Assembly (NCBI GenBank): GCA_963771275.1
Contig: CAVYSW010000006.1
Location: 32,001 to 96,000, forward strand
Direction of reading: 5' to 3'
DNA from: an uncultured Gemmatimonadales bacterium
Lineage (GTDB): Bacteria; Gemmatimonadota; Gemmatimonadetes; Gemmatimonadales; GWC2-71-9
Length of the DNA: 64,000 nt
The notes below the pieces were generated by a model that was not told the DNA's origin, searched no databases, and worked only from the letters and a program-made list of their open reading frames with translations. The position numbers and the translations under genes are program-made. Position 1 is the stretch's first letter. Every line of letters starts with the position of its first letter. Of the stretch, positions 1 through 64,000 are shown in pieces.

Positions 1-1148
1 TGACGGTTCTCCGGGAACAGCTCGAGCACCAGCCGGTCGGTGCGGTGGAGGTCGCGCACGTCACCCGAGAGCACCACCCAGCGGAACGGGCCTTTCCCTT
101 CGCAGAACAACGGGCGCACGTACTCGGGCACGTAGCCCGGGATGTCGAACGCGTCCGCGACGCCCGCGTCGAGCGCCTCCGTGCGGATGTTGTTGCCGTA
201 GTCGAACGCGACCGCCCCGCCACGCTGCAGGTCGAGCATGGCGCGGACGTGCGCCACGATCGACGCCCGGGCGCGCCGCACGTATTCCTCCGGCTCGCGG
301 CGCCGCAGCTCGGCCGCCGCCGCCAGGGTCAGTCCGGCCGGGATGTACCCGTTGAGCGGATCGTGCGCCGAAGTCTGATCGGTCAGCACGTCCGGCATCC
401 AGCCGCGCCGCACGATCTCCGGCAGCACCTCGGCGCAGTTGCCTGGCAGCCCCACGGACAGGGCCTTCCGTGCGGCCTTGGCGCGCTCCACCTGCTCGAT
501 CGCCTCGTCGAGCGAGCGCGCGGCCACGTCGAGGTAGCGGGTGGCGAGCCGGCGCTCGATGCGCGCCGGGTCCACCTCCACCGCGAGCATCACGCCCCCG
601 TTCATCGTGGCGGCGAGCGGCTGCGCGCCACCCATGCCCCCCAGCCCCCCGGTGAGCACGGTGCGGCCCGCCAGCGTCCCGCCGAAGTGCCGCCGCCCGA
701 CCGCCCCGAACGTCTCGTACGTGCCCTGGAGAATCCCCTGCGTCCCGATGTAGATCCAGCTGCCGGCCGTCATCTGCCCGAACATGATGAGGCCGGCCCG
801 CTCGAGCTCGCGGAACTTGTCCCAGGTGGCCCACCGGCCCACGAGGTTCGCGTTCGCGATCAGCACGCGCGGCGCGTCCGGGTGCGTGCGGAACACGCCG
901 ACCGGCTTCCCCGACTGCACGAGCAGGGTCTCGTCGTTTTCCAGGGTGCGGAGCGTGCGGCAGATCGCGTCGAAGCAGGGCCAGTCCCGCGCGGCCTTGC
1001 CCGTGCCGCCGTACACCACCAGATCCTGCGGTCGCTCGGCGACGTCCGGATCGAGGTTGTTCATCAGCATGCGCAGCGCCGCTTCCTGGATCCATCCCTT
1101 GCACGACAGGTCGGTTCCGCGTGGCGCCCGCACCGTTCGGGTCGTCAT
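1..1148 (-). CDS. hutU: Urocanate hydratase (3' end runs off the window)
   Basis: Manual translation from ATG at 1148: [60 protein letters not shown] overlap with the hutH stop. Not in the ORF track because there is no stop in the window. Confidence 0.96.
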
Positions 1149-2668
1149 AGCAGCGTCTCCCTGGCCGTCAGCATGAACAGGGCTTCGAGGTCCGGGCTGA
1201 GCACGCGATCGGCCGCCAGCGGCGCCACCACCTTGCGGACCCGCGCGTGGAGCCGCTCGACCCCACGCCCCGGCCGGAGCGGCTTGCGGTACTCGAGGGC
1301 CTGCGCCGCGCACAGCAGCTCCGCCGCCACGACGCGCTGCGCGTTGGCGAGCACGCGGCGGGTCTTGTGGGCCGCGGCCATCCCCATCGGCACGACGTCC
1401 TCCTGGCTCGCGCTCGTCGGGATGGACTGCACGCTGGCCGCCGTGCAGAGAGACCGCGCCTCCGCGACCAGCGACGCCGCGGTGATCTGCACCATCATGA
1501 GACCGGAGTCCACCCCAGGCCGGGCGGCGAGAAACGCGGGCAGCCCGTCGGACAGATCGGGATTGAGCAGCCGCTCCACCCGTCGCTCGGCGATGCCGGC
1601 CAGCGTCGTGAGCGCGATCGCCAGCACGTCGAGCGCCAGCGCCACCGGTTGGCCGTGGAAGTTGCCACCCGACAGGATGGCGTCCTCGAACACCAGCGGG
1701 TTGTCGGTCGAGGCGTTGAGCTCGACGATCGCGATGCCGGCCGCGAACTCGACGGCGTCGTGCACCGGGCCAAGCACCTGCGGGGTGCAGCGCAGGCTGT
1801 AGGCGTCCTGCACGCGGGGATCATCGTGGCGGTGCGACTCCCGGATCTCGCTGTCCGCCAGCAGCTCGCGCAGCAGCGCCGCCGAGGCGAGCTGTCCCGG
1901 GTGGGGCCGCGCCCGGTGGATGCGCTCGTCGAACGGCTCCGGGGTGCCGCGCAGCGCCTCGAGCGACATGGCCGCCGCGCCATGCGCCGTGCGCCACAGG
2001 CGCCGTGCGTCGTGAACCAGCAGTGCCAGCACGGCCGTCTGCACCTGCGTGCCGTTGACCAGCGCCACGCCCTCCTTGGCCTCGAGGCGCAGCGGCGCAA
2101 TCCCGGCCCGCCGGAGCGCGTCCCGCGCCGGCATGCGCGTCGCGGGCGCCGTCGCGTCGTCGGGACGCCGCACATCCACGTCCCCCTCACCCAGCAGCGC
2201 CAGCGCGATGTGCGCGAGCGGAGCGAGATCGCCCGACGCCCCAACGCTCCCCTGCTCCGGCACCACCGGATGGATCCCGGCGTTGAGCAGCAGCACGAGG
2301 TGCTCGGCGACTTCCGGGCGGGCACCGCTGGTTTCCCGCAGCAGCACGTTCGCCCGCAGCACCATCGCGGCGCGCACCACGTCTTCGGGCAGCGGCGCGC
2401 CCACCCCGGCCGCATGGCTCAGGATCAGGTTGCGCTGCAGCTCGCGCAGCTGCTCCGGCGGAATCCGCACGTTGGCGAGCTTGCCGAACCCCGTGTTCAC
2501 CGCATAGATGGTGGCGCCGCTCGCGAGGGCGCCCTCGATCCGCTCACGCGACCGGACGGCCCGTCGCGCCGCCTCGGGGGCGATCGTCACGGGGGCGAAG
2601 TCCCGCGCGACGGCCACGACGCCCGCGATCGTGAGGGAGGCACCGTCGAGCGTGATGGGTGGAGGCAT
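1145..2668 (-). CDS. hutH: Histidine ammonia-lyase
   Basis: [12 protein letters not shown] (MIO-forming ASG), [18 protein letters not shown]; adjacent to hutU. Confidence 0.96.
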
Positions 2669-2718
2669 GACGGTAAGTTAGACGACGGGCCGCAGCTTGC
2701 GCGAGTCGCGCGGCTGCT

Positions 2719-2806
2719 CAATGTCCAATGGTCAATGGCCGAATAGCCGACGGCTTTCGGCCATCGGCTATCGGCTATCGGCTTTCGGCTACCGGGTGTC
2801 GGCTAC
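2719..2806. repeat. Degenerate tandem heptamer repeats (CAATGNN x3, then CGGCTAT-like x8)
   Basis: caatgtc caatggt caatggc ... cggcttt cggccat cggctat cggctat cggcttt cggctac cgggtgt cggctac; atagccga is complementary to tcggctat. Confidence 0.85.
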
Positions 2807-3960
2807 CGGCGCCGTACCACCACCGCGCCCTGCGCCTCGCTGGTCGTGAGCCCGCCGTGGACCTGGAGCTCGGGGTTCCCCGGGTCGGTCTGGTAGCTCC
2901 AGTCGAAGATGACGAAGTTCTGCCCCACATGCGTCGGCCGGATGGCGCCGTAGCGGGCGAAACTGTCGCCGCCATCCATCTCGAACACGTAGCCGAACCC
3001 AGGCTGCGCCAGCAGCTGCGTCGAGCCGAAGCCCGACAGCGGGGCGATGTCAATCGACGTGAGGTCGTCGACCGGGCTCAAGCCGTACTGCGTCACGGTG
3101 GCCTGCGCCGGCGCAACGAACAGCTGCTGGGTTCCTGGGTCGCGGTGAATCGTGAAATCCGACGCGGTCGACGCGGCGCCCACGAGCCCGAGCTCGCCCG
3201 GATCCACCTGCCCGTTGCCGTTCAGGTCCTGGAAGAAGCGGAACCCGGCCTGGCTCTGGTTCACGGCGTCGGCGTAGATCACCACGTTGCGCGCGTCGGG
3301 GCGCGGCGTGTCGAACCGCAGCGGCGACCACAGGCTCTCCCAGCCCTCGATGCTCTCGGCCGACACCCCGAAGCAGCGCGGTACGCCGTTCTCGAGCGCC
3401 GCGGCGATGAACTCCGGAGACACCGTCGTCCCCTCCAGCGCCCAGGTCGCGTCGCACAGATTCTGGTCGATCGAGTACCCCGTGCTGTAGACGCGGTACT
3501 CCATGAAGCCGCTCGGCTCCGAGGTAAACGGCGTGTCGTCCCACGCCAGGTAGATCGCGCCGTTGAGCGAGGTGCTGGTGAGGTACGTCGGCGCGCTGAG
3601 CCGCAGGCGCTCGTCCACCTCCACCTCGGTGAGGGCGCTCTCATCCCCGCTCGTGCTCACCGCCGACACGGCGTAGTCCAAGTCGGGGATGCCCGCGTCG
3701 TGGAACGTCGTGGACGTGGTCTCGCCCCGCAGGTCGTACTGGCCCGATGAGCCGGGTCGCGAGTAGACACGGTAGACGGCGAGATCGCTCGCCGGCACGG
3801 GATCCCACTGGAGCAGAATACCCGCCGGCGCCTGCGGGTCGCCGCTCGCGTCGAGCACGTAGAACAGGTTCTGAGGCCGGTCGATCGTGACGACCACGAC
3901 GTCGTTGCTGCACGCCGCCGCCGCGACCAGCCCAACGAGTAGCACGGGGTATCGCATCAT
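2803..3960 (-). CDS. Lipoprotein with two fibronectin type III-like repeats
   Basis: MMRYPVLLVGLVAAAA-C lipobox; two W...YRVYS...Y/F-x-VSA...G-x-ES repeats; DLNGNGQVD Ca-binding-like motif; start chosen from a GAGG RBS. Confidence 0.75.
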   Translation of the reverse strand: MMRYPVLLVGLVAAAACSNDVVVVTIDRPQNLFYVLDASGDPQAPAGILLQWDPVPASDLAVYRVYSRPGSSGQYDLRGETTSTTFHDAGIPDLDYAVSAVSTSGDESALTEVEVDERLRLSAPTYLTSTSLNGAIYLAWDDTPFTSEPSGFMEYRVYSTGYSIDQNLCDATWALEGTTVSPEFIAAALENGVPRCFGVSAESIEGWESLWSPLRFDTPRPDARNVVIYADAVNQSQAGFRFFQDLNGNGQVDPGELGLVGAASTASDFTIHRDPGTQQLFVAPAQATVTQYGLSPVDDLTSIDIAPLSGFGSTQLLAQPGFGYVFEMDGGDSFARYGAIRPTHVGQNFVIFDWSYQTDPGNPELQVHGGLTTSEAQGAVVVRRR

Positions 3961-3997
3961 GACCATTCGCCTCGTGGAAGACTCCGGCACGACCAAG

Positions 3998-4013
3998 AGC
4001 ATGGGCCGTGCCC
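3998..4013 (-). promoter_or_regulatory. Putative sigma54 (-24/-12) promoter
   Basis: Minus strand gGGCACggcccATGCt (GG-N10-GC), about 40 nt upstream of the lipoprotein start. Confidence 0.5.
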
Positions 4014-4041
4014 GGCACTGAATGTCCAATAACCAATTGCC

Positions 4042-4054
4042 AGTCAACAACTTA
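4042..4054. promoter_or_regulatory. Putative IHF site
   Basis: AGTCAAcaacTTA, one mismatch to WATCAANNNNTTR, in an AT-rich patch just upstream of the sigma54-like site. Confidence 0.35.
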
Positions 4055-4145
4055 GCACAACGGACGATCACCTCATCGGTGTCCCCTTTTTCGGACGAAT
4101 CCGCACGAACCCGCACCCAGGCTCGCCCGGACGGGCAGGCCCCGT

Positions 4146-7100
4146 TTACCTGCCCTGTGTGAGCGTCTGCTGATCGTATTGCAGCTTGATATCCGGCTGG
4201 TCGAGCAGCGAGATGAAGAAGTTGAATGCGAAGTTCCCGTTGGGCGACTTGAGGAACTGGAACGTCGCGCGCCAGCGGTGCAGGTCGCGCTCGAGCCGCA
4301 CGACGTGCTGGCCGAACTGCTTCGTGGTGAGGTTGTACTGCGTGCTCCAGGAGAGGGACCAGTTCCTCGTGGGGTCGAAGGCGAACGACAGACCGAGCGT
4401 CTGGTTGTCCGTGAACGCGCTGGGGACCGACGGGCTCTCTGCGCCGGTCGGGCGCTGGCGCTGGCTATCATACGTCACCGAGAGCGAGAGCGGGCGCTTG
4501 CCGGTCCCGCGCGTGGGGCGCAGGTCGTAGTCCTGGAACCGGTCTCCTCTGGACGTCGGGATCAGGCTCGGGGTGACGGCCGTATCGAGCGGCTCAGGGC
4601 GCTCCTCGTCGGTCGACGGGGTCGGGCCGTGCCCCGTGATCAGCCCAACGATGCTGCTGAACGTCCGCTGCGACACAGTGAATCGCGCCGAGACGTGGCT
4701 GAGGAACGGGGCGAACTTGGCGCTGTCGGTGCCCACCGGTCCGTCCCACAGATCGTGCGTGATCCCCAGCGAGAAGCCGGGCAGCAGGTCCGAGGTGAAC
4801 TGGTTGCTGATCGACGACGTGACCCACCCGGTGCGACCCTCTTCCTTCGCCTGCTCGAAATCGTAGCTGAGATCCGACGTCTGAATGCCGAGCAGCTTGA
4901 CCTTGCGGGCGTTGGCGGGGTCGGTGGTCGTGTCGCCCGGGGCCGGGCGCAGCTTGCCCTCGAGGTTCTGCGTCAGGCCGAACGAGATCCGATGCTGCGC
5001 GGGGCTGCGCAGCTGCGGGGTCCTGCCCGGTCCCGCGAGGGCGCGCGCGTACTCTTCGGGCACGTTCGCCGCCGGCGCGTAGCTCCAGCGGATGACCGGC
5101 GAGATCTTGTGGCGCATCCGGCTGATCGGTCCCACGCCGGGAAAGAAGCCGAAGAAGCTCGGCGAGATCCCGGCCCCGAAGGAGAGCCGCTTCCCCTGAC
5201 GGACGAACGACCCGTTCGTGTAGCGGTTCCGCAGCATGAACGCGCCACTCGTGCTGTTCTGGATGCCGATCGTCGGCTGGAGCTTCCACGTGGCCGGGAA
5301 CAGGGCGGGCAGACCGAAACCCGTGCTCCAGTCCACCGACGTGGCAAAGCTCAGGCCGAAGAACGTGTACGTGGTGTCGCTCGGGTCGTTGGGGTCCACG
5401 GTCAGCACGCTGTCACGCCCTTCGCGCATCTCGTCGTGCACCGAGATGCTGTTCTGCCAGTTCCACCCGCCGATGCGAAACGGCGTGCTCAGCTGCAGGT
5501 CGGTGGCGCGGTTCTGGAAGAAGATCGAGTCGACCGGAATCACCGTGTCACCCGGAAGAGGCGGGATCGGTATCGTCCTGGAGAACTGGTGCGACGCGCG
5601 GGAGTTGGTGAACGTGAGACTCGGTGACCACGTGACGAAGCTCGCGAGGTCGATCGGCATCGGACTCAGCGTCAGCGTGGGGAGCGTCTGCGTGACCCCT
5701 CCGTTGGTGAGATCCTGCTGCAGCGATCCGCCGAGCGACAGCGTGCCCCAGCCGAACACCTTGGAGAAGTTGATGGCGCTGTTCAGCTTGGCGGTCGCGA
5801 CGTAGGGATCCACCGTGTTGCGCTCCACCACCCGCGCGCTGGTGACGTAGTCCACGCTCGCCGCGAGCCGGGTGCGGACGTTGAAGTTCTGGTCGTGGCG
5901 CCACTGCACCCCAAGCGAGCGGCCACCCGGTCCGGCGTCGGTGCCATGCTCCCACAGACGCGTGAGGGCGATGCCCCCCTGGAGGAACCGGTCCAGCCAG
6001 CGGTAGCGAAACTGGCCGTTCAAGGAGGTGGAGGTCCCGGCATACCAGTCCATCGACGCCTGGAAGTCGAGGTAGTCGCTGAGGGCGAAGTAGTACCCGA
6101 CGTTGGTCACGTGGCGGGCGTACCCCTGATTGGGACGCACCAGGTCGTTGATCCCGAAGCGCGGCACGAGCATGCCGCTGCGACGGCCGGGACGCATGTC
6201 CTGGAAGATGAACGGCAGCCAGAGCACCGGGACATCCCGCACGTACAGCACCACGGGCCTGGCGATCAGAATCGTGTTGTTCACCCACTTCACCGAGCCG
6301 GCCCGGAAGTGGTAGTGCGGGATCGGCAGCTCGCAGCTCGTCAGATCGCTGCTGCGGGCGAACAGACGCACGGACGCGGAGTCGATGGAGAGCCCGCCGC
6401 GAAGGAACCAGTCCACACCCGACTGGACGAAGTTGGTGAGCGCCTCGTCCACGAAACCGCGGCGCTCGCAGGTGTCGTAGCGCATCTGGTGCCCCACCAG
6501 CACGGTGCCCTTCTGAAACAGCGTCGGCCGGCCGCGCGCCAGCAGCTCGCAGCGGGCCTGGCGAAACCGCACGGTGTCGGCCTCGAGGGTCGCGCCCTCC
6601 TGCTCGACGAGGCCCTGCCCCACCAGCGCCACCGCCTGGGAATCGGCGAACAGGGTGACGCTGTCGGCGGCGTAGCGGACGATCTTGTACGCGGTGTCTG
6701 CGAGCAGGGCGCGGATGATGGAGTCGGCCTCGGGGAAGGAGCGGGTGGGCGCGGTGGGAAGCCCCAGTTGCCGGGCCGCCGCCGTATCGAGGCCCTGTCC
6801 CGGTCCCGCGCGGGCGCGCAGGCTGTCCTGGGCGACGACCCGCGTCGAGTCGGCGCGCGGCGGCCGGGGCGGCCGCTGCGCGTGCAGGACCCCGGGAGCC
6901 GCCAGCGCCACCAGCACCAGGAGACCAGCCACCCCCCCGAGCTTGGGCTGCTGCCGCGCCTTCCAGACGATCCGCGCGATGAGGACCCCACCCTCGTAGA
7001 GCAGGATCAGCGGGATCAGCAGCATCATCATCGAGAGGGCGTCGGGCGGCGTCAGGATCGCCGCGACGATCGACGCGATCACCAGGGCGATGGGCCGGTT

Positions 7101-7685
7101 GCGGGCGAAGAACTTCGGGTTCACCAGCCCGAATGCCGCGAGCAGCACGATCACCAGCGGCAGCTCGAACATCACGCCAAACGCGAGCACGAGCTGGGCG
7201 GCAAACCCGAAGTACTCGTCGGCCGTGATGATCGACTCGAGATCGGCCCGCTGGAAGCTGAACAGGATCCTCAGCGCCGCAGGCAGGACCCATTCGTACG
7301 CGATCGACACCCCGACCACGAACAGCACCAGCCCGGCGAACAGGGCCGGCACGACGAACCGCTTCTCGCGCTGGTACAAGGCCGGAGAGAAGAACGCCCA
7401 CACCTGCCAGATGACGATCGGCGCCGCCAGCACGATGCCGACGAGCGCCGCGAGCTTGAGCGTGATGATGAACGCATCGGTGGGGCGGGTGATGAACAGC
7501 TTGCCGTCCGGCAGAAACGGCGCGATCGGGCGCTTGAGCAGCGACAGGACATCGAAATGCTGTACCACCAGGAAGCCGATGAGCGTACCGGCGATGACCG
7601 CGGTGAGGCTCCAGAGGATGCGCCACCGCAGCTCTTCCAGGTGATCCAGGAAGGGCATTTCGCCCCGCGTGCGCGCTTCGTCCAT
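4146..7685 (-). CDS. tatC: TatC - LptD-like (LPS assembly OMP) fusion protein, 1179 aa
   Basis: aa 1-~241 are TatC (MPFLDHLEELRWRI, FSPALYQREKR, FELP, TPPD). Then a signal-peptide-like segment, then an LptD-like region (TSCELPIPHYHF, RRSGMLVPRFG, RDLHRWRATF, alternating beta-strands). Confidence 0.85.
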   Translation of the reverse strand: MDEARTRGEMPFLDHLEELRWRILWSLTAVIAGTLIGFLVVQHFDVLSLLKRPIAPFLPDGKLFITRPTDAFIITLKLAALVGIVLAAPIVIWQVWAFFSPALYQREKRFVVPALFAGLVLFVVGVSIAYEWVLPAALRILFSFQRADLESIITADEYFGFAAQLVLAFGVMFELPLVIVLLAAFGLVNPKFFARNRPIALVIASIVAAILTPPDALSMMMLLIPLILLYEGGVLIARIVWKARQQPKLGGVAGLLVLVALAAPGVLHAQRPPRPPRADSTRVVAQDSLRARAGPGQGLDTAAARQLGLPTAPTRSFPEADSIIRALLADTAYKIVRYAADSVTLFADSQAVALVGQGLVEQEGATLEADTVRFRQARCELLARGRPTLFQKGTVLVGHQMRYDTCERRGFVDEALTNFVQSGVDWFLRGGLSIDSASVRLFARSSDLTSCELPIPHYHFRAGSVKWVNNTILIARPVVLYVRDVPVLWLPFIFQDMRPGRRSGMLVPRFGINDLVRPNQGYARHVTNVGYYFALSDYLDFQASMDWYAGTSTSLNGQFRYRWLDRFLQGGIALTRLWEHGTDAGPGGRSLGVQWRHDQNFNVRTRLAASVDYVTSARVVERNTVDPYVATAKLNSAINFSKVFGWGTLSLGGSLQQDLTNGGVTQTLPTLTLSPMPIDLASFVTWSPSLTFTNSRASHQFSRTIPIPPLPGDTVIPVDSIFFQNRATDLQLSTPFRIGGWNWQNSISVHDEMREGRDSVLTVDPNDPSDTTYTFFGLSFATSVDWSTGFGLPALFPATWKLQPTIGIQNSTSGAFMLRNRYTNGSFVRQGKRLSFGAGISPSFFGFFPGVGPISRMRHKISPVIRWSYAPAANVPEEYARALAGPGRTPQLRSPAQHRISFGLTQNLEGKLRPAPGDTTTDPANARKVKLLGIQTSDLSYDFEQAKEEGRTGWVTSSISNQFTSDLLPGFSLGITHDLWDGPVGTDSAKFAPFLSHVSARFTVSQRTFSSIVGLITGHGPTPSTDEERPEPLDTAVTPSLIPTSRGDRFQDYDLRPTRGTGKRPLSLSVTYDSQRQRPTGAESPSVPSAFTDNQTLGLSFAFDPTRNWSLSWSTQYNLTTKQFGQHVVRLERDLHRWRATFQFLKSPNGNFAFNFFISLLDQPDIKLQYDQQTLTQGR

Positions 7686-7713
7686 TCGGGGAAGTACGCC
7701 GCCTGAGCGGCGC

Positions 7714-8484
7714 CTAGGGAGTCGCCTTCAGCTTCTCGCGGGCCAGAACCGCCTCATCCGAGCGCGGATATTCGGCCAGCACCCGCTCGTAGTACCCCTT
7801 CGCGGCCGCCCGGTCCCCGCGCCGCTCCGCCATGAGGCCGAGCTTGTAGAGGGCGGTGGGCGCGCGGATCGACCTGGGGTAACCCCGGATGACCGCCTCG
7901 TAGGCCGCGGCCGCGGAATCCGTGTTGCTCCCGGCCCAGCTCTCGCCCAGGAAGTACAGGGCGTCCGGGACCCGTCCGTGGCTGGGGTAGGCCTGCAGTA
8001 ACTGCTGGAGCGCCGCGCGGGCCGCCTGTGGGCTGCCACGACGCAGCTGCTGCACGCCGAGCTCGAGCAGCTGATCGGCGCTCGGCAGCGCCTCCGCCGT
8101 CGTGTCTCCCCCCGCTCCGCCCGCCGCCGGTACCGCTTGCTGCTGCCCGCGGCGCTCGATCTGGGTGCGCAGCTCCGAGAGGCGCTGCTGGCTCTGGCCC
8201 GCGAGCTCCTGCACCTGGACCAGCTGGCGCTGGATCTCGGTGAGATCGGAGCGCATGTCGCCGCGCATCACCGTGAGCCAGCGCTGCTGCGCCGTCAGGG
8301 AGTCCTGGACCGCGCCCAGCAGGGCGATCACACGTTCCAACTCGACAGCCCGCGCGGAGTCCGCGCGGGCTGTCTCGGCACGCATCTCCTGAAGCTCGCG
8401 TTCCACGCGGCGGACGTCGCCCTTGAGCGCACAACCGCTCAGGGCGACGCACGCCGCGGCAACGACGCTGTACGACCTCCTCAC
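7714..8484 (-). CDS. cpoB: Tol-Pal system protein CpoB/YbgF (coiled coil + TPR lipoprotein)
   Basis: Lipobox LSGC, coiled coil, YP...PDALYFLGES, APTALYKLG; follows pal. Confidence 0.8.
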   Translation of the reverse strand: MRRSYSVVAAACVALSGCALKGDVRRVERELQEMRAETARADSARAVELERVIALLGAVQDSLTAQQRWLTVMRGDMRSDLTEIQRQLVQVQELAGQSQQRLSELRTQIERRGQQQAVPAAGGAGGDTTAEALPSADQLLELGVQQLRRGSPQAARAALQQLLQAYPSHGRVPDALYFLGESWAGSNTDSAAAAYEAVIRGYPRSIRAPTALYKLGLMAERRGDRAAAKGYYERVLAEYPRSDEAVLAREKLKATP

Positions 8485-9119
8485 ATCCCGGCGGGGGCCG
8501 TCAGCTGATCGCCCCCCGCGGTGATGGCAACCTCATCACGCCGGTTCTTGGCCCACGCGTCCTCGGTGTGTCCAGGATCGAGTGGCTGCTCTTCGCCCAG
8601 CGAGGCGGTCATGATCCGGTCCGCCGCAATGCCGCGGTTCACCATGTACTCCTTCGCGGCCAGCGCGCGGCGGTTGCCCAGGGCCAGGTTGTACTCGTCC
8701 GAGCCCCGCTCGTCACAGTTGCCCGTGATCGTGATCCGCAGCATCGGGTTCGCCTGGAGAATCGCGATCTTGGTGTCGAGCATCGCGGCATCGCCGGGGC
8801 GGATGTTCGACTTGTCGAAGTCGAAGTGGATCATCTCGCCGAGCATGCCGGCGACCCGCGCGGTCTCACGGGCGAGGGCCGCCAGGGAGTCGGCGCGACG
8901 GCGCTCCGTGGCGAGCCGCTCGGCCTCGGCCTGCGCGCGGCGAATGCTGTCCTCGCGCGCCCGGGCCGCGGCTTCCGCCCGCGCAATCGAGTCACGAATC
9001 GCCGTTGAATCCACTGCCGGCGCCGGCGGCGGCGCGGGCTTGCCGCCGCAGGCGACCGCCGCAGCGACCACGAGAACACCGAGGCTCAGCGTCAGCGGGA
9101 TGGACAGTCTCATGTGCAT
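8481..9119 (-). CDS. pal: Peptidoglycan-associated lipoprotein (OmpA family)
   Basis: IHFDFDKSNI, GNCDERGSDEYNLALGNRRA, WAKNRRDE; lipobox. Confidence 0.92.
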   Translation of the reverse strand: MHMRLSIPLTLSLGVLVVAAAVACGGKPAPPPAPAVDSTAIRDSIARAEAAARAREDSIRRAQAEAERLATERRRADSLAALARETARVAGMLGEMIHFDFDKSNIRPGDAAMLDTKIAILQANPMLRITITGNCDERGSDEYNLALGNRRALAAKEYMVNRGIAADRIMTASLGEEQPLDPGHTEDAWAKNRRDEVAITAGGDQLTAPAGM

Positions 9120-9183
9120 ACCTCAGCGTGTTGAGAGTTCAGATTCCGTACCGCACGTCAGGAGCTTGGATAGTGGCACCAAT

Positions 9184-10512
9184 TTAATCAATTCGCGGCG
9201 ACCACGCAGGCAATCGCGTCTCGGCGCCGCGCGTCAGCTGCCGAATCCGGCCGGTCTCGAGGTCGATCACCCACAGTTGCCGCGAGCCCGTTCGGCTGGA
9301 CACGAACGCGAGGTGCCGGCCGTCGGGCGCCCAGGTGGGGTCCTCGTTGCGTCCCGCACTCGTGAGCTGTCGCACCGTCCGGCTCGCCACGTCCATCACG
9401 AAGATCTGCAGCGACCCGCCCACGTCACGATGGAACGCGATCGACGCCCCGTCCGGCGACCATTCCGGCGCGTTGGAGCTCCCGGTGACCCCGTAGTCGA
9501 ATGGGGCGAACAGCTCCTGCGCGGTGCCGTCCGACGCCATCACGTAGATCTGCGGCAGGCCGGCGCGGGTCGAGACGAACGCGATCCGACCGCCGTCCGG
9601 GCTCATCGTCGGGCTGAGGTTGTCCGCAAAGCGCCCCACCGTCAGCCGCTGCAGACAGCAGTCGCCGGCGATGTCGTAGGAGAAGATGTCGGTGCCGTCC
9701 TCTCCCGAGCGGGTGAACACCAGGGTCCGCCCGTTAGGGGAAAACGCCGGCGTGTAGTTGAGTCCCCGGCTCGTCGGCGGCACCATCCGCCGCCCCCCCG
9801 AGGCGACGTCCTGCAGGTAGATGCCACCGCCCCCGTCGGACCGAAACTCGGTGTAGGCGACGCGCCGGCCGTCGGGCGCCCACGCGGGGGAGAACACCCG
9901 GGTGGAAGGCGGTGACAGCGGGTGGAGATCGGCCCCGTCGGAGTCGATCCGATAGACCCGGCCGCCCTGCAGGAACGCGAGGCGCGTCGCCGCGGTGCCC
10001 CGCGCCCCCGTGGCCGCCTGCACCACATCGTCGCTCACGCGATGGACTGCCAGGCGGAAGCCCGGATCCGTCGCGGCCGGCAGCGCGACGGTGAGGTCGC
10101 GCCGCACGGCGGCCCCGCGCACGTCGTACACGGTGACCTGCAACGGGCCCGCGTCCGTGAGCCGCACGCGCACCGCGAAGTCGGCCCCGAGCGCCCCGTA
10201 CAGCCGGTAGTTCACGAAATCCGGCGTCGCGCCGCGTGCGCGCTGGATGCCGACGACCAGGCTGTCGTCACTCGGCAGGGTGATGACGTCGAACTGGTCG
10301 CTGAAATCGAGATCGCGCGCCAGGATCGCCCGGACCGAGTCGAGCACCGGCTCCGGCGGGGCGCCGAGCACCAGCAAGCCAGGGCGGACGCCCGGCCGGT
10401 ACGTGATCCCCACCCGCACGCCCTCCGTGGGCGGCGGCATGGTGTCCTGGGCCACGGCGACGCGTGCCCCCAGGGCGAGCGGCAGCAGCCACGCCAGTCG
10501 GCGCGCGGTCAT
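9184..10512 (-). CDS. tolB: TolB beta-propeller protein
   Basis: Repeated P-x-W/F-S/A-PDG blades; upstream of pal. Confidence 0.88.
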   Translation of the reverse strand: MTARRLAWLLPLALGARVAVAQDTMPPPTEGVRVGITYRPGVRPGLLVLGAPPEPVLDSVRAILARDLDFSDQFDVITLPSDDSLVVGIQRARGATPDFVNYRLYGALGADFAVRVRLTDAGPLQVTVYDVRGAAVRRDLTVALPAATDPGFRLAVHRVSDDVVQAATGARGTAATRLAFLQGGRVYRIDSDGADLHPLSPPSTRVFSPAWAPDGRRVAYTEFRSDGGGGIYLQDVASGGRRMVPPTSRGLNYTPAFSPNGRTLVFTRSGEDGTDIFSYDIAGDCCLQRLTVGRFADNLSPTMSPDGGRIAFVSTRAGLPQIYVMASDGTAQELFAPFDYGVTGSSNAPEWSPDGASIAFHRDVGGSLQIFVMDVASRTVRQLTSAGRNEDPTWAPDGRHLAFVSSRTGSRQLWVIDLETGRIRQLTRGAETRLPAWSPRID

Positions 10513-11216
10513 CGGATCTTCGAGGGGTCGAAGAAGAAGCTCACCGGCAGGACGTCATTGGCAAACCCCTCCGGCAGGCTGCCGAAGCTCCCCGCGGACC
10601 CGGCGGCCTCGATCGCCCCTTGCGCCTCGACGTCGAACGCGAAGTTCCCCGAGCGCCTGATGAACCGCAGGTTCGAGATCGAGCCGTCCCGGTGAATCAG
10701 GAAGAACACCTCCGCCTGCAGGGCCGTCTGGCCGCCGGGGCGCTGCCAGCGCCGGAAGACCTGGCCGACGAGATTGTTGATATACTCGGGGTACGGAAAC
10801 TCCTGGCCCTCGATCTGCACCGTGGCCGGGTCCGACCCGGTCGACGGCGTCACACCGGGCAGGGGCTCGGCGGCCGGCGTGGTGCGCGGCGCAGGCTCGC
10901 GCTGCACGTTCGGCTTCGCGGCCGGCGGCGCCGCCGGCGCGACCGTCGTCCGGCGCGGGGCGGGCGCCGGGGCCGGGGCCGGCCGTTCCGCGGGACGCTC
11001 CACTACCGCCGGGGCGCGCCGCGCCTGGGGCTCGGGCCGGGGGGCGGCCACGAGCGACACGCGGTAGATCGGTGGCGCAAGCTGGCGTCCGTACTCGGGC
11101 GCGCCGGCCAGGACCGCCAGCACGGCGCCGTGCAGCACCAGCGTCCCGGCAAACGCGACCCTCCACCCGCCGGACGCGGTCTTGAGCTGCCGCCGCACGC
11201 GGCCCGCCTGCTTCAC
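10509..11216 (-). CDS. TolA/TonB family energy transducer
   Basis: TM with conserved His (LVLHGAVL), Pro/Ala-rich linker, TonB/TolA C-terminal domain (FLIHRDGSI..RSGNFAFD). Confidence 0.8.
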   Translation of the reverse strand: MKQAGRVRRQLKTASGGWRVAFAGTLVLHGAVLAVLAGAPEYGRQLAPPIYRVSLVAAPRPEPQARRAPAVVERPAERPAPAPAPAPRRTTVAPAAPPAAKPNVQREPAPRTTPAAEPLPGVTPSTGSDPATVQIEGQEFPYPEYINNLVGQVFRRWQRPGGQTALQAEVFFLIHRDGSISNLRFIRRSGNFAFDVEAQGAIEAAGSAGSFGSLPEGFANDVLPVSFFFDPSKIR

Positions 11217-11635
11217 CGTCCCAGCTCCTCCGACTCGGCCACCAGCCCCACGTCCCCGACGCCCGCCGCGCGCATCACGGCCAGCACACGCACCACCTGG
11301 CCGTAGTCGACCCGCGCGTCCCCGCGCAGGTAGATGCCCGAGGGCTTGCGCGCCCGGACCATGGCCGGGAAGGCGGCGCGGAACTCCTCGAGCGTGAGCG
11401 GGCTCTCGTCCACGAAGATCCGCCCCTGACGGTCCACCGAGACGATCAGGCCTTCCTTGGGCTGCAGCGGCCGGGCCTCCGCCCGGGGCAGCTGCACGTC
11501 CACCCCGCCTTGCATGATCGGGGCGGTGATCATGAAGATGATCAGCAGCGTGAAGGCGAGGTCCACCAGGGACGTCACGTTGATATCGGCCATCAGTGGC
11601 GGCTCGCCCCGGCCGCGCAGCCCGGCTCCGTTCAT
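11213..11635 (-). CDS. tolR: TolR/ExbD biopolymer transporter
   Basis: DINVTSLVDLAFTLLIIFMITAP, LRGD. Confidence 0.88.
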   Translation of the reverse strand: MNGAGLRGRGEPPLMADINVTSLVDLAFTLLIIFMITAPIMQGGVDVQLPRAEARPLQPKEGLIVSVDRQGRIFVDESPLTLEEFRAAFPAMVRARKPSGIYLRGDARVDYGQVVRVLAVMRAAGVGDVGLVAESEELGR

Positions 11636-11638
11636 GAC

Positions 11639-12349
11639 CTAGAGCCTCCCCTCGCGTGCCAGCGTCGCGACGATCTCGTGCGCGAAGCCCTCCATCTCGC
11701 CGGCGAACAGGCCGAGCCGGCTGACGAGGAGGTTGTAGGCCATGACGGCGGGAATCGCCACCACCAGCCCGGCGACCGTCGTGACCAGCGCCTCCGCGAC
11801 CCCCGGCGCCACCGCCGAGATGTTGCCCGACCCTCCGGTCGCGATGCCGATGAAGGCGTGCATCACGCCGACGACGGTCCCCAACAGGCCCATGAGCGGG
11901 CTCGCCGACCCGATCGTCGCGAGCCAGGGGAGGAACCGGGCCATGATGTCCCGCTCAGCGCCGATCTCCTTCGCGAGCACCAGCCGCAGCGCTTCGAGCT
12001 GCGTCATGGTGAGCGTCGCGTGGGCCGCGTCCACCGTCGCCTGCAGGGCGCCGGGGCGGAGCTCGGCAAAGAAGTTCACGCCCTCCCGCAGGATCCGTCC
12101 GTACGGTGACGGCGGCAGCTTCATTACCGCGTGGTACGCGTCCTCGAGCCGGGTCGTCCGCTCCAGCGCGCTGAAGAACCGGTCGCCCTGGCGGCGGACC
12201 CGCCGGAATTGCCGGAGCTTCATGAAGATCAGGAACCAGCTGAAGAGCGAGAAGAACGCCAGCACCGCCAGAATGACTTTGGTAATCGGCGTCGAGGCCG
12301 CGACCAGGTCCCACGTGCTGGTCGGGAGCGCGCCTCCCACCTGCATCAT
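11639..12349 (-). CDS. tolQ: TolQ/ExbB proton channel
   Basis: LATIGSASPLMGLLGTVVG, VAPGVAEALVTTVAGL; start at ATGA overlap with the upstream stop. Confidence 0.88.
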   Translation of the reverse strand: MMQVGGALPTSTWDLVAASTPITKVILAVLAFFSLFSWFLIFMKLRQFRRVRRQGDRFFSALERTTRLEDAYHAVMKLPPSPYGRILREGVNFFAELRPGALQATVDAAHATLTMTQLEALRLVLAKEIGAERDIMARFLPWLATIGSASPLMGLLGTVVGVMHAFIGIATGGSGNISAVAPGVAEALVTTVAGLVVAIPAVMAYNLLVSRLGLFAGEMEGFAHEIVATLAREGRL

Positions 12350-13299
12350 GCCGCCTCCAACCCGCTGATCCACTCGTAGGTGCGCCGCAACCCAGCCCCG
12401 AGCGCCACCTCCGGTCGCCACCCGATGGCCGTCGCGGCCTTTGCGATTGCCACGGCGCTGCGCCTCAGCTCGCCGGCCCGTGCCGGCTCGTGTGCGATGG
12501 GCACCTCGATGCCCACCGCCCGCATCATCGTCCGGGCGAGATCGTTGACGCTGGTCTCGACCGTGGTCCCGATGTTGACGGCGGCATCGTCCAACGATCC
12601 GGGCGGTCCCACCGGTGCCTCACTCGCCAGCACGCTCGCCCGCGCGACGTCGCGCACGAACACGTAGTCGCGCGTCTGCTCTCCGTCTCCGTACACCGTG
12701 ATGGGGCGGCGGTGCCGCAGCCGGCTGCCGAAGATCGCCACGACGCCGGCTTCGCCGTGCGGATTCTGGCGCGGCCCGTACACGTTGGCGTACCGCAGAC
12801 ACCGCACCGCCATGCCGTGGAGGATGGCGTACTGCGCGAGATAGTACTCGGACGCGAGCTTGCTGACCCCATACGGCGAGACGGGCAGCTTGGGCACCGT
12901 CTCGGCATAGGGCAGGGCTTCGCCTTCGCCGTAGACGACCCCACCGGAGGACGCGAACACCACCCGCTTCACGCCCCCCTCGCGCGCACCTTCCAGGAGA
13001 TTGAGCAGCCCGAGCAGATTGATGTCGGCATCGAGCCGCGGGTCGCGCACCGAGACCCGCACGTCCGCCTGCGCCGCCTGGTGGTTCAACACCGCAAAGC
13101 CACCCGCGGCGAGGAGGGCGCGCGCGGCAGGCCCGCGCACGTCCTCGTGGACGAACTCGGCCCCCGCAGGGACGTTTTCCCGCCGGCCGGTCGAGAGGTT
13201 GTCCACGATCGTTACGGCGTACCCGTGCTCGAGGTACTGCTCCGCCACGTGTGACCCGATGAACCCCGCCCCACCCGTCACCAGCACCCGTCCCTTCAT
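12346..13299 (-). CDS. NAD-dependent epimerase (UDP-glucose 4-epimerase-like)
   Basis: VLVTGGAGFIGSH, PYGVSK, YANVYGPRQ, GEAGVV. Confidence 0.88.
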   Translation of the reverse strand: MKGRVLVTGGAGFIGSHVAEQYLEHGYAVTIVDNLSTGRRENVPAGAEFVHEDVRGPAARALLAAGGFAVLNHQAAQADVRVSVRDPRLDADINLLGLLNLLEGAREGGVKRVVFASSGGVVYGEGEALPYAETVPKLPVSPYGVSKLASEYYLAQYAILHGMAVRCLRYANVYGPRQNPHGEAGVVAIFGSRLRHRRPITVYGDGEQTRDYVFVRDVARASVLASEAPVGPPGSLDDAAVNIGTTVETSVNDLARTMMRAVGIEVPIAHEPARAGELRRSAVAIAKAATAIGWRPEVALGAGLRRTYEWISGLEAA

Positions 13300-13340
13300 G
13301 CCCGATCCTCGCGTCTCAGTCCGCGTTCCCTGCCGCCGCA

Positions 13341-13400
13341 AACGAAGCGGCGGGGCCCGTGCCGGATCCCATCGTCGTTGGTCCGGCTGAGCCCCGCCGC
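13341..13400 (-). terminator. Putative intrinsic terminator after the LysM gene
   Basis: gcggcggggc...gccccgccgc stem followed by TTCGTTT on the minus strand. Confidence 0.45.
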
Positions 13401-13422
13401 GTCGAGGCCGTCAGCGGCCTCG

Positions 13423-14619
13423 TCAAGACGGCATCTTGCGGATCAGCCGCACCGGCACGCCGACCGCTTCCTGGCCGGCGGTCCGAATCCCCAGCGTGTA
13501 GATCTCGCTCACCAAGGCCGTCGCCGAGCGGTCCCGCACGTGCACGACACGCACGTCGGCGAGCGTCTGCGGCTCATCGCCCTGCGGGACGGCGCCCTTG
13601 CGCGGGAGCACCTCGAACACGTCTCCCGGCGCGATGCCGGCGTTGCGGCCCAGATCGATGAACACCACGTCGAACTGCTTCGGCACCTGGTGGATGTCGC
13701 GCAGCGCGATGATGTTGCCCTGCACGCCGTCGGCGACTGGAGCGGGCCGCACGACCCCCGGGTCCTTGAACGGCTCGAGCGGCAGCGCCACCTGCCCGGT
13801 GCCGACCCGGTCGAACTGCATCACGATGTCGCCCTCGACATCGCGCCCCTCGACGCTCGTCACCAGCACGATGCCGGTGGGGTAGACGATCTTGCCGTGG
13901 CCGGACACCCCGCGCGTGAGCAGCGCGGTCAGCAGGCTGTCGCCCACCTGGTACGTCGCGCCGCTCGGCGGCCTGATGCGCACCCGCTGATAGATCACGG
14001 CCGTGGTCCCGGTCACGCCACGGGGTGCCGCGACATCGGCGTTGCCCAGCACCTCGGCCCAGGGGAGCTTCTCGTTCTCGGTGAGGAACCCCGCCGCGTA
14101 GAACTCGCCGGACCGCACGGCGCGATACGTGTCGGCCGCCCGGGAGATCGGGCCGGAGATCGTACTGCGCGGCGTGCTCGCGAACACCGTCGGGGTCATC
14201 GTCATCGGGGGGGGCGGCGGCCCCTGCACCGCGGCCGGCGCCTCCACCTGTGCGGGCGGCGGTGCCACAGGCAGCTGCCCAGCTGGCGGCTCGGTCACCG
14301 GCGGCTGCGCAACGGGAGGAGTCGGCTGTGCGACGGGCTCGGGAACCGCCACCGCCGTGTGATCCACCGGAGCGAGCACCAGCTCCTCACCCGGGAAGAT
14401 CCAGTGCGGGTCCTCGACCACCGCCGTGTTGAGCCGGTAGATCTCCGGCCAGAGAAACGGGTCGCCAAAGTAGAGTTGCGCGAGCCCCCACAACGTCTCC
14501 CCCGACTGAACCACATGCCGCGCCGGCGGCGGCGTGACTTGCTGGGCCCGCGCCGTGGCGGTGACCCCCGCGGCCATTGTCGCCCCCAGCAACACCGTAA
14601 CGAAGTTTCTGCTCCTCAT
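13423..14619 (-). CDS. Secreted LysM peptidoglycan-binding protein
   Basis: Signal peptide, HVVQSGETLWGLAQLYFGDPFLWPEIY...PHWIFPGE, Pro-rich linker. Confidence 0.88.
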   Translation of the reverse strand: MRSRNFVTVLLGATMAAGVTATARAQQVTPPPARHVVQSGETLWGLAQLYFGDPFLWPEIYRLNTAVVEDPHWIFPGEELVLAPVDHTAVAVPEPVAQPTPPVAQPPVTEPPAGQLPVAPPPAQVEAPAAVQGPPPPPMTMTPTVFASTPRSTISGPISRAADTYRAVRSGEFYAAGFLTENEKLPWAEVLGNADVAAPRGVTGTTAVIYQRVRIRPPSGATYQVGDSLLTALLTRGVSGHGKIVYPTGIVLVTSVEGRDVEGDIVMQFDRVGTGQVALPLEPFKDPGVVRPAPVADGVQGNIIALRDIHQVPKQFDVVFIDLGRNAGIAPGDVFEVLPRKGAVPQGDEPQTLADVRVVHVRDRSATALVSEIYTLGIRTAGQEAVGVPVRLIRKMPS

Positions 14620-14832
14620 ACGGTTACCCCTCTCCCACCCCAGAAGCCGGAGCCTCCGTGGTGGTCGTGACGGAACTGGCGCATCCCGATCGGCCATCAA
14701 TATATAAGTCACGTGCTGGCAACGCCATAGCTGCCCTACTATCATGTATCGCCGCAGGGCGTCCGGCTCAGCCACGAAACTACCGGTCCAGCCACCACGC
14801 CGGTGTGACGGGTGCCACACCCGCGGACCCCC

Positions 14833-14873
14833 GAAAACGCGCCCGGCGGGTCCCGATGGAACCCGCCGAGCGC
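14833..14873 (-). terminator. Intrinsic terminator after ssb
   Basis: gcgctcggcgggttcc-atc-gggacccgccgggcgc stem followed by GTTTT on the minus strand. Confidence 0.65.
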
Positions 14874-14895
14874 TCACGTCCCACGACCCGCCCCG

Positions 14896-15375
14896 CTAGA
14901 AGGGCAAGTCGTCCTCTTCCCCATCGAGCGCTTCTGGGAAGTCGTCGAACGACTCCGCCTTGCCCTCCGCCGCACCCGCCGGCGCTGGCTTGGCGCGCGC
15001 GGGCGTTCCTCCTGCTTCCGCCGCGGAGCCGCGCGGCGACAGCATGATCATCTCGCGCGCGTTGATTTCGGTCGAGTACCGCGTCTTCCCGTCGCGGTCT
15101 TCCCAGGTCCGATACTCGATCCGCCCCTCGACGTAGACCTTGTCGCCCTTTTTCAGGTACTTCTCGGCAAGGTCGGCGAGCTGCGAGAACTTGGTGTTCC
15201 ACAGCACCACGCGATGCCACTCCGTCTTCTCCTGGCGCTCCCCCGCCCCGGTGGTCCACTGGCGGCTGGTGGCGACCGACAGCGTGGCGACCCGCTGGCC
15301 GTTGGCCGTGCTGCGCACGTCGGGATCCGCGCCGAGATTCCCGATCAGGATGCATTTGTTCAGGCTCCGACTCAC
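14896..15375 (-). CDS. ssb: Single-stranded DNA-binding protein
   Basis: LNKCILIGNLGADP, TEWHRVV, C-terminal DDLPF; GTG start with GGAGG RBS. Confidence 0.96.
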   Translation of the reverse strand: MSRSLNKCILIGNLGADPDVRSTANGQRVATLSVATSRQWTTGAGERQEKTEWHRVVLWNTKFSQLADLAEKYLKKGDKVYVEGRIEYRTWEDRDGKTRYSTEINAREMIMLSPRGSAAEAGGTPARAKPAPAGAAEGKAESFDDFPEALDGEEDDLPF

Positions 15376-15474
15376 GACGACCTCCGCGAGAACACGAGAT
15401 GGGCACCGGACGAGGGGAAGGTACCGGGCGCCCGGCCGTAGCGTCAACCAAAGTCGCGCACCACCCCGCCGGAA

Positions 15475-15933
15475 CTACGCGTACGATGCCGTGGGGCTGA
15501 CGTCGCGGGCGAGGATCAGCGCGTCCTCGCGCGGGTGATCGTAGTACCCGGGCCGGCGGCCGACCTCGCGAAAGCCCGCGTCCCCGTACAGCGCGCATGC
15601 CGCGGCGTTGGACACGCGCACTTCGAGAAACACGCGCCGCGCGCCGGTCCGGACGATTGCCGCAAGCAGCGCCTGGAGCAGCGTCCGTCCGGTCCCCTGC
15701 CGGCGCCCGGATGGCGCGACCGCGACGTTGAGGATCTCCGCCTCGGGACCGAGACACCACGCCACGGCGTACCCGGTGACGCCTGGCGCGCCTTCCGCCA
15801 CCAGGAACACGTCGTCCAGCCGCGCGCGAAACGCCGCGCGCGACCAGGGATCCGGGAAGCTCGCGCGCTCGATCTCGGCGACGGCCGGGAGATCAGCGGA
15901 AGTCGCCGCGCGAATCCGGCAGCCGGACGCCAT
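15475..15933 (-). CDS. rimI: Ribosomal protein alanine N-acetyltransferase
   Basis: IERASFPDPWS, ILNVAV, LEVRVSN, RPGYY..EDA. Confidence 0.9.
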   Translation of the reverse strand: MASGCRIRAATSADLPAVAEIERASFPDPWSRAAFRARLDDVFLVAEGAPGVTGYAVAWCLGPEAEILNVAVAPSGRRQGTGRTLLQALLAAIVRTGARRVFLEVRVSNAAACALYGDAGFREVGRRPGYYDHPREDALILARDVSPTASYA

Positions 15934-16621
15934 GCGCCTGCTCCCACCGCACCTGCGCTTCGGCCGGCCGGCCATAGTCCGGCTCGAAGCACATGATGTC
16001 CGCGATTTCGCGGGTGCCCCCACGCGCGCCGTCCACGGCGAGCAGCGCCGCGGCCGCCGGCGCTCCCGCCGGGGGTCCGACCGGCTCGCGTCCGGTCCAG
16101 CGGCGCACCGCCTCGGCGTGCACCACCGCGCCGTCACCAACCGCCACGACCGGCCGCACCGCGCAGGCGACGGCCAGGGCGTCCACCGTGAGGCGGCGCG
16201 GCGGCGCGAGGCAATCCACCGCGCCGTCGCCAAACCGATAGACCGCGCCGTACACCTCGCCGCGCAGGGCGTCGTACAGGGCGGCCACCGGGCCGGTGTG
16301 GAATCGCGCCGCCTGCCACGCCGCGGCGAGCAGCGAGGGCGCCGTGCCGACCCTGATCGCCGGACGCGCCCGCACCAGTCCCTGGACCGTCGCCACGCCG
16401 ATCCGGAGCCCCGTGAAGCTGCCCGGGCCGTCGGCGATGAGCACCCGATCCACGTCGCCGAGCGACGCCCCCGCAAGGCCAACGAGCTGCTCCATCCCCG
16501 GGAGCAGGGCCGCCGCGTGCCGCCGGCCCGACAGCGTGATCTCCGCGAGGGCCACGCCATCCACGCCGATCGCCAGCGACGCGATCTCGGTCGCCGTGTC
16601 GATCGCGAGCGTGAGTGTCAC
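15893..16621 (-). CDS. tsaB: tRNA t6A biosynthesis protein TsaB
   Basis: LAIDTAT, GPGSFTGLRIGV, DALRGEVY. Confidence 0.92.
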   Translation of the reverse strand: MTLTLAIDTATEIASLAIGVDGVALAEITLSGRRHAAALLPGMEQLVGLAGASLGDVDRVLIADGPGSFTGLRIGVATVQGLVRARPAIRVGTAPSLLAAAWQAARFHTGPVAALYDALRGEVYGAVYRFGDGAVDCLAPPRRLTVDALAVACAVRPVVAVGDGAVVHAEAVRRWTGREPVGPPAGAPAAAALLAVDGARGGTREIADIMCFEPDYGRPAEAQVRWEQAHGVRLPDSRGDFR

Positions 16622-17031
16622 GGCGAGCGCTCCAACAGCCGCCGGTCGGGCGCCCGGGCGTGCGCCAGCGTAATGCGCACATCCGGCGGCGGGGCGTGCG
16701 TCCCCGCCCGTTCCGGCCACTCGATGAGCAGCAGGCGGGCGCGCCGCTCGAGATCCCGAAAGTCGAGATCGAGCGCTTCGTCCGGATGCGTGAGTCGATA
16801 GCAGTCCACGTGAACGATGATCCCCTCGGGGGACGGATACTCGTGCACCAGCGCATAGGTCGGACTCCGGGCGGGCGCAGCGCCCGCCGCCCGGGTCACC
16901 GCCTGCACGAACGTCGTCTTGCCGGCCCCGAGCTCGCCGCAGAGCCACACGACGCCGTGCCGCGGCGCCATTCGCCACACGGCCGCCGCCTCCGCGGCGA
17001 GGTCGTCGAGCGACACGGATCGCTCAGCCAC
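16618..17031 (-). CDS. tsaE: tRNA t6A biosynthesis ATPase TsaE
   Basis: [32 protein letters not shown]. Confidence 0.93.
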
Positions 17032-19075
17032 GCCGCCGCCGCCCCGCCGGAGGTCCCGATCGGGTCCCCACCCCCACCGGGGACCGCCGCACCGGATCGC
17101 CCGCCGCCTTGAGCTCGAAGATCTGGTCCCGGAGCTGCGCCGCCAACTCGAAATCGAGCTCCGCCGCCGCTTCGCGCATCTGCCGCTCGAGCACCACGAG
17201 CAGCTGCTCGCGGTCGAGCGGCTCGGCACCCAACCGCTCGGTGGCGGGAACCGGGCGCTCCGTCCGCGCGTCGGCGACGCGCGTCACGAAGCGGACCTGA
17301 TCGACCGACTTGTGGATCGAGGTCGGCCGAATGTGGTGCGCGCGATTGTGGCGCTCCTGCGTCTCGCGGCGCCGCGCCATCTCCGCCAGCGCGCGCTCCA
17401 TCGAGCCGGTCACGCGATCGGCGTACAGGATCGCCCGGCCGCGCTCGTTCCGGGCCGCCCGTCCCACGGTCTGGATCAGGGACCGATCCGACCGCAGGAA
17501 CCCCTCCTGATCCGCGTCGAGGATCGCGACCAGCGCGACTTCGGGCAGGTCGAGGCCCTCACGCAGCAGGTTGATCCCGACCAGCACGTCGAACTCGCCG
17601 AGCCGCAGCCCGCGCACGATCTCCATGCGCTCGATGGCGTCGATGTCGGAGTGCATGTAGCGCACGCGCACGCCGGTCTGCTGCAGGTAGTCGGTCAGAT
17701 CTTCGGCCATGCGCTTGGTGAGCGTCGTGACGAGCACGCGCTCCCCGGCCGCCTCGCAGCTCCGGATCTCCCCCAGCAGGTCGTCCACCTGGCCCCTGAC
17801 CGGGCGGACCTCGACCGCGGGGTCCACCAGCCCCGTCGGGCGAATGATCTGCTCGACCACCCGTCCGCGCGAGCGCTCGACCTCGTAGGCGCCCGGCGTC
17901 GCCGACACGAAGAGCATGCGCGGGGTGAGCCCCAGGAACTCGTCGAAGTTGAGCGGCCGGTTGTCCAGCGCCGAGGGGAGCCGGAAGCCGTGCTCCACGA
18001 GCGTCAGCTTGCGCGACCGGTCGCCCTCGTACATGCCGCCGAGCTGGGGCAGCGTGGCATGGGATTCGTCGACGATCGTGAGATAATCGGCGGGGAAGTA
18101 GTCCAGCAGGCACGCCGGCCGCTCGCCCACCTGCCGGCCGGAGAGATGCCGGCTGTAGTTCTCGACCCCGGCACACGTGCCCATCTCGCGCAGCATGTCG
18201 AGGTCGAACTGGGTGCGCGACTCGAGGCGCTGGGCCTCCAGCAGCTTGCTCTCGGACCGGAGCGCGGCAAGCCGCTCCGCCAGCTCCGCCCGGATCAGGC
18301 CGACGGCCCGCTCGAGCCGCGGCCGCTGCACCACATAGTGGGTCGCGGGATAGATGGCGCAGCGCTCGAGCGGCGTGATCACGTTGCCCGTGAGCGGGTG
18401 GATCTTCGAGACGCGCTCGATCTCGTCGCCCCAGAACTCGACCCGCACGGCCTGCTCGTCGTACGCCGGGTAGACCTCCACCGTGTCGCCCCGCACGCGA
18501 AACGTCCCCCGCTCCAGCACGACGTCGTTGCGGTCGTACTGCACCGCCACCAGATCGGCCAGCACCGCGTCGCGGGAGCGTCGCTCGCCCACCGCGAGCG
18601 TGACCATCAGCGCGCGGTAGTCCGCCGGGTCGCCGAGCCCGTAGATCGCGCTGACCGTCGCCACGATGACGACGTCCTCGCGCTCCATCAGGCTCGAGGT
18701 CGCCCGCAGCCGCAGCATCTCGATGTCCTCGTTGATCGAGGCGTCCTTCGCGATGTAGGTGTCCGTGGCGGGCACGTAGGCTTCCGGCTGGTAGTAGTCG
18801 TAGTACGAGATGAAGTACTCGACGGCGTTGCGCGGGAAGAACGACTTGAGCTCGCCATAGAGCTGGGCGGCCAGGGTCTTGTTGTGCGACAGCACCAGGG
18901 TCGGACGCCCGAGCGCCGCCACGACGTGCGCCATGGTCACGGTCTTGCCCGACCCGGTGACGCCCAGCAGAGTCTGGTAGCGGTGGCCCTCACGGAAGCC
19001 CGCCGTGAGCGCCGCGATGGCCGCGGGCTGGTCGCCGGCCGGCTGGAACGGCAGCTCGAGCTCGAAGGCGGTCAT
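17024..19075 (-). CDS. uvrB: Excinuclease ABC subunit B
   Basis: [39 protein letters not shown]-terminal UVR domain. Confidence 0.98.
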
Positions 19076-19085
19076 GCGGCGTCGC

Positions 19086-21260
19086 TCAGTCGGCGGTCTC
19101 CCGGGTCACCGCGTCGCGGCGCTCCACGGCGTGGACGCCCTTCACCCGCCGCATGGCGCGCATCACTTTGGACAAATGGTCGCTGTGCTCGACCTCGACC
19201 ACGACGGAGCCGAACATCGCGCCGTCCTTGCTCGACAGCTCGGCGCTCTTGATGTTCGTCCCGGTGCCCGACACGGCCTCCATCAGGTCGGCGAACAGGC
19301 CGCGGCGGTCGTCGCCCACCACGCCGAGCGCGACGACGAACAGCTCGCCCTCGACCGACTGCCAGTCGATCTCCACCCGACGCTCGGGATCGGGCGGCAT
19401 GGTCAGCAGGTTGGGACAGTCGGCGCGGTGGATCGAGATGCCGCGCCCCTGGGTCACGTAGCCCACCACCGGGTCGCCCGGCACCGGCTGGCAGCACTGC
19501 GCGTAGCGCACCAGCAGGCCGCCGAGCCCCTGGACCCGCACGCCGCGGCGCAGGCGGAACCGGTCGAACACCCGACCGATCGCCGACGGCTTGGGGGGCT
19601 GGAGATCCTCGGCCGTCTGCTCCGGGAACAGCGCCCGGATCACCTGGCCGGTGGGCACGTCGCCCCGGCCCAACGCCTGGAACAGCCCGTCGGGCGACCC
19701 GACCGACAGCGCGTCGGCGGCGACGCTCAGTCCGTCATCGCCCGGCATTTGCAGGTGCCGGCGCTTGAGCTCGCGCTCCAGGATCTCCCGCCCCAGGGCG
19801 GCACTCGTCTCCGCCTCTTCGCGATTGATCCACTGGCGGATCTTGTGGCGCGCGCGGCCGGTGCGCACGTGGTTCAGCCAGTCGCGACTCGGCCGGGCGG
19901 CGGCCCCGGTGAGGATGTGGACCGTGTCCCCGTTCTTGAGCGGCCGGTGGAGCGGCGCGATCCGCCCGTTCACCTTGGCGCCCTGGCAGCGGGTGCCGAC
20001 CTCGGTGTGCACCGCGAACGCGAAGTCGATCGGGGTCGCGCCGGCCGGGAGGCGCTTGACGTCGCCCTTGGGTGTGAAGACGAAGATCTCGTCCTGGTAG
20101 AGGTCGATCTTGAGGAACTCGAGGAACTCCTCCGGCGAGTGCGCGTCCTGCTGCAACTCGAGCAATTGGCGGAACCAGGCGAAGTGCCGGTCCAGCTCGT
20201 CGGCGCGGCGCCCCTCCTTGTACACCCAGTGCGCCGCGATGCCGTACTCCGCCGTGCGGTGCATCTCGCGGGTGCGGATCTGGATCTCGTAGAGCTGGCC
20301 GCCCGGGCCGAAGATCGTGGTGTGCAGCGACTGGTAGCCGTTCGATTTCGGCGAGGCGATGTAGTCCTTGATCCGCTCCTGCAGCGGGGTCCACTGATGG
20401 TGGATGATGCCCAGCGCGTGGTAGCAGTCCCGGACGGTCTCGACCAGCACCCGGATCGCCATCAGGTCGTAGATCTCGTCCAGCGTCGCATCCTGGCGCT
20501 TCAGCTTCTTGAAGATCGACCACAGGTGCTTCGGCCGCCCGCTTACCTCGAAGCTGGTCAGGCCGGCGCGGCGAAACTCCTCCTCCAGCGGCACCCGCAG
20601 CCGCTCGATCATCGCCTCGCGATCGGCCTGGCTGGCCCGCAGGCTGGTGGACAGCTGCGTGTAGTCGTCCGGCTCGAGAAACTTGAACGCCAGGTCTTCC
20701 AGCTCCGCCCGGAGGCTGGCCATCCCGAAGCGGTGCGCCAGGGCCGCGTAGATTTCCCGCGTCTCCAGCGCGATGCGGTGCTGCGCGTCGCCCGGCTGGT
20801 GCTCCAGGGTGCGCATGTTGTGGAGCCGGTCGGCGAGCTTGACGATGATCACGCGGGCGTCCCGCGCGATCGACAGCAGCAGCTTGCGGTAATTCTCGAC
20901 CTGCTCTTCGGTGCTCGAGCGGAACGTGAGGCTGGAGAGCTTCGTGAGACCGCCCACGATCTCGCCGACCTCGTCGCCGAACACCTCGCGGATCTCGCCG
21001 ACCGTCACGTCGGCGTCTTCCACGACGTCGTGCAGCAGCGCCGCAACGATCGTGGTGGTGTCCATCTGCAGCTCGACCAGGATCCGCGCGACCGCCACGA
21101 CGTGGGAGACGAAATCCTCGCCCGAGAGCCGCTTCTGCCCACGGTGCGCGTGCGCGCTGAACTCGAACGCGTGCCGGATGGCCTCGACGTCCAGCCGGTC
21201 CCGGCGTTCGCGCAGCGCCTCGGCAAAGGCGCCCTCCCACCCCATCGCGACCGACGTCAC
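19086..21260 (-). CDS. rel: Bifunctional (p)ppGpp synthetase/hydrolase (Rel)
   Basis: [41 protein letters not shown] and ACT domains; start at GTGA overlap with the radC stop. Confidence 0.95.
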
Positions 21261-21943
21261 AGCAGGCCCGCTTCGGCAAAGCTGAAGTAGCGATCGCCAC
21301 CGACGATCACGTGGTCGTACACCGGGATGTCCAAGAGCCTTCCCGCCTCCACCAGTTGCCGGGTCACGGCCCGGTCGTCCGCCGAGGGCGCCGGGTTCCC
21401 GCTCGGGTGATTGTGCAGCACCACGATGCCCGCGGCCGCTTCGGCGATGGCCGCGCGGAACACCTCCCGGGGATGGACGAGCGAGCTGTCCAGGATGCCA
21501 CGGGTGATGAGCAGCTCCCGCACGACGCGATGCTGCGTGTCGAGCGCCAGGAGCCGGAACTCCTCGACGGCAAGGTCCCGCAGCGCCGGCCCACACAGGC
21601 GGTGCACGTCCGCCGGGCAGCGGATCGCGCGCTCGTCCGCCCCCTGCTCCGCGGCCACCCGGCGTGCCAGCTCCAGGGCCGCCGCGACCCGGGCCGCCTT
21701 CGCCGCCCCCACGCCGCTCACCCCCGCCACCACTCCGGCCGGCCGTCGCGCCAGCGCCCGCAGCGACCCGCCCGCCGAGGCCAGCACCTCCGCGGCAAGC
21801 GCCACCGCATCCCGCTCAGGAGTGCCGGTCCCTAGGAGAATGGCGAGGAGCTCAACGGCCGTCAACGCGCCCGGCCCGAGCGAGCGCAGGCGCTCGCGCG
21901 GGCGGTCCGCCGGCAGGCTGTCCGAGAGGCGGTGCGGGGCCAC
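21257..21943 (-). CDS. radC: RadC family JAB-domain protein (start uncertain)
   Basis: RPRERL, ELLAILLGTG, VHPREVF, HNHPSGNPAPS, DHVIVG. Confidence 0.9.
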   Translation of the reverse strand: MAPHRLSDSLPADRPRERLRSLGPGALTAVELLAILLGTGTPERDAVALAAEVLASAGGSLRALARRPAGVVAGVSGVGAAKAARVAAALELARRVAAEQGADERAIRCPADVHRLCGPALRDLAVEEFRLLALDTQHRVVRELLITRGILDSSLVHPREVFRAAIAEAAAGIVVLHNHPSGNPAPSADDRAVTRQLVEAGRLLDIPVYDHVIVGGDRYFSFAEAGLL

Positions 21944-22040
21944 GCCGGGAGGATGCTGGGGGCGATTGGTCTGGACATAGGCAAAACAACGCGGGACGTC
22001 GTGCGGGCCGCGGGGCGTAACTCGAGGTTCGCGGTCTGGG

Positions 22041-25327
<3,287 letters not shown>

Positions 25328-25328
<1 letters not shown>

Positions 25329-25903
25329 CAGTCTCCTTCAGCGTACAAACGCCGCTCGGCGATGTAGCGGGCGACCGCGTCCGGGACGAGGTAGCGCACG
25401 CTCTCGCCCCGGCGGCAGCGCGCGCGCACGTCCGTCGCCGCAATGTCGATCCCCGGCACTTCCAGCGTCTGGGCGATCAGCGGATGGGTCGGCGCCCGCG
25501 CCCCGGGCCGTGTGAGCACCACCACCCGCGCGAGCGACGGGATCGCCGCCGCGTCATGCCAAGTGGGCAGGTCTTCCGCCGCGTCCGCACCGACCAGCAG
25601 GCAGAGCTCGGCGTCCGGGTGGGCGGCCCGCAGCTCGCGCAGCGTGTCGACCGTGTAGGACGGCCCCGGCCGCCGGATCTCCCGATCGTCGACCGCGAGG
25701 CGGGCATCGCCCTCGACGGCCAGCCGCAGCATCGCCAGCCGGTCCGCCGCCGGGGCGGCGTGCGCGTCCCGCTTGAACGGCTGCCGGCCCGCCGGCACCA
25801 ACCGGACCTGATCCAACCCCAGCCGGGTGGCGGCCTCCTGTGCCGCGATCAGGTGTCCCATGTGCACCGGATCGAACGAGCCGCCGAACACGCCGATACG
25901 CAC
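25328..25903 (-). CDS. nadD: Nicotinate-nucleotide adenylyltransferase
   Basis: [23 protein letters not shown]. Confidence 0.93.
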
Positions 25904-25906
25904 CGG

Positions 25907-26641
25907 TCAGGGAGCGGCGGGCGCCGGGCAGACGCGATCGAGCCCGTCGGCGTCGGGATAGTACTGCCGCAGGTGCGCGCAGGTTTCCGTCACTTCGTCG
26001 TCGTAGCCGATCTTGCGATAGGTCTGGACGAGCCGCATCAGCGCGGGCGCCGCGTGCTTCGACTGCGGGTAGGTGGCCACGACCCAGCGGTAGTAGATCA
26101 TTGCCGAGTCGTACGCCTTGATGCGGTAGTAGAAGTCGCCGTTCTTCAGGTCCTTTTCGGCAAACCAGTCCGTCAGGACCTGGCTCCTCTGGCGGATCTG
26201 GGCCGCGACGGGCGCGTTGGGATACCGGGCGAGCGCTTCGCCGTACACCGCCTGGGCCTGCTCGCCGTAGGTGGGGTCCAGCGCCGGGCGCTTCCACAGC
26301 TTGGCCAGCGCATCGCCTGCCCGCATCAGGGCGGTCGGCGCCAGCTCGTGATTGGGGAAGTCGTCGGCCACCCGCCGGAATTCCTGCGAGGCCTGAAGGT
26401 AGTCACCCTCTTTGAACCGGCACTCGCCCAACATGGAGCGCGCTTCCGCGATGTGCGGGTCCCGGGCGGGGAACTCGAACATGACGCGCGTGAACCCGAT
26501 GGTCGCGGCGCCGCAGTTGCCACGATCGTAGGCCGCCTTCGCGGCATCGAACAGCGCGACCGGCGTCGGGTACGCCTCCGGCTTGAAGCCGTGTCCGCAG
26601 CCCACGGCGCCGACGAGCAGCACCACCACGCTGGATCGCAC
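25907..26641 (-). CDS. bamD: Outer membrane protein assembly factor BamD
   Basis: Lipobox AVGC, TPR helices, FYYRIKAYDSAMIYY..YP. Confidence 0.78.
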   Translation of the reverse strand: MRSSVVVLLVGAVGCGHGFKPEAYPTPVALFDAAKAAYDRGNCGAATIGFTRVMFEFPARDPHIAEARSMLGECRFKEGDYLQASQEFRRVADDFPNHELAPTALMRAGDALAKLWKRPALDPTYGEQAQAVYGEALARYPNAPVAAQIRQRSQVLTDWFAEKDLKNGDFYYRIKAYDSAMIYYRWVVATYPQSKHAAPALMRLVQTYRKIGYDDEVTETCAHLRQYYPDADGLDRVCPAPAAP

Positions 26642-26656
26642 GAGTCTAGAACACCC

Positions 26657-27565
26657 TCATGGAAGTGCGGTTCCCGCGCTGCCGATGCGATTGAGTCGCT
26701 GGCGCGCCAGATCCGCAATGGAGTCACCCGGCGCGGCACCGGCCAACGCGCGCTGATACGCTTCCGCCGCCGCCGTCAGATCGCCCCGGGCATACATCAC
26801 GTCGCCGAGCCCGACGTACGCGGCGCGTCCCGCTGGCGTGTCGTCGGCCTGCGAGACCGCGCGGCGAAACCACTGCTCGGCCTCGTCCGAGCGGTCGCCG
26901 TCGAGCGCGCCGCGCCCGAGCCGCAGGGCGCAGGTGGCGGCCCCCGCGGCCGCCGCGGCGACGAGCGCGGTGGCACGCTGGCGGCGGGCCACCCCCTCGA
27001 ACACGGCCACCGCCTGCTGACAGCGTCCGATCCGCCTCAGGGCATCGGCGTAGGCGTACATCAACGAATCCTGCGCGCGCGCGTCCGACGCCCCCGCGGC
27101 CGCGTACGGCAGGACGGGGACCGCGTCGGCGGGGTGCCCGGCATCGGCGGCCATGGTGGCGAGTTGCGCGCCGAGGCCGCCCGCCATGCGATCGCTCGCC
27201 AGCTCCCGGATGCCGGCGAGCGCCGCCCGGAGCGCCGGGCGATCCCCCGACTGGCTCGCGGCAAGGGCGACCCGCTCGAGGCCATCCGCCGCCTCGCCCG
27301 CACGTCCCCCATCCGCACGAGCCAGCGCGAGATATTCCTCCGCGGCGGCGCGCAGGTCTCCCACGTGAAGCGCTGCCGCTCCCGCCTTGGCGCGCAGTCG
27401 AGCGTTCGGCGTCTGCGCCTGGAGCACCGCCAGACGATACTCCGTGAGGGCGTCCCCCCACGCGTCCGCCACGTAGGCGCGGTCGCCCAGCTTCTCGTGG
27501 TCCGCGGCCCGCCCGGTGCACGCCACCACGAGCAGGCCGGCCGCAGCCCAGCGGCGGCGGTTCAC
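26657..27565 (-). CDS. TPR-repeat lipoprotein
   Basis: VNRRRWAAAGLLVVA-C lipobox, Ala-rich TPR helices; GTGA overlap with the upstream gene. Confidence 0.7.
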   Translation of the reverse strand: MNRRRWAAAGLLVVACTGRAADHEKLGDRAYVADAWGDALTEYRLAVLQAQTPNARLRAKAGAAALHVGDLRAAAEEYLALARADGGRAGEAADGLERVALAASQSGDRPALRAALAGIRELASDRMAGGLGAQLATMAADAGHPADAVPVLPYAAAGASDARAQDSLMYAYADALRRIGRCQQAVAVFEGVARRQRATALVAAAAAGAATCALRLGRGALDGDRSDEAEQWFRRAVSQADDTPAGRAAYVGLGDVMYARGDLTAAAEAYQRALAGAAPGDSIADLARQRLNRIGSAGTALP

Positions 27566-28278
27566 GCTTCGTCCGCCTCGCCGCGGTCCAGCAGCGACAG
27601 GTAGACCTGGCCCCGTGGGTCGCCGGGATGCTCGTCCCGCATCGCGGTCCACACGCGCCGCGCCGAGCCGGCGTCGCCCGAGAGGTAGCACGCGAGTCCC
27701 AGGGCAGCCTTCCCTTCGACGGACCGCGGCCGTGCCTGGACGACCTCCTCCAAGACCTCGCGCGCCTCGAGGCTCCGACCGGCCTCGAGCAGCAGCTTCC
27801 CCAGGCGCAGCCGCAGGTCCTGGAACGAAGGCCCAAGCGTCAGGGCCGTGCGGAACTGGGCTATCGCCTCGTCCACGCTCCCCGCCTCGGCGTACGCCTC
27901 GCCCAGGATCGCGTGGTGGTTGGCGAGCTTGCCCGCGTGGTGCGCCGCGATGCCGTTCCGGCCGTGCACCGTCATGTGCCGCGCCTGGGCGAACGCCGCC
28001 TCCGCCTCCTCGACGCGGCCCAGCTCGCCGAGGATCACGCCGCGGTGCACCAGCGCCTCGACATAGCGGGGATTGATGCGCAGCGCCTCCTCCAGGAGCT
28101 CCAAGCCTCGATCGGACTGGCCGGCCAGATGGTAGCAGAGGCCGAGCAGGTGGTGGGCGTCGGCGAAGGCGCGTCCCCGGTCGGTCAACTCCTCGAGCAG
28201 GTGGATCGCACCGAAGAAGTCGTTGAGCGCGAAGCGCTCCTTGGCACGCTCAAGCAGCTGTTGAGGACTGACGTCCAT
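27562..28278 (-). CDS. TPR-repeat protein
   Basis: ADAHHLLG...ALRINPRYVEA..., LGEAYAEAG..EAIAQFRTAL. Confidence 0.8.
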   Translation of the reverse strand: MDVSPQQLLERAKERFALNDFFGAIHLLEELTDRGRAFADAHHLLGLCYHLAGQSDRGLELLEEALRINPRYVEALVHRGVILGELGRVEEAEAAFAQARHMTVHGRNGIAAHHAGKLANHHAILGEAYAEAGSVDEAIAQFRTALTLGPSFQDLRLRLGKLLLEAGRSLEAREVLEEVVQARPRSVEGKAALGLACYLSGDAGSARRVWTAMRDEHPGDPRGQVYLSLLDRGEADEA

Positions 28279-29241
28279 ACGTCTCCCCGAACCAGGTCAC
28301 GAACGCCGCAATGCCGGCGTCCAACTCCACCTGCGGCGCATAGCCGAGGACGGTCCGCGCCTTATTGGTGTCGGCCCACGTGCCGGGCAGGTCGCCCGGA
28401 TGCGCCGGCCCCAGCTCGATCCGCGGCGTGCCGGCCCATGGCTGCCCCGCATCAACGCAATCAGGGAATCTAAGCCGGACCGGCGGGCCAGTACCGAGGT
28501 TGAAGACCTCACAGGCTGGGTCCACGCTTATTGGTCCAGTTCAGGGCGGCCAGCATGCCTCGCACGATATCGTCGCACGTGGGTGTAGTCCCGCTGGCGG
28601 AGCCGTCGCCGAACCGGGGGATCGACTCGTCCTGGCGCCATCCGCCGGGCGAAACGGTGGAGCGCCAAGATCGGGTCGTTGCCGTGGTCCGTACACGGAA
28701 GAACGAGCCGCACGATCGCGCATCCCCACGCCGGTCCGCGTACTCTCACACAGCAACTTCGCCTTCCCGTTTGGTGACGGCGTACGGAGAGAGCGGGTGC
28801 CGGCGGGACATCCTCTCGGAATGGCACCAGGGTATCATCGCCGTACACCGAAGAAGAGGAGCCAAACACAAAGCGGCGGATGCCCGCTTTCCGACAGGCG
28901 TCGAGCACTGAGACAGTGCCGTCCACATTGATCGACACGTAGGCACCGGGCTGCGCGATGCTCGGGCGGACGCCGGCTCGGGCCGCCAGGTGCATGACGA
29001 CATCGACGTCGGACGCCAAGCGGCCTAGAAGCTCACCGTCCCGAACATCACCTTCGACCAGCGAAAACCCGGGCTGCTCTCGGAGGGTGGCGATTCCCGA
29101 TTCCTTCAGCGCACGATCGTAGAACGGGTCGAAATTGTCGAGCGCCACCACCGACCACCCCTGGTTCAACAGGGCGCTGGAGGTATGAGACCCGATGAAC
29201 CCGGCGCCTCCGGTCACGAGAACTCGGCCGGCAAACGTCAC
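28250..29241 (-). pseudogene. NAD-dependent epimerase (UDP-glucuronate epimerase-like), multiply frameshifted
   Basis: Motifs are split across frames: GGAGFIGSH/HLAARAGVRPS/GSSSSVYG (28528 ORF), PLSPYAVTK (28746 ORF), VYGPRQRPDL (28541 ORF), VFNLG...PGDLPGTWAD (28250 ORF). Could be a sequencing artefact. Confidence 0.75.
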
Positions 29242-30547
29242 GTGCGTTCACCCCGACCGAGCCCGACGTATCGGAAACCCAGTGCCGCATGCTCGCCGGG
29301 TCGTAGAGGTTGCGTCCATCCACGATGGGCTCCCTCAGTCGGGACCGGATCTCGTCGAAGTCGGGGTTCCGGAATGCCAGCCACTCGGTCACGATGACCA
29401 GAGCGTCCGCACCGACGAGCGCGTCATACGGATCTGCGGCGAAGACGACCCGCTCCCCGAAGATTCGTCGGGCCGCCTGCATCGCCTGGGGGTCGTAACG
29501 CGCTGACCCGCGCACCTGCTGCAAGCAGTGCTTCCACAAGGTCTATCGAGGGGCTTTCCCGCATGTCATCCGTTTCCGCCTTGAAGGCGAGACCCCACAC
29601 CGCCACTTGCCGTCCGGCGAGATGCCGCCCCCAGCGCCGTTCGCAGTTCGTCGGTACATTCGCAGCTTCTGACGTTCGTTCACGGCTTCGACGGCTTTCA
29701 ACAGCTCGAACGCGACCCCATGCTGGTCCGCGGAATGCACGAGCGCCTTGACGTCTTTCGGGAAGCACGAGCCGCCATAGCCGGGACCCGGGAACAGGAA
29801 GGCGGAGCCGATTCGGGGGTCCGTGCCAATCCCCTTGCGCACGAGAGACACGTCCGCGTTGACCGCCTCACAGAGCTCCGCAATCTGGTTCATGAACGAA
29901 ATCCGCGTGGCGAGCATAGCGTTCGCCGCGTACTTCGTCATCTCCGCCGAGGCAATATCCATGAACACCAGTGGGTTCCCGGTCCGCACGAACGGCGCAT
30001 AGAGCTCCTCGAGGACCGTCTGCGCCTCGGGTGCGTCCACGCCGACAACGATCCGGTCCGGCTTCATGAAGTCGTCGACAGCGGCGCCTTCCTTCAGGAA
30101 CTCCGGGTTCGAGCAAACGTAGAACCGCTGCTTCGTACGTGCCGCAATGGTCTCCCGCACTTTCGCCGCCGTCCCCACCGGTACCGTGCTCTTCGTGATC
30201 ACGACCTTGGGACGGTCGAGGTGTTCACCGATCGTCTCGGCGACCGACAGGACATGCTGCAGGTCAGCAGACCCATCCTCGTCGGGCGGCGTCCCGACGG
30301 CGATGAACACGACCTCCGACGCCTCAATGGCCGCTCCGAGATTGGTCGTGAAGCTGAGACGCCGGGTCGCCTCGTTTCGCTTGACCAGCGGCTCCAGGCC
30401 CGGCTCGTAGATCGGGATCCGTCCGGCCTTGAGCGCGGAGATCTTGGACGCGTCAATGTCCGCGCACACCACTTCGTTCCCCGTCTCCGCGAGGCAGGCC
30501 CCAACCACCAGACCCACATATCCGGTTCCAATGACGGCGACTTTCAT
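29238..30547 (-). pseudogene. ugd: UDP-glucose 6-dehydrogenase, frameshifted in its C-terminal third
   Basis: [32 protein letters not shown] in one frame; [16 protein letters not shown] and VTEW..DGRNLY in others; about 3 shifts. Could be an artefact. Confidence 0.8.
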
Positions 30548-31830
30548 GCGTGCGTCCTCAACGCGTTCCGCGTATCCACCACGCACGGCGCCGCGCGACG
30601 AATCATGCCGTAGTCCAGCTGCGAGTGGTCCGTCACGATCACCACGCAGTCGCTCGACCGAACCAGCTGCTCGGTGAGCGGGACGGACTGGAGCTGCTCG
30701 CCGTCCTCGTCCACCTTCGCGATGTAGGGATCGTGGTACGACACGAGGGCTCCCTGCTGGTGCAGCAAACGCAGCACGTCCAGCGCCGGACTCTCGCGGA
30801 TGTCGTCGATGTCCTTCTTGTACGCGACGCCGATCACGAGGATCCTGGACCCGCGCACCGCCTTGCCGTGATCGTTGAGCCGGTCCGCCACCTTCCGCAC
30901 CCAGAAGATCGGCATCTCGGAGTTCACCTCGCCTGCCACCTCGATGAACCGCGTCTTGTAGTTGAGCCCGCGCATCTTCCAGGCGAGGTAGTGCGGATCG
31001 ATCGGAATGCAGTGCCCGCCGAGCCCCGGCCCCGGCGTGAAACGCATGAACCCGAACGGCTTGCTCGCCGCCGCGTCGATCACCTCCCACACGTCCACCC
31101 CGAGCTTGTCGCACACGATCGCCATCTCGTTCGCCAGCCCGATGTTGACGCTGCGGAACGTATTCTCCAGCAGCTTCACGAGCTCTGCCGCTTCGGGAGA
31201 CGACACGGACACGAGGCGCTCGAACGCGGGGCCGTAGATCGCCTCGACCACGCGGTTGCACGCATCGGTGACGCCCCCGAACACCTTTGGCGTGTTGTGG
31301 GTCTGCCAGGTCGGGTTGCCGGGATCGACCCGCTCCGGGCTGAACGCGAGAAACACATCCACGCCGACCTTCAGGCCGCCCGCCTCGATCCTCGGCATGA
31401 GCAGCTCCCGCGTCGTCCCAGGATAGGTCGTGCTCTCGAGTACGACGACCTGGCCTGCCCGGATCGTCCGCCCCACCGCATCGGCGGACGCGAGCACGAA
31501 GGAAACGTCGGGGTCCTTGGTCTTCGACAGCGGCGTCGGCACGCAGATCGAGACGAGATCCACCTCGCCCAGCCGCCCCAGATCGCTGGTCGCCTCGATG
31601 CGCCGATCCCTGACGAACTTCGCGAGCCGTTCACTCGGCACGTCCTGAATGTGGGATCGGCCCGCGTTGATCGCGTCCACGACCCCCTGCTTGACGTCGA
31701 ACCCGACCACCCGGTACCCTGCCGTCGCGAACTCGACCGCGAGCGGGAGCCCCACGTAGCCCAGCCCCACGACGCCAAGCACGGCCGAGCGGTCGGCCGC
31801 CTTCCGGATCAACACCTGCTCCATGGTCAT
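30544..31830 (-). CDS. UDP-GlcNAc 6-dehydrogenase (WbpA-like)
   Basis: [39 protein letters not shown]. Confidence 0.9.
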
Positions 31831-31858
31831 TGCGCGTCCATCAGTGAGCGTTGTTGCC

Positions 31859-32881
31859 CTAGGTGCCGGGTCCGGCGTCGAGCGGTAGGGCCCGTCCGTC
31901 CCCACACAGGGACACGGACGCCAGCTCGAGAATGCGCACCACATCCACCCCGTCCGCGGCGGTGACCCGTGGCGGTTCCTGTCCCCGCGCGGCGGCCACG
32001 AAGTGCTTCAGCTCCGCCGTCAGCGGCTCGACGTTCGGCACGCGCGGGATGAAGATGTCGCCCTCGCGCACCGCCAGGCTCTCCCCGAACGACCGGTACT
32101 CCGGTGGCCGGTCCACGCCCTTGTCGAAGATCTTGAGCTTCTCGCGAGGCTGCATGTCGTCGAAGACGACCATGCGCTTCGAGCCCACCACCGTCAGCCG
32201 GCGCTCCTTGTGCGGGTCGAGCCACGACATCTGCACGTGCGCCATGGCGCCGCTCGGGAACTCCATCGTGAGGAACACGACGTCCTCGATACCGGGCTGG
32301 AGGTAGCTCCGACCGCGCGCGGCCACGGCCACCGGCCGCTCCTGCAGCAGGTACAGCGCGACCGAAATGTCGTGCGGCCCGAAGCTCCACAGCGCGTTTT
32401 CGTCCGGCCGCACCTGGCCGAGGTTGACCCGCTGACTGTAGAGGTAGAACGGCGCACCCAGCTCGCCGCCGGCCAGCATCTCGCGCAGCCGGACCACGGC
32501 GGGGTGGAACAGCAGCAAGTGTCCGGCCACGACCGGCACGCCACGCCGCGCCGCGAGGTCGGCCACCCGCTCGGCGTCCTTGGTCGACAGGGCGAACGGC
32601 TTCTCCACCAGCACGGGGAGACCCCGCTCGATCGCCGCGGTCGCCAGCGCCGCGTGACTCGCCGCCGAACTCGCAACGACGACCGCTTCGGCCGCCTCCA
32701 GCGCTTGGTCGAGCGAGGCCGTCGCCAGCACGCCCGGATATTGCCGCCGCACCGCGTCGAGCTTCTTCTCGTCGAGATCACACACCGCCGCGAGCGTCGC
32801 GTCGCTCAGCCCCGCGACCGTGCGCACGTGGTTGCGGCCCCACGCTCCCGCCCCGACAACCGCGATCTTGAGGCGGGTCAT
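31859..32881 (-). CDS. Gfo/Idh/MocA oxidoreductase (WbpB/WlbA-like)
   Basis: VVGAGAWG, VLVEKP, PHDIS; lies between the aminotransferase and the dehydrogenase. Confidence 0.82.
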   Translation of the reverse strand: MTRLKIAVVGAGAWGRNHVRTVAGLSDATLAAVCDLDEKKLDAVRRQYPGVLATASLDQALEAAEAVVVASSAASHAALATAAIERGLPVLVEKPFALSTKDAERVADLAARRGVPVVAGHLLLFHPAVVRLREMLAGGELGAPFYLYSQRVNLGQVRPDENALWSFGPHDISVALYLLQERPVAVAARGRSYLQPGIEDVVFLTMEFPSGAMAHVQMSWLDPHKERRLTVVGSKRMVVFDDMQPREKLKIFDKGVDRPPEYRSFGESLAVREGDIFIPRVPNVEPLTAELKHFVAAARGQEPPRVTAADGVDVVRILELASVSLCGDGRALPLDAGPGT

Positions 32882-33990
32882 CGCACGAACTCCCGGATCG
32901 CGCCGACCACGGCCTCGCGTTGCTCGCCGGTGAGCTCGGGATAGACAGGGAGCGAAACCACCTCGCGCGCGGCACGCTCCGCCAGGGGGAACTGCCCTGC
33001 GCGATAGCCGAGCGCCGCAAAGCACGGCTGCAGGTGCAGCGGCTTGGGGTAGTAGACCGCGCATCCAATGCCGCGCTGCTTGAGCCAGGCCACGAGCTCG
33101 TCTCGGCGATCGCTCCGGATCGTGTATTGGTGGAAAATGTGCTCGTTGGCGGCGTCGGTCACGGGCGGCGTAATGCCGCGGAGGCCGGCCAGCGCCTCAT
33201 TGTAGAAGCTCGCGTGGGCACGGCGCCGGGCGCTCCAGTCAGCGAGGTGGGGGAGCTTGGCCTTGAGGACGACCGCCTGTAGCGTATCGAGCCGGCTGTT
33301 GGTCCCGATCTCCTCGTGGAAGTACTGCTTGGCCCCGCCGTGGACCCGCAGCTTGCGCAACCGCTCGCCCAGCGCGGCGTCCTGCGTCACCATCATCCCC
33401 CCGTCACCCCAGGCGCCGAGGTTCTTGCTCGGGAAGAACGAGAACGCGCCCACGGTGCCCAGCTCGCCCGCGACGCGCCATGCGCCATCGATCCGGCGCC
33501 GCGCGCCGATGGCCTGCGCCCCGTCCTCCACGACGGCAAGGCCGTGACGCTGGGCGAGCGGCAGCAGCCGCTCCAGCGGCGCCATCTGGCCGTAGAGATG
33601 CACCGGCACGATGGCGCGCGTGCGCGGCGTGATCGCGGCCTCGACCTGGACGGGGTCGAGATTGAACGTCGCGGGATCGATGTCCACGAACACCGGGCGG
33701 CCGCCCGCGTTCGCGATCGCCCCTGCCGTCGCGAAGAACGTAAACGGCGACGTGATCACCTCGTCGCCCGGCGCGAGCAGCGCCTTGAGGGGGATCAGGA
33801 GCGCATCGGTCCCGGATGCGCACGCGATCGCCTCGCGCGTCGCGCACAGCGCAGCCACCGCAGCCTCCAGCTCGCCGACCGCGGGTCCCATGATGAACTG
33901 CTGGGATTCGATCGCGGCCGTGAGGGCGGGCATCACCTCGTCGCGGATCGCCCGGAACTGCGCTTTCAAGTCGAGCAGCGGCACTGGCAT
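32878..33990 (-). CDS. DegT/DnrJ PLP aminotransferase (WbpE-like)
   Basis: SGTDAL, VHLYGQ, EDGAQAIG, SFFPSKNLGAWGDGG, NSRLDTLQA. Confidence 0.92.
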   Translation of the reverse strand: MPVPLLDLKAQFRAIRDEVMPALTAAIESQQFIMGPAVGELEAAVAALCATREAIACASGTDALLIPLKALLAPGDEVITSPFTFFATAGAIANAGGRPVFVDIDPATFNLDPVQVEAAITPRTRAIVPVHLYGQMAPLERLLPLAQRHGLAVVEDGAQAIGARRRIDGAWRVAGELGTVGAFSFFPSKNLGAWGDGGMMVTQDAALGERLRKLRVHGGAKQYFHEEIGTNSRLDTLQAVVLKAKLPHLADWSARRRAHASFYNEALAGLRGITPPVTDAANEHIFHQYTIRSDRRDELVAWLKQRGIGCAVYYPKPLHLQPCFAALGYRAGQFPLAERAAREVVSLPVYPELTGEQREAVVGAIREFVR

Positions 33991-34043
33991 CGTCAGTCCA
34001 AGTCCAAGCAGGGGTGAAGCTTACCCAACCTCGCAGGCACCGG

Positions 34044-34613
34044 TCAAACCCGCTCGAGGTGGCCGCGTTGCTCCCGATACGCGGTCCCGCAGGCGGCGCA
34101 GGCGGCCTCCGCGCCCGCCAGACGCAGCCGCTCGCCGCATTGGCACATCCAGCCCACGCGCCGCGCCGGCACGCCGACCATGAGGGCATACGGGAGCACG
34201 TCCGACGTCACGACGGCGCCGGCCCCGATGAACGCGTACTCCCCCATCGTGATCCCGCACACCACCGTCGCGTTGGCGCCAATGCTCGCCCCGCGCCGCA
34301 CCAGCGTCTTGCGGTACTCGTGCTTGCGCGACACATGGCTCCGCGGGTTCAACACGTTCGTGAACACGCAGGACGGGCCGCAGAATACGTCGTCTTCCAG
34401 CTCGACGCCCTCGTAGATCGACACGTTGTTCTGGATCTTCACGTTGGTGCCGATGCGCGTTCCCGGCATGACCACGACATTCTGCCCCAGGCTGCAACGC
34501 TCTCCGATGACGGCCCCCCCCATGACGTGGCAGTAATGCCAGATCTTGGTGCCCGTGCCAATCACGGCCCCGTCGTCGACATACGAGCTTTCGTGCACGA
34601 AATAGTCAGCCAC
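34044..34613 (-). CDS. Hexapeptide N-acetyltransferase (WbpD-like)
   Basis: [39 protein letters not shown]. Confidence 0.92.
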
Positions 34614-34646
34614 ATATCCTCCACCGCGCCGCGAGCGGATGACCGC

Positions 34647-35593
34647 TCACGGCACTCCGATGAGTTTGACCTCCAGCTCCAACTCCGTCGCGAACTCCGC
34701 GGCGACCCGCTCTCGTACCGCCTCGATGACGCGCAGCACGTCGTGCGCGGTGGCCCCGCCCGTGTTGACGATGTAGTTCGCGTGGATCCGCGACACCTCC
34801 GCCCCACCAACACGGAACCCCTTCATGCCCACGGCCTCAATCATCTGCCCCGCCGTCCGGCCCGCCCCCTGCCCCCCCTGCCCGTCTCGGTCCCCTGGAG
34901 CGGCGCGGCGGGGTTCCGAAACACCGATCCGCAGCACGGCTCGTTGAACGGCGTCCCCGCCTTACGCCACCTCAGGTGCTCGGCCACTTCTCTCTCGAGC
35001 CGAACCGGCTCGCCCGGCTCGAGCCGCAATTCCGCCCCCACGATGACGACGTCGACCAGTCCCGAGCCGCGGTACCGCCAGGCGATCCCATCCCCGCTCC
35101 GCCGCTCGACGGCGCCGGCGGCGGTGACCACGTCCACCTGGCGCACGACCTGACGGAACTCCTGGCCGTGGGCCCCCGCATTCATGAAGACCCCACCCCC
35201 GACCGTTCCGGGGACCCCCACCAGGCGCTGGACACCCGCCAAGCCTGCGGCGGCCGTCCAGCGCGCCAGCAGCGGTGTCGGGACTCCCGCACCCACGTAC
35301 CAGCGCGCGCCATCGCGCCCGACCTCGGCGAGTCCCTTGCCAATCCGCACGACGATGCCGCGGAGGCCCGAGTCCGCAACCAGCATGTTCGACCCCAGCC
35401 CCAGCGCGAGCCACGGCACTCCGGCATCTCGCGCAATATCCAGCGCCTGCACGACCTCATCGACCGTCCGGGGCTCCACCAGGGCATCCGCCGGTCCGCC
35501 GATCCGGTACGTCGTGTACGGCGCGACGGGCTCATCGAGCCGGAGCCGCTCGCCGAACACCGCGGCGAGCCGTCGCGCCAGCGACGCGGTCAT
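34647..35593 (-). CDS. murB: UDP-N-acetylmuramate dehydrogenase (one frameshift near 34860-34890, probably an error)
   Basis: [47 protein letters not shown]...LELEV in another frame; shift region contains C homopolymers. Confidence 0.9.
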
Positions 35594-38500
35594 GGCTTCG
35601 CGGTCGCGCCGAACAGCCTCCCGGCCTGTCCCAGCCAGCGCTCCGCCATGCCGGTCGTCTGATACCATTCCTGCAGGCACCGCACCTGACCCTCCCGGCT
35701 GCGCAGCGCCAGGATCGCGTCGCACGCGGCGCTCGCGGCGGACATGGTCGTGGTATACGGCAGGCGATGCTGCAACGCCGTGCGCCGCATCAGGTAGTCA
35801 TCGCGCTGCGTCAGCTTGCCAAGCGGCGTGTTGATCAGCAGGTGGACCTTCCCTGATGTGATGAGGTCAATCACGTTAGGTCGGCCCTCGTGGACCTTCG
35901 CCACCCGAGTCGCGGGAACCCCGCGCGCGCTGAGGAAGCGCGCCGTGCCGTCCGTGGCGAGAATGTCGAACCCCATCTCGTGAAACCGCCGCACGATCGG
36001 CAGCACGGTGCGCTTGTCGTTGTCGTTCACGGTGACGAAGATGGTCCCGGACAGCGGCAGCGCCCCGTCGGCGCCGATCTGGGCCTTGGCGAACGCCATC
36101 CCGAAGCTGTCGGCGATGCCCATCACCTCGCCGGTGGAGCGCATCTCCGGGCCGAGGATCGTGTCCACGTTGGGCAGCTTGGCGAACGGGAACACCGCCT
36201 CCTTGACCGCGACGTACGGAATCACGACCTCATCGGGCACGCCTGCCTCGTCGAGCGACTGCCCGACCATCACCGCGGCCGCGAGCTTGGCCAGCGGTAC
36301 CCCCGTCGCCTTGCTCACGAACGGCACCGTGCGGGAGCCGCGCGGGTTTACCTCGAGCACATACACGACGCCGCCCTTGATGGCGTACTGGACGTTGAGC
36401 AACCCCACCACGCCGAGCGCCTTCGCAAAGGCGCGCGTGTGGGCGCGCATCTCGTCGACCGCTTCTTCCGTGATCAGGTAGGGGGGCAGGACGCAGGCCG
36501 AGTCCCCCGAGTGAATGCCGGCGTCCTCGATGTGCTGCATGACCCCGCCGATGGCGCAGCGGTTTCCATCCGAGATGGCATCGACGTCGGCCTCGAAGGC
36601 GTCCTCGAGAAAGTGATCGATCAGCACCGGGTGATCGGGGGAGACCCGTGCCGCCGTCTCGAAGAACCGCCGCAGCGATGCCTCATCGTACACGATCTCC
36701 ATCGCGCGCCCGCCAAGCACGTAGGAGGGCCGCACCAAAACGGGGAACCCGATGCGCGCGGCAACTGCGACCGCTTCGTCCACCGTCCGTCGCCGTGCCG
36801 TTGGGCGGCTGGGCCACTCCGAGGGTCCGCGCGATCTCCTCGAAGCGGCGCCGATCCTCCGCCAGGTCGATCGCTTCGGGGCTGGTGCCGAGGATCGCCA
36901 CGCCCGCAGCCTCGAGGCCTCTGGCCAGCTTGAGCGGGGTCTGACCGCCAAGCTGCACGATCACGCCCTTGGGATGCTCGACCCGAACGATCTCGAGCAC
37001 ATCCTCCAGGGTGAGCGGCTCGAAGTAGAGCTTGTCGGAGATGTCGAAATCGGTAGACACCGTCTCCGGATTCGAGTTGATCATGATCGTGCGGTAGCCC
37101 AGCTCGCGGAGTGCGAGGCCCGCCCGTACACAGCAATAATCGAACTCCACCCCCTGCCCGATCCGGTTGGGCCCGCTGCCGAGGATGACGATCCCCTGCG
37201 AGCCGACCGGCTCCGACTCGTTCTCCTCGTCGTAGGACGAGTACAGGTACGGCGTACTGGACGGAAACTCGCCGGCGCACGTGTCCACGATCTTGAACGC
37301 CGGGTGCACGTCGAGCGCCCAGCGCTGCTCCCGCACCGCCTGCTCGGACTCGGCACGCAGGTCCGCGAGCTGCCGGTCCGAAAACCCCATGCGCTTCATC
37401 GCCCGCAGCAGCTCCGCGTCCACCGACGCGGCGGCGCGATAGCGCTGCTCCGCCTCGACCAGCTCCTGCAGCTGGTGGAGGAACCACGGGTCGATCGCCG
37501 TACGGTCGGCGATTTCCCCGATGGAGAACCCCGCCACGAGCGCCCGCTTGATCTGGAAGATCCGCTCCGGCGTCGGGCGTCCCAGCACCGCGCGCAATTC
37601 CTCGGCGTCCCCCGATTCCAGACGGTCGTCGTCCGGCCGCCTGCCGATCACCCAGCCGGGACGATCGATCTCGAGCGCCCGCAGCCCCTTCTGGAACGCC
37701 TCCTTGAAGGTGCGGCCGATCGCCATGGACTCGCCGACGGACTTCATCTGGGTCGTGAGCGTCGCGTCGGCGGTGGGGAACTTCTCGAACGCGAAGCGCG
37801 GGCACTTCACCACCACGTAGTCGAGCACCGGCTCGAACGAGGCCGGGGTCGTCTTCGTGATGTCGTTCGGCAGCTCGTCGAGCGTGAATCCGACGGCGAG
37901 CTTGGCGCCGATCCGGGCGATCGGAAACCCCGTGGCCTTCGACGCGAGCGCGGACGACCGGGACACCCGCGGGTTCATCTCGATCACGAGCTGCTCGCCG
38001 GTCCGCGGATGGACCGCGAACTGAATGTTGCAGCCGCCCGCGGCGACGCCGATCTCGCGGATGATCGCGATCGCGGCATCGCGCATCCGCTGGTACTCGC
38101 GATCGGTCAGCGTCATCGCGGGGGCAACCGTGATCGAGTCCCCGGTATGGATGCCCATCGGGTCGAGATTCTCGATCGAGCAGACGATCACCACGTTGTC
38201 GCGACAGTCCCGCATCACCTCCAGCTCGAATTCCTTCCAGCCGAGCGCCGACTGCTCGACCAGCGCCGTGTGCGTCGGCGAGAGATCGAGCCCACGCGCG
38301 ATCATCTCGCGGAACTCGTCGTCGTTGTACGCGACGCCGCCCCCCGTGCCACCCAGGGTGAACGACGGGCGGATGATCGCCGGATAGGACGTGTCGTCGA
38401 CCACCGCCAGCGCTTCGTCCACCGAGCCCACCATCGATCCGCGCGGTACGGCGAGACCGATGCGCCGCATGGCTTCCGCGAACGCCCGCCGGTCCTCGGC

Positions 38501-38875
38501 CATGTGGATGGCGCGCGCGTCGGCGCCGATCAACTCGACCCCGAATCGCTCGAGCGTCCCATCCCGGTGCAGCGCCATCGCCACGTTCAGCGCCGTCTGC
38601 CCGCCCATCGTCGGCAGCAGCGCGTCCGGCCGCTCCCGTTCGATCACCTTGGCAACCCACGGTGCCGTGACGGGCTCGATGTAGGTGCGATCGGCAATCT
38701 CGGGGTCCGTCATGATCGTGGCCGGGTTGGAGTTGACCAGGATCACCCGGTACCCCTCCTCCCGCAGCGCCTTCACGGCCTGCGTGCCCGAATAGTCGAA
38801 CTCGGCCGCCTGGCCGATCACGATCGGACCGGAGCCGACCAGCAGGATGCTGCCGATGTCAGAGCGCTTCGGCAC
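35590..38875 (-). CDS. carB: Carbamoyl-phosphate synthase large subunit (one frameshift near 36790, probably an error)
   Basis: [32 protein letters not shown], then [23 protein letters not shown] in the next frame; removing 1 nt restores GTARTVDEA. Confidence 0.95.
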
Positions 38876-39791
38876 GAGCCACCTCTGCGAGGGCGTCGTC
38901 CAGCGTGCGGCGCGGGGCCCACCCCGTCCCGTCCCGCAACCGGGTCGCATCGCCCACCAGGTGCGGGATATCCGCCTGCCGCACGAGTGCCGGGTCCGGC
39001 GCCGCCGTGATGCGGCCGCCGATCATCACCCGCAAGCGCTCGAGCACCTCTCCGATGCTCACCCCCAGCCCGCTCGCGATGTTGTACGCCGATCCCGGCT
39101 CCCCCCGCTCGAGCAGCGCCACGTACGCGTCAACCACGTCGTCCACGTGCAGAAAGTCGCGCACCGGCGCGAGGTTCCCCACCGGGATCGTGGTGGCCCC
39201 GTCGCGCCGCGCCGCGGCGAGCCGACGCGCGAACGCCGGCACGACGGCTCGATCCGTCTGGCCGGCTCCGGTGTGCGGGAACGGGCGGGCCACGATCACG
39301 GCGAGCCCGGTGCGGCGCTGCACCTCGAAGGCGGCCACTTCCGCCCCGAGCTTGGAGGCCGCATACGGTGAGCACGGCAGTAGTGCATCGGTCTCCCGGC
39401 GCACCCGCTGCCCCACGCCGACGCCGTACACCTCCGCGGTGGAGACCACCAGCACCCGCGCGTCCCGGCCGCTCCGCTCCCGCACGCCGACCACCGCTTC
39501 GCACAGCCGCGCCGTTCCGGCCGCGTTCACCTCCCAGGCCGTCCCCGGATCCCGCCGGGCTTCCGTGCCGGACGCGACGGCGGCGAGATGCACGACCGCG
39601 TCGAAGCCGGGTGCGACGCACGCCGCCACCGAACCGGCCTGCCGCAGCTCCAGCCGCACGGTCGGGATGCCGTCCGGAAACGGGGGGGCGACGCCCTGCA
39701 CGGCAGCCACGACGGCATACCCCGCCTCCGCAAGGCGCGGGACCAGTCGGCGGCCCACGAATCCGTCGGCCCCGGTGACCAGAACCCTCAC
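38859..39791 (-). CDS. SDR epimerase/reductase, Rmd-like (GDP-6-deoxy-D-mannose reductase)
   Basis: [43 protein letters not shown]; coupled to gmd. Confidence 0.75.
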
Positions 39792-40753
39792 CGGCGGGCC
39801 TGGAGCCGCCCGAGGTCGGCGTCCACCATCATGACGACGAGGTCCTGGAACCCGACGGTCGGCCGCCAATCGAGCGCCGTCCGGGCCTTGCTGGCGTCGG
39901 CGAGCAGCAGGTCCACCTCCGCCGGTCGCACGTATCGCGGATCCACCGTGACGTGGCGGCGCCAGTCGAGTCCGACGTGCGCGAACGCCAGCTCGGCGAA
40001 TTCCTGCACCGAGTGGGTCTCGCCGGTGCCGATCACGTAGTCGTCCGCAGCCGGCTGCTGCAGCATGCGCCACATCACCTCGACGTAGTCCCCGGCGTAG
40101 CCCCAGTCCCTCCTGGCCTCGAGGTTTCCGAGGCGCAGGTCGTTGGCCAGGCCGAGTTTGATGCGGGCGACGCTGTGCGTGATCTTGCGTGTGACGAACT
40201 CCAGGCCGCGCCGCGGCGACTCGTGGTTGAACAGGATGCCGCTCACCGCATAGAGGCCGTAGGACTCGCGGTAGTTCACGGTGATCCAGTGGCCGTAGAC
40301 CTTCGCCACCCCGTAGGGCGACCGGGGGTGAAACGGCGTGCGCTCGTTCTGCGGAACGGCCTCCGCCTTGCCGAACATCTCCGAGGAGCTGGCCTGGTAG
40401 AGTCGGGCCGTGGGATGGGCGAGCCGGATCGCTTCGAGCAGCCGCGTGACGCCGAGCGCCGTGAACTCCCCCGTCAGCACGGGCTGGCTCCACGAGGTCG
40501 GCACGAAGCTCTGCGCCGCGAGGTTGTACACCTCGTCGGGCTCGACGTCGCGGACGACCATGGTCATCGAGTGCTGGTCGAGCAGGTCGGCGGGCACGAT
40601 CTCGACCTTGTCGAGCAGATGGCCGATGCGCTCATAGGAATCGTGCGACGTGCGCCGCACGACCCCAACCACGCGATAGCCCTTCGCCAGCAGGAACTCG
40701 GCGAGGTAGGATCCGTCCTGACCCGTCACCCCGGTGATCAATGCGGTTGGCAT
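39788..40753 (-). CDS. gmd: GDP-mannose 4,6-dehydratase
   Basis: [47 protein letters not shown]. Confidence 0.96.
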
Positions 40754-40771
40754 CGTCCCCAGCCTCTTGGC

Positions 40772-40800
40772 TTGAATAGAGGGCATCGTTCAGCTAGTAT
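40772..40800 (+). promoter_or_regulatory. Putative sigma70 promoter of rpmB
   Basis: TTGAAT-N17-TAGTAT. Confidence 0.5.
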
Positions 40801-40845
40801 TCGTGTCTGCCAGCTTTCCGTCACTCTTGGAGTCCGAGCGGTCGT

Positions 40846-41061
40846 ATGGCGCGAGTGTGTGATATTTGCGGCAAGGGGCCCACGACAGGCCACAACGTGA
40901 GCCACGCCAACAACAAGACGAACCGGCGCTGGTACCCCAACCTCCAGTCCGTCCGCGTGCTGGTGGACGGCAAGCCCCGCCGCCTGCGCGCCTGTACCCA
41001 GTGTATCAAGTCGGGGAGGGTCATCAAGGCACCCCGGGGTCCCGCCGCGGCGGCGTCCTGA
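40846..41061 (+). CDS. rpmB: 50S ribosomal protein L28 (Zn-binding form)
   Basis: [34 protein letters not shown]. Confidence 0.97.
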
Positions 41062-41090
41062 CGTCCACACGACAGCCTGCTGGTAGATAG

Positions 41091-41118
41091 AAAAATGGGG
41101 ACCCTCGGGTCCCCGTTT
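41091..41118 (-). terminator. Intrinsic terminator between convergent rpmB and rplQ
   Basis: ggggaccc-tc-gggtcccc stem; T5 tract on the minus strand, gttt on the plus strand. Confidence 0.75.
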
Positions 41119-41141
41119 CCGTTGCCGGCGGCGTGGCCCGC

Positions 41142-41498
41142 TCACTCGGCCAGGAGCTCGATTCGGGCCAGCTCGGCTCCGTCACCCGGCCGGTGCCCCA
41201 GCTTCACGATCCGCGTGTAGCCGCCGGGCCGGCTGGCGAAGCGCGGGCCGATCTCGGCGAACAGACGGCCGCTCACGTCCCGGTCACGCACCCGGCGCTC
41301 GACGAGTCGGCGGGCATGCAGGTCGCCGCGCCGCGCCAGCGTGATGAGCCGCTCGGCGAACGGGCGCAGCTCCTTGGCTTTGGCTTCGGTCGTCACGACG
41401 CGGTCGTGCCGGAACAGCGACGTGACCATGTTGTTCAACATGGCGCGCTTGTGACTGGCCGTCCGGCTGAGCTGCCGACCCTTGCTGCGGTGCCGCAT
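41142..41498 (-). CDS. rplQ: 50S ribosomal protein L17
   Basis: MRHRSKGRQLSRTASH, TTEAKAKE, RPGGYTRI. Confidence 0.98.
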   Translation of the reverse strand: MRHRSKGRQLSRTASHKRAMLNNMVTSLFRHDRVVTTEAKAKELRPFAERLITLARRGDLHARRLVERRVRDRDVSGRLFAEIGPRFASRPGGYTRIVKLGHRPGDGAELARIELLAE

Positions 41499-41503
41499 GG
41501 CCC

Positions 41504-42550
41504 CTACTCCTGCCCGACCGGCGCATCAGGCACGCCCATCGCCAAGGGCGGCCGCCCCGGGTTGGTCACGACGACCTGGCCCTCCTGCTCTTCCCACTCC
41601 ATGCCGAAGTTGAGCTGCTCGCGGCGCAACAGATCCGCGATCTCGGCCAGCGCCTTCTCGCCGACGTTCTTCACTTTCAGCAGCTCATCCTCATCGAGGC
41701 GGACCAGGTCACCAAGGGTGCTGATGCTCGAGTTCTTGAGGGAATTGATCGACCGTACGGACAGGCCGCATTCGTCGATCGGCTTGCGGAGCGCGTCGCG
41801 CCGCGCATCGGCCGAAAGGTCGATGCCCGGCGCCTGCGGTATCCGGCCGAAGTTGAGGAACGGGTGGACGTGCTCCTGGAGCAGGGCGGCGGCGTAGGCC
41901 AGCGCGTCCTCGGGGGAGATCGTCCCGTTCGTTTCGACCGTCACCGTGAGGCGGTCGTAGTCCGTGCGCTGGCCCACCCGGGTCTCGGCCACCGTGAAGT
42001 TCGCCCGCCGGACCGGATTGTAGATCGCGTCGATGCGGACCAGATCCACCGGCAGCGACCGGTCGGCGGGATGCTGTGAGGCCTCGACGTAGCCCCTGCC
42101 CTTGTTGACGTACAGCTCGCCGGAAATCTCCCGATCTTCCTGTAGCGTAAACAGCAGCTGATCTGGGTAGACCACCCGGACGCTGCCGTGCGCCTGGATG
42201 TCGCGGGCATACACGGGACCGGCCTTCCGGGCCGACACGTGCAGCACCACTTCGTCCACGTCTTCCGCCATGACGAGCGTCAGCTGCTTCAGGCGCTGGA
42301 TGATCTGGTGGATGTCCTCCACCACGCCCGGCACGGTCTGGTGCTCGTGCACCACCCCGTCGAGGCGGAATGCCCACACCGCGGTCCCCCGCAGGGAGGA
42401 CAGCAACATCCGGCGGAGCGAGTTGCCCAGCGTGTATCCGTACCCACGCTCGAGCGGCTGGAGACGGAATTCGGCCGCGAACGGGTTGTCTTCCCGCTTC
42501 GTCATGTCGACGACGTTGGGCCGGACGAGGCCAGTGAGATCGATGGTCAT
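41504..42550 (-). CDS. rpoA: RNA polymerase alpha subunit
   Basis: PLERGYGYTLGNSLRRMLLSS, RVGQRTDYDRL, LSVRSINSL. Confidence 0.98.
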   Translation of the reverse strand: MTIDLTGLVRPNVVDMTKREDNPFAAEFRLQPLERGYGYTLGNSLRRMLLSSLRGTAVWAFRLDGVVHEHQTVPGVVEDIHQIIQRLKQLTLVMAEDVDEVVLHVSARKAGPVYARDIQAHGSVRVVYPDQLLFTLQEDREISGELYVNKGRGYVEASQHPADRSLPVDLVRIDAIYNPVRRANFTVAETRVGQRTDYDRLTVTVETNGTISPEDALAYAAALLQEHVHPFLNFGRIPQAPGIDLSADARRDALRKPIDECGLSVRSINSLKNSSISTLGDLVRLDEDELLKVKNVGEKALAEIADLLRREQLNFGMEWEEQEGQVVVTNPGRPPLAMGVPDAPVGQE

Positions 42551-42551
42551 A

Positions 42552-43187
42552 TCACTTCGAGTAGAGCTCGACGATCAGCTGTTCCTGCGCGGCCACCGGA
42601 ATCGCGTCCCGCGTAGGCAGCTCGGTCAGTTTGCCGACCGCTTGGCTGGCGTCGACGGCTAGCCAGGCGATGGGCGCCCCGCGCGCGGCGCCCTCGAGTG
42701 CTGCATGCACGCTGGCGAGGTCCCGGCTGCCCTCCGCCACCCGCACTTCGTCGTGCGCATCGACCCGGTACGACGGGACGTCCACGATGCGTCCGTTCAC
42801 CAGAATGTGGCGATGGCGCACGAGCTGCCGGGCCGCCTTGCGGCTCGCGGCGAACCCGATGCGATACACGATGTTGTCCAGGCGGCACTCGAGCGCGATC
42901 AGGAGGTTGGCGCCCGTCACGCCCGGCTCCTCCTTCACCCGCTCGAACGTGTTGCGGAACTGCCGCTCGGTCAGCCCGTAGATCCGTTTCACCTTCTGCT
43001 TCTCACGCAGCTGCCGGGAGTAGTCGGACGCCTTGCGCCGCCGCGCCGTGGACTGCCCATGCTGGCCCGGTGCGTAGCCGCGCCGCTCGAACGCGCACTT
43101 CTCGGTGAGGCACCGCGTTCCCTTGAGGAACAGCTTGGTGCCCTCCCGACGGCACAGCCGGCACACGCCTCCGGTATAGCGCGACAT
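42552..43187 (-). CDS. rpsD: 30S ribosomal protein S4
   Basis: CRLCRREG, PGQHG, QLREKQK, RLDNIVYR, IVELYSK. Confidence 0.98.
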   Translation of the reverse strand: MSRYTGGVCRLCRREGTKLFLKGTRCLTEKCAFERRGYAPGQHGQSTARRRKASDYSRQLREKQKVKRIYGLTERQFRNTFERVKEEPGVTGANLLIALECRLDNIVYRIGFAASRKAARQLVRHRHILVNGRIVDVPSYRVDAHDEVRVAEGSRDLASVHAALEGAARGAPIAWLAVDASQAVGKLTELPTRDAIPVAAQEQLIVELYSK

Positions 43188-43190
43188 GGC

Positions 43191-43607
43191 CTAGACCCGC
43201 CGTTTCTTGGGCGGACGACAGCCGTTGTGCGGGATCGGCGTCACGTCCCGAATCGACAGGATCTGCAGACCACTGGTCGCCAATGCCTGCACCGCCGACT
43301 CGCGGCCAGCCCCCGGTCCCTGCACCCGGACGTGCACCCGTCGCACCCCCTGGTTCAGGGCGTCCCGCCCACAATTCTCCGCCGCCACCGTTGCGGCGAA
43401 CGACGTGGACTTCTTGGAACCCTTGAATCCCGACTTGCCCGCCGAACCCCACGAGATGGCGTTGCCCCGGGAGTCGGTAATGGTGATGAGCGTGTTGTTG
43501 AAGGTCGCGGTGATGTGGGCGACCCCCTCCGACTCCACGACCTTCTTGGAGCGCTTCGGTCCCGCGGCGGCGGGTGTCGGCTGCGTTGGCTGGGTAGGTT
43601 GCGTCAT
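43191..43607 (-). CDS. rpsK: 30S ribosomal protein S11
   Basis: [33 protein letters not shown]. Confidence 0.98.
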
Positions 43608-43608
43608 C

Positions 43609-43989
43609 TCACTTCTTGATCGCTTTCTTCTTTCCGGCAATGGCGCGCCGCGGACCCTTCTTGGTCCGGGCGTTGGTATGCGTGCGCTGGCCCCGGGTCG
43701 GCAGGCCGCGCTTGTGGCGGGTCCCACGGTAGGCGCCGATGTCCATCAGGCGCTTGATGCTCATCGCGACTTCCGTACGCAGGGCTCCTTCAACCCGCAC
43801 CCCGCGCTCGATCGCCTGGCGCAGTCGCGCGACCTCCGCGTCGGACAGGTCACGGACCCGCGTGTCCGCACTGATCGCGGTCTCGTCGAGGATGCGCCGG
43901 GAAGTGGGGACCCCAACGCCGAAGATGTAGGTCAGGGCGATCTCGACCCGCTTGTCGCGTGGGAGATCGACACCGGCTATACGCGCCAT
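43609..43989 (-). CDS. rpsM: 30S ribosomal protein S13
   Basis: [24 protein letters not shown]. Confidence 0.98.
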
Positions 43990-43990
43990 G

Positions 43991-44107
43991 CTAGCCCTGT
44001 CGCTGCTTGTGCTTGGGGTTGCGCTTGCAGATGACCCGCGTCACACCACGACGACGAATCACCTTGCAATGCTCGCAAATCGGCTTCACGCTCGAACGAA
44101 CCTTCAC
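43991..44107 (-). CDS. rpmJ: 50S ribosomal protein L36
   Basis: GTG start, [38 protein letters not shown]. Confidence 0.97.
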
Positions 44108-44146
44108 AGACGCACTCCGGCCAGGATTTCCGCAGACAGAAAGGTG

Positions 44147-44175
44147 AATATAGAGGGGGTCTAAGTGGACCGCAA
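44147..44175 (-). promoter_or_regulatory. Putative sigma70 promoter of the rpmJ-rplQ operon
   Basis: TTGCGG-N17-TATATT on the minus strand. Confidence 0.6.
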
Positions 44176-44228
44176 GTGAAGGGTTACGGTAGGGAGTGGG
44201 TCGACCCACTACCGTTACGGGCTAAGGG

Positions 44229-44663
44229 TTACGGGGTCACGCGGACTTCCCGCAACCGCCATTCACCGCCCAACCGCAGGAACCCGAAGAACACCGCCTC
44301 CACCCGCAGGTCCGTGGTTCCCCGCACCGTGAACCGCCGCGCGAACTCCGCGTAGGCGTGGTCCGCGTCCAGATAGCGCAACTCCCGCAGGGAAAGCTCG
44401 ACCTCCTCGGCGTCGCTCAGGTAGTCCGACAGCAGGCGCGCCGCCTGTCCCGCACGGACCGCCGCCCCGACGGCGACGCCGGGGATCCGGAGCCTGACCG
44501 TGTCGCTCCGAGCCACCAGGTCGCGCGCGTCGTGGCTCGTCCACGCGAGCCGAGCCCGCTCCGCCACGCTTTCGAGGCTGCCCTGCGCCAGTGCCGACCC
44601 CGCCCCACCCCACGAACCGAGCAGCAGGACTCCGAGCACCCCCGACCACCGCGGAAGCTTCAT
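44229..44663 (-). CDS. Secreted hypothetical protein (possibly NTF2-like/DUF4783-like)
   Basis: Signal peptide MKLPRWSGVLGVLLLG...ALA-Q; ATGA overlap with the pyrF stop. Confidence 0.6.
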   Translation of the reverse strand: MKLPRWSGVLGVLLLGSWGGAGSALAQGSLESVAERARLAWTSHDARDLVARSDTVRLRIPGVAVGAAVRAGQAARLLSDYLSDAEEVELSLRELRYLDADHAYAEFARRFTVRGTTDLRVEAVFFGFLRLGGEWRLREVRVTP

Positions 44664-45334
44664 GCCGCCTCCTCGCACAACCGCTGGTACACCACTGCGG
44701 GGTCCGCGGCACCCGCGATCGGCCGGCCGACCACCAGATGGGTGGCCCCCGCCCCCACGGCGGCCGCCGCGTCGGCGGTACGCCGTTGATCGTCGGGCAC
44801 GCTGCCCGTCGGCCGGATTCCCGGGACGACGATCCAGGCTGCCGGCCCCAGCACGGCCCGCAGAGCGGCCACTTCGAGCGGCGAGCTCACCACCCCCGCG
44901 AGGCCCACCTCCGCGGCGAGACGCCCGAGGCGCAACACCTCGGCCCGAATCTCGAGCCGGCGATCCAGCACCTCCCCGAACCCCGCGTCCGTGTGCGACG
45001 TGAGGACCGTCACGGCGACCAGCGGCATCGACCCCGCGGCCTCCCGGGCGGCGACCAGCATCTCGCGTCCGCCGAGCGCGTGCAGGGTCGCCAGCGACAC
45101 CCCTGATTCCGCCGCGACCTTGACGGCTCCCCCGACCTGATGGGGGATGTCGTGCCACTTGAGGTCGAGAAACACGCTGACGCCACGATGCTGCAGGGCG
45201 CGGATCACTGCGGGCCCTTCGCGCATGAACAGGGTCGCACCGACCTTCGCCCAGCGCAGGCCCGGCAGCCGGTCAACGAGCCTCAGCGCCGCTCCGGCCT
45301 CCGGCTGGTCGAGCGCCACGATGATCTCAGCCAC
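44660..45334 (-). CDS. pyrF: Orotidine-5'-phosphate decarboxylase
   Basis: IVALD, FLDLKWHDIP, VVPGIRP, DDQRR, VVGRPI. Confidence 0.95.
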   Translation of the reverse strand: MAEIIVALDQPEAGAALRLVDRLPGLRWAKVGATLFMREGPAVIRALQHRGVSVFLDLKWHDIPHQVGGAVKVAAESGVSLATLHALGGREMLVAAREAAGSMPLVAVTVLTSHTDAGFGEVLDRRLEIRAEVLRLGRLAAEVGLAGVVSSPLEVAALRAVLGPAAWIVVPGIRPTGSVPDDQRRTADAAAAVGAGATHLVVGRPIAGAADPAVVYQRLCEEAA

Positions 45335-46202
45335 GGCTCCACTCTCGCGCGAGTCGCTCGGGGAGCCGGGGATCGGCCAGTCCGGCCGTCCCAATCGCGA
45401 CCAGCGCAGCCCCGGCATCGAGATACTGCCGGGCATCCTCGAGCGTCCGGACCCCGCCCACGCCGATCACCGGGAGCCCGGTGGCCTCGACCACGCGTCG
45501 GGTCGCCAGCACACCGACGGGGAGCAGCAGGGGCCCGCTCACACCGCCGTTGCTCGCCCCGACGCGGCCGCCCGTGACGCCCCCGGCCCCACCCCGGCGA
45601 TAGAGGAATCCCGGCATGGTGTTGACCACCGTAACCCCACCGGCGCCCGCCTCCGCGGCGGCGCGCGCGGTCCGGCCGACGTCGGCGAGCGTCGGCGCCA
45701 GCTTCACGATGACAGGCCGTGCGGTGGCCTTCACACAGCGTGCAACCAGGTCGCGCAGCACGTCCTCATTGGCGCCGAACTGCTCGCCGCCCCGCGCCGT
45801 GTTGGGGCAGGACAGGTTCAGCTCGAAGGCCGTGACGACCGCCTCGCCGGTGAGGCGCTCGACCACCGCGACGTAGTCCTCCACTGTCGACCCCACAACG
45901 CTCACCAGGACGCGGGCCCGGCGCAGGTTGGACGCGAGCCAGGGAAGCTCCGCGCTCCGGACGACATCCACCCCGGGGTTCGCCAGGCCCACCGAGTTGA
46001 GCATCCCGCCCGGGAACTCCGCCACACGCGGGGGCGGGTTCCCGGATCGGGGCTCGGGGCTCACCGATTTCGTCACGATCCCGCCGAGCGCGTCCAGCGC
46101 GACGACCTCGCGCAGCTCGCGGCCGAACCCGGCGGTTCCCGCCGCGAGCAGAATGGGGTTTTGAAACGTCGTGCCGAAGGCGGAGATCGGGGAGTCGGGC
46201 AC
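45327..46202 (-). CDS. pyrD: Dihydroorotate dehydrogenase (class 1B-type catalytic subunit)
   Basis: GNPPPRV, MLNSVGLANPG, ELNLSCPN, VKL, GGVSG. Confidence 0.92.
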   Translation of the reverse strand: MPDSPISAFGTTFQNPILLAAGTAGFGRELREVVALDALGGIVTKSVSPEPRSGNPPPRVAEFPGGMLNSVGLANPGVDVVRSAELPWLASNLRRARVLVSVVGSTVEDYVAVVERLTGEAVVTAFELNLSCPNTARGGEQFGANEDVLRDLVARCVKATARPVIVKLAPTLADVGRTARAAAEAGAGGVTVVNTMPGFLYRRGGAGGVTGGRVGASNGGVSGPLLLPVGVLATRRVVEATGLPVIGVGGVRTLEDARQYLDAGAALVAIGTAGLADPRLPERLAREWSRG

Positions 46203-46204
46203 CG

Positions 46205-47560
46205 TCAGTTGCGGATCCTGGTGTCGCGGGCGGTGGGGCGCCGGCGCTGCTGCTGCAACTCGCGGATCACCCGCTGCAGGGAGTCCTCCACGACCCGGTA
46301 GCCGTCGCCTGCCTTGCCGGACAGCGCGAGCGTGTACACCGACTCCGGGTAGCGCTGCCGCACGAGTGCCACCAGCGAATCGGAGAGCGCGGGCTGGAGC
46401 ACCGCCTGGGCCAGCAGCGCCTTGGGGGCGATCACCGACTCGGGCGCCCGCCGGGCCACCTCCGCGAACGCCTCCGCGGCGACGTCGGTCATCCGCAGCG
46501 AGTCGCGCAGGTGTTCGGCGGCGAGGAACAGCGCGAGCGGCATCGCCTCGGGGCTCAGCGCATCCACCGTCCGCCCAAGCACGGCGACGTACGGGGCCAC
46601 GACCTGCGCGGCCGGTCCGCCCCGGCGTGCCGCCGCCTCGAGCGAATCGAGCAGCGCGGGGACCTCCGCCACGGTGTGCGTCTGTCGCACGCGCCGCACC
46701 GCGAGGTGCGCGCGCGCAGTGCCCCCCTCACTTGAATCCGGCGCCTCGGCGGCGATCAGCGCGAATCGGCGTGCCGCTACCGAGTCCACCCCGGCCCCGA
46801 GCCAGCGTTCCCCGTCGCGGAGCAGCAGCCGCCGCCGCTCGCCTGACGCCAGGTCGGACCGGGCCGCCAGGCGATCCACCAACGCGCTTGCCGCTTCCGG
46901 GGAGCGCCGTCCCACGCTGTCGAGCACGGCGAGCCACGGCTGCTCGTCGTACGGCTCGAGCGACGCGCGCGCCAACACGCTCTCGGCCTCGACGCTCCGC
47001 CCGAGGCGAACGAGCGCGATCGCCTTGGGGAAGACCGCCTGGGGCGCCGCGCTGCCCGCGAGGTCGGCAAGGGCCGGCTCGTCGCGGCCGAGCCAGACGG
47101 ACGCCCGTCCGCGCAACAGCAGCGCCTCGTCCCGTCGGTCCCCGCGCGCGCTGTCCGCGAGGGCGGCGACCTCCGTCAGCACCGACTCCGGCTGTTCCAA
47201 CGTCAGCCAGCAGCGCGCCGCCAGCAGATGCGCTTCCGTCCTGATCCGCTCGTCCGGGCTCGAGGTGGTCGCCTCGTGGAGCGATCGCAACGCCTCACCA
47301 CACGCCTTGAGGCGCTCGAGGGCAAGGCCGCGCAGCAGCAGCGCGTCGTCGTGGTACTTGGACTTCGGGAACCGTGCGATCACGGTCTCCGCCTTCACCG
47401 CCGCGCGCGACCAGAGCGAGCGCGCCTCGCTCGTCCGGCCCTCGCGCTCGGCGCGGCGCGCATCGTTGGCCAGTCGATTCGCATTGTACAGGCCGTTGTA
47501 GTACGCGCACGCCGCGACGGAGAGCGTCAGCATCGCCAGTACGAGCGCACCCCGCTTCAC
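46205..47560 (-). CDS. TPR-like lipoprotein
   Basis: Lipobox VAA-C, AYYNGLYNA, FPKSKYHDDALL, helical repeats. Confidence 0.7.
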   Translation of the reverse strand: MKRGALVLAMLTLSVAACAYYNGLYNANRLANDARRAEREGRTSEARSLWSRAAVKAETVIARFPKSKYHDDALLLRGLALERLKACGEALRSLHEATTSSPDERIRTEAHLLAARCWLTLEQPESVLTEVAALADSARGDRRDEALLLRGRASVWLGRDEPALADLAGSAAPQAVFPKAIALVRLGRSVEAESVLARASLEPYDEQPWLAVLDSVGRRSPEAASALVDRLAARSDLASGERRRLLLRDGERWLGAGVDSVAARRFALIAAEAPDSSEGGTARAHLAVRRVRQTHTVAEVPALLDSLEAAARRGGPAAQVVAPYVAVLGRTVDALSPEAMPLALFLAAEHLRDSLRMTDVAAEAFAEVARRAPESVIAPKALLAQAVLQPALSDSLVALVRQRYPESVYTLALSGKAGDGYRVVEDSLQRVIRELQQQRRRPTARDTRIRN

Positions 47561-48765
47561 GGTGACTCCCCCACGGCCGTCTTCGCCTCGTAGCGCCGCA
47601 GATACTCGATAATCCCGTCCGCGATCGCGACGGCCAGCCGCTGCTGCCCCCGGGCGGACGCCAGGAACTGGGCGTCGGCCTTGTTGGTGCCGTAGCCCGT
47701 CTCGATCAGCACGGCGGGGCGCCGCGCCGTCGTGAGCACCACGAGCCGGTTCTGCTGCACGCCGCGATCCCCGCCGGGGTGGACCTTGGAAACCCGCGAC
47801 TGCACGAGATCGGCGAGCAGCGCCGATTCGCGGAGGATCTCGTTGGCCTGCAGGTGCTTCAGAATGAACAGCGTGGGGTCGTCCGGGCGCGCCGCCGAAG
47901 CGGTCTCGTAGCGCAGGGCATCATTCTCGACCGCGGCGACCCGTCGGGCGTCATCCGTGAGCGCCTCGCCCAGGAAGTACGTGTGGATCCCGCCGACCTG
48001 CTGATAGCCTCTGCGTCGCGCCAGCGCGTCCACGTGGATGCTGACGAACAGGTCGCAGTCCGCCAGGCAGAACTTGGCGCGGTCGTACAAGCTGATCAGC
48101 GTATCCGTCTGGCGGGTCATGATGACCGTGACGTCGCGCCGCTGCAGCTCGCGTTCCACCTGTTTCGCGATCCCGAGGGTGATGGTCTTCTCCGTCACGC
48201 CCCTGGGGCAGAACAGGCACGGGCTGCCCGGGTCGGTGCCACCGTGCCCCGCGTCGACGGTCACCGTGCGGCGCGAGTGCAGTCCGGATGCCCCGGGCCG
48301 CGCCGGCGCCGGTGACGCGGTGCGCAAGACGGGGGCGAGGCCGGTTTCCTCGAAGCGCGCGGCGAGCGGATCGTAGCGATACGCCTCGTGGAACCGGCTG
48401 GGCAGGTAATCCGTGAGCCACTGGAGCGGCACGAACAGCGTATCGTGCACAACGTAGGCACCGCCGGCGAGCGGCACGACCAGTCCGCCGTCGACCACGA
48501 CCGGCGCATCGAGCAGAAAGCGAAACGGCTGGCCGGCGAACGCCACGGTGGCCCAGTCAGCGCTCACCGTGGCCGTCAACGGCAGCAGGCGCAGCAGCGG
48601 CGGAACCGGCACGGCCGCGTGCCCGCGGTCCATGCGAATCTCGACTGACGCCTCACCCCGGGACGTGGCGATGACCACCGCACCGGCCGCGGCTGGATCC
48701 GGCGTGGCAGCGGCCGCGCCCGGCCAGCAACAGGCCCAGGCGAGCGTGGCGGCGAGCCGCCTCAC
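47557..48765 (-). CDS. N-acetylmuramoyl-L-alanine amidase (Amidase_3)
   Basis: VDAGHGGTDPG, EK, FVSIHVD, AVLIETGY; signal peptide. Confidence 0.9.
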   Translation of the reverse strand: MRRLAATLAWACCWPGAAAATPDPAAAGAVVIATSRGEASVEIRMDRGHAAVPVPPLLRLLPLTATVSADWATVAFAGQPFRFLLDAPVVVDGGLVVPLAGGAYVVHDTLFVPLQWLTDYLPSRFHEAYRYDPLAARFEETGLAPVLRTASPAPARPGASGLHSRRTVTVDAGHGGTDPGSPCLFCPRGVTEKTITLGIAKQVERELQRRDVTVIMTRQTDTLISLYDRAKFCLADCDLFVSIHVDALARRRGYQQVGGIHTYFLGEALTDDARRVAAVENDALRYETASAARPDDPTLFILKHLQANEILRESALLADLVQSRVSKVHPGGDRGVQQNRLVVLTTARRPAVLIETGYGTNKADAQFLASARGQQRLAVAIADGIIEYLRRYEAKTAVGESP

Positions 48766-49241
48766 CGCCGCCGCCCCATGGCGCGCGCCGCTTCGCGATC
48801 CGCCATCCGACGCTTGAGGGTCTCGCGCTTGTCGTGTTCCTTCTTGCCGCGCGCCAGCGCCAGCGTCACCTTCGCACGCCCTTTGGCAAGGTGGACGTCC
48901 AGGGGAATCAGCGTCAGTCCCTTCTGCTCCACGGCTCCAATGAGTCGCCGAATCTCACGCGCCTGCAGCAGCAGCTTGCGCGCACGGCGGGGCTCGTGGG
49001 TCACGTAGCCGCGCGACTCGTACGGCGCGATGGTCATGCCTTCAAGCCAGACTTCTCCGCGGCGCACCGTCCCGAACGCCTCCGCAAGGCTCACCTTCCC
49101 GGCGCGGACCGACTTGATCTCCGTGCCGGTCAACACCACCCCGGCCTCCCAGGTCTCCAGAATGTGGTAGTCGTGGCGCGCCTTGGAATTCCGGGCCAAG
49201 ACCGGGCCAGCCTCGGGACGGGGAGCGCGAGGTGTAGACAC
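48762..49241 (-). CDS. smpB: SsrA-binding protein
   Basis: NSKARHDY, EAGVVLTGTEIKS, RKLLL, ARGKKEHDKR. Confidence 0.96.
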   Translation of the reverse strand: MSTPRAPRPEAGPVLARNSKARHDYHILETWEAGVVLTGTEIKSVRAGKVSLAEAFGTVRRGEVWLEGMTIAPYESRGYVTHEPRRARKLLLQAREIRRLIGAVEQKGLTLIPLDVHLAKGRAKVTLALARGKKEHDKRETLKRRMADREAARAMGRRR

Positions 49242-49289
49242 GTGCTAACTCCAAGATAGGCGCGCATTTCCGCGTGGTCAAGAAAACCG

Positions 49290-49319
49290 TTGACGCACCC
49301 TTGCGGCACGGTCTATATT
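49290..49319 (+). promoter_or_regulatory. Putative sigma70 promoter of tRNA-Leu
   Basis: TTGACG-N18-TATATT. Confidence 0.55.
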
Positions 49320-49341
49320 CCGCCCTCCAACCGAAGTTCCC

Positions 49342-49425
49342 GCCGAAGTGGTGGAACTGGTAGACGCGCTGCGTTCAGGGCGCAGTGGGCGTAAGCCCGT
49401 GGGGGTTCGAGTCCCCCCTTCGGCA
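49342..49425 (+). tRNA. tRNA-Leu(CAG), CCA not encoded
   Basis: GCCGAAG/CTTCGGC acceptor stem, anticodon arm CTGCG-TTCAGGG-CGCAG, long variable arm, GGTTCGAGTCC T-loop. Confidence 0.96.
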
Positions 49426-49481
49426 CTGCCGACGTTTGGCCATGGGCCCAGCTGCGGGGCACGCGGTCTCGGGGAAGCGAT

Positions 49482-49520
49482 GAAGGGCGCGCCATCTTCA
49501 GGCATGGTCGCGCCCTTCTT
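49482..49520. terminator. Hairpin between convergent tRNA-Leu and moeZ
   Basis: gaagggcgcgccat...atggtcgcgcccttc. Confidence 0.55.
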
Positions 49521-49553
49521 GCCGACTGTCCGGGCGTCCCGCCCTCGCCGAGG

Positions 49554-50702
49554 TCAGTAGCGCGACATGCCGGGGTCGAGCTCCCTGGCCCAGCGCTCGA
49601 CGCCACCCCGCAGACTCTTCGCATCCTGAAAGCCCTGCGCCTGCAGAAAGCGCGCAGCCGAGAGGGAGCGCACCCCCCTGTGGCAATACGTCACCACCGG
49701 CCTCCCCTGGTCCAGCTCGCCGAGCCGAGCCGGCAGCTCGCGCAGCGGCATCAGCCGCGCACCGTCGAGGCGGCAGATCTGCCATTCCCACTGCTCACGC
49801 ACGTCGACGAGCTGCACTCCGGCGGCGCCGCCGATCATCCGCGCCAGGGCGGCCGGCTCGATCTCCTCACGGGCTGCGGCAGCCTGCTCCGCCGGGTTCC
49901 CGCCGCAGAACGCTTCGTAGTCCACGAGCTCGCGGATCGTCGGGGCATCCCCGCACACCGGGCAGCCCGGATCGCGCCGTACCCCGATCTCCCGGACGCG
50001 GGCGGCCAGCCCATCCGCGAGGAGCAGGCGCCCGATGAGCGGCTGGCCGGCGCCTGTCACGAGCTTGATGACCTCGAGCGCCTGGATCGTGCCAATGATG
50101 CCCGGGATCGCCCCGATCACCCCGGCCTGCTCGCATGACGGGACCAGCTCCGGCGGTGGCGGATCGCGGAACAGACAGCGGTAGCACGGCCCCCCAGGGG
50201 CGCCGAACACCGACGCCTGACCGTCGAAGCGATACACCGCCCCGTACACGTCCCGCTTGCCGAGCAGGACGCACGCGTCGTTCACGAGGTAGCGTGTCGG
50301 GAAATTGTCGCTGCCATCGACCACCAGGTCGAACGGCCGCAAGACGTCGAGCGCGTTCCGCGCGGTCAGGCGCGCCTCGATGGGCTCGATGCGCACGCCG
50401 GGGTTGAGATCTCCCAGGCGCTCGGCCGCGACCAGGGCCTTCGGGCGGCCGACGGTCGACGTGCCGAACAGGACTTGGCGTTGGAGGTTGGACTCGTCGA
50501 CCCGGTCATCATCGACGAGCCCGATGGTGCCGACCCCTGCGGCGGCGAGGTAGAGCGCGGCGGGTGAGCCGAGTCCACCCACGCCGACGATCAGGACGCG
50601 AGCCGCGCCGAGGCGGCGCTGGCCCGCCTCACCCACCTCCGGCAGAACGAGATGCCGAGCGTACCGGCGCAGCTCAGCCGGCGTCAGATCCGCCCCGGCC
50701 AT
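49554..50702 (-). CDS. moeB: MoeB/MoeZ-type ThiF adenylyltransferase with C-terminal rhodanese
   Basis: RYARHL, GVGGLGSP, SNLQRQ, PCYRC, CPVC, DVRE..YCHRGVRS. Confidence 0.92.
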   Translation of the reverse strand: MAGADLTPAELRRYARHLVLPEVGEAGQRRLGAARVLIVGVGGLGSPAALYLAAAGVGTIGLVDDDRVDESNLQRQVLFGTSTVGRPKALVAAERLGDLNPGVRIEPIEARLTARNALDVLRPFDLVVDGSDNFPTRYLVNDACVLLGKRDVYGAVYRFDGQASVFGAPGGPCYRCLFRDPPPPELVPSCEQAGVIGAIPGIIGTIQALEVIKLVTGAGQPLIGRLLLADGLAARVREIGVRRDPGCPVCGDAPTIRELVDYEAFCGGNPAEQAAAAREEIEPAALARMIGGAAGVQLVDVREQWEWQICRLDGARLMPLRELPARLGELDQGRPVVTYCHRGVRSLSAARFLQAQGFQDAKSLRGGVERWARELDPGMSRY

Positions 50703-50716
50703 CCCGCCCCCCGGAC

Positions 50717-51175
50717 TCAGTGGCGCCCGGACGCCGCCAGGGAGAGCTGCTCGTCCACCGCTTCCTCGTGGCCCAGCAGATCCGCGAGGGAGACGCTCTC
50801 CAGAAAGTCGTCGATGCGGTGCTGCAGCGCGTGCCACAGCGGCCGGATCGTGCAGCCGTGCGTCGAGCGGCAGCGCTGGGCGTTGATCGGGTACACGTCG
50901 CAGTTCACCTCGAACGTCCGGCTCTCCGCCGCGTCGATGACGTCACGAACGGTGAGCTGCTCAGGCGCCCGCGAGAGCAGATAGCCTCCCTTGGCGCCGC
51001 GCATGCTCTTGACGAGCCCCGCCCGCCGGAGCTTGAGGAGAATCTGCTCGACGTAGTCGGGCGGCAGCCCCTCCCGCTCCGCGATCTCGCGGGCGGGCTG
51101 CGGGCGCACGACGCCGTGGCGGGCGAGGTGCACCGAAACGATGAGGCCGTATTCGGCCCAAGTGGTTATGCGCAC
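50717..51175 (-). CDS. Rrf2 family regulator (IscR-like, 3 Cys)
   Basis: YVEQILLKLRRAGLVKSMRGAKGGY; C-x9-C-x5-C. Confidence 0.9.
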   Translation of the reverse strand: MRITTWAEYGLIVSVHLARHGVVRPQPAREIAEREGLPPDYVEQILLKLRRAGLVKSMRGAKGGYLLSRAPEQLTVRDVIDAAESRTFEVNCDVYPINAQRCRSTHGCTIRPLWHALQHRIDDFLESVSLADLLGHEEAVDEQLSLAASGRH

Positions 51176-51184
51176 GGTTGTCCC

Positions 51185-51224
51185 TCCGCAACGAATATCC
51201 GACGATAAGTTGCGGAAATCAACA
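51185..51224 (-). promoter_or_regulatory. Promoter/operator of rrf2-moeZ
   Basis: Minus strand TTGATT-N17-GATATT overlapping the inverted repeat TCCGCAAC..GTTGCGGA and ATATCCGAC-N7-TGCGGAAAT. Confidence 0.5.
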
Positions 51225-51245
51225 AATGTGCGAGTGAAGGTTTCT

Positions 51246-52652
51246 TTAAAGGTCGCTCCCGGGCACCCCGGGCTCGGTCATCGCGCGCAGATCGAGGACG
51301 CGGGCGAGTTGCTCTGCCGTGAGCAGCCCCTTCTCCAGCACCAGTGCCCGGACCGTCACGTTACGCGCCACCGCCTCCTTGGCGAGTTTCGCCGCCTCCG
51401 CGTACCCGATCTGCGGTGCGAGGGCCGTCACCAGGGCCGGGCTCCGTTCGAGCCAGTGCGCGCACTGCTCCGGGTTCGCCTCCAAGCCGGACACACAGCG
51501 CTCGGCGAAGACCCGGACCGCGTTGCCCAGCAGCTCCATCGCGCCGAGCAGATTGTGCGCGATCACCGGCATCATCACATTGAGCTCGAGCTGGCCGGCC
51601 TCGGCCGCGAGCGCGACCGTGACGTCGCAGCCGCGGACCTGGTAACACACCATGTTGACCATCTCGGCAATACTCGGGTTGACCTTGCCGGGCATGATGC
51701 TCGATCCAGGCTGCACCGCCGGGAGCGCGATCTCGTTGAGGCCGGTGCGCGGACCCGAGGCGAGCAGGCGGAGATCGTTCGCGATCTTGCCGAGGTCGAT
51801 GGCGCAGGTGCGCAACGCCGCGCTGAAGGCCGCTTCGTCGCCCATCGACTGCATCAGCTGGACGCGGTCCTCTCCTTCCCGGACATCGATCCCCGTGATC
51901 GCCCGCAGCTGCTGGATCATCAGCGCCGGGTAGCGCCGCTCCGCGTTGAGCCCCGTGCCCACCGCCGTGCCGCCGATGTTGAGCTCCCGCAGCCCGTTCG
52001 CCGCCGTCGCCACGCGCGCGCGGTTCTTCGCAACGGTCCGGCCGTACGCCCCGAGCTCCTGTCCCAGCCGGATGGGCGTCGCATCCTGCAAGTGGGTCCG
52101 GCCCGTCTTGAGCACGCCATCGAACGCCCGCGCCCGGTCGGCGAACGCCGCGGCGAGGACGTCGAGCGCCTCAAGGAGGGGCGGCAGCTGCGCGAGTGCC
52201 GCCAGCCGGATGGCCGTGGGGATCGTGTCGTTCGTGCTCTGCGCCATGTTGACATGGTCGTTGGGGTGCACCGGCGCGTAACGACCCCGTTCCCCACCGA
52301 GCAGCTCGTTCGCCCGGTTGGCCAGCACCTCGTTCACGTTCATGTTGTGGCTCGTGCCCGCGCCGGCCTGGTAGGGATCGACCACGAACTGATCGCGGTG
52401 TCGCCCTTCGAGCACTTCGCGAGCCGCCTGGGCGATGGCGTCGGCGAGGGAGGCCGGCAGCCGGCCGGTGTCCCGGTGGGTCAGGGCCGCCGCCAGCTTG
52501 ATCCAGACCATGGCGTCGACGAACACGGCCCGCGGCCGGAGGCCGGAGATCGGGAAGTTGTGGCGCGCGCGCTCGGTCTGGATGCCGTAGAGGGCCTCCG
52601 CCGGGACCGGCAGCTCGCCGAGGGCATCGCGCTCCATACGGTATTGGCTCAT
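51246..52652 (-). CDS. aspA: Aspartate ammonia-lyase (fumarase/aspartase family)
   Basis: YQAGAGTSHNMNVNEV, HPNDHVNMAQSTND, GRTHLQDA, GSSIMPGKVNP. Confidence 0.8.
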   Translation of the reverse strand: MSQYRMERDALGELPVPAEALYGIQTERARHNFPISGLRPRAVFVDAMVWIKLAAALTHRDTGRLPASLADAIAQAAREVLEGRHRDQFVVDPYQAGAGTSHNMNVNEVLANRANELLGGERGRYAPVHPNDHVNMAQSTNDTIPTAIRLAALAQLPPLLEALDVLAAAFADRARAFDGVLKTGRTHLQDATPIRLGQELGAYGRTVAKNRARVATAANGLRELNIGGTAVGTGLNAERRYPALMIQQLRAITGIDVREGEDRVQLMQSMGDEAAFSAALRTCAIDLGKIANDLRLLASGPRTGLNEIALPAVQPGSSIMPGKVNPSIAEMVNMVCYQVRGCDVTVALAAEAGQLELNVMMPVIAHNLLGAMELLGNAVRVFAERCVSGLEANPEQCAHWLERSPALVTALAPQIGYAEAAKLAKEAVARNVTVRALVLEKGLLTAEQLARVLDLRAMTEPGVPGSDL

Positions 52653-52719
52653 GCTGTTCCGCCTTGCTCTCCCGTACGCCGCCGACCCGGGAACCGCCGG
52701 CGCGCGGGCCCGGGCTCGC

Positions 52720-52851
52720 TCAATCGGAGCAGTCGCCGAGTGGGTAGATGAACCCGCAGTTGCCGCAGGGGTTCTTGCAGCCCCAGGGCCGGGGCGCGAC
52801 CCGAAACCCGCAGCGGAGACACGTCGCCGCCTCGTTCCGCGGCGCTTCCAC
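52720..52851 (-). CDS. Cys-rich microprotein (43 aa, zinc-ribbon-like)
   Basis: GGAGG-N9-GTG start; MEAPRNEAATCLRCGFRVAPRPWGCKNPCGNCGFIYPLGDCSD. Confidence 0.65.
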   Translation of the reverse strand: MEAPRNEAATCLRCGFRVAPRPWGCKNPCGNCGFIYPLGDCSD

Positions 52852-52879
52852 GGCCCCCGCCCTCCCCTCCGGCGCGGGG

Positions 52880-53530
52880 TCAGGCAAGGTCGAGCTCCCC
52901 GGTGAGAAACGGGTTCGCGGCCCGCTCCCGCCCGATCGTGGTCGCCGGACCGTGGCCGGACAGCACGATCGTGTCGTCCGGCAGCGTGAGCAACTGCCGT
53001 CCGATGCTCGCCAAGAGCGTGGCGAGATCGCCCCCCGGGAGATCCGTCCGCCCGATCGACCCGGCGAACAGCGCGTCGCCCACCAGGGCGATCCCGTCGC
53101 CGATGAGCGCAACGCCCCCGGGGCTGTGCCCGGGGACATGCCGGACCTCGAAGGCACAGCCCCCGACGGATACCGGGTCGCCCGGCACGAACGCCCGGTC
53201 CGGGGGCGGCAACGGCGGTACGTCCGCCCCGAGCAGCGCGCGCGCCTGCTGTGGCGTGGCGTCATAGAGCGGTCGGTCGGCCGGGTGCAGCCAGATCGGC
53301 ACGGCAGCATGCCGGCGGACCGTCGGGATCCCCAGCACGTGATCGAGGTGGGCGTGTGTCAGCCACACCGCGCGCAGCGTGAGCCGTTCGGTCCGCAGGC
53401 GGGCGAGGAACAGCTCCGCCTCCTCACCCGGGTCCACGAGGACGGCATCACCCGTGGCCCGGTCGGCGAGGATGTAGCAGTTCTCCGCGAAGACGCCGTT
53501 CGTCAGGCAGATGACGTCAGGGCGCGCCAA
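52880..53530 (-). CDS. MBL-fold metallo-hydrolase (glyoxalase II-like)
   Basis: THAHLDH, PGHSPG, GDALF.GSIGRTD, SGHG. Confidence 0.92.
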   Translation of the reverse strand: MARPDVICLTNGVFAENCYILADRATGDAVLVDPGEEAELFLARLRTERLTLRAVWLTHAHLDHVLGIPTVRRHAAVPIWLHPADRPLYDATPQQARALLGADVPPLPPPDRAFVPGDPVSVGGCAFEVRHVPGHSPGGVALIGDGIALVGDALFAGSIGRTDLPGGDLATLLASIGRQLLTLPDDTIVLSGHGPATTIGRERAANPFLTGELDLA

Positions 53531-54500
53531 CGCCCACCTGCTCCTTCTCGCGCAGGGCAGCGAGGTACTTCTCGACGCCGATCGCCGCCGTCGTCGCGTC
53601 GCCCACGGCCGTGGTGATCTGTCGCGTGAGCTGGGCGCGCACGTCCCCCGCCGCGAACAGCCCGGGGATCGATGTCATCATGTGACTGTCGGTGATGATG
53701 TAGCCCTGGGGATCGTGCGTGTAGTGCCCCTTGATGATTCCCGTGTTCGGCGTAAAGCCGATGAAGATGAAGCAGCCCGTCACGGCGAGCGTCGAACGGG
53801 CACCGGTCACCGTGTCGCGCAGCCGGAGGCCCGTCGCGCCGCGCGCGCCGCCGGTGATCTCCTCGACGACCCGGTTCCACACCATGGCGATCTTCGGGTT
53901 GGTGAACGCGCGCTGCTGAATAATGGGTGACGCGCGGAGCTGGTTCCGCCGATGCACGATGTAGACGCGCTCGGCGTAGCGGGTCAGGTACTCCGCCTCC
54001 TCGACCGCGGCGTCCCCACCACCGACCACGGCGATGGTCTCGCCCTTGAAAAACGCCCCGTCGCACACGGCGCAGTAGGACACGCCTTTGCCGGCGTACT
54101 CCTTCTCGCCCGGCACGTTCAACTTCACGGGCGTCCCGCCCGCCGTGACGATGACCGCCGGCGCGCGGTAGCGCATCCCGAGCCCGGTGGTCACGGCGAA
54201 GTCCCCGGCGGGAGTCTTCTCCACGGCCTCGACGGTATCCGTGACGATCTGCGCGCCGAACTTCAGGGCGTGACTGGTCATCTTCTCCGCGAGGTCGCGT
54301 CCCAGGACGCTCTCGAAGCCGATGTAGTCCTCGATCAGCTCGGTGTTGAGCAGCTCGCCGCCGGGCAGACCGCGCTCGATGACCAGCCCGCGCAGCATGC
54401 CGCGCCCGGCATACATCGCGGCGCACAGTCCCGCCGGCCCCGCACCGATGATGATGACGTCATAGGTCGCGTCGTTCGCCTGCTGGTCCATTGCTTCCAT
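53517..54500 (-). CDS. trxB: Thioredoxin reductase
   Basis: IGAGPAG, SYCAVCDGAFF, VGGGDAAVEEA, HRR, FAAGDVR. Confidence 0.95.
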   Translation of the reverse strand: MEAMDQQANDATYDVIIIGAGPAGLCAAMYAGRGMLRGLVIERGLPGGELLNTELIEDYIGFESVLGRDLAEKMTSHALKFGAQIVTDTVEAVEKTPAGDFAVTTGLGMRYRAPAVIVTAGGTPVKLNVPGEKEYAGKGVSYCAVCDGAFFKGETIAVVGGGDAAVEEAEYLTRYAERVYIVHRRNQLRASPIIQQRAFTNPKIAMVWNRVVEEITGGARGATGLRLRDTVTGARSTLAVTGCFIFIGFTPNTGIIKGHYTHDPQGYIITDSHMMTSIPGLFAAGDVRAQLTRQITTAVGDATTAAIGVEKYLAALREKEQVGVGAP

Positions 54501-54585
54501 CCTGTGGCCCCGTCGCGGCGTCTCCGCGCCGCGCCCGTTTCACGGGTGATAACCCGACGCACCTGCCCCCGGTTCCCGACTCCCC

Positions 54586-55035
54586 TCAGCCCTCCAGGGC
54601 ACTGAGGATGTGTTCCGTCGACGGCGCACCGCGCTCGGCGAAGCGGACCACGCCGTCCCGGCCCACCAGCACCACGCTGCGCACCACGCCCTTGCCATCC
54701 CCCTTGAGGGCGCCGAACGCGTGGGTCGCGCTGCGCTCCGGATCGGACAGGAGCGGGAAATTGAAGCGGAACTTCTGGGCGTACCGAACATGGCTCGGGA
54801 TCGGCGCCGGGTTCACGCCGAACGGCTGGACGCCGGCCTGCCGAAACTGCTCGATCTCATCGCGCACGGCGGAGAGTTGGCGGTTTCAGCCAGGGGTGTT
54901 GTTGCCGGGGTAGAACACCAGCACCACATGGTGGGCCTGCAACTCATCGTGCAGCCGATGGGTCTGGCCGTCCGATGCCGCGAGCGCGAAGTCCGGCGCC
55001 GGGGTGCCTACGGCAATCAACTGCTCACCGCTCAT
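54586..55035 (-). CDS. Peroxiredoxin (BCP/PrxQ-like) with in-frame TGA at the peroxidatic residue, probable selenoprotein
   Basis: APDFAL...VVLVFYPGNNTPG-TGA-NRQLSAVRD...FPLLSD...VRSVVLV; ORFs 54886..55086 and 54586..54867 are in the same frame. Confidence 0.85.
54856..54876 (-). promoter_or_regulatory. Putative bacterial SECIS hairpin
   Basis: +10..+30 after UGA: CUCUCCGC-CGU-GCG(C)GA(U)GAG, with G at the second loop position. Confidence 0.6.
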
Positions 55036-55885
55036 CGCTCCCTCCCTCCACTCGTCGTTCCCGGTGAAGCTGCTCGAGCGCCTCAACCCAGGCCTCGGGG
55101 ACCGTGATCGTGCCGAGGGCGGCGCGCCCCTCCGCCGCGACCTCCGCCTCGCCGTGCCAGTCCGTCCCGCCGGTGCGCAGCAGCCCGAGATCGTCCGCCA
55201 GGGCGCCGATTCGCTCCTGCAGGGCCGGCGGGTGGGACGGATGACGCACTTCCACGGCGTCGACGCCGTCCCGCTGCAACCGTCGCATCGTCGCCCGGGT
55301 GGCGTGCTCCTTCAAGTGGGCGGCAGAGGTGACGCCGCCCAGAGCGCGCACGAGCCCCGTCACCGCGGACAGCGCCGGCAGCACCTTGGGCACGTAGGCC
55401 GGGCGCCCCTTGCGCAGGAACCGATCAAACGCCTCCCCCACATCTGCCACCACACCCCGCGCCACGAGCGTCCGGGCCGCGTGCGGCCGCCCCAGCGCCC
55501 CACCCGCGGCGGCCGCGCCGACCTCTTCCAGCGTGACCGTGACGCCGGCGCCGCGCAGCCGGCGCACGATCTCGCGCATCCGCGCGGTACGCTGCCCGCG
55601 TTGCGCCTCGAGAAACGCCGTCAGGTCCGGCCGGTCCGCCGGAAGGAAGTAGGCCAGCAAATGCAACTCGCCCCACGGCGCCGCCACGCTGAACTCGCAT
55701 CCGGCGACGATCCGCACGCCCAGATCGGCACCCGCGGCGCGCGCCTCCGCCACACCCCCGACCGTGTCGTGATCCGTGAGCGCAACCAGCTGCAGCCCCG
55801 CCACCGCGGCGAGCCGCACGACGTCCGCCGGCTGGTGCGTTCCGTCCGACGCCGCCGAGTGGACATGAAGGTCAGCCGCGAACAC
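55025..55885 (-). CDS. PHP-domain metallophosphoesterase (TrpH/YciV-like)
   Basis: DLHVHSAASDG, LTDHDT, GRPHAA, TGGTDWHG. Confidence 0.9.
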   Translation of the reverse strand: MFAADLHVHSAASDGTHQPADVVRLAAVAGLQLVALTDHDTVGGVAEARAAGADLGVRIVAGCEFSVAAPWGELHLLAYFLPADRPDLTAFLEAQRGQRTARMREIVRRLRGAGVTVTLEEVGAAAAGGALGRPHAARTLVARGVVADVGEAFDRFLRKGRPAYVPKVLPALSAVTGLVRALGGVTSAAHLKEHATRATMRRLQRDGVDAVEVRHPSHPPALQERIGALADDLGLLRTGGTDWHGEAEVAAEGRAALGTITVPEAWVEALEQLHRERRVEGGSDER

Positions 55886-56165
55886 GCTGCGCCGGCGTTT
55901 GCCCCGTAACCCGACTCTCCGGGCTGGTCCATTCCGGCTGCGCATGCCGCAGCAGCTCGATCAGCTGCGCGTCCGACAATGCCCCGAGCGACGCCTCGCG
56001 GTATCGTGACCCGGTCGGCGAATACCGCACGTAGCGGCGGATCCGGTCGGGGCCGGTGCCCCGCTGGAACACGAGCCCGAACTCGTCGCGGTCGTACACG
56101 GTAGTGCGCCCCGACGGCAGGACCTCCCACCGCTCGCCCCCGACCTCGATCCAGCGGCCCGCCAC
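55872..56165 (-). CDS. Hypothetical protein (97 aa)
   Basis: Fills the gap between E2 and PHP in operon orientation; WEVLPSGRTTVYDRDEFGLVF..RYSP..WTSPE. Confidence 0.6.
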   Translation of the reverse strand: MAGRWIEVGGERWEVLPSGRTTVYDRDEFGLVFQRGTGPDRIRRYVRYSPTGSRYREASLGALSDAQLIELLRHAQPEWTSPESRVTGQTPAQRVRG

Positions 56166-56167
56166 GG

Positions 56168-57520
56168 TCAGACCCCGCCCTCGGGGAACTCCTCGAGGTC
56201 CCGCTTCACGTCCGCCATGAACCGGTCCGCATCCGCGCCGTCGACCACCCGGTGGTCGTACGACAACGTCAGCAGTCCGATCGTGCGAATCGCGATCACA
56301 TCCTGGCCATCTTCGAGGGTCAGCACCTTGGGGCGCTTCTCGATCGCGCCCACGCCGAGGATGGCGACCTGGGGCTGGTTGATGATGGGCACGCCGGCCA
56401 ACGACCCGAACACCCCGGGGTTGGTGATCGAGAACGTGCCCTTCTGCACCTCGTCCGGGCTCAGCCGCTTGGTCCGGGCCCGCTCCGCGAGGTCCGCCAT
56501 CTGGCGCGCGATCCCGGCGAGCGACAGGTCGTCGGCGTTCCGGATCACGGGAACGATGAGTCCCCACTCGAGCGCGACCGCGATGCCGATGTTGATCGGC
56601 TTGCGGTAGATGATCGTGTCGCCGCTCACCGAGGCGTTGAGCACCGGATGGCTGCGGAGATTCCCGGCGATCACCTTGGTGATGAAAGTGAGGTACGTCA
56701 GCCCTGCCCCGCGCGCCTGATACTCGGCCTTCTTCGCCTGCCGCAGCCGGGCGATCCGCGTGTAGTCCACCTCGTAGAAGCTGGTCACGTGCGCCGACGT
56801 CCGCCGCGACATGATCATGTGGTCGGCGGTGAGCTTGCGGATCCGGCTCATCGGCTCCACACGATCGCCCAGCCAGGCCTCGACGGCGGGGTGGCTGACC
56901 TCCCCGCCCCGCCCGGCCGCGGCAGAAGCGGCAGAAGCGCCAGGAGCGGCAGGGGCGGCAGGGGCGGTGGTAGATGTCGGCTTCGCCGCCTTGCCCGACT
57001 CGATGAATGAGAGCAGGTCCTGTTTCGTCACCCGGCCCGCGTGCCCCGTGCCCGGAACCTGCGCGATGTCCACGCTGTGCTCGGCGGCGATGCGCCGCAC
57101 GAGGGGCGTCGAGCGCGTCTGCAGACGCTCCTCCGAGGTTCCTGCGGGGGCGGCGGGGGCGGCAGGAGCGGCGGGGGCGGCAGCAGCGGCAGGAGCGGCA
57201 GCGGCGGCGGGGGCGGCAGCAGTGGCAGGAGCGGCAGGAGCGGCAGGAGCGGCCGGGGTCGTTGGGGCGGCGGCGCCCTTTTCCGTCTCGATCACGGCAA
57301 TCACCGTCTGGACTTCGACCGTCGCACCCTCGGCCACCTTGATCTCCGCCAAGACCCCGGCTGCCGGCGCGGGGATCTCCGCGTCGACTTTGTCGGTGGA
57401 GATCTCGAGGATCGGCTCGTCGCGCCGCACCTCATCCCCGACCCGCTTGAGCCAGCGTGACACCGTGCCTTCGGCAATCGACTCGCCCATCTGGGGCATG
57501 ATCACGTCAACTCGGGCCAT
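56168..57520 (-). CDS. 2-oxoacid dehydrogenase E2 (dihydrolipoamide acyltransferase)
   Basis: Lipoyl domain EISTDKVDAEIP, PA-rich linker, PSBD GTGHAGRVTKQD, SYDHRVVDG. Confidence 0.93.
   Translation of the reverse strand: MARVDVIMPQMGESIAEGTVSRWLKRVGDEVRRDEPILEISTDKVDAEIPAPAAGVLAEIKVAEGATVEVQTVIAVIETEKGAAAPTTPAAPAAPAAPATAAAPAAAAAPAAAAAPAAPAAPAAPAGTSEERLQTRSTPLVRRIAAEHSVDIAQVPGTGHAGRVTKQDLLSFIESGKAAKPTSTTAPAAPAAPGASAASAAAGRGGEVSHPAVEAWLGDRVEPMSRIRKLTADHMIMSRRTSAHVTSFYEVDYTRIARLRQAKKAEYQARGAGLTYLTFITKVIAGNLRSHPVLNASVSGDTIIYRKPINIGIAVALEWGLIVPVIRNADDLSLAGIARQMADLAERARTKRLSPDEVQKGTFSITNPGVFGSLAGVPIINQPQVAILGVGAIEKRPKVLTLEDGQDVIAIRTIGLLTLSYDHRVVDGADADRFMADVKRDLEEFPEGGV
57143..57275. repeat. Coding 9-bp GCGGCAGGA-type repeats (PAA linker of E2)
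   Basis: Tandem gcggcagga/gcggcgggg units encoding AAPAAPAAP. Confidence 0.8.
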
Positions 57521-57625
57521 GCACTCCCCTCCGTGAACCCGCATCTCCCCGCGGCGGCGTCGGAATCATGGGGTCCCGCGATGATTCGCATCGACTTCCA
57601 CGCGCCGCCGGTGACATCCTTGGCC

Positions 57626-58045
57626 ATGCGGTTCAAGCAACCCGGCACCAAGTGGTGCCACGTGACCCTGTCGACCTATCGCCGTCGCAAGTTGTTCAAG
57701 ATAGCGGCGACCGCCCGGTTCTGCGAGCGACTGCTGCGTCACACGTGCGAGGCGTACGGCTGGCGGGTGGACGCCGTCGTGGTGCGGGCGGACATCGTGC
57801 AGGTGCTGCTCGAGGTGCCGCGCGCGACCTCGCGGGACGCGGTCGTGCGCCGGCTCCGCGCCGCGGCCGGTCGCGCGGTGCGTGACGGGATGGTCTGCGC
57901 CCAGGGCCGGCGGGTGTTCGAAACCGGGAACTGGTTCGCCGTGATCACCAGCCCCACCGGGTTGGCCACGCTGCGCGGGCGGTTGTTGCGCGCGGCGTCG
58001 GAAGAGCGCGGGCTGGAGTTCCAGCCGGGCTTCGTCATTCAGTAG
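57626..58045 (+). CDS. IS200/IS605 TnpA (Y1 HUH)-fold protein lacking catalytic residues (alternative start 57581)
   Basis: HVTLSTYRRRKLF...LRHTCEAYGWRV..VRADIVQVLLEVP...VRRLRAAAGR...FETG follows the TnpA pattern, but DHVH is DIVQ and the catalytic Tyr is missing. Confidence 0.6.
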   Translation: MRFKQPGTKWCHVTLSTYRRRKLFKIAATARFCERLLRHTCEAYGWRVDAVVVRADIVQVLLEVPRATSRDAVVRRLRAAAGRAVRDGMVCAQGRRVFETGNWFAVITSPTGLATLRGRLLRAASEERGLEFQPGFVIQ

Positions 58046-59019
58046 GCAAGGAGCGCCCGCGCGGCGTCCACCACGTCCGGCACCTGCGGCAGCACGTGGT
58101 CTTCCAGGGCCGGTGCGTACGGCAGCGGCGTGTCCCGCGCCGTGACCCGCCGGACCGGGGCGTCGAGCCATTCGAACGCGGACTCATTGATCCGCGCCGT
58201 GATCTCCCCCGCCACACCGCCGGTTCTCGTGTCTTCGTGCACGATCAGCACGCGATTGGTCTTCTGGACGGTCGCCCGGATCGCCGCGTCGTCCATCGGG
58301 AGCAGGGTACGGAGATCCAGCACTTCGACGGATGCGCCGTCCTCCTGCTCGATCCGCTGCGCCGCCTCGAGGGACTTCCAAACCATGGCCGACCACGTGA
58401 TGATCGAGAGGTCCGTCCCGGCACGCGCGACGCGGGCGGTGCCGATGGGCGTGAGGATCTCCTCCCCCTCGGGCAGGTCTTCCTTCACGCGGCGGTAGAG
58501 GTACTTGTGCTCGAAGTAGATCACCGGATCGTCGTCGCGGATGGCGGCCTTGATGAGGCCTTTGGCGTCGCGCGCGGTGGCGGGGCAGACCAGCTTGAGC
58601 CCGGGCGTGTGGAGAAAGGCGGCCTCGGGCATCTGCGAGTGAAACGGGCCGCCGCGCACGAAGCCACCGGAGGGTCCGCGTACGACGAGCGGCGTGGCGA
58701 GCCCCGCGCGGTACCGCGCCGTCGCCACATAGTTCGTGAGCATGTCGTAGGCGCACGCGATGAAGTCGATGAACTGCATCTCGACCACGGGGCGGAGCCC
58801 CATGTGCGCCGCGCCGGCGGCTGCCCCCACGATCGCCGCCTCGCTGATCGGCGTGTCGATCACGCGTGCCGGCCCGAAGCGGCCGAGGAACCCGTCGGTG
58901 ACCTTGAACGCGCCGCCGTACGCGCCGATGTCCTCGCCAAGGAGGAACACGCGCTCGTCGCGCTCGAGCTCCTCCCGCAAGCCCTGCCGGAGTGCTTCGA
59001 GGTAGGTGATCTCGGCCAT
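58039..59019 (-). CDS. 2-oxoacid dehydrogenase E1 beta subunit
   Basis: GEDIGAYGGAFKVT, DTPISEAAI, EMQFIDF, HSQ, FEHKYLY, DLRTLLP. Confidence 0.93.
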   Translation of the reverse strand: MAEITYLEALRQGLREELERDERVFLLGEDIGAYGGAFKVTDGFLGRFGPARVIDTPISEAAIVGAAAGAAHMGLRPVVEMQFIDFIACAYDMLTNYVATARYRAGLATPLVVRGPSGGFVRGGPFHSQMPEAAFLHTPGLKLVCPATARDAKGLIKAAIRDDDPVIYFEHKYLYRRVKEDLPEGEEILTPIGTARVARAGTDLSIITWSAMVWKSLEAAQRIEQEDGASVEVLDLRTLLPMDDAAIRATVQKTNRVLIVHEDTRTGGVAGEITARINESAFEWLDAPVRRVTARDTPLPYAPALEDHVLPQVPDVVDAARALLAY

Positions 59020-59078
59020 CGTGACTGGGCGGCTAGGCCCGGGGGCGGCGCCGGATCCGTGACCGCATGGCCGGCGGG

Positions 59079-59294
59079 CTATCCAGCGACCGATGCGTGG
59101 TACCCCACCCGTTCGACCGCCGCGACATACGCCGCGGGCCCGGCCTTCGCCGGGTCGTAGTCGACCTCGGCCTCGCCTTCCTGCTGGAAGACCGCCGCGC
59201 CGTAGGTCCCCGCCACCCCCTGGAGCGCCTTCTCGACCTTCATCTTGCAGTGGCCGCAGGTCATGCCGGTCACCGTGAGCTTCACCGAAGCCAT
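59079..59294 (-). CDS. copZ: Copper chaperone (HMA domain)
   Basis: VTGMTCGHC...VERVGY. Confidence 0.85.
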   Translation of the reverse strand: MASVKLTVTGMTCGHCKMKVEKALQGVAGTYGAAVFQQEGEAEVDYDPAKAGPAAYVAAVERVGYHASVAG

Positions 59295-59368
59295 GCCGAC
59301 CATCCTTCTCGGGTTTACAGCCGAAACTTCCCCGCCTTCGGCCCGGAATTCAAGGGTAGCGGGCCCCT

Positions 59369-59659
59369 TCAGTATGCGCCGCGCAGCGCGTGGCGGGGAT
59401 CCGCCTGCGCATGCACGGTCCCCAGGAACCGCTTGGCGAGCTTGTCCACTTCGCTCTCGCCGGGCTGGTCCGTGGCGATCGTCACATGCGTGTAATGTCC
59501 GCCCTCCGGGCGCGCATCGACGCTCACCGTGCCGCCGGGGAGGGCGAACACCCGACGGCGCCCTTCGGACGCGGTCGGTCGCATCCGCCCGCCGAAGAAC
59601 GTCTCGGCCGTGGCCAGCACGTCATCGACGGGGAGCGAAGTCCGATGAAAGTAGCGCAT
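59369..59659 (-). CDS. Hypothetical protein (96 aa)
   Basis: ATG 5 nt after the copA stop; MRYFHRT...EGGHYTHV...DKLAKRFL..VH...GAY. Confidence 0.6.
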   Translation of the reverse strand: MRYFHRTSLPVDDVLATAETFFGGRMRPTASEGRRRVFALPGGTVSVDARPEGGHYTHVTIATDQPGESEVDKLAKRFLGTVHAQADPRHALRGAY

Positions 59660-59664
59660 GGGTC

Positions 59665-62217
59665 TCACGTCACGGGGTCGAGGGATGGGGCGAAGCGCTT
59701 CAACCGCAGGCTGTTGCCGACGACGCTCAGGCTGGACGCCGCCATCGCCGCGCTCGCCACGATCGGGCTCAACAGCAGCCCGGTGAACGGGTACAGGATG
59801 CCCGCCGCGAGCGGGATCCCCAGCAGGTTGTAGACGAACGCGAAGAACAGGTTGCCGCGGATCGTGCGCATCGTCCGGCGGGACAGCTCGACCGCCGTCA
59901 CGAGGCCGGCCAGGTCGTCGCGGATCAGGGTGACGTCGGACGCTTCGATGGCCACGTCCGTTCCCGTCCCGATCGCGATGCCCACGTCCGCCTCCGCGAG
60001 CGCCGGCGCGTCGTTGATGCCGTCGCCGACCATGGCGACGACGCGCCCGGCGCGGCGCAGCTCGCGGATCTTCTCGGCCTTGTCGGCGGGCGCGACCTCG
60101 GCGATCACCTGGGTGATCCCCACGTCGTTGGCGACCAGCGCGGCGGCGTTCTTGGCATCCCCGCTGAGGAGGTAGAGATCCATCCCCATGGCCCGCAGGC
60201 GCGCGATGGCCGGCTTGGCGCTTGGCTTGAGCTGGTCCGCGACCACGATCAGCCCCATCGCCGTGTCGTTCACCACGACCACGATGGACGAGCGCCCCGC
60301 CAGCGTGTGGCGGTCGGCGTCCTCGCTCAATGCGCCCAGATCGATGCTCCGCTCGCGCGCGTGGCGCACGCTGACGACCTCGACGAGCAGCTTCCCCACG
60401 ACGCCGCGCGCACCCCGCCCCTCCATCGCGACGAACCGCTCGACGGACGGGACCGCGATGCCCTTCTCCCTGGCGGCGTCGATCACGGCCCGGCCAAGCG
60501 GATGTTCCGAGCGCGCCTCCACGGCGGCGGCGAGGCGGAGGAGCTCGTGGGCCCCCACGGTGGCGCCGTCGGCGCGGTGGGCGCCGAGCACATGGGTGAC
60601 CGTCGGGCTGCCGCGGGTGATCGTCCCCGTCTTGTCGAACACGATCGTATCGACCCGCTGCAACGCCTCCAGTGCCTGCCCGCCCCGGATGAGGACGCCG
60701 TGGCGGGCCCCCTGCCCGGTCCCCACCATGATGGCGGTCGGGGTTGCGAGCCCGAGCGCGCACGGGCACGCGATCACGAGCACGGTCACCATGGCGACCA
60801 TCGCGAACACGAACTGCGGCGCCGGTCCCCAGACGAACCACACGACGAACGCGGCGATCGCCACGGCGATCACCACCGGCACGAACACGCCGGCGACCCG
60901 ATCGGCGAGCGCCTGGACGGGGGCCTTGTCGCCCTGCGCGTCTTCCACCAGCCGGACGATCTGCGCCAGCACCGTGTCCTTCCCGATCGCCTGCGCCTCG
61001 AACGTGAACGAGCCCAGCCCGTTCATCGTGCCGCCGACGACCTTGCTGCCCGGCGCCTTGTCCACCGGCATGGGCTCGCCGGTGAGCATCGCCTCGTTGA
61101 CCGTGGACCGGCCGTCACGCACCACGCCGTCCACGGGAATCGTCTCCCCGGGGCGGACGAGCACCCGATCGCCCAGCTCCACCGCCTCGATCGCAATCTC
61201 GAGGTCCGCACCGTCGCGCTGCACCCGGGCCGTCTTGGGGCGGAGCGCCAGCAGCGCCCGGATCGCCTCGGAGGTCCGGCTCTTGGCGCGGGCCTCGAGC
61301 AGGCGCCCGAGCAGGATGAACGCGACGATGAAGCTGACGGCTTCGTAGTAGACGTCGGCGGGCAGGCCGGCGGTCGTGAACATGCGGGGCAGCACGGTCG
61401 CCGCCACCGAGTAGAGAAACGCCGCCCCGGTTCCGACGGCGATCAGGGTGTTCATGTCCGCCGTCCGGTGCCGGAAGCCGCTGAGGGCGCTCCGGTAGAA
61501 CTGTCGCGCGCTCCACAGCAGCACGGGCAGGGTGATCACGAGCATGGCGAACTTGAGCAGCTGCGGGGAGCGATCGGCCAGCGCGTAGACCTGCGGCACG
61601 AGGGCGCGCGCCACGCCGTCCAGCGGGTGCAGCAGGCGGAAGAACAGGTCGTGCGCCGCGGAGCCGGTCATCATGAGCGGCATCGAGGCCAGCATCGTTC
61701 CGGCGGCCGCCACCGCCGCCACGAGGAACTTCCCCAGCAGCGTGCGCTGCTCCCGGCTGCGCGCCAGGCGCTCGCGCTCCACGGGATCCTGTTCGGCGAT
61801 CGGGGCCGCCACGGTGAACCCGGCGCGTCCGACGGCGTCCTCGATGTCGCGTCCCGTCACGAGCCCGGGGACGTACTCCACACGCACCGCCTCCAGCGCC
61901 TGATTGGCCGACGCCGAGAGCACGCCGCGCAGCGACAGGATCTCGCGCTCGAGCCGCGTCGTGCCGGTGGCGTAGTGCAGCCCCTCGATGGCGAACTCGA
62001 CCGCGGCCTTGCCGCAGTCGTAGCCGACTTCGCGCACGGCGTGGATCAGGTCCGCCACCGCGATGCCGTCGTGCTCCAGCGTGACGGTGGCCCGTCCGGT
62101 GGCGTAATTGACGTTCGCCTCCACCACGCCCGGCTCGCGGGCGAGCCGGTCCTGCACGGTGACGGCGCACGCTCCGCAGGTCATCCCCTCGATCGGCAGA
62201 ACGATGCGACTAGGCAT
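59665..62217 (-). CDS. copA: Cu(I)-translocating P1B-type ATPase
   Basis: [45 protein letters not shown]. Confidence 0.95.
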
Positions 62218-62635
62218 GCTTGCTGTGCGCGCGGCCCAGGTTCACCCGCGCGGCGTCCCGCCCCACCTGCGCCACCACGCGACCGCGGATCATGCTGACC
62301 CCGCAGCGGAACGGGTAGTCGCCGGGCTGCGTCGGGATGAACTCGACGACGGTCGGCTCGAAGGCGGGAAGCGAACGGCGGATGTCGAGGGTCTCGAAGA
62401 TCAGCTCGGCGGAGCACTCCGCGGTCTCATCACGGTAGAACGTGAGGCGCACCGGCCGGCCCACCTCCACCGGGATCACGTCGGGCTCGAACCCCTGCTT
62501 GACCAACACGTGAACGTCCTGCACTCCCGCCGGCGCCGGCCGCGGCGCGACCGGGGCCGGGACGAGGAAGTACCACAGCTCCCACGCGATCGCCGCGGCC
62601 CCGAGGCCCAGGACGATGAAGTCGGCGGCGCTCAC
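62210..62635 (-). CDS. Membrane-anchored cupredoxin-domain protein (CupA-like)
   Basis: N-terminal TM (AWELWYF), [34 protein letters not shown] overlap with the ino1 stop. Confidence 0.8.
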
Positions 62636-63963
62636 GCCTTGTCGTAGTCGTAGTACTCGACGCCCAAGTGGGTGATCTGCTCCTCGCCCATGAGCCAACG
62701 CAGCGTGTTCTTGAGCTTCGTCTGCTGGATGAACAGGTCGTGCTCGGGCGTCAGGCCCCGCGCCGCCATCGGGCTCTTGAAGTAGAACGAGAGCCACTCC
62801 TGGATGCCGCTGAGCCTGGCCCGCTGCGCGAGATCCATGAACAGCGTGAGATCGTGCACCAGCGGCGCGGCGAGAATCGAGTCGCGACAGAGGAAATCGA
62901 TCTTGATCTGCATCGGGTAGCCGAGCCACCCGAAGATGTCGATGTTGTCCCAGCCCTCCTTGTTGTCGCCGCGCGGCGGATAGTAGTTGATCCGGACCTT
63001 GTGGTAGATCTTGCCGTACAGCTCCGGGTACACCGCCGGCTGGAGGATATGCTCCAGCACCCCCAGCTTCGATTCCTCCTTGGTCTTGAACGACTCGGGG
63101 TCGTCGAGCACTTCGCCGTCGCGATTGCCCAGGATGTTGGTGGAGTACCACCCCGCGAGCCCGAGCGCGCGCGCCTTCAGCATCGGCGCGATCACGGTCT
63201 TCATCAGCGTCTGGCCGGTCTTGAAGTCCTTGCCGCAGATCGGCAGGCCCCGCTGGGCCGCGAGCTCCTGGAGCGCCGGCGTATCCACCGTGAGGTTCGG
63301 CGCGCCGTTGGCGAACGGCACCCCTTCCATGAGGGCCGCCCACGCGTAGAGCATCGACGGGGCGACGGCGGGGTCGTTGCCCGCCATGCCCTTCTCGAAC
63401 GCCGCCAGGCTCTGGTGCACCGGCCCCGGCGTGATGAACACTTCCGTCGACGCGCACCAGAGCATGACGAGTCGCCGGCAGCCGTTGCGCTGCTTGAACG
63501 CGCGGATGTCCTCGCGCAGCTGCTCGGCGAGGTCGCGCTTGGTCTTCCCCTGCTTCACGTTGGTGCCGGAGAGCCGCTTGACGTACTGCTGGTCGAACAC
63601 CGCCGGCATCGGCGCGATGCCCTTGAGGAAGTCCGCGATCGGCTCGACATGCGGGGGCTCCAGCACCCCCGCCACCTGGCAGGAGCGGTAGGCATCGTCG
63701 GGAATCGGGTCCCACGCCCCGAACACGAGGTCCTCGAGCCGAGCGAGTGGCACGAAGTCCCGCACCCTGGGGGCACGATTCTCGGTTCGCTTGCCCAGCC
63801 GGATCGTCCCGCGCTCGCACAGCGTGCCGATCGGCGTGGCGCTGCGCCGCCGCAGATGCTCCACGCCGGCGATATACGTCGTGGCAACCGCGCCCAGCCC
63901 GACCAACAGTACTCCGAGCTTGCCCTCGGCCGGCTCGATGGTGCGGCGTTCCTTAGGGTTCAC
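62632..63963 (-). CDS. ino1: myo-inositol-1-phosphate synthase
   Basis: LVGLGAVAT, WCASTE, NGAP, GKDFKTGQT, NILGNRDG, GDNKEGWD, DSILAAPL, FYFKSP. Confidence 0.93.
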   Translation of the reverse strand: MNPKERRTIEPAEGKLGVLLVGLGAVATTYIAGVEHLRRRSATPIGTLCERGTIRLGKRTENRAPRVRDFVPLARLEDLVFGAWDPIPDDAYRSCQVAGVLEPPHVEPIADFLKGIAPMPAVFDQQYVKRLSGTNVKQGKTKRDLAEQLREDIRAFKQRNGCRRLVMLWCASTEVFITPGPVHQSLAAFEKGMAGNDPAVAPSMLYAWAALMEGVPFANGAPNLTVDTPALQELAAQRGLPICGKDFKTGQTLMKTVIAPMLKARALGLAGWYSTNILGNRDGEVLDDPESFKTKEESKLGVLEHILQPAVYPELYGKIYHKVRINYYPPRGDNKEGWDNIDIFGWLGYPMQIKIDFLCRDSILAAPLVHDLTLFMDLAQRARLSGIQEWLSFYFKSPMAARGLTPEHDLFIQQTKLKNTLRWLMGEEQITHLGVEYYDYDKA

Positions 63964-64000
63964 TGCGGGTTCCTTTCGAAAGGTACTCCGCGACCTCGGG

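Follow-up and report, generated by a model that had tools for sequence, protein, structure and literature searches.

A comparable described arrangement is FbcH of Bradyrhizobium japonicum (published in Cell in 1989), a cytochrome b/c1 polyprotein whose precursor is said to be processed into two proteins. In its open reading frame, a polytopic inner-membrane protein with a cytoplasmic end reportedly precedes an exported protein, which is joined to it through an internal signal peptide. TatC is known from solved structures as a protein of six transmembrane helices with its N- and C-termini in the cytoplasm, and known LptD proteins carry their signal peptide at the N-terminus. In the window (the whole 64,000-nucleotide stretch of DNA analysed here, from an uncultured Gemmatimonadales bacterium), tatC and lptD form one open reading frame on the minus strand (4146..7685; ATG to TAA, 1179 codons), with the signal peptide of LptD internal. 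The layout is that of FbcH, with a signal peptide lying inside a single frame between a polytopic protein and an exported one. However, the products of FbcH stay in one inner-membrane complex, whereas TatC and LptD serve in separate membranes as parts of unrelated machines; unlike its FbcH counterpart, the downstream product here has still to traverse the periplasm and depends on BAM for its folding, and processing is only predicted. We found no description of a TatC-LptD fusion in the literature searched, and the accessible portion of PMC3827258 contains neither the word "fused" nor the word "fusion". Public records label the 1150-1200 aa fusion proteins only "twin-arginine translocase subunit TatC", so that, in pathway surveys, most members of this Gemmatimonadales family seem to lack LptD.

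Two envelope proteins in one reading frame

Because window DNA is 70% G+C, a long open frame alone is weak evidence. Here, both halves match strong families in a single frame and the join is conserved in relatives, which makes the fusion more than a chance reading. A preliminary description of this DNA had reported an uninterrupted frame of 1179 codons beginning with a complete TatC; the open reading frame listing and translation bear out the first claim, and matches to Pfam and NCBIfam models the second. GC3 is 0.92 over the whole frame and in the TatC and LptD parts alike, against 0.46-0.69 for alternative long ORFs.

The TatC part (aa 1-242; 6960..7685, minus strand) was delimited by family profiles, alignment to solved chains and hydropathy, and contains six hydrophobic segments. 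Pfam TatC (PF00902) matches aa 14-225 with an E value of 3.5e-61 (207 bits, cut-off 25.1; profile positions 1-208 of 208), and the NCBIfam tatC model TIGR00945 gives 201 bits where its cut-off asks for 132.7. This part aligns over its full length to the solved chains 9dzz (E. coli) and 4b4a (Aquifex aeolicus), with an E value of about 4e-42 from the single sequence and 1e-62 from a profile. In the alignment with 9dzz, E18 and E107 fall on positions 15 and 103, and both are invariant in the 81 sequences of our alignment A1; E15 and E103 of E. coli TatC are conserved signal-peptide-binding glutamates. Given this full-length alignment and the invariant E18 and E107, the TatC part looks functional. 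Its likeness to canonical TatC thus extends to the six hydrophobic segments, the full-length alignment and the same glutamate positions. By contrast, the free cytoplasmic C-terminal tail of canonical TatC is missing from the fused protein, which, once cleaved as proposed, would instead end in the periplasm after a seventh helix. As potential partners and substrates, the genome encodes two TatA/B/E proteins (PF02416) and three matches to TAT_signal (PF10518), the latter just above cut-off.

The identification of the C-terminal part as LptD, made in the preliminary description, was upheld by Pfam LptD_2 and by profile hits on the solved LptD chains 7omm (E 1e-9) and 8h1r (E 5.5e-8). PF19838 (LptD_2) matches aa 474-674 and a second stretch (E 1.9e-39; 136 bits, cut-off 22.5), the two stretches in the own-genome search falling within a barrel region that spans aa 474-1179 (4149..6266, minus strand). 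It is preceded by an LptD N-terminal domain at about aa 332-455 (6321..6692, minus strand), probably a beta-jellyroll: profile positions 332-655 of A1 align with residues 90-398 of LptD 7omm, and LptA 8onu gives a weak match to positions 332-381 (E 0.0034). By profile match, the likeness to solved LptD runs from the N-terminal domain into the first part of the barrel. The classical LptD models miss this protein: PF04453 has no match in its genome, and PF03968 has none in this protein, although a fused relative (P0153) is matched by PF03968 at E 4.7e-6. PF19838 also finds a match in the Bacteroides thetaiotaomicron genome used as a control. Further, no segment of aa 271-1179 is both strongly hydrophobic and helix-like by hydropathy analysis. 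Taken by profile comparison, the C-terminal part is an LptD of the LptD_2 type, with a large barrel fold predicted.

Compared with solved LptD, the predicted mature protein has an extra conserved N-terminal linker of 60 residues. This Pro/Arg/Asp-rich region (aa 270-331; 6693..6878, minus strand), defined from alignment A1, contains the conserved motif DTAAARxLGLPTAPSRSFP, and D300, P310, P313, P318 and D321 are invariant.

The fused gene lies in an envelope cluster. Immediately upstream, across a 28-nt gap, is a cpoB/ybgF-like TPR gene (7714..8484; Pfam TPR_6 and YfiO), which occupies this position in 28 of 34 loci; it follows a tol-pal cluster (8481..12421) in which Pfam domains identify Pal (OmpA domain, 8481-9119), TolB (PD40, 9184-10512), a TolA-like protein (TonB_2, 10509-11216) and TolQ (MotA_ExbB, 11639-12421). 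Downstream is a conserved gene for a 387-aa protein of no Pfam family with a lipoprotein-like N-terminus (..LVAAAAC; 2803..3966), and genes of this type follow lptD in 30 of 34 loci. All of these genes are on the minus strand. A promoter and terminator scan of 2600-13500 returned nothing over shuffle expectation. Elsewhere, the genome encodes LpxC, LptF/G and six Omp85 matches, which supply an LPS context, and two signal peptidase I genes (Peptidase_S26, PF10502).

Distribution and origin of the fusion

The preliminary description had allowed that close relatives might all carry separate tatC and lptD genes. They do not: of the 141 genomes sampled from this family, 119 have the uninterrupted fusion, a count made up of 109 with a stop-free match across aa 201-330, 8 with shorter matches that cross the join, and two (G198 and G069) established by translation. 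The same fusion was verified by translation at 16 relative loci, and 70 of the best 80 public MAG loci are in the fused state. PF00902 and PF19838 occur together in every 90%-identity cluster among the clusters listed (at least 120, from NCBI, JGI, ENA and Logan).

Throughout the phylum, tatC is followed by an adjacent lptD. Gemmatimonadota in which the genes are separate (families f2, f3, f6, f7 and f10) show the same order as the fusion, often after cpoB, and share with it TatC, LptD_2, the cleavage motif and the N-terminal linker; they differ in having a stop and a start codon between the two genes. The boundary can be very tight, as in a genome with a 4-nt GTGA overlap (G031) and another in which TAG is followed directly, in frame, by GTG (G040). 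Such precursor arrangements are one mutation away from fusion. Separate-gene TatC proteins also have an acidic, Ala-rich cytoplasmic tail of 15-35 residues that is lost in most fusions of family f1.

A second, independent fusion is found in family f2, where Met codons are kept at the old LptD start. The fusion has arisen at least twice, with two junction types. A third candidate, in family f7 (G103), was rejected when translation showed an in-frame stop between the halves; open-frame length had given 1273 aa for both halves of this locus despite the stop, and is thus an unsafe guide to fusion. On a quick LptD tree with SH-aLRT support, we counted at least six changes between the fused and separate states, and the two forms interchange among close relatives. 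Because the state has changed so often, the fusion may be nearly neutral rather than selected.

The internal signal peptide and the proposed fate of the precursor

Between the two halves, translation confirms the junction as originally noted: IARIVWKARQQPK-LGGVAGLLVLVALAA-PGVLHA/QRPPRPPR, with the slash marking A269/Q270. A short basic cytoplasmic loop, assigned from translation and hydropathy (aa 243-248, ARQQPK, after K242; 6942..6959, minus strand), replaces both the TatC tail and the n-region of a signal peptide. It is followed by an internal signal peptide or seventh hydrophobic segment (aa 249-269, LGGVAGLLVLVALAA-PGVLHA; 6879..6941, minus strand), delimited by translation, hydropathy and alignment, and the predicted signal peptidase I site A269/Q270 falls between 6879 and 6878. 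At about 21 residues, the uncharged stretch is among the longer ones for a cleavable signal peptide and might equally act as a stable anchor.

Across 81 aligned fusions, the n-region has a median net charge of +4 and the uncharged stretch a median of 21 residues. The -1 residue is A in 69, G in 9, S in 2 and T in 1; the -3 residue is A in 43, L in 22, V in 5, G in 5, S in 4 and T in 2; and the -2 residue is free to vary, so that all 81 conform to the small-x-small -3/-1 rule. A helix breaker (P or G) lies within -7..-2 in 78 of the 81, and the +1 residue is Q in 80. LptD proteins encoded by separate genes begin with M or V, one to three basic residues and a hydrophobic run, and then VVA/Q, AAS/Q, GVA/Q or AAA/Q at the aligned position of the fusion's LHA/Q. 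The earlier reading of the segment joining the halves as a signal peptide gains support from this comparison, which identifies it as LptD's own Sec-type signal peptide, apparently retained inside the fusion.

These features suggest how the precursor would be handled. A single 1179-aa chain would be made in one ribosome pass, and the usual six helices of TatC would enter the inner membrane with both termini cytoplasmic, as in the solved homologues. After a basic loop of 5-7 residues following helix six, the internal Sec-type signal peptide of LptD would insert as a seventh helix and take the LptD part across the membrane, and signal peptidase I would cut after L-H-A, at A269/Q270. One product would be a TatC that retains the signal peptide as a permanent helix 7 with a periplasmic C-terminus; the other would be a normal mature LptD starting at Gln270, whose folding into the outer membrane would fall to the Omp85/BAM machinery. 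With TatC leading a single chain, LptD would reach the translocon co-translationally, on a membrane protein and 1:1 with TatC. We consider insertion with seven helices and cleavage at A269/Q270 the probable course, the topology of helix 7, the cut, the fates of the products and the 1:1 yield all being inferred.

That the fusion was created by a sequencing or assembly error, or belongs to a decaying pseudogene, is barely credible, despite a C7 run (G7 on the coding strand, in codons L249-V252; 6932..6938) that sits exactly at the join. Frameshifts at 70% G+C do make long false ORFs, as in relative P0061, whose 1567-aa frame we rejected as a triple fusion with the downstream lipoprotein and treat as a frameshift artefact because the C-terminal half of its LptD reads out of frame, and G006 has an in-frame TAG within its LptD part. 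The preliminary description had recorded the C7 run, noted that stops at 6341 and 5548 close the other two frames, and argued that a single indel does not easily explain the fusion. Both observations are correct, and the argument is strengthened by contigs from the runs of three studies, which cover 6875-7313 or more and cross the C7 run with zero frameshifts: one of 16.9 kb (run X1; 3 substitutions, 0 gaps), one of 439 nt (X2; identical) and one of 1394 nt (X10; 59 substitutions and one in-frame 3-nt insertion). Contigs from a further run, X3, stop short of covering the C7 run, and the bridging evidence is that of X1, X2 and X10. Further, assemblies of many origins, Mb-scale contigs included, contain the fusion at 45-90% identity; the join is free of homopolymers in most relatives; GC3 stays at 0.92 on either side of it; and profile searches for extra copies in the genome, which is 96.7% complete, found no second TatC and no second LptD_2, leaving the fusion as the sole source of each. 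The tatC-lptD fusion is genuine, inherited and in frame, and not an assembly artefact.

Two other accounts accept the fusion and differ over its products. Translation might begin internally, at the GTG of V252, 18 codons ahead of the predicted cleavage site, and yield an ordinary LptD precursor (MAGLLVLVALAAPGVLHA/Q), with the full-length chain minor or irrelevant. We regard this as unlikely. Some ATG, GTG or TTG does occur at -32..-14 in 70 of 87 fused loci, and the f2 fusions retain Met at the old LptD start, but such codons are not enriched, since control windows placed within TatC itself have them in 78% of cases against 80% here, and the other 17 loci have none there. The candidate positions are scattered, none is conserved and -26..-19 is avoided; a Shine-Dalgarno-like motif lies upstream in only 9 of 87; initiation at V252 would leave a signal peptide without its basic n-region; and one relative (G009) has no start codon anywhere from the basic patch to the cleavage site. 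By these comparisons, internal initiation is neither needed nor selected. Less likely again, and in our judgement improbable, is a protein left uncut in whole or in part, in which aa 249-269 would be a permanent anchor and a fraction of TatC would be covalently tethered, through helix 7 and the Pro-rich linker, to the LptD barrel in the outer membrane. The hydrophobic stretch is fairly long, the linker is long and disordered-looking with an invariant motif, and the gene follows tol-pal-cpoB, all of which would suit such a tether. However, the -3/-1 pattern with its free -2 position is preserved in every aligned fusion, with a helix breaker and a +1 Gln nearly always present, and is the motif also seen in relatives in which LptD starts with an ordinary signal peptide; this preservation is hard to explain without cleavage. 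Separate-gene forms have the same linker, which argues that it is not a tethering adaptation, and fused and separate forms swap among close relatives, which argues that their mature products are equivalent. Were the protein uncut, one polypeptide would run across both membranes, physically coupling the Tat and Lpt sites and placing Tat export and LPS insertion together beside Tol-Pal.

Consequences for envelope biogenesis

On the favoured reading, in which the chain is cleaved, the TatC of this family would still be a seven-helix protein, with the extra helix beside TM6. In E. coli, helices of the TatA/B type dock at TM6 of TatC, and the predicted seven-helix form bears on how the Tat receptor assembles. 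The locus offers a clean example of compatible topology permitting a gene fusion. It is also a natural and widely conserved case in which translation of a polytopic inner-membrane protein runs on, in the same chain, into an outer-membrane beta-barrel. Delivery of the outer-membrane protein to the Sec translocon would be co-translational, and cleavage of an internal signal peptide would release it, which makes it testable whether outer-membrane protein biogenesis tolerates co-translational targeting borne by a membrane protein.

Reading frame and identity of the two halves

A single ATG-to-TAA open reading frame of 1179 amino acids occupies 4146..7685 on the minus strand, according to both the ORF listing and translation of the window. 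Pfam places a TatC domain at residues 14-225 (E 3.5e-61, all 208 profile positions covered) and LptD_2 in two stretches, one of them at residues 474-674 (E 1.9e-39), both domains in one frame, which bears out the uninterrupted 1179-codon TatC-LptD frame of the preliminary description; the NCBIfam score for TIGR00945 (tatC) far exceeds its cut-off. Minus-strand translation across the join reads ...IARIVWK-ARQQPK-LGGVAGLLVLVALAAPGVLHA|QRPPRPPR, identical to the linker reported there, and a G7/C7 homopolymer (6932-6938) falls in codons L249-V252. At the window's 70% G+C, long open frames come easily, and several spurious ones, 600-690 aa in length, overlap the fusion. GC3 is 0.92 on either side of the join in the fusion frame, versus 0.46-0.69 in the alternative ORFs.

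Solved TatC chains (4b4a, 4htt, 9dzz) align with the TatC part over its whole length, and hydropathy marks six hydrophobic segments in this part, followed by a seventh at residues 249-265. The glutamates aligned to 9dzz positions 15 and 103, which we take to have a role in signal binding, are invariant in 81 aligned fusions. In profile searches the LptD part matches 7omm (E 1e-9, profile 332-655 on residues 90-398) and 8h1r (E 5.5e-8), and LptA weakly; these matches to LptD structures and the LptD_2 domain confirm that the C-terminal part is LptD. Because the LptD_N model matches a fused relative and, in a domain search, finds no match in the window's own protein, a jellyroll domain in the LptD part is likely yet unproven. 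Residues 270-331 (6693-6878, minus strand) form the putative N-terminal linker of mature LptD and carry the strongly conserved motif DTAAARxLGLPTAPSRSFPxADS, in which D300, P310, P313, P318 and D321 are invariant in the 81 sequences; the motif also occurs in relatives of the window's own family, f1, with separate tatC and lptD.

Profile searches of the organism's own 96.7%-complete genome for further copies found no second TatC, no second LptD_2 and no PF04453 LptD. The genome encodes two TatA/B/E genes, three Tat signal matches, two signal peptidase I genes, LptF/G, LpxC and several Omp85 proteins. Because this TatC-LptD is the sole copy and partner machinery is present, both halves are expected to be needed.

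Distribution and integrity of the fusion

The full-length protein was matched in one piece in many of 41 related genomes, and translation of the loci showed that in 16 of them, from the window's genus and nine others (45-74% identity), a single frame runs from tatC through the join into lptD without a stop there. A survey of 141 genomes of the family (genome G000 included; query, residues 201-330) found 119 fused: 109 with a stop-free match over the whole query, eight with a stop-free match that passed the join and ended earlier, and two (G198 and G069) fused by translation. The genes are separate in 18 genomes, ambiguous in one (G386) and unmatched in three; excluding G202 and G084, which are counted as fused and flagged unpublished, gives 117/139. 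The best 80 loci from named public genomes (uncultured MAGs throughout, under labels such as Gemmatimonadales or Gemmatimonadota) comprise 70 fused loci, seven with the parts in different frames and three with a single part. The architecture is thus present in independent Gemmatimonadota genomes. Both Pfam families occur in 120/120 of the 90%-identity protein clusters among those listed (drawn from NCBI, JGI, ENA and Logan, mostly named just "TatC"), the ESM Atlas holds two clusters of fused proteins (104 and 78 members), and junction-spanning representatives of 50%-identity clusters extend down to 37% identity.

Logan contigs from sequencing runs of three studies span the join. Run X1, which may be the source sample, gives a gap-free 16.9-kb contig differing by 3 substitutions; a 439-nt contig from X2 covers 6875-7313 and is identical to the window; and a 1394-nt contig from X10 carries 59 substitutions and, as its sole insertion, 3 nt in frame, which identifies a related strain with the frame kept. 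The C7 run lies outside the coverage of the X3 contigs. The X1, X2 and X10 contigs cross this run in frame, in line with the earlier argument that a single indel there does not easily explain the fusion. The fusion is not an artefact, and a sequencing error or pseudogene is exceedingly improbable.

A 1567-aa relative, P0061, looked like a TatC-LptD-lipoprotein triple fusion and was rejected as a probable frameshift artefact: its LptD is out of frame over the C-terminal half and then continues into the downstream lipoprotein (52% identity). False fusions evidently arise easily at such G+C content. Genome G006 (73% complete, same genus as the window's) has a real in-frame TAG in the LptD part, at position 2611 of locus L008 and ~60 codons into the conserved N-terminal region, which could reflect an error, variation between strains or loss of the gene's integrity. 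The single TAGs flagged in G009, G011 and G022 are each the terminal stop.

The linker and its probable processing

Topology agrees with a signal peptide in the linker: with the C-terminus of TatC in the cytoplasm, the hydrophobic segment that follows has to pass outward through the membrane, as signal peptides do. Where relatives have separate genes, the LptD start codon is followed by one to three basic residues and a hydrophobic run that leads into VVA|Q, AAS|Q, GVA|Q or AAA|Q, a cleavage motif that aligns with LHA|Q of the fusion. TatC of these relatives ends in an acidic/Ala-rich tail of 15-35 residues; in most f1 fusions this tail and the n-region are lost, and the basic patch after TM6 directly joins the h-region. 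Across the 81 aligned fusions, position +1 from the predicted cleavage site is Q in 80, -1 is A (69), G (9), S (2) or T (1), and -3 is A (43), L (22), V (5), G (5), S (4) or T (2), while -2 is free to vary (E, H, A, R, S, Q, D and others). P or G occurs at -7..-2 in 78/81, and the uncharged stretch has a median of 21 residues. These alignments identify the linker, by comparison of sequences, as LptD's own signal peptide, in keeping with the resemblance first suggested for it, and the -3/-1 pattern reads as the signature of a site selected for signal peptidase I.

We weighed three ways of making the products. Probably, one chain with seven membrane helices is made and cleaved at the predicted A269|Q270 site, which would yield a seven-helix TatC along with a normal LptD, the latter then to be folded by BAM. 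Were the protein instead to stay uncleaved and span the envelope, the segment would act merely as an anchor, and the signal peptidase I pattern kept in 81 fusions would be hard to explain; we regard this as highly unlikely. Translation of LptD from an internal start is somewhat less improbable, though still unlikely. In-frame ATG, GTG or TTG codons do occur at -32..-14 in 70 of 87 fused loci with DNA (80%), versus 78% of control windows of the same size taken from the body of TatC; they are scattered, avoid -26..-19, the expected place of a real start, and follow a Shine-Dalgarno-like motif at only 9/87 loci, and 17/87 have no candidate at all. Internal initiation is thus neither conserved nor required, and may operate in some genomes, in the window at GTG V252.

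The closest known mechanistic precedent for a cleaved TatC-LptD chain is FbcH of Bradyrhizobium japonicum, a cytochrome b/c1 polyprotein; the present fusion, by contrast, joins two unrelated machines working in different membranes. Databases show the architecture under automatic names, so the sequence fact is already public. No description of a TatC-LptD fusion was found in the literature searched, where it appears undescribed and uninterpreted; the words fused and fusion are absent from the searched passages of a 2013 survey of TatC diversity (PMC3827258).

Gene order and evolution of the locus

The order tatC then lptD recurs across the phylum (families f2, f3, f6, f7 and f10), usually after cpoB, which precedes tatC, or lptD where tatC has moved away, at 28/34 loci. 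In the window a tolQ - tolA-like - tolB - pal - cpoB cluster (7714-12421, minus strand) lies directly upstream, 28 nt from the tatC start; the gap holds a small GC hairpin, CGCCGC-TCAG-GCGGCG (7697-7712), with no T-run after it and unflagged by a terminator scan. Downstream of lptD, a 387-aa gene (2803-3966, minus strand) recurs at 30/34 loci, in f1 and f3, and is absent at the three f2 loci; its product belongs to no Pfam family, has an N-terminus like that of a lipoprotein (..LLVGLVAAAAC) and could be an LptE-like partner.

Several genomes hold precursor arrangements one mutation short of fusion: stop and start overlapping as GTGA (G031), a TAG followed directly by an in-frame GTG (G040) and, by translation, an in-frame stop between the genes (G103). 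In one f2 genus, G035 and G247 are independently fused, with the full TatC tail and old Met codons kept, and their congener G031 has separate genes; G035 carries a second, free tatC (C2:141617-142339) besides its fusion (C6:68668-71979). Long-tail junctions also occur inside f1 (G198, G069). A quick maximum-likelihood tree built from 34 rows of the LptD part (SH-aLRT support only) requires at least six changes of the fused/separate label and nests separate forms (G134, G018, G013, G016 and G007) among fused ones. Either a single old fusion that reverted several times or fusion on repeated occasions would account for this. Three separate-gene TatC proteins of f1 end in ..SIGT*, ..TISGT* or ..RRAAAAAADAT* (L037/G134, L021/G007 and L028/G016), endings that resemble how the fused signal segment begins in the nearest fused relative of each, and may be secondary splits of a once-fused gene. 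Whichever of the two histories holds, the fused and separate states seem to be interchangeable in function, a further argument for identical mature products.
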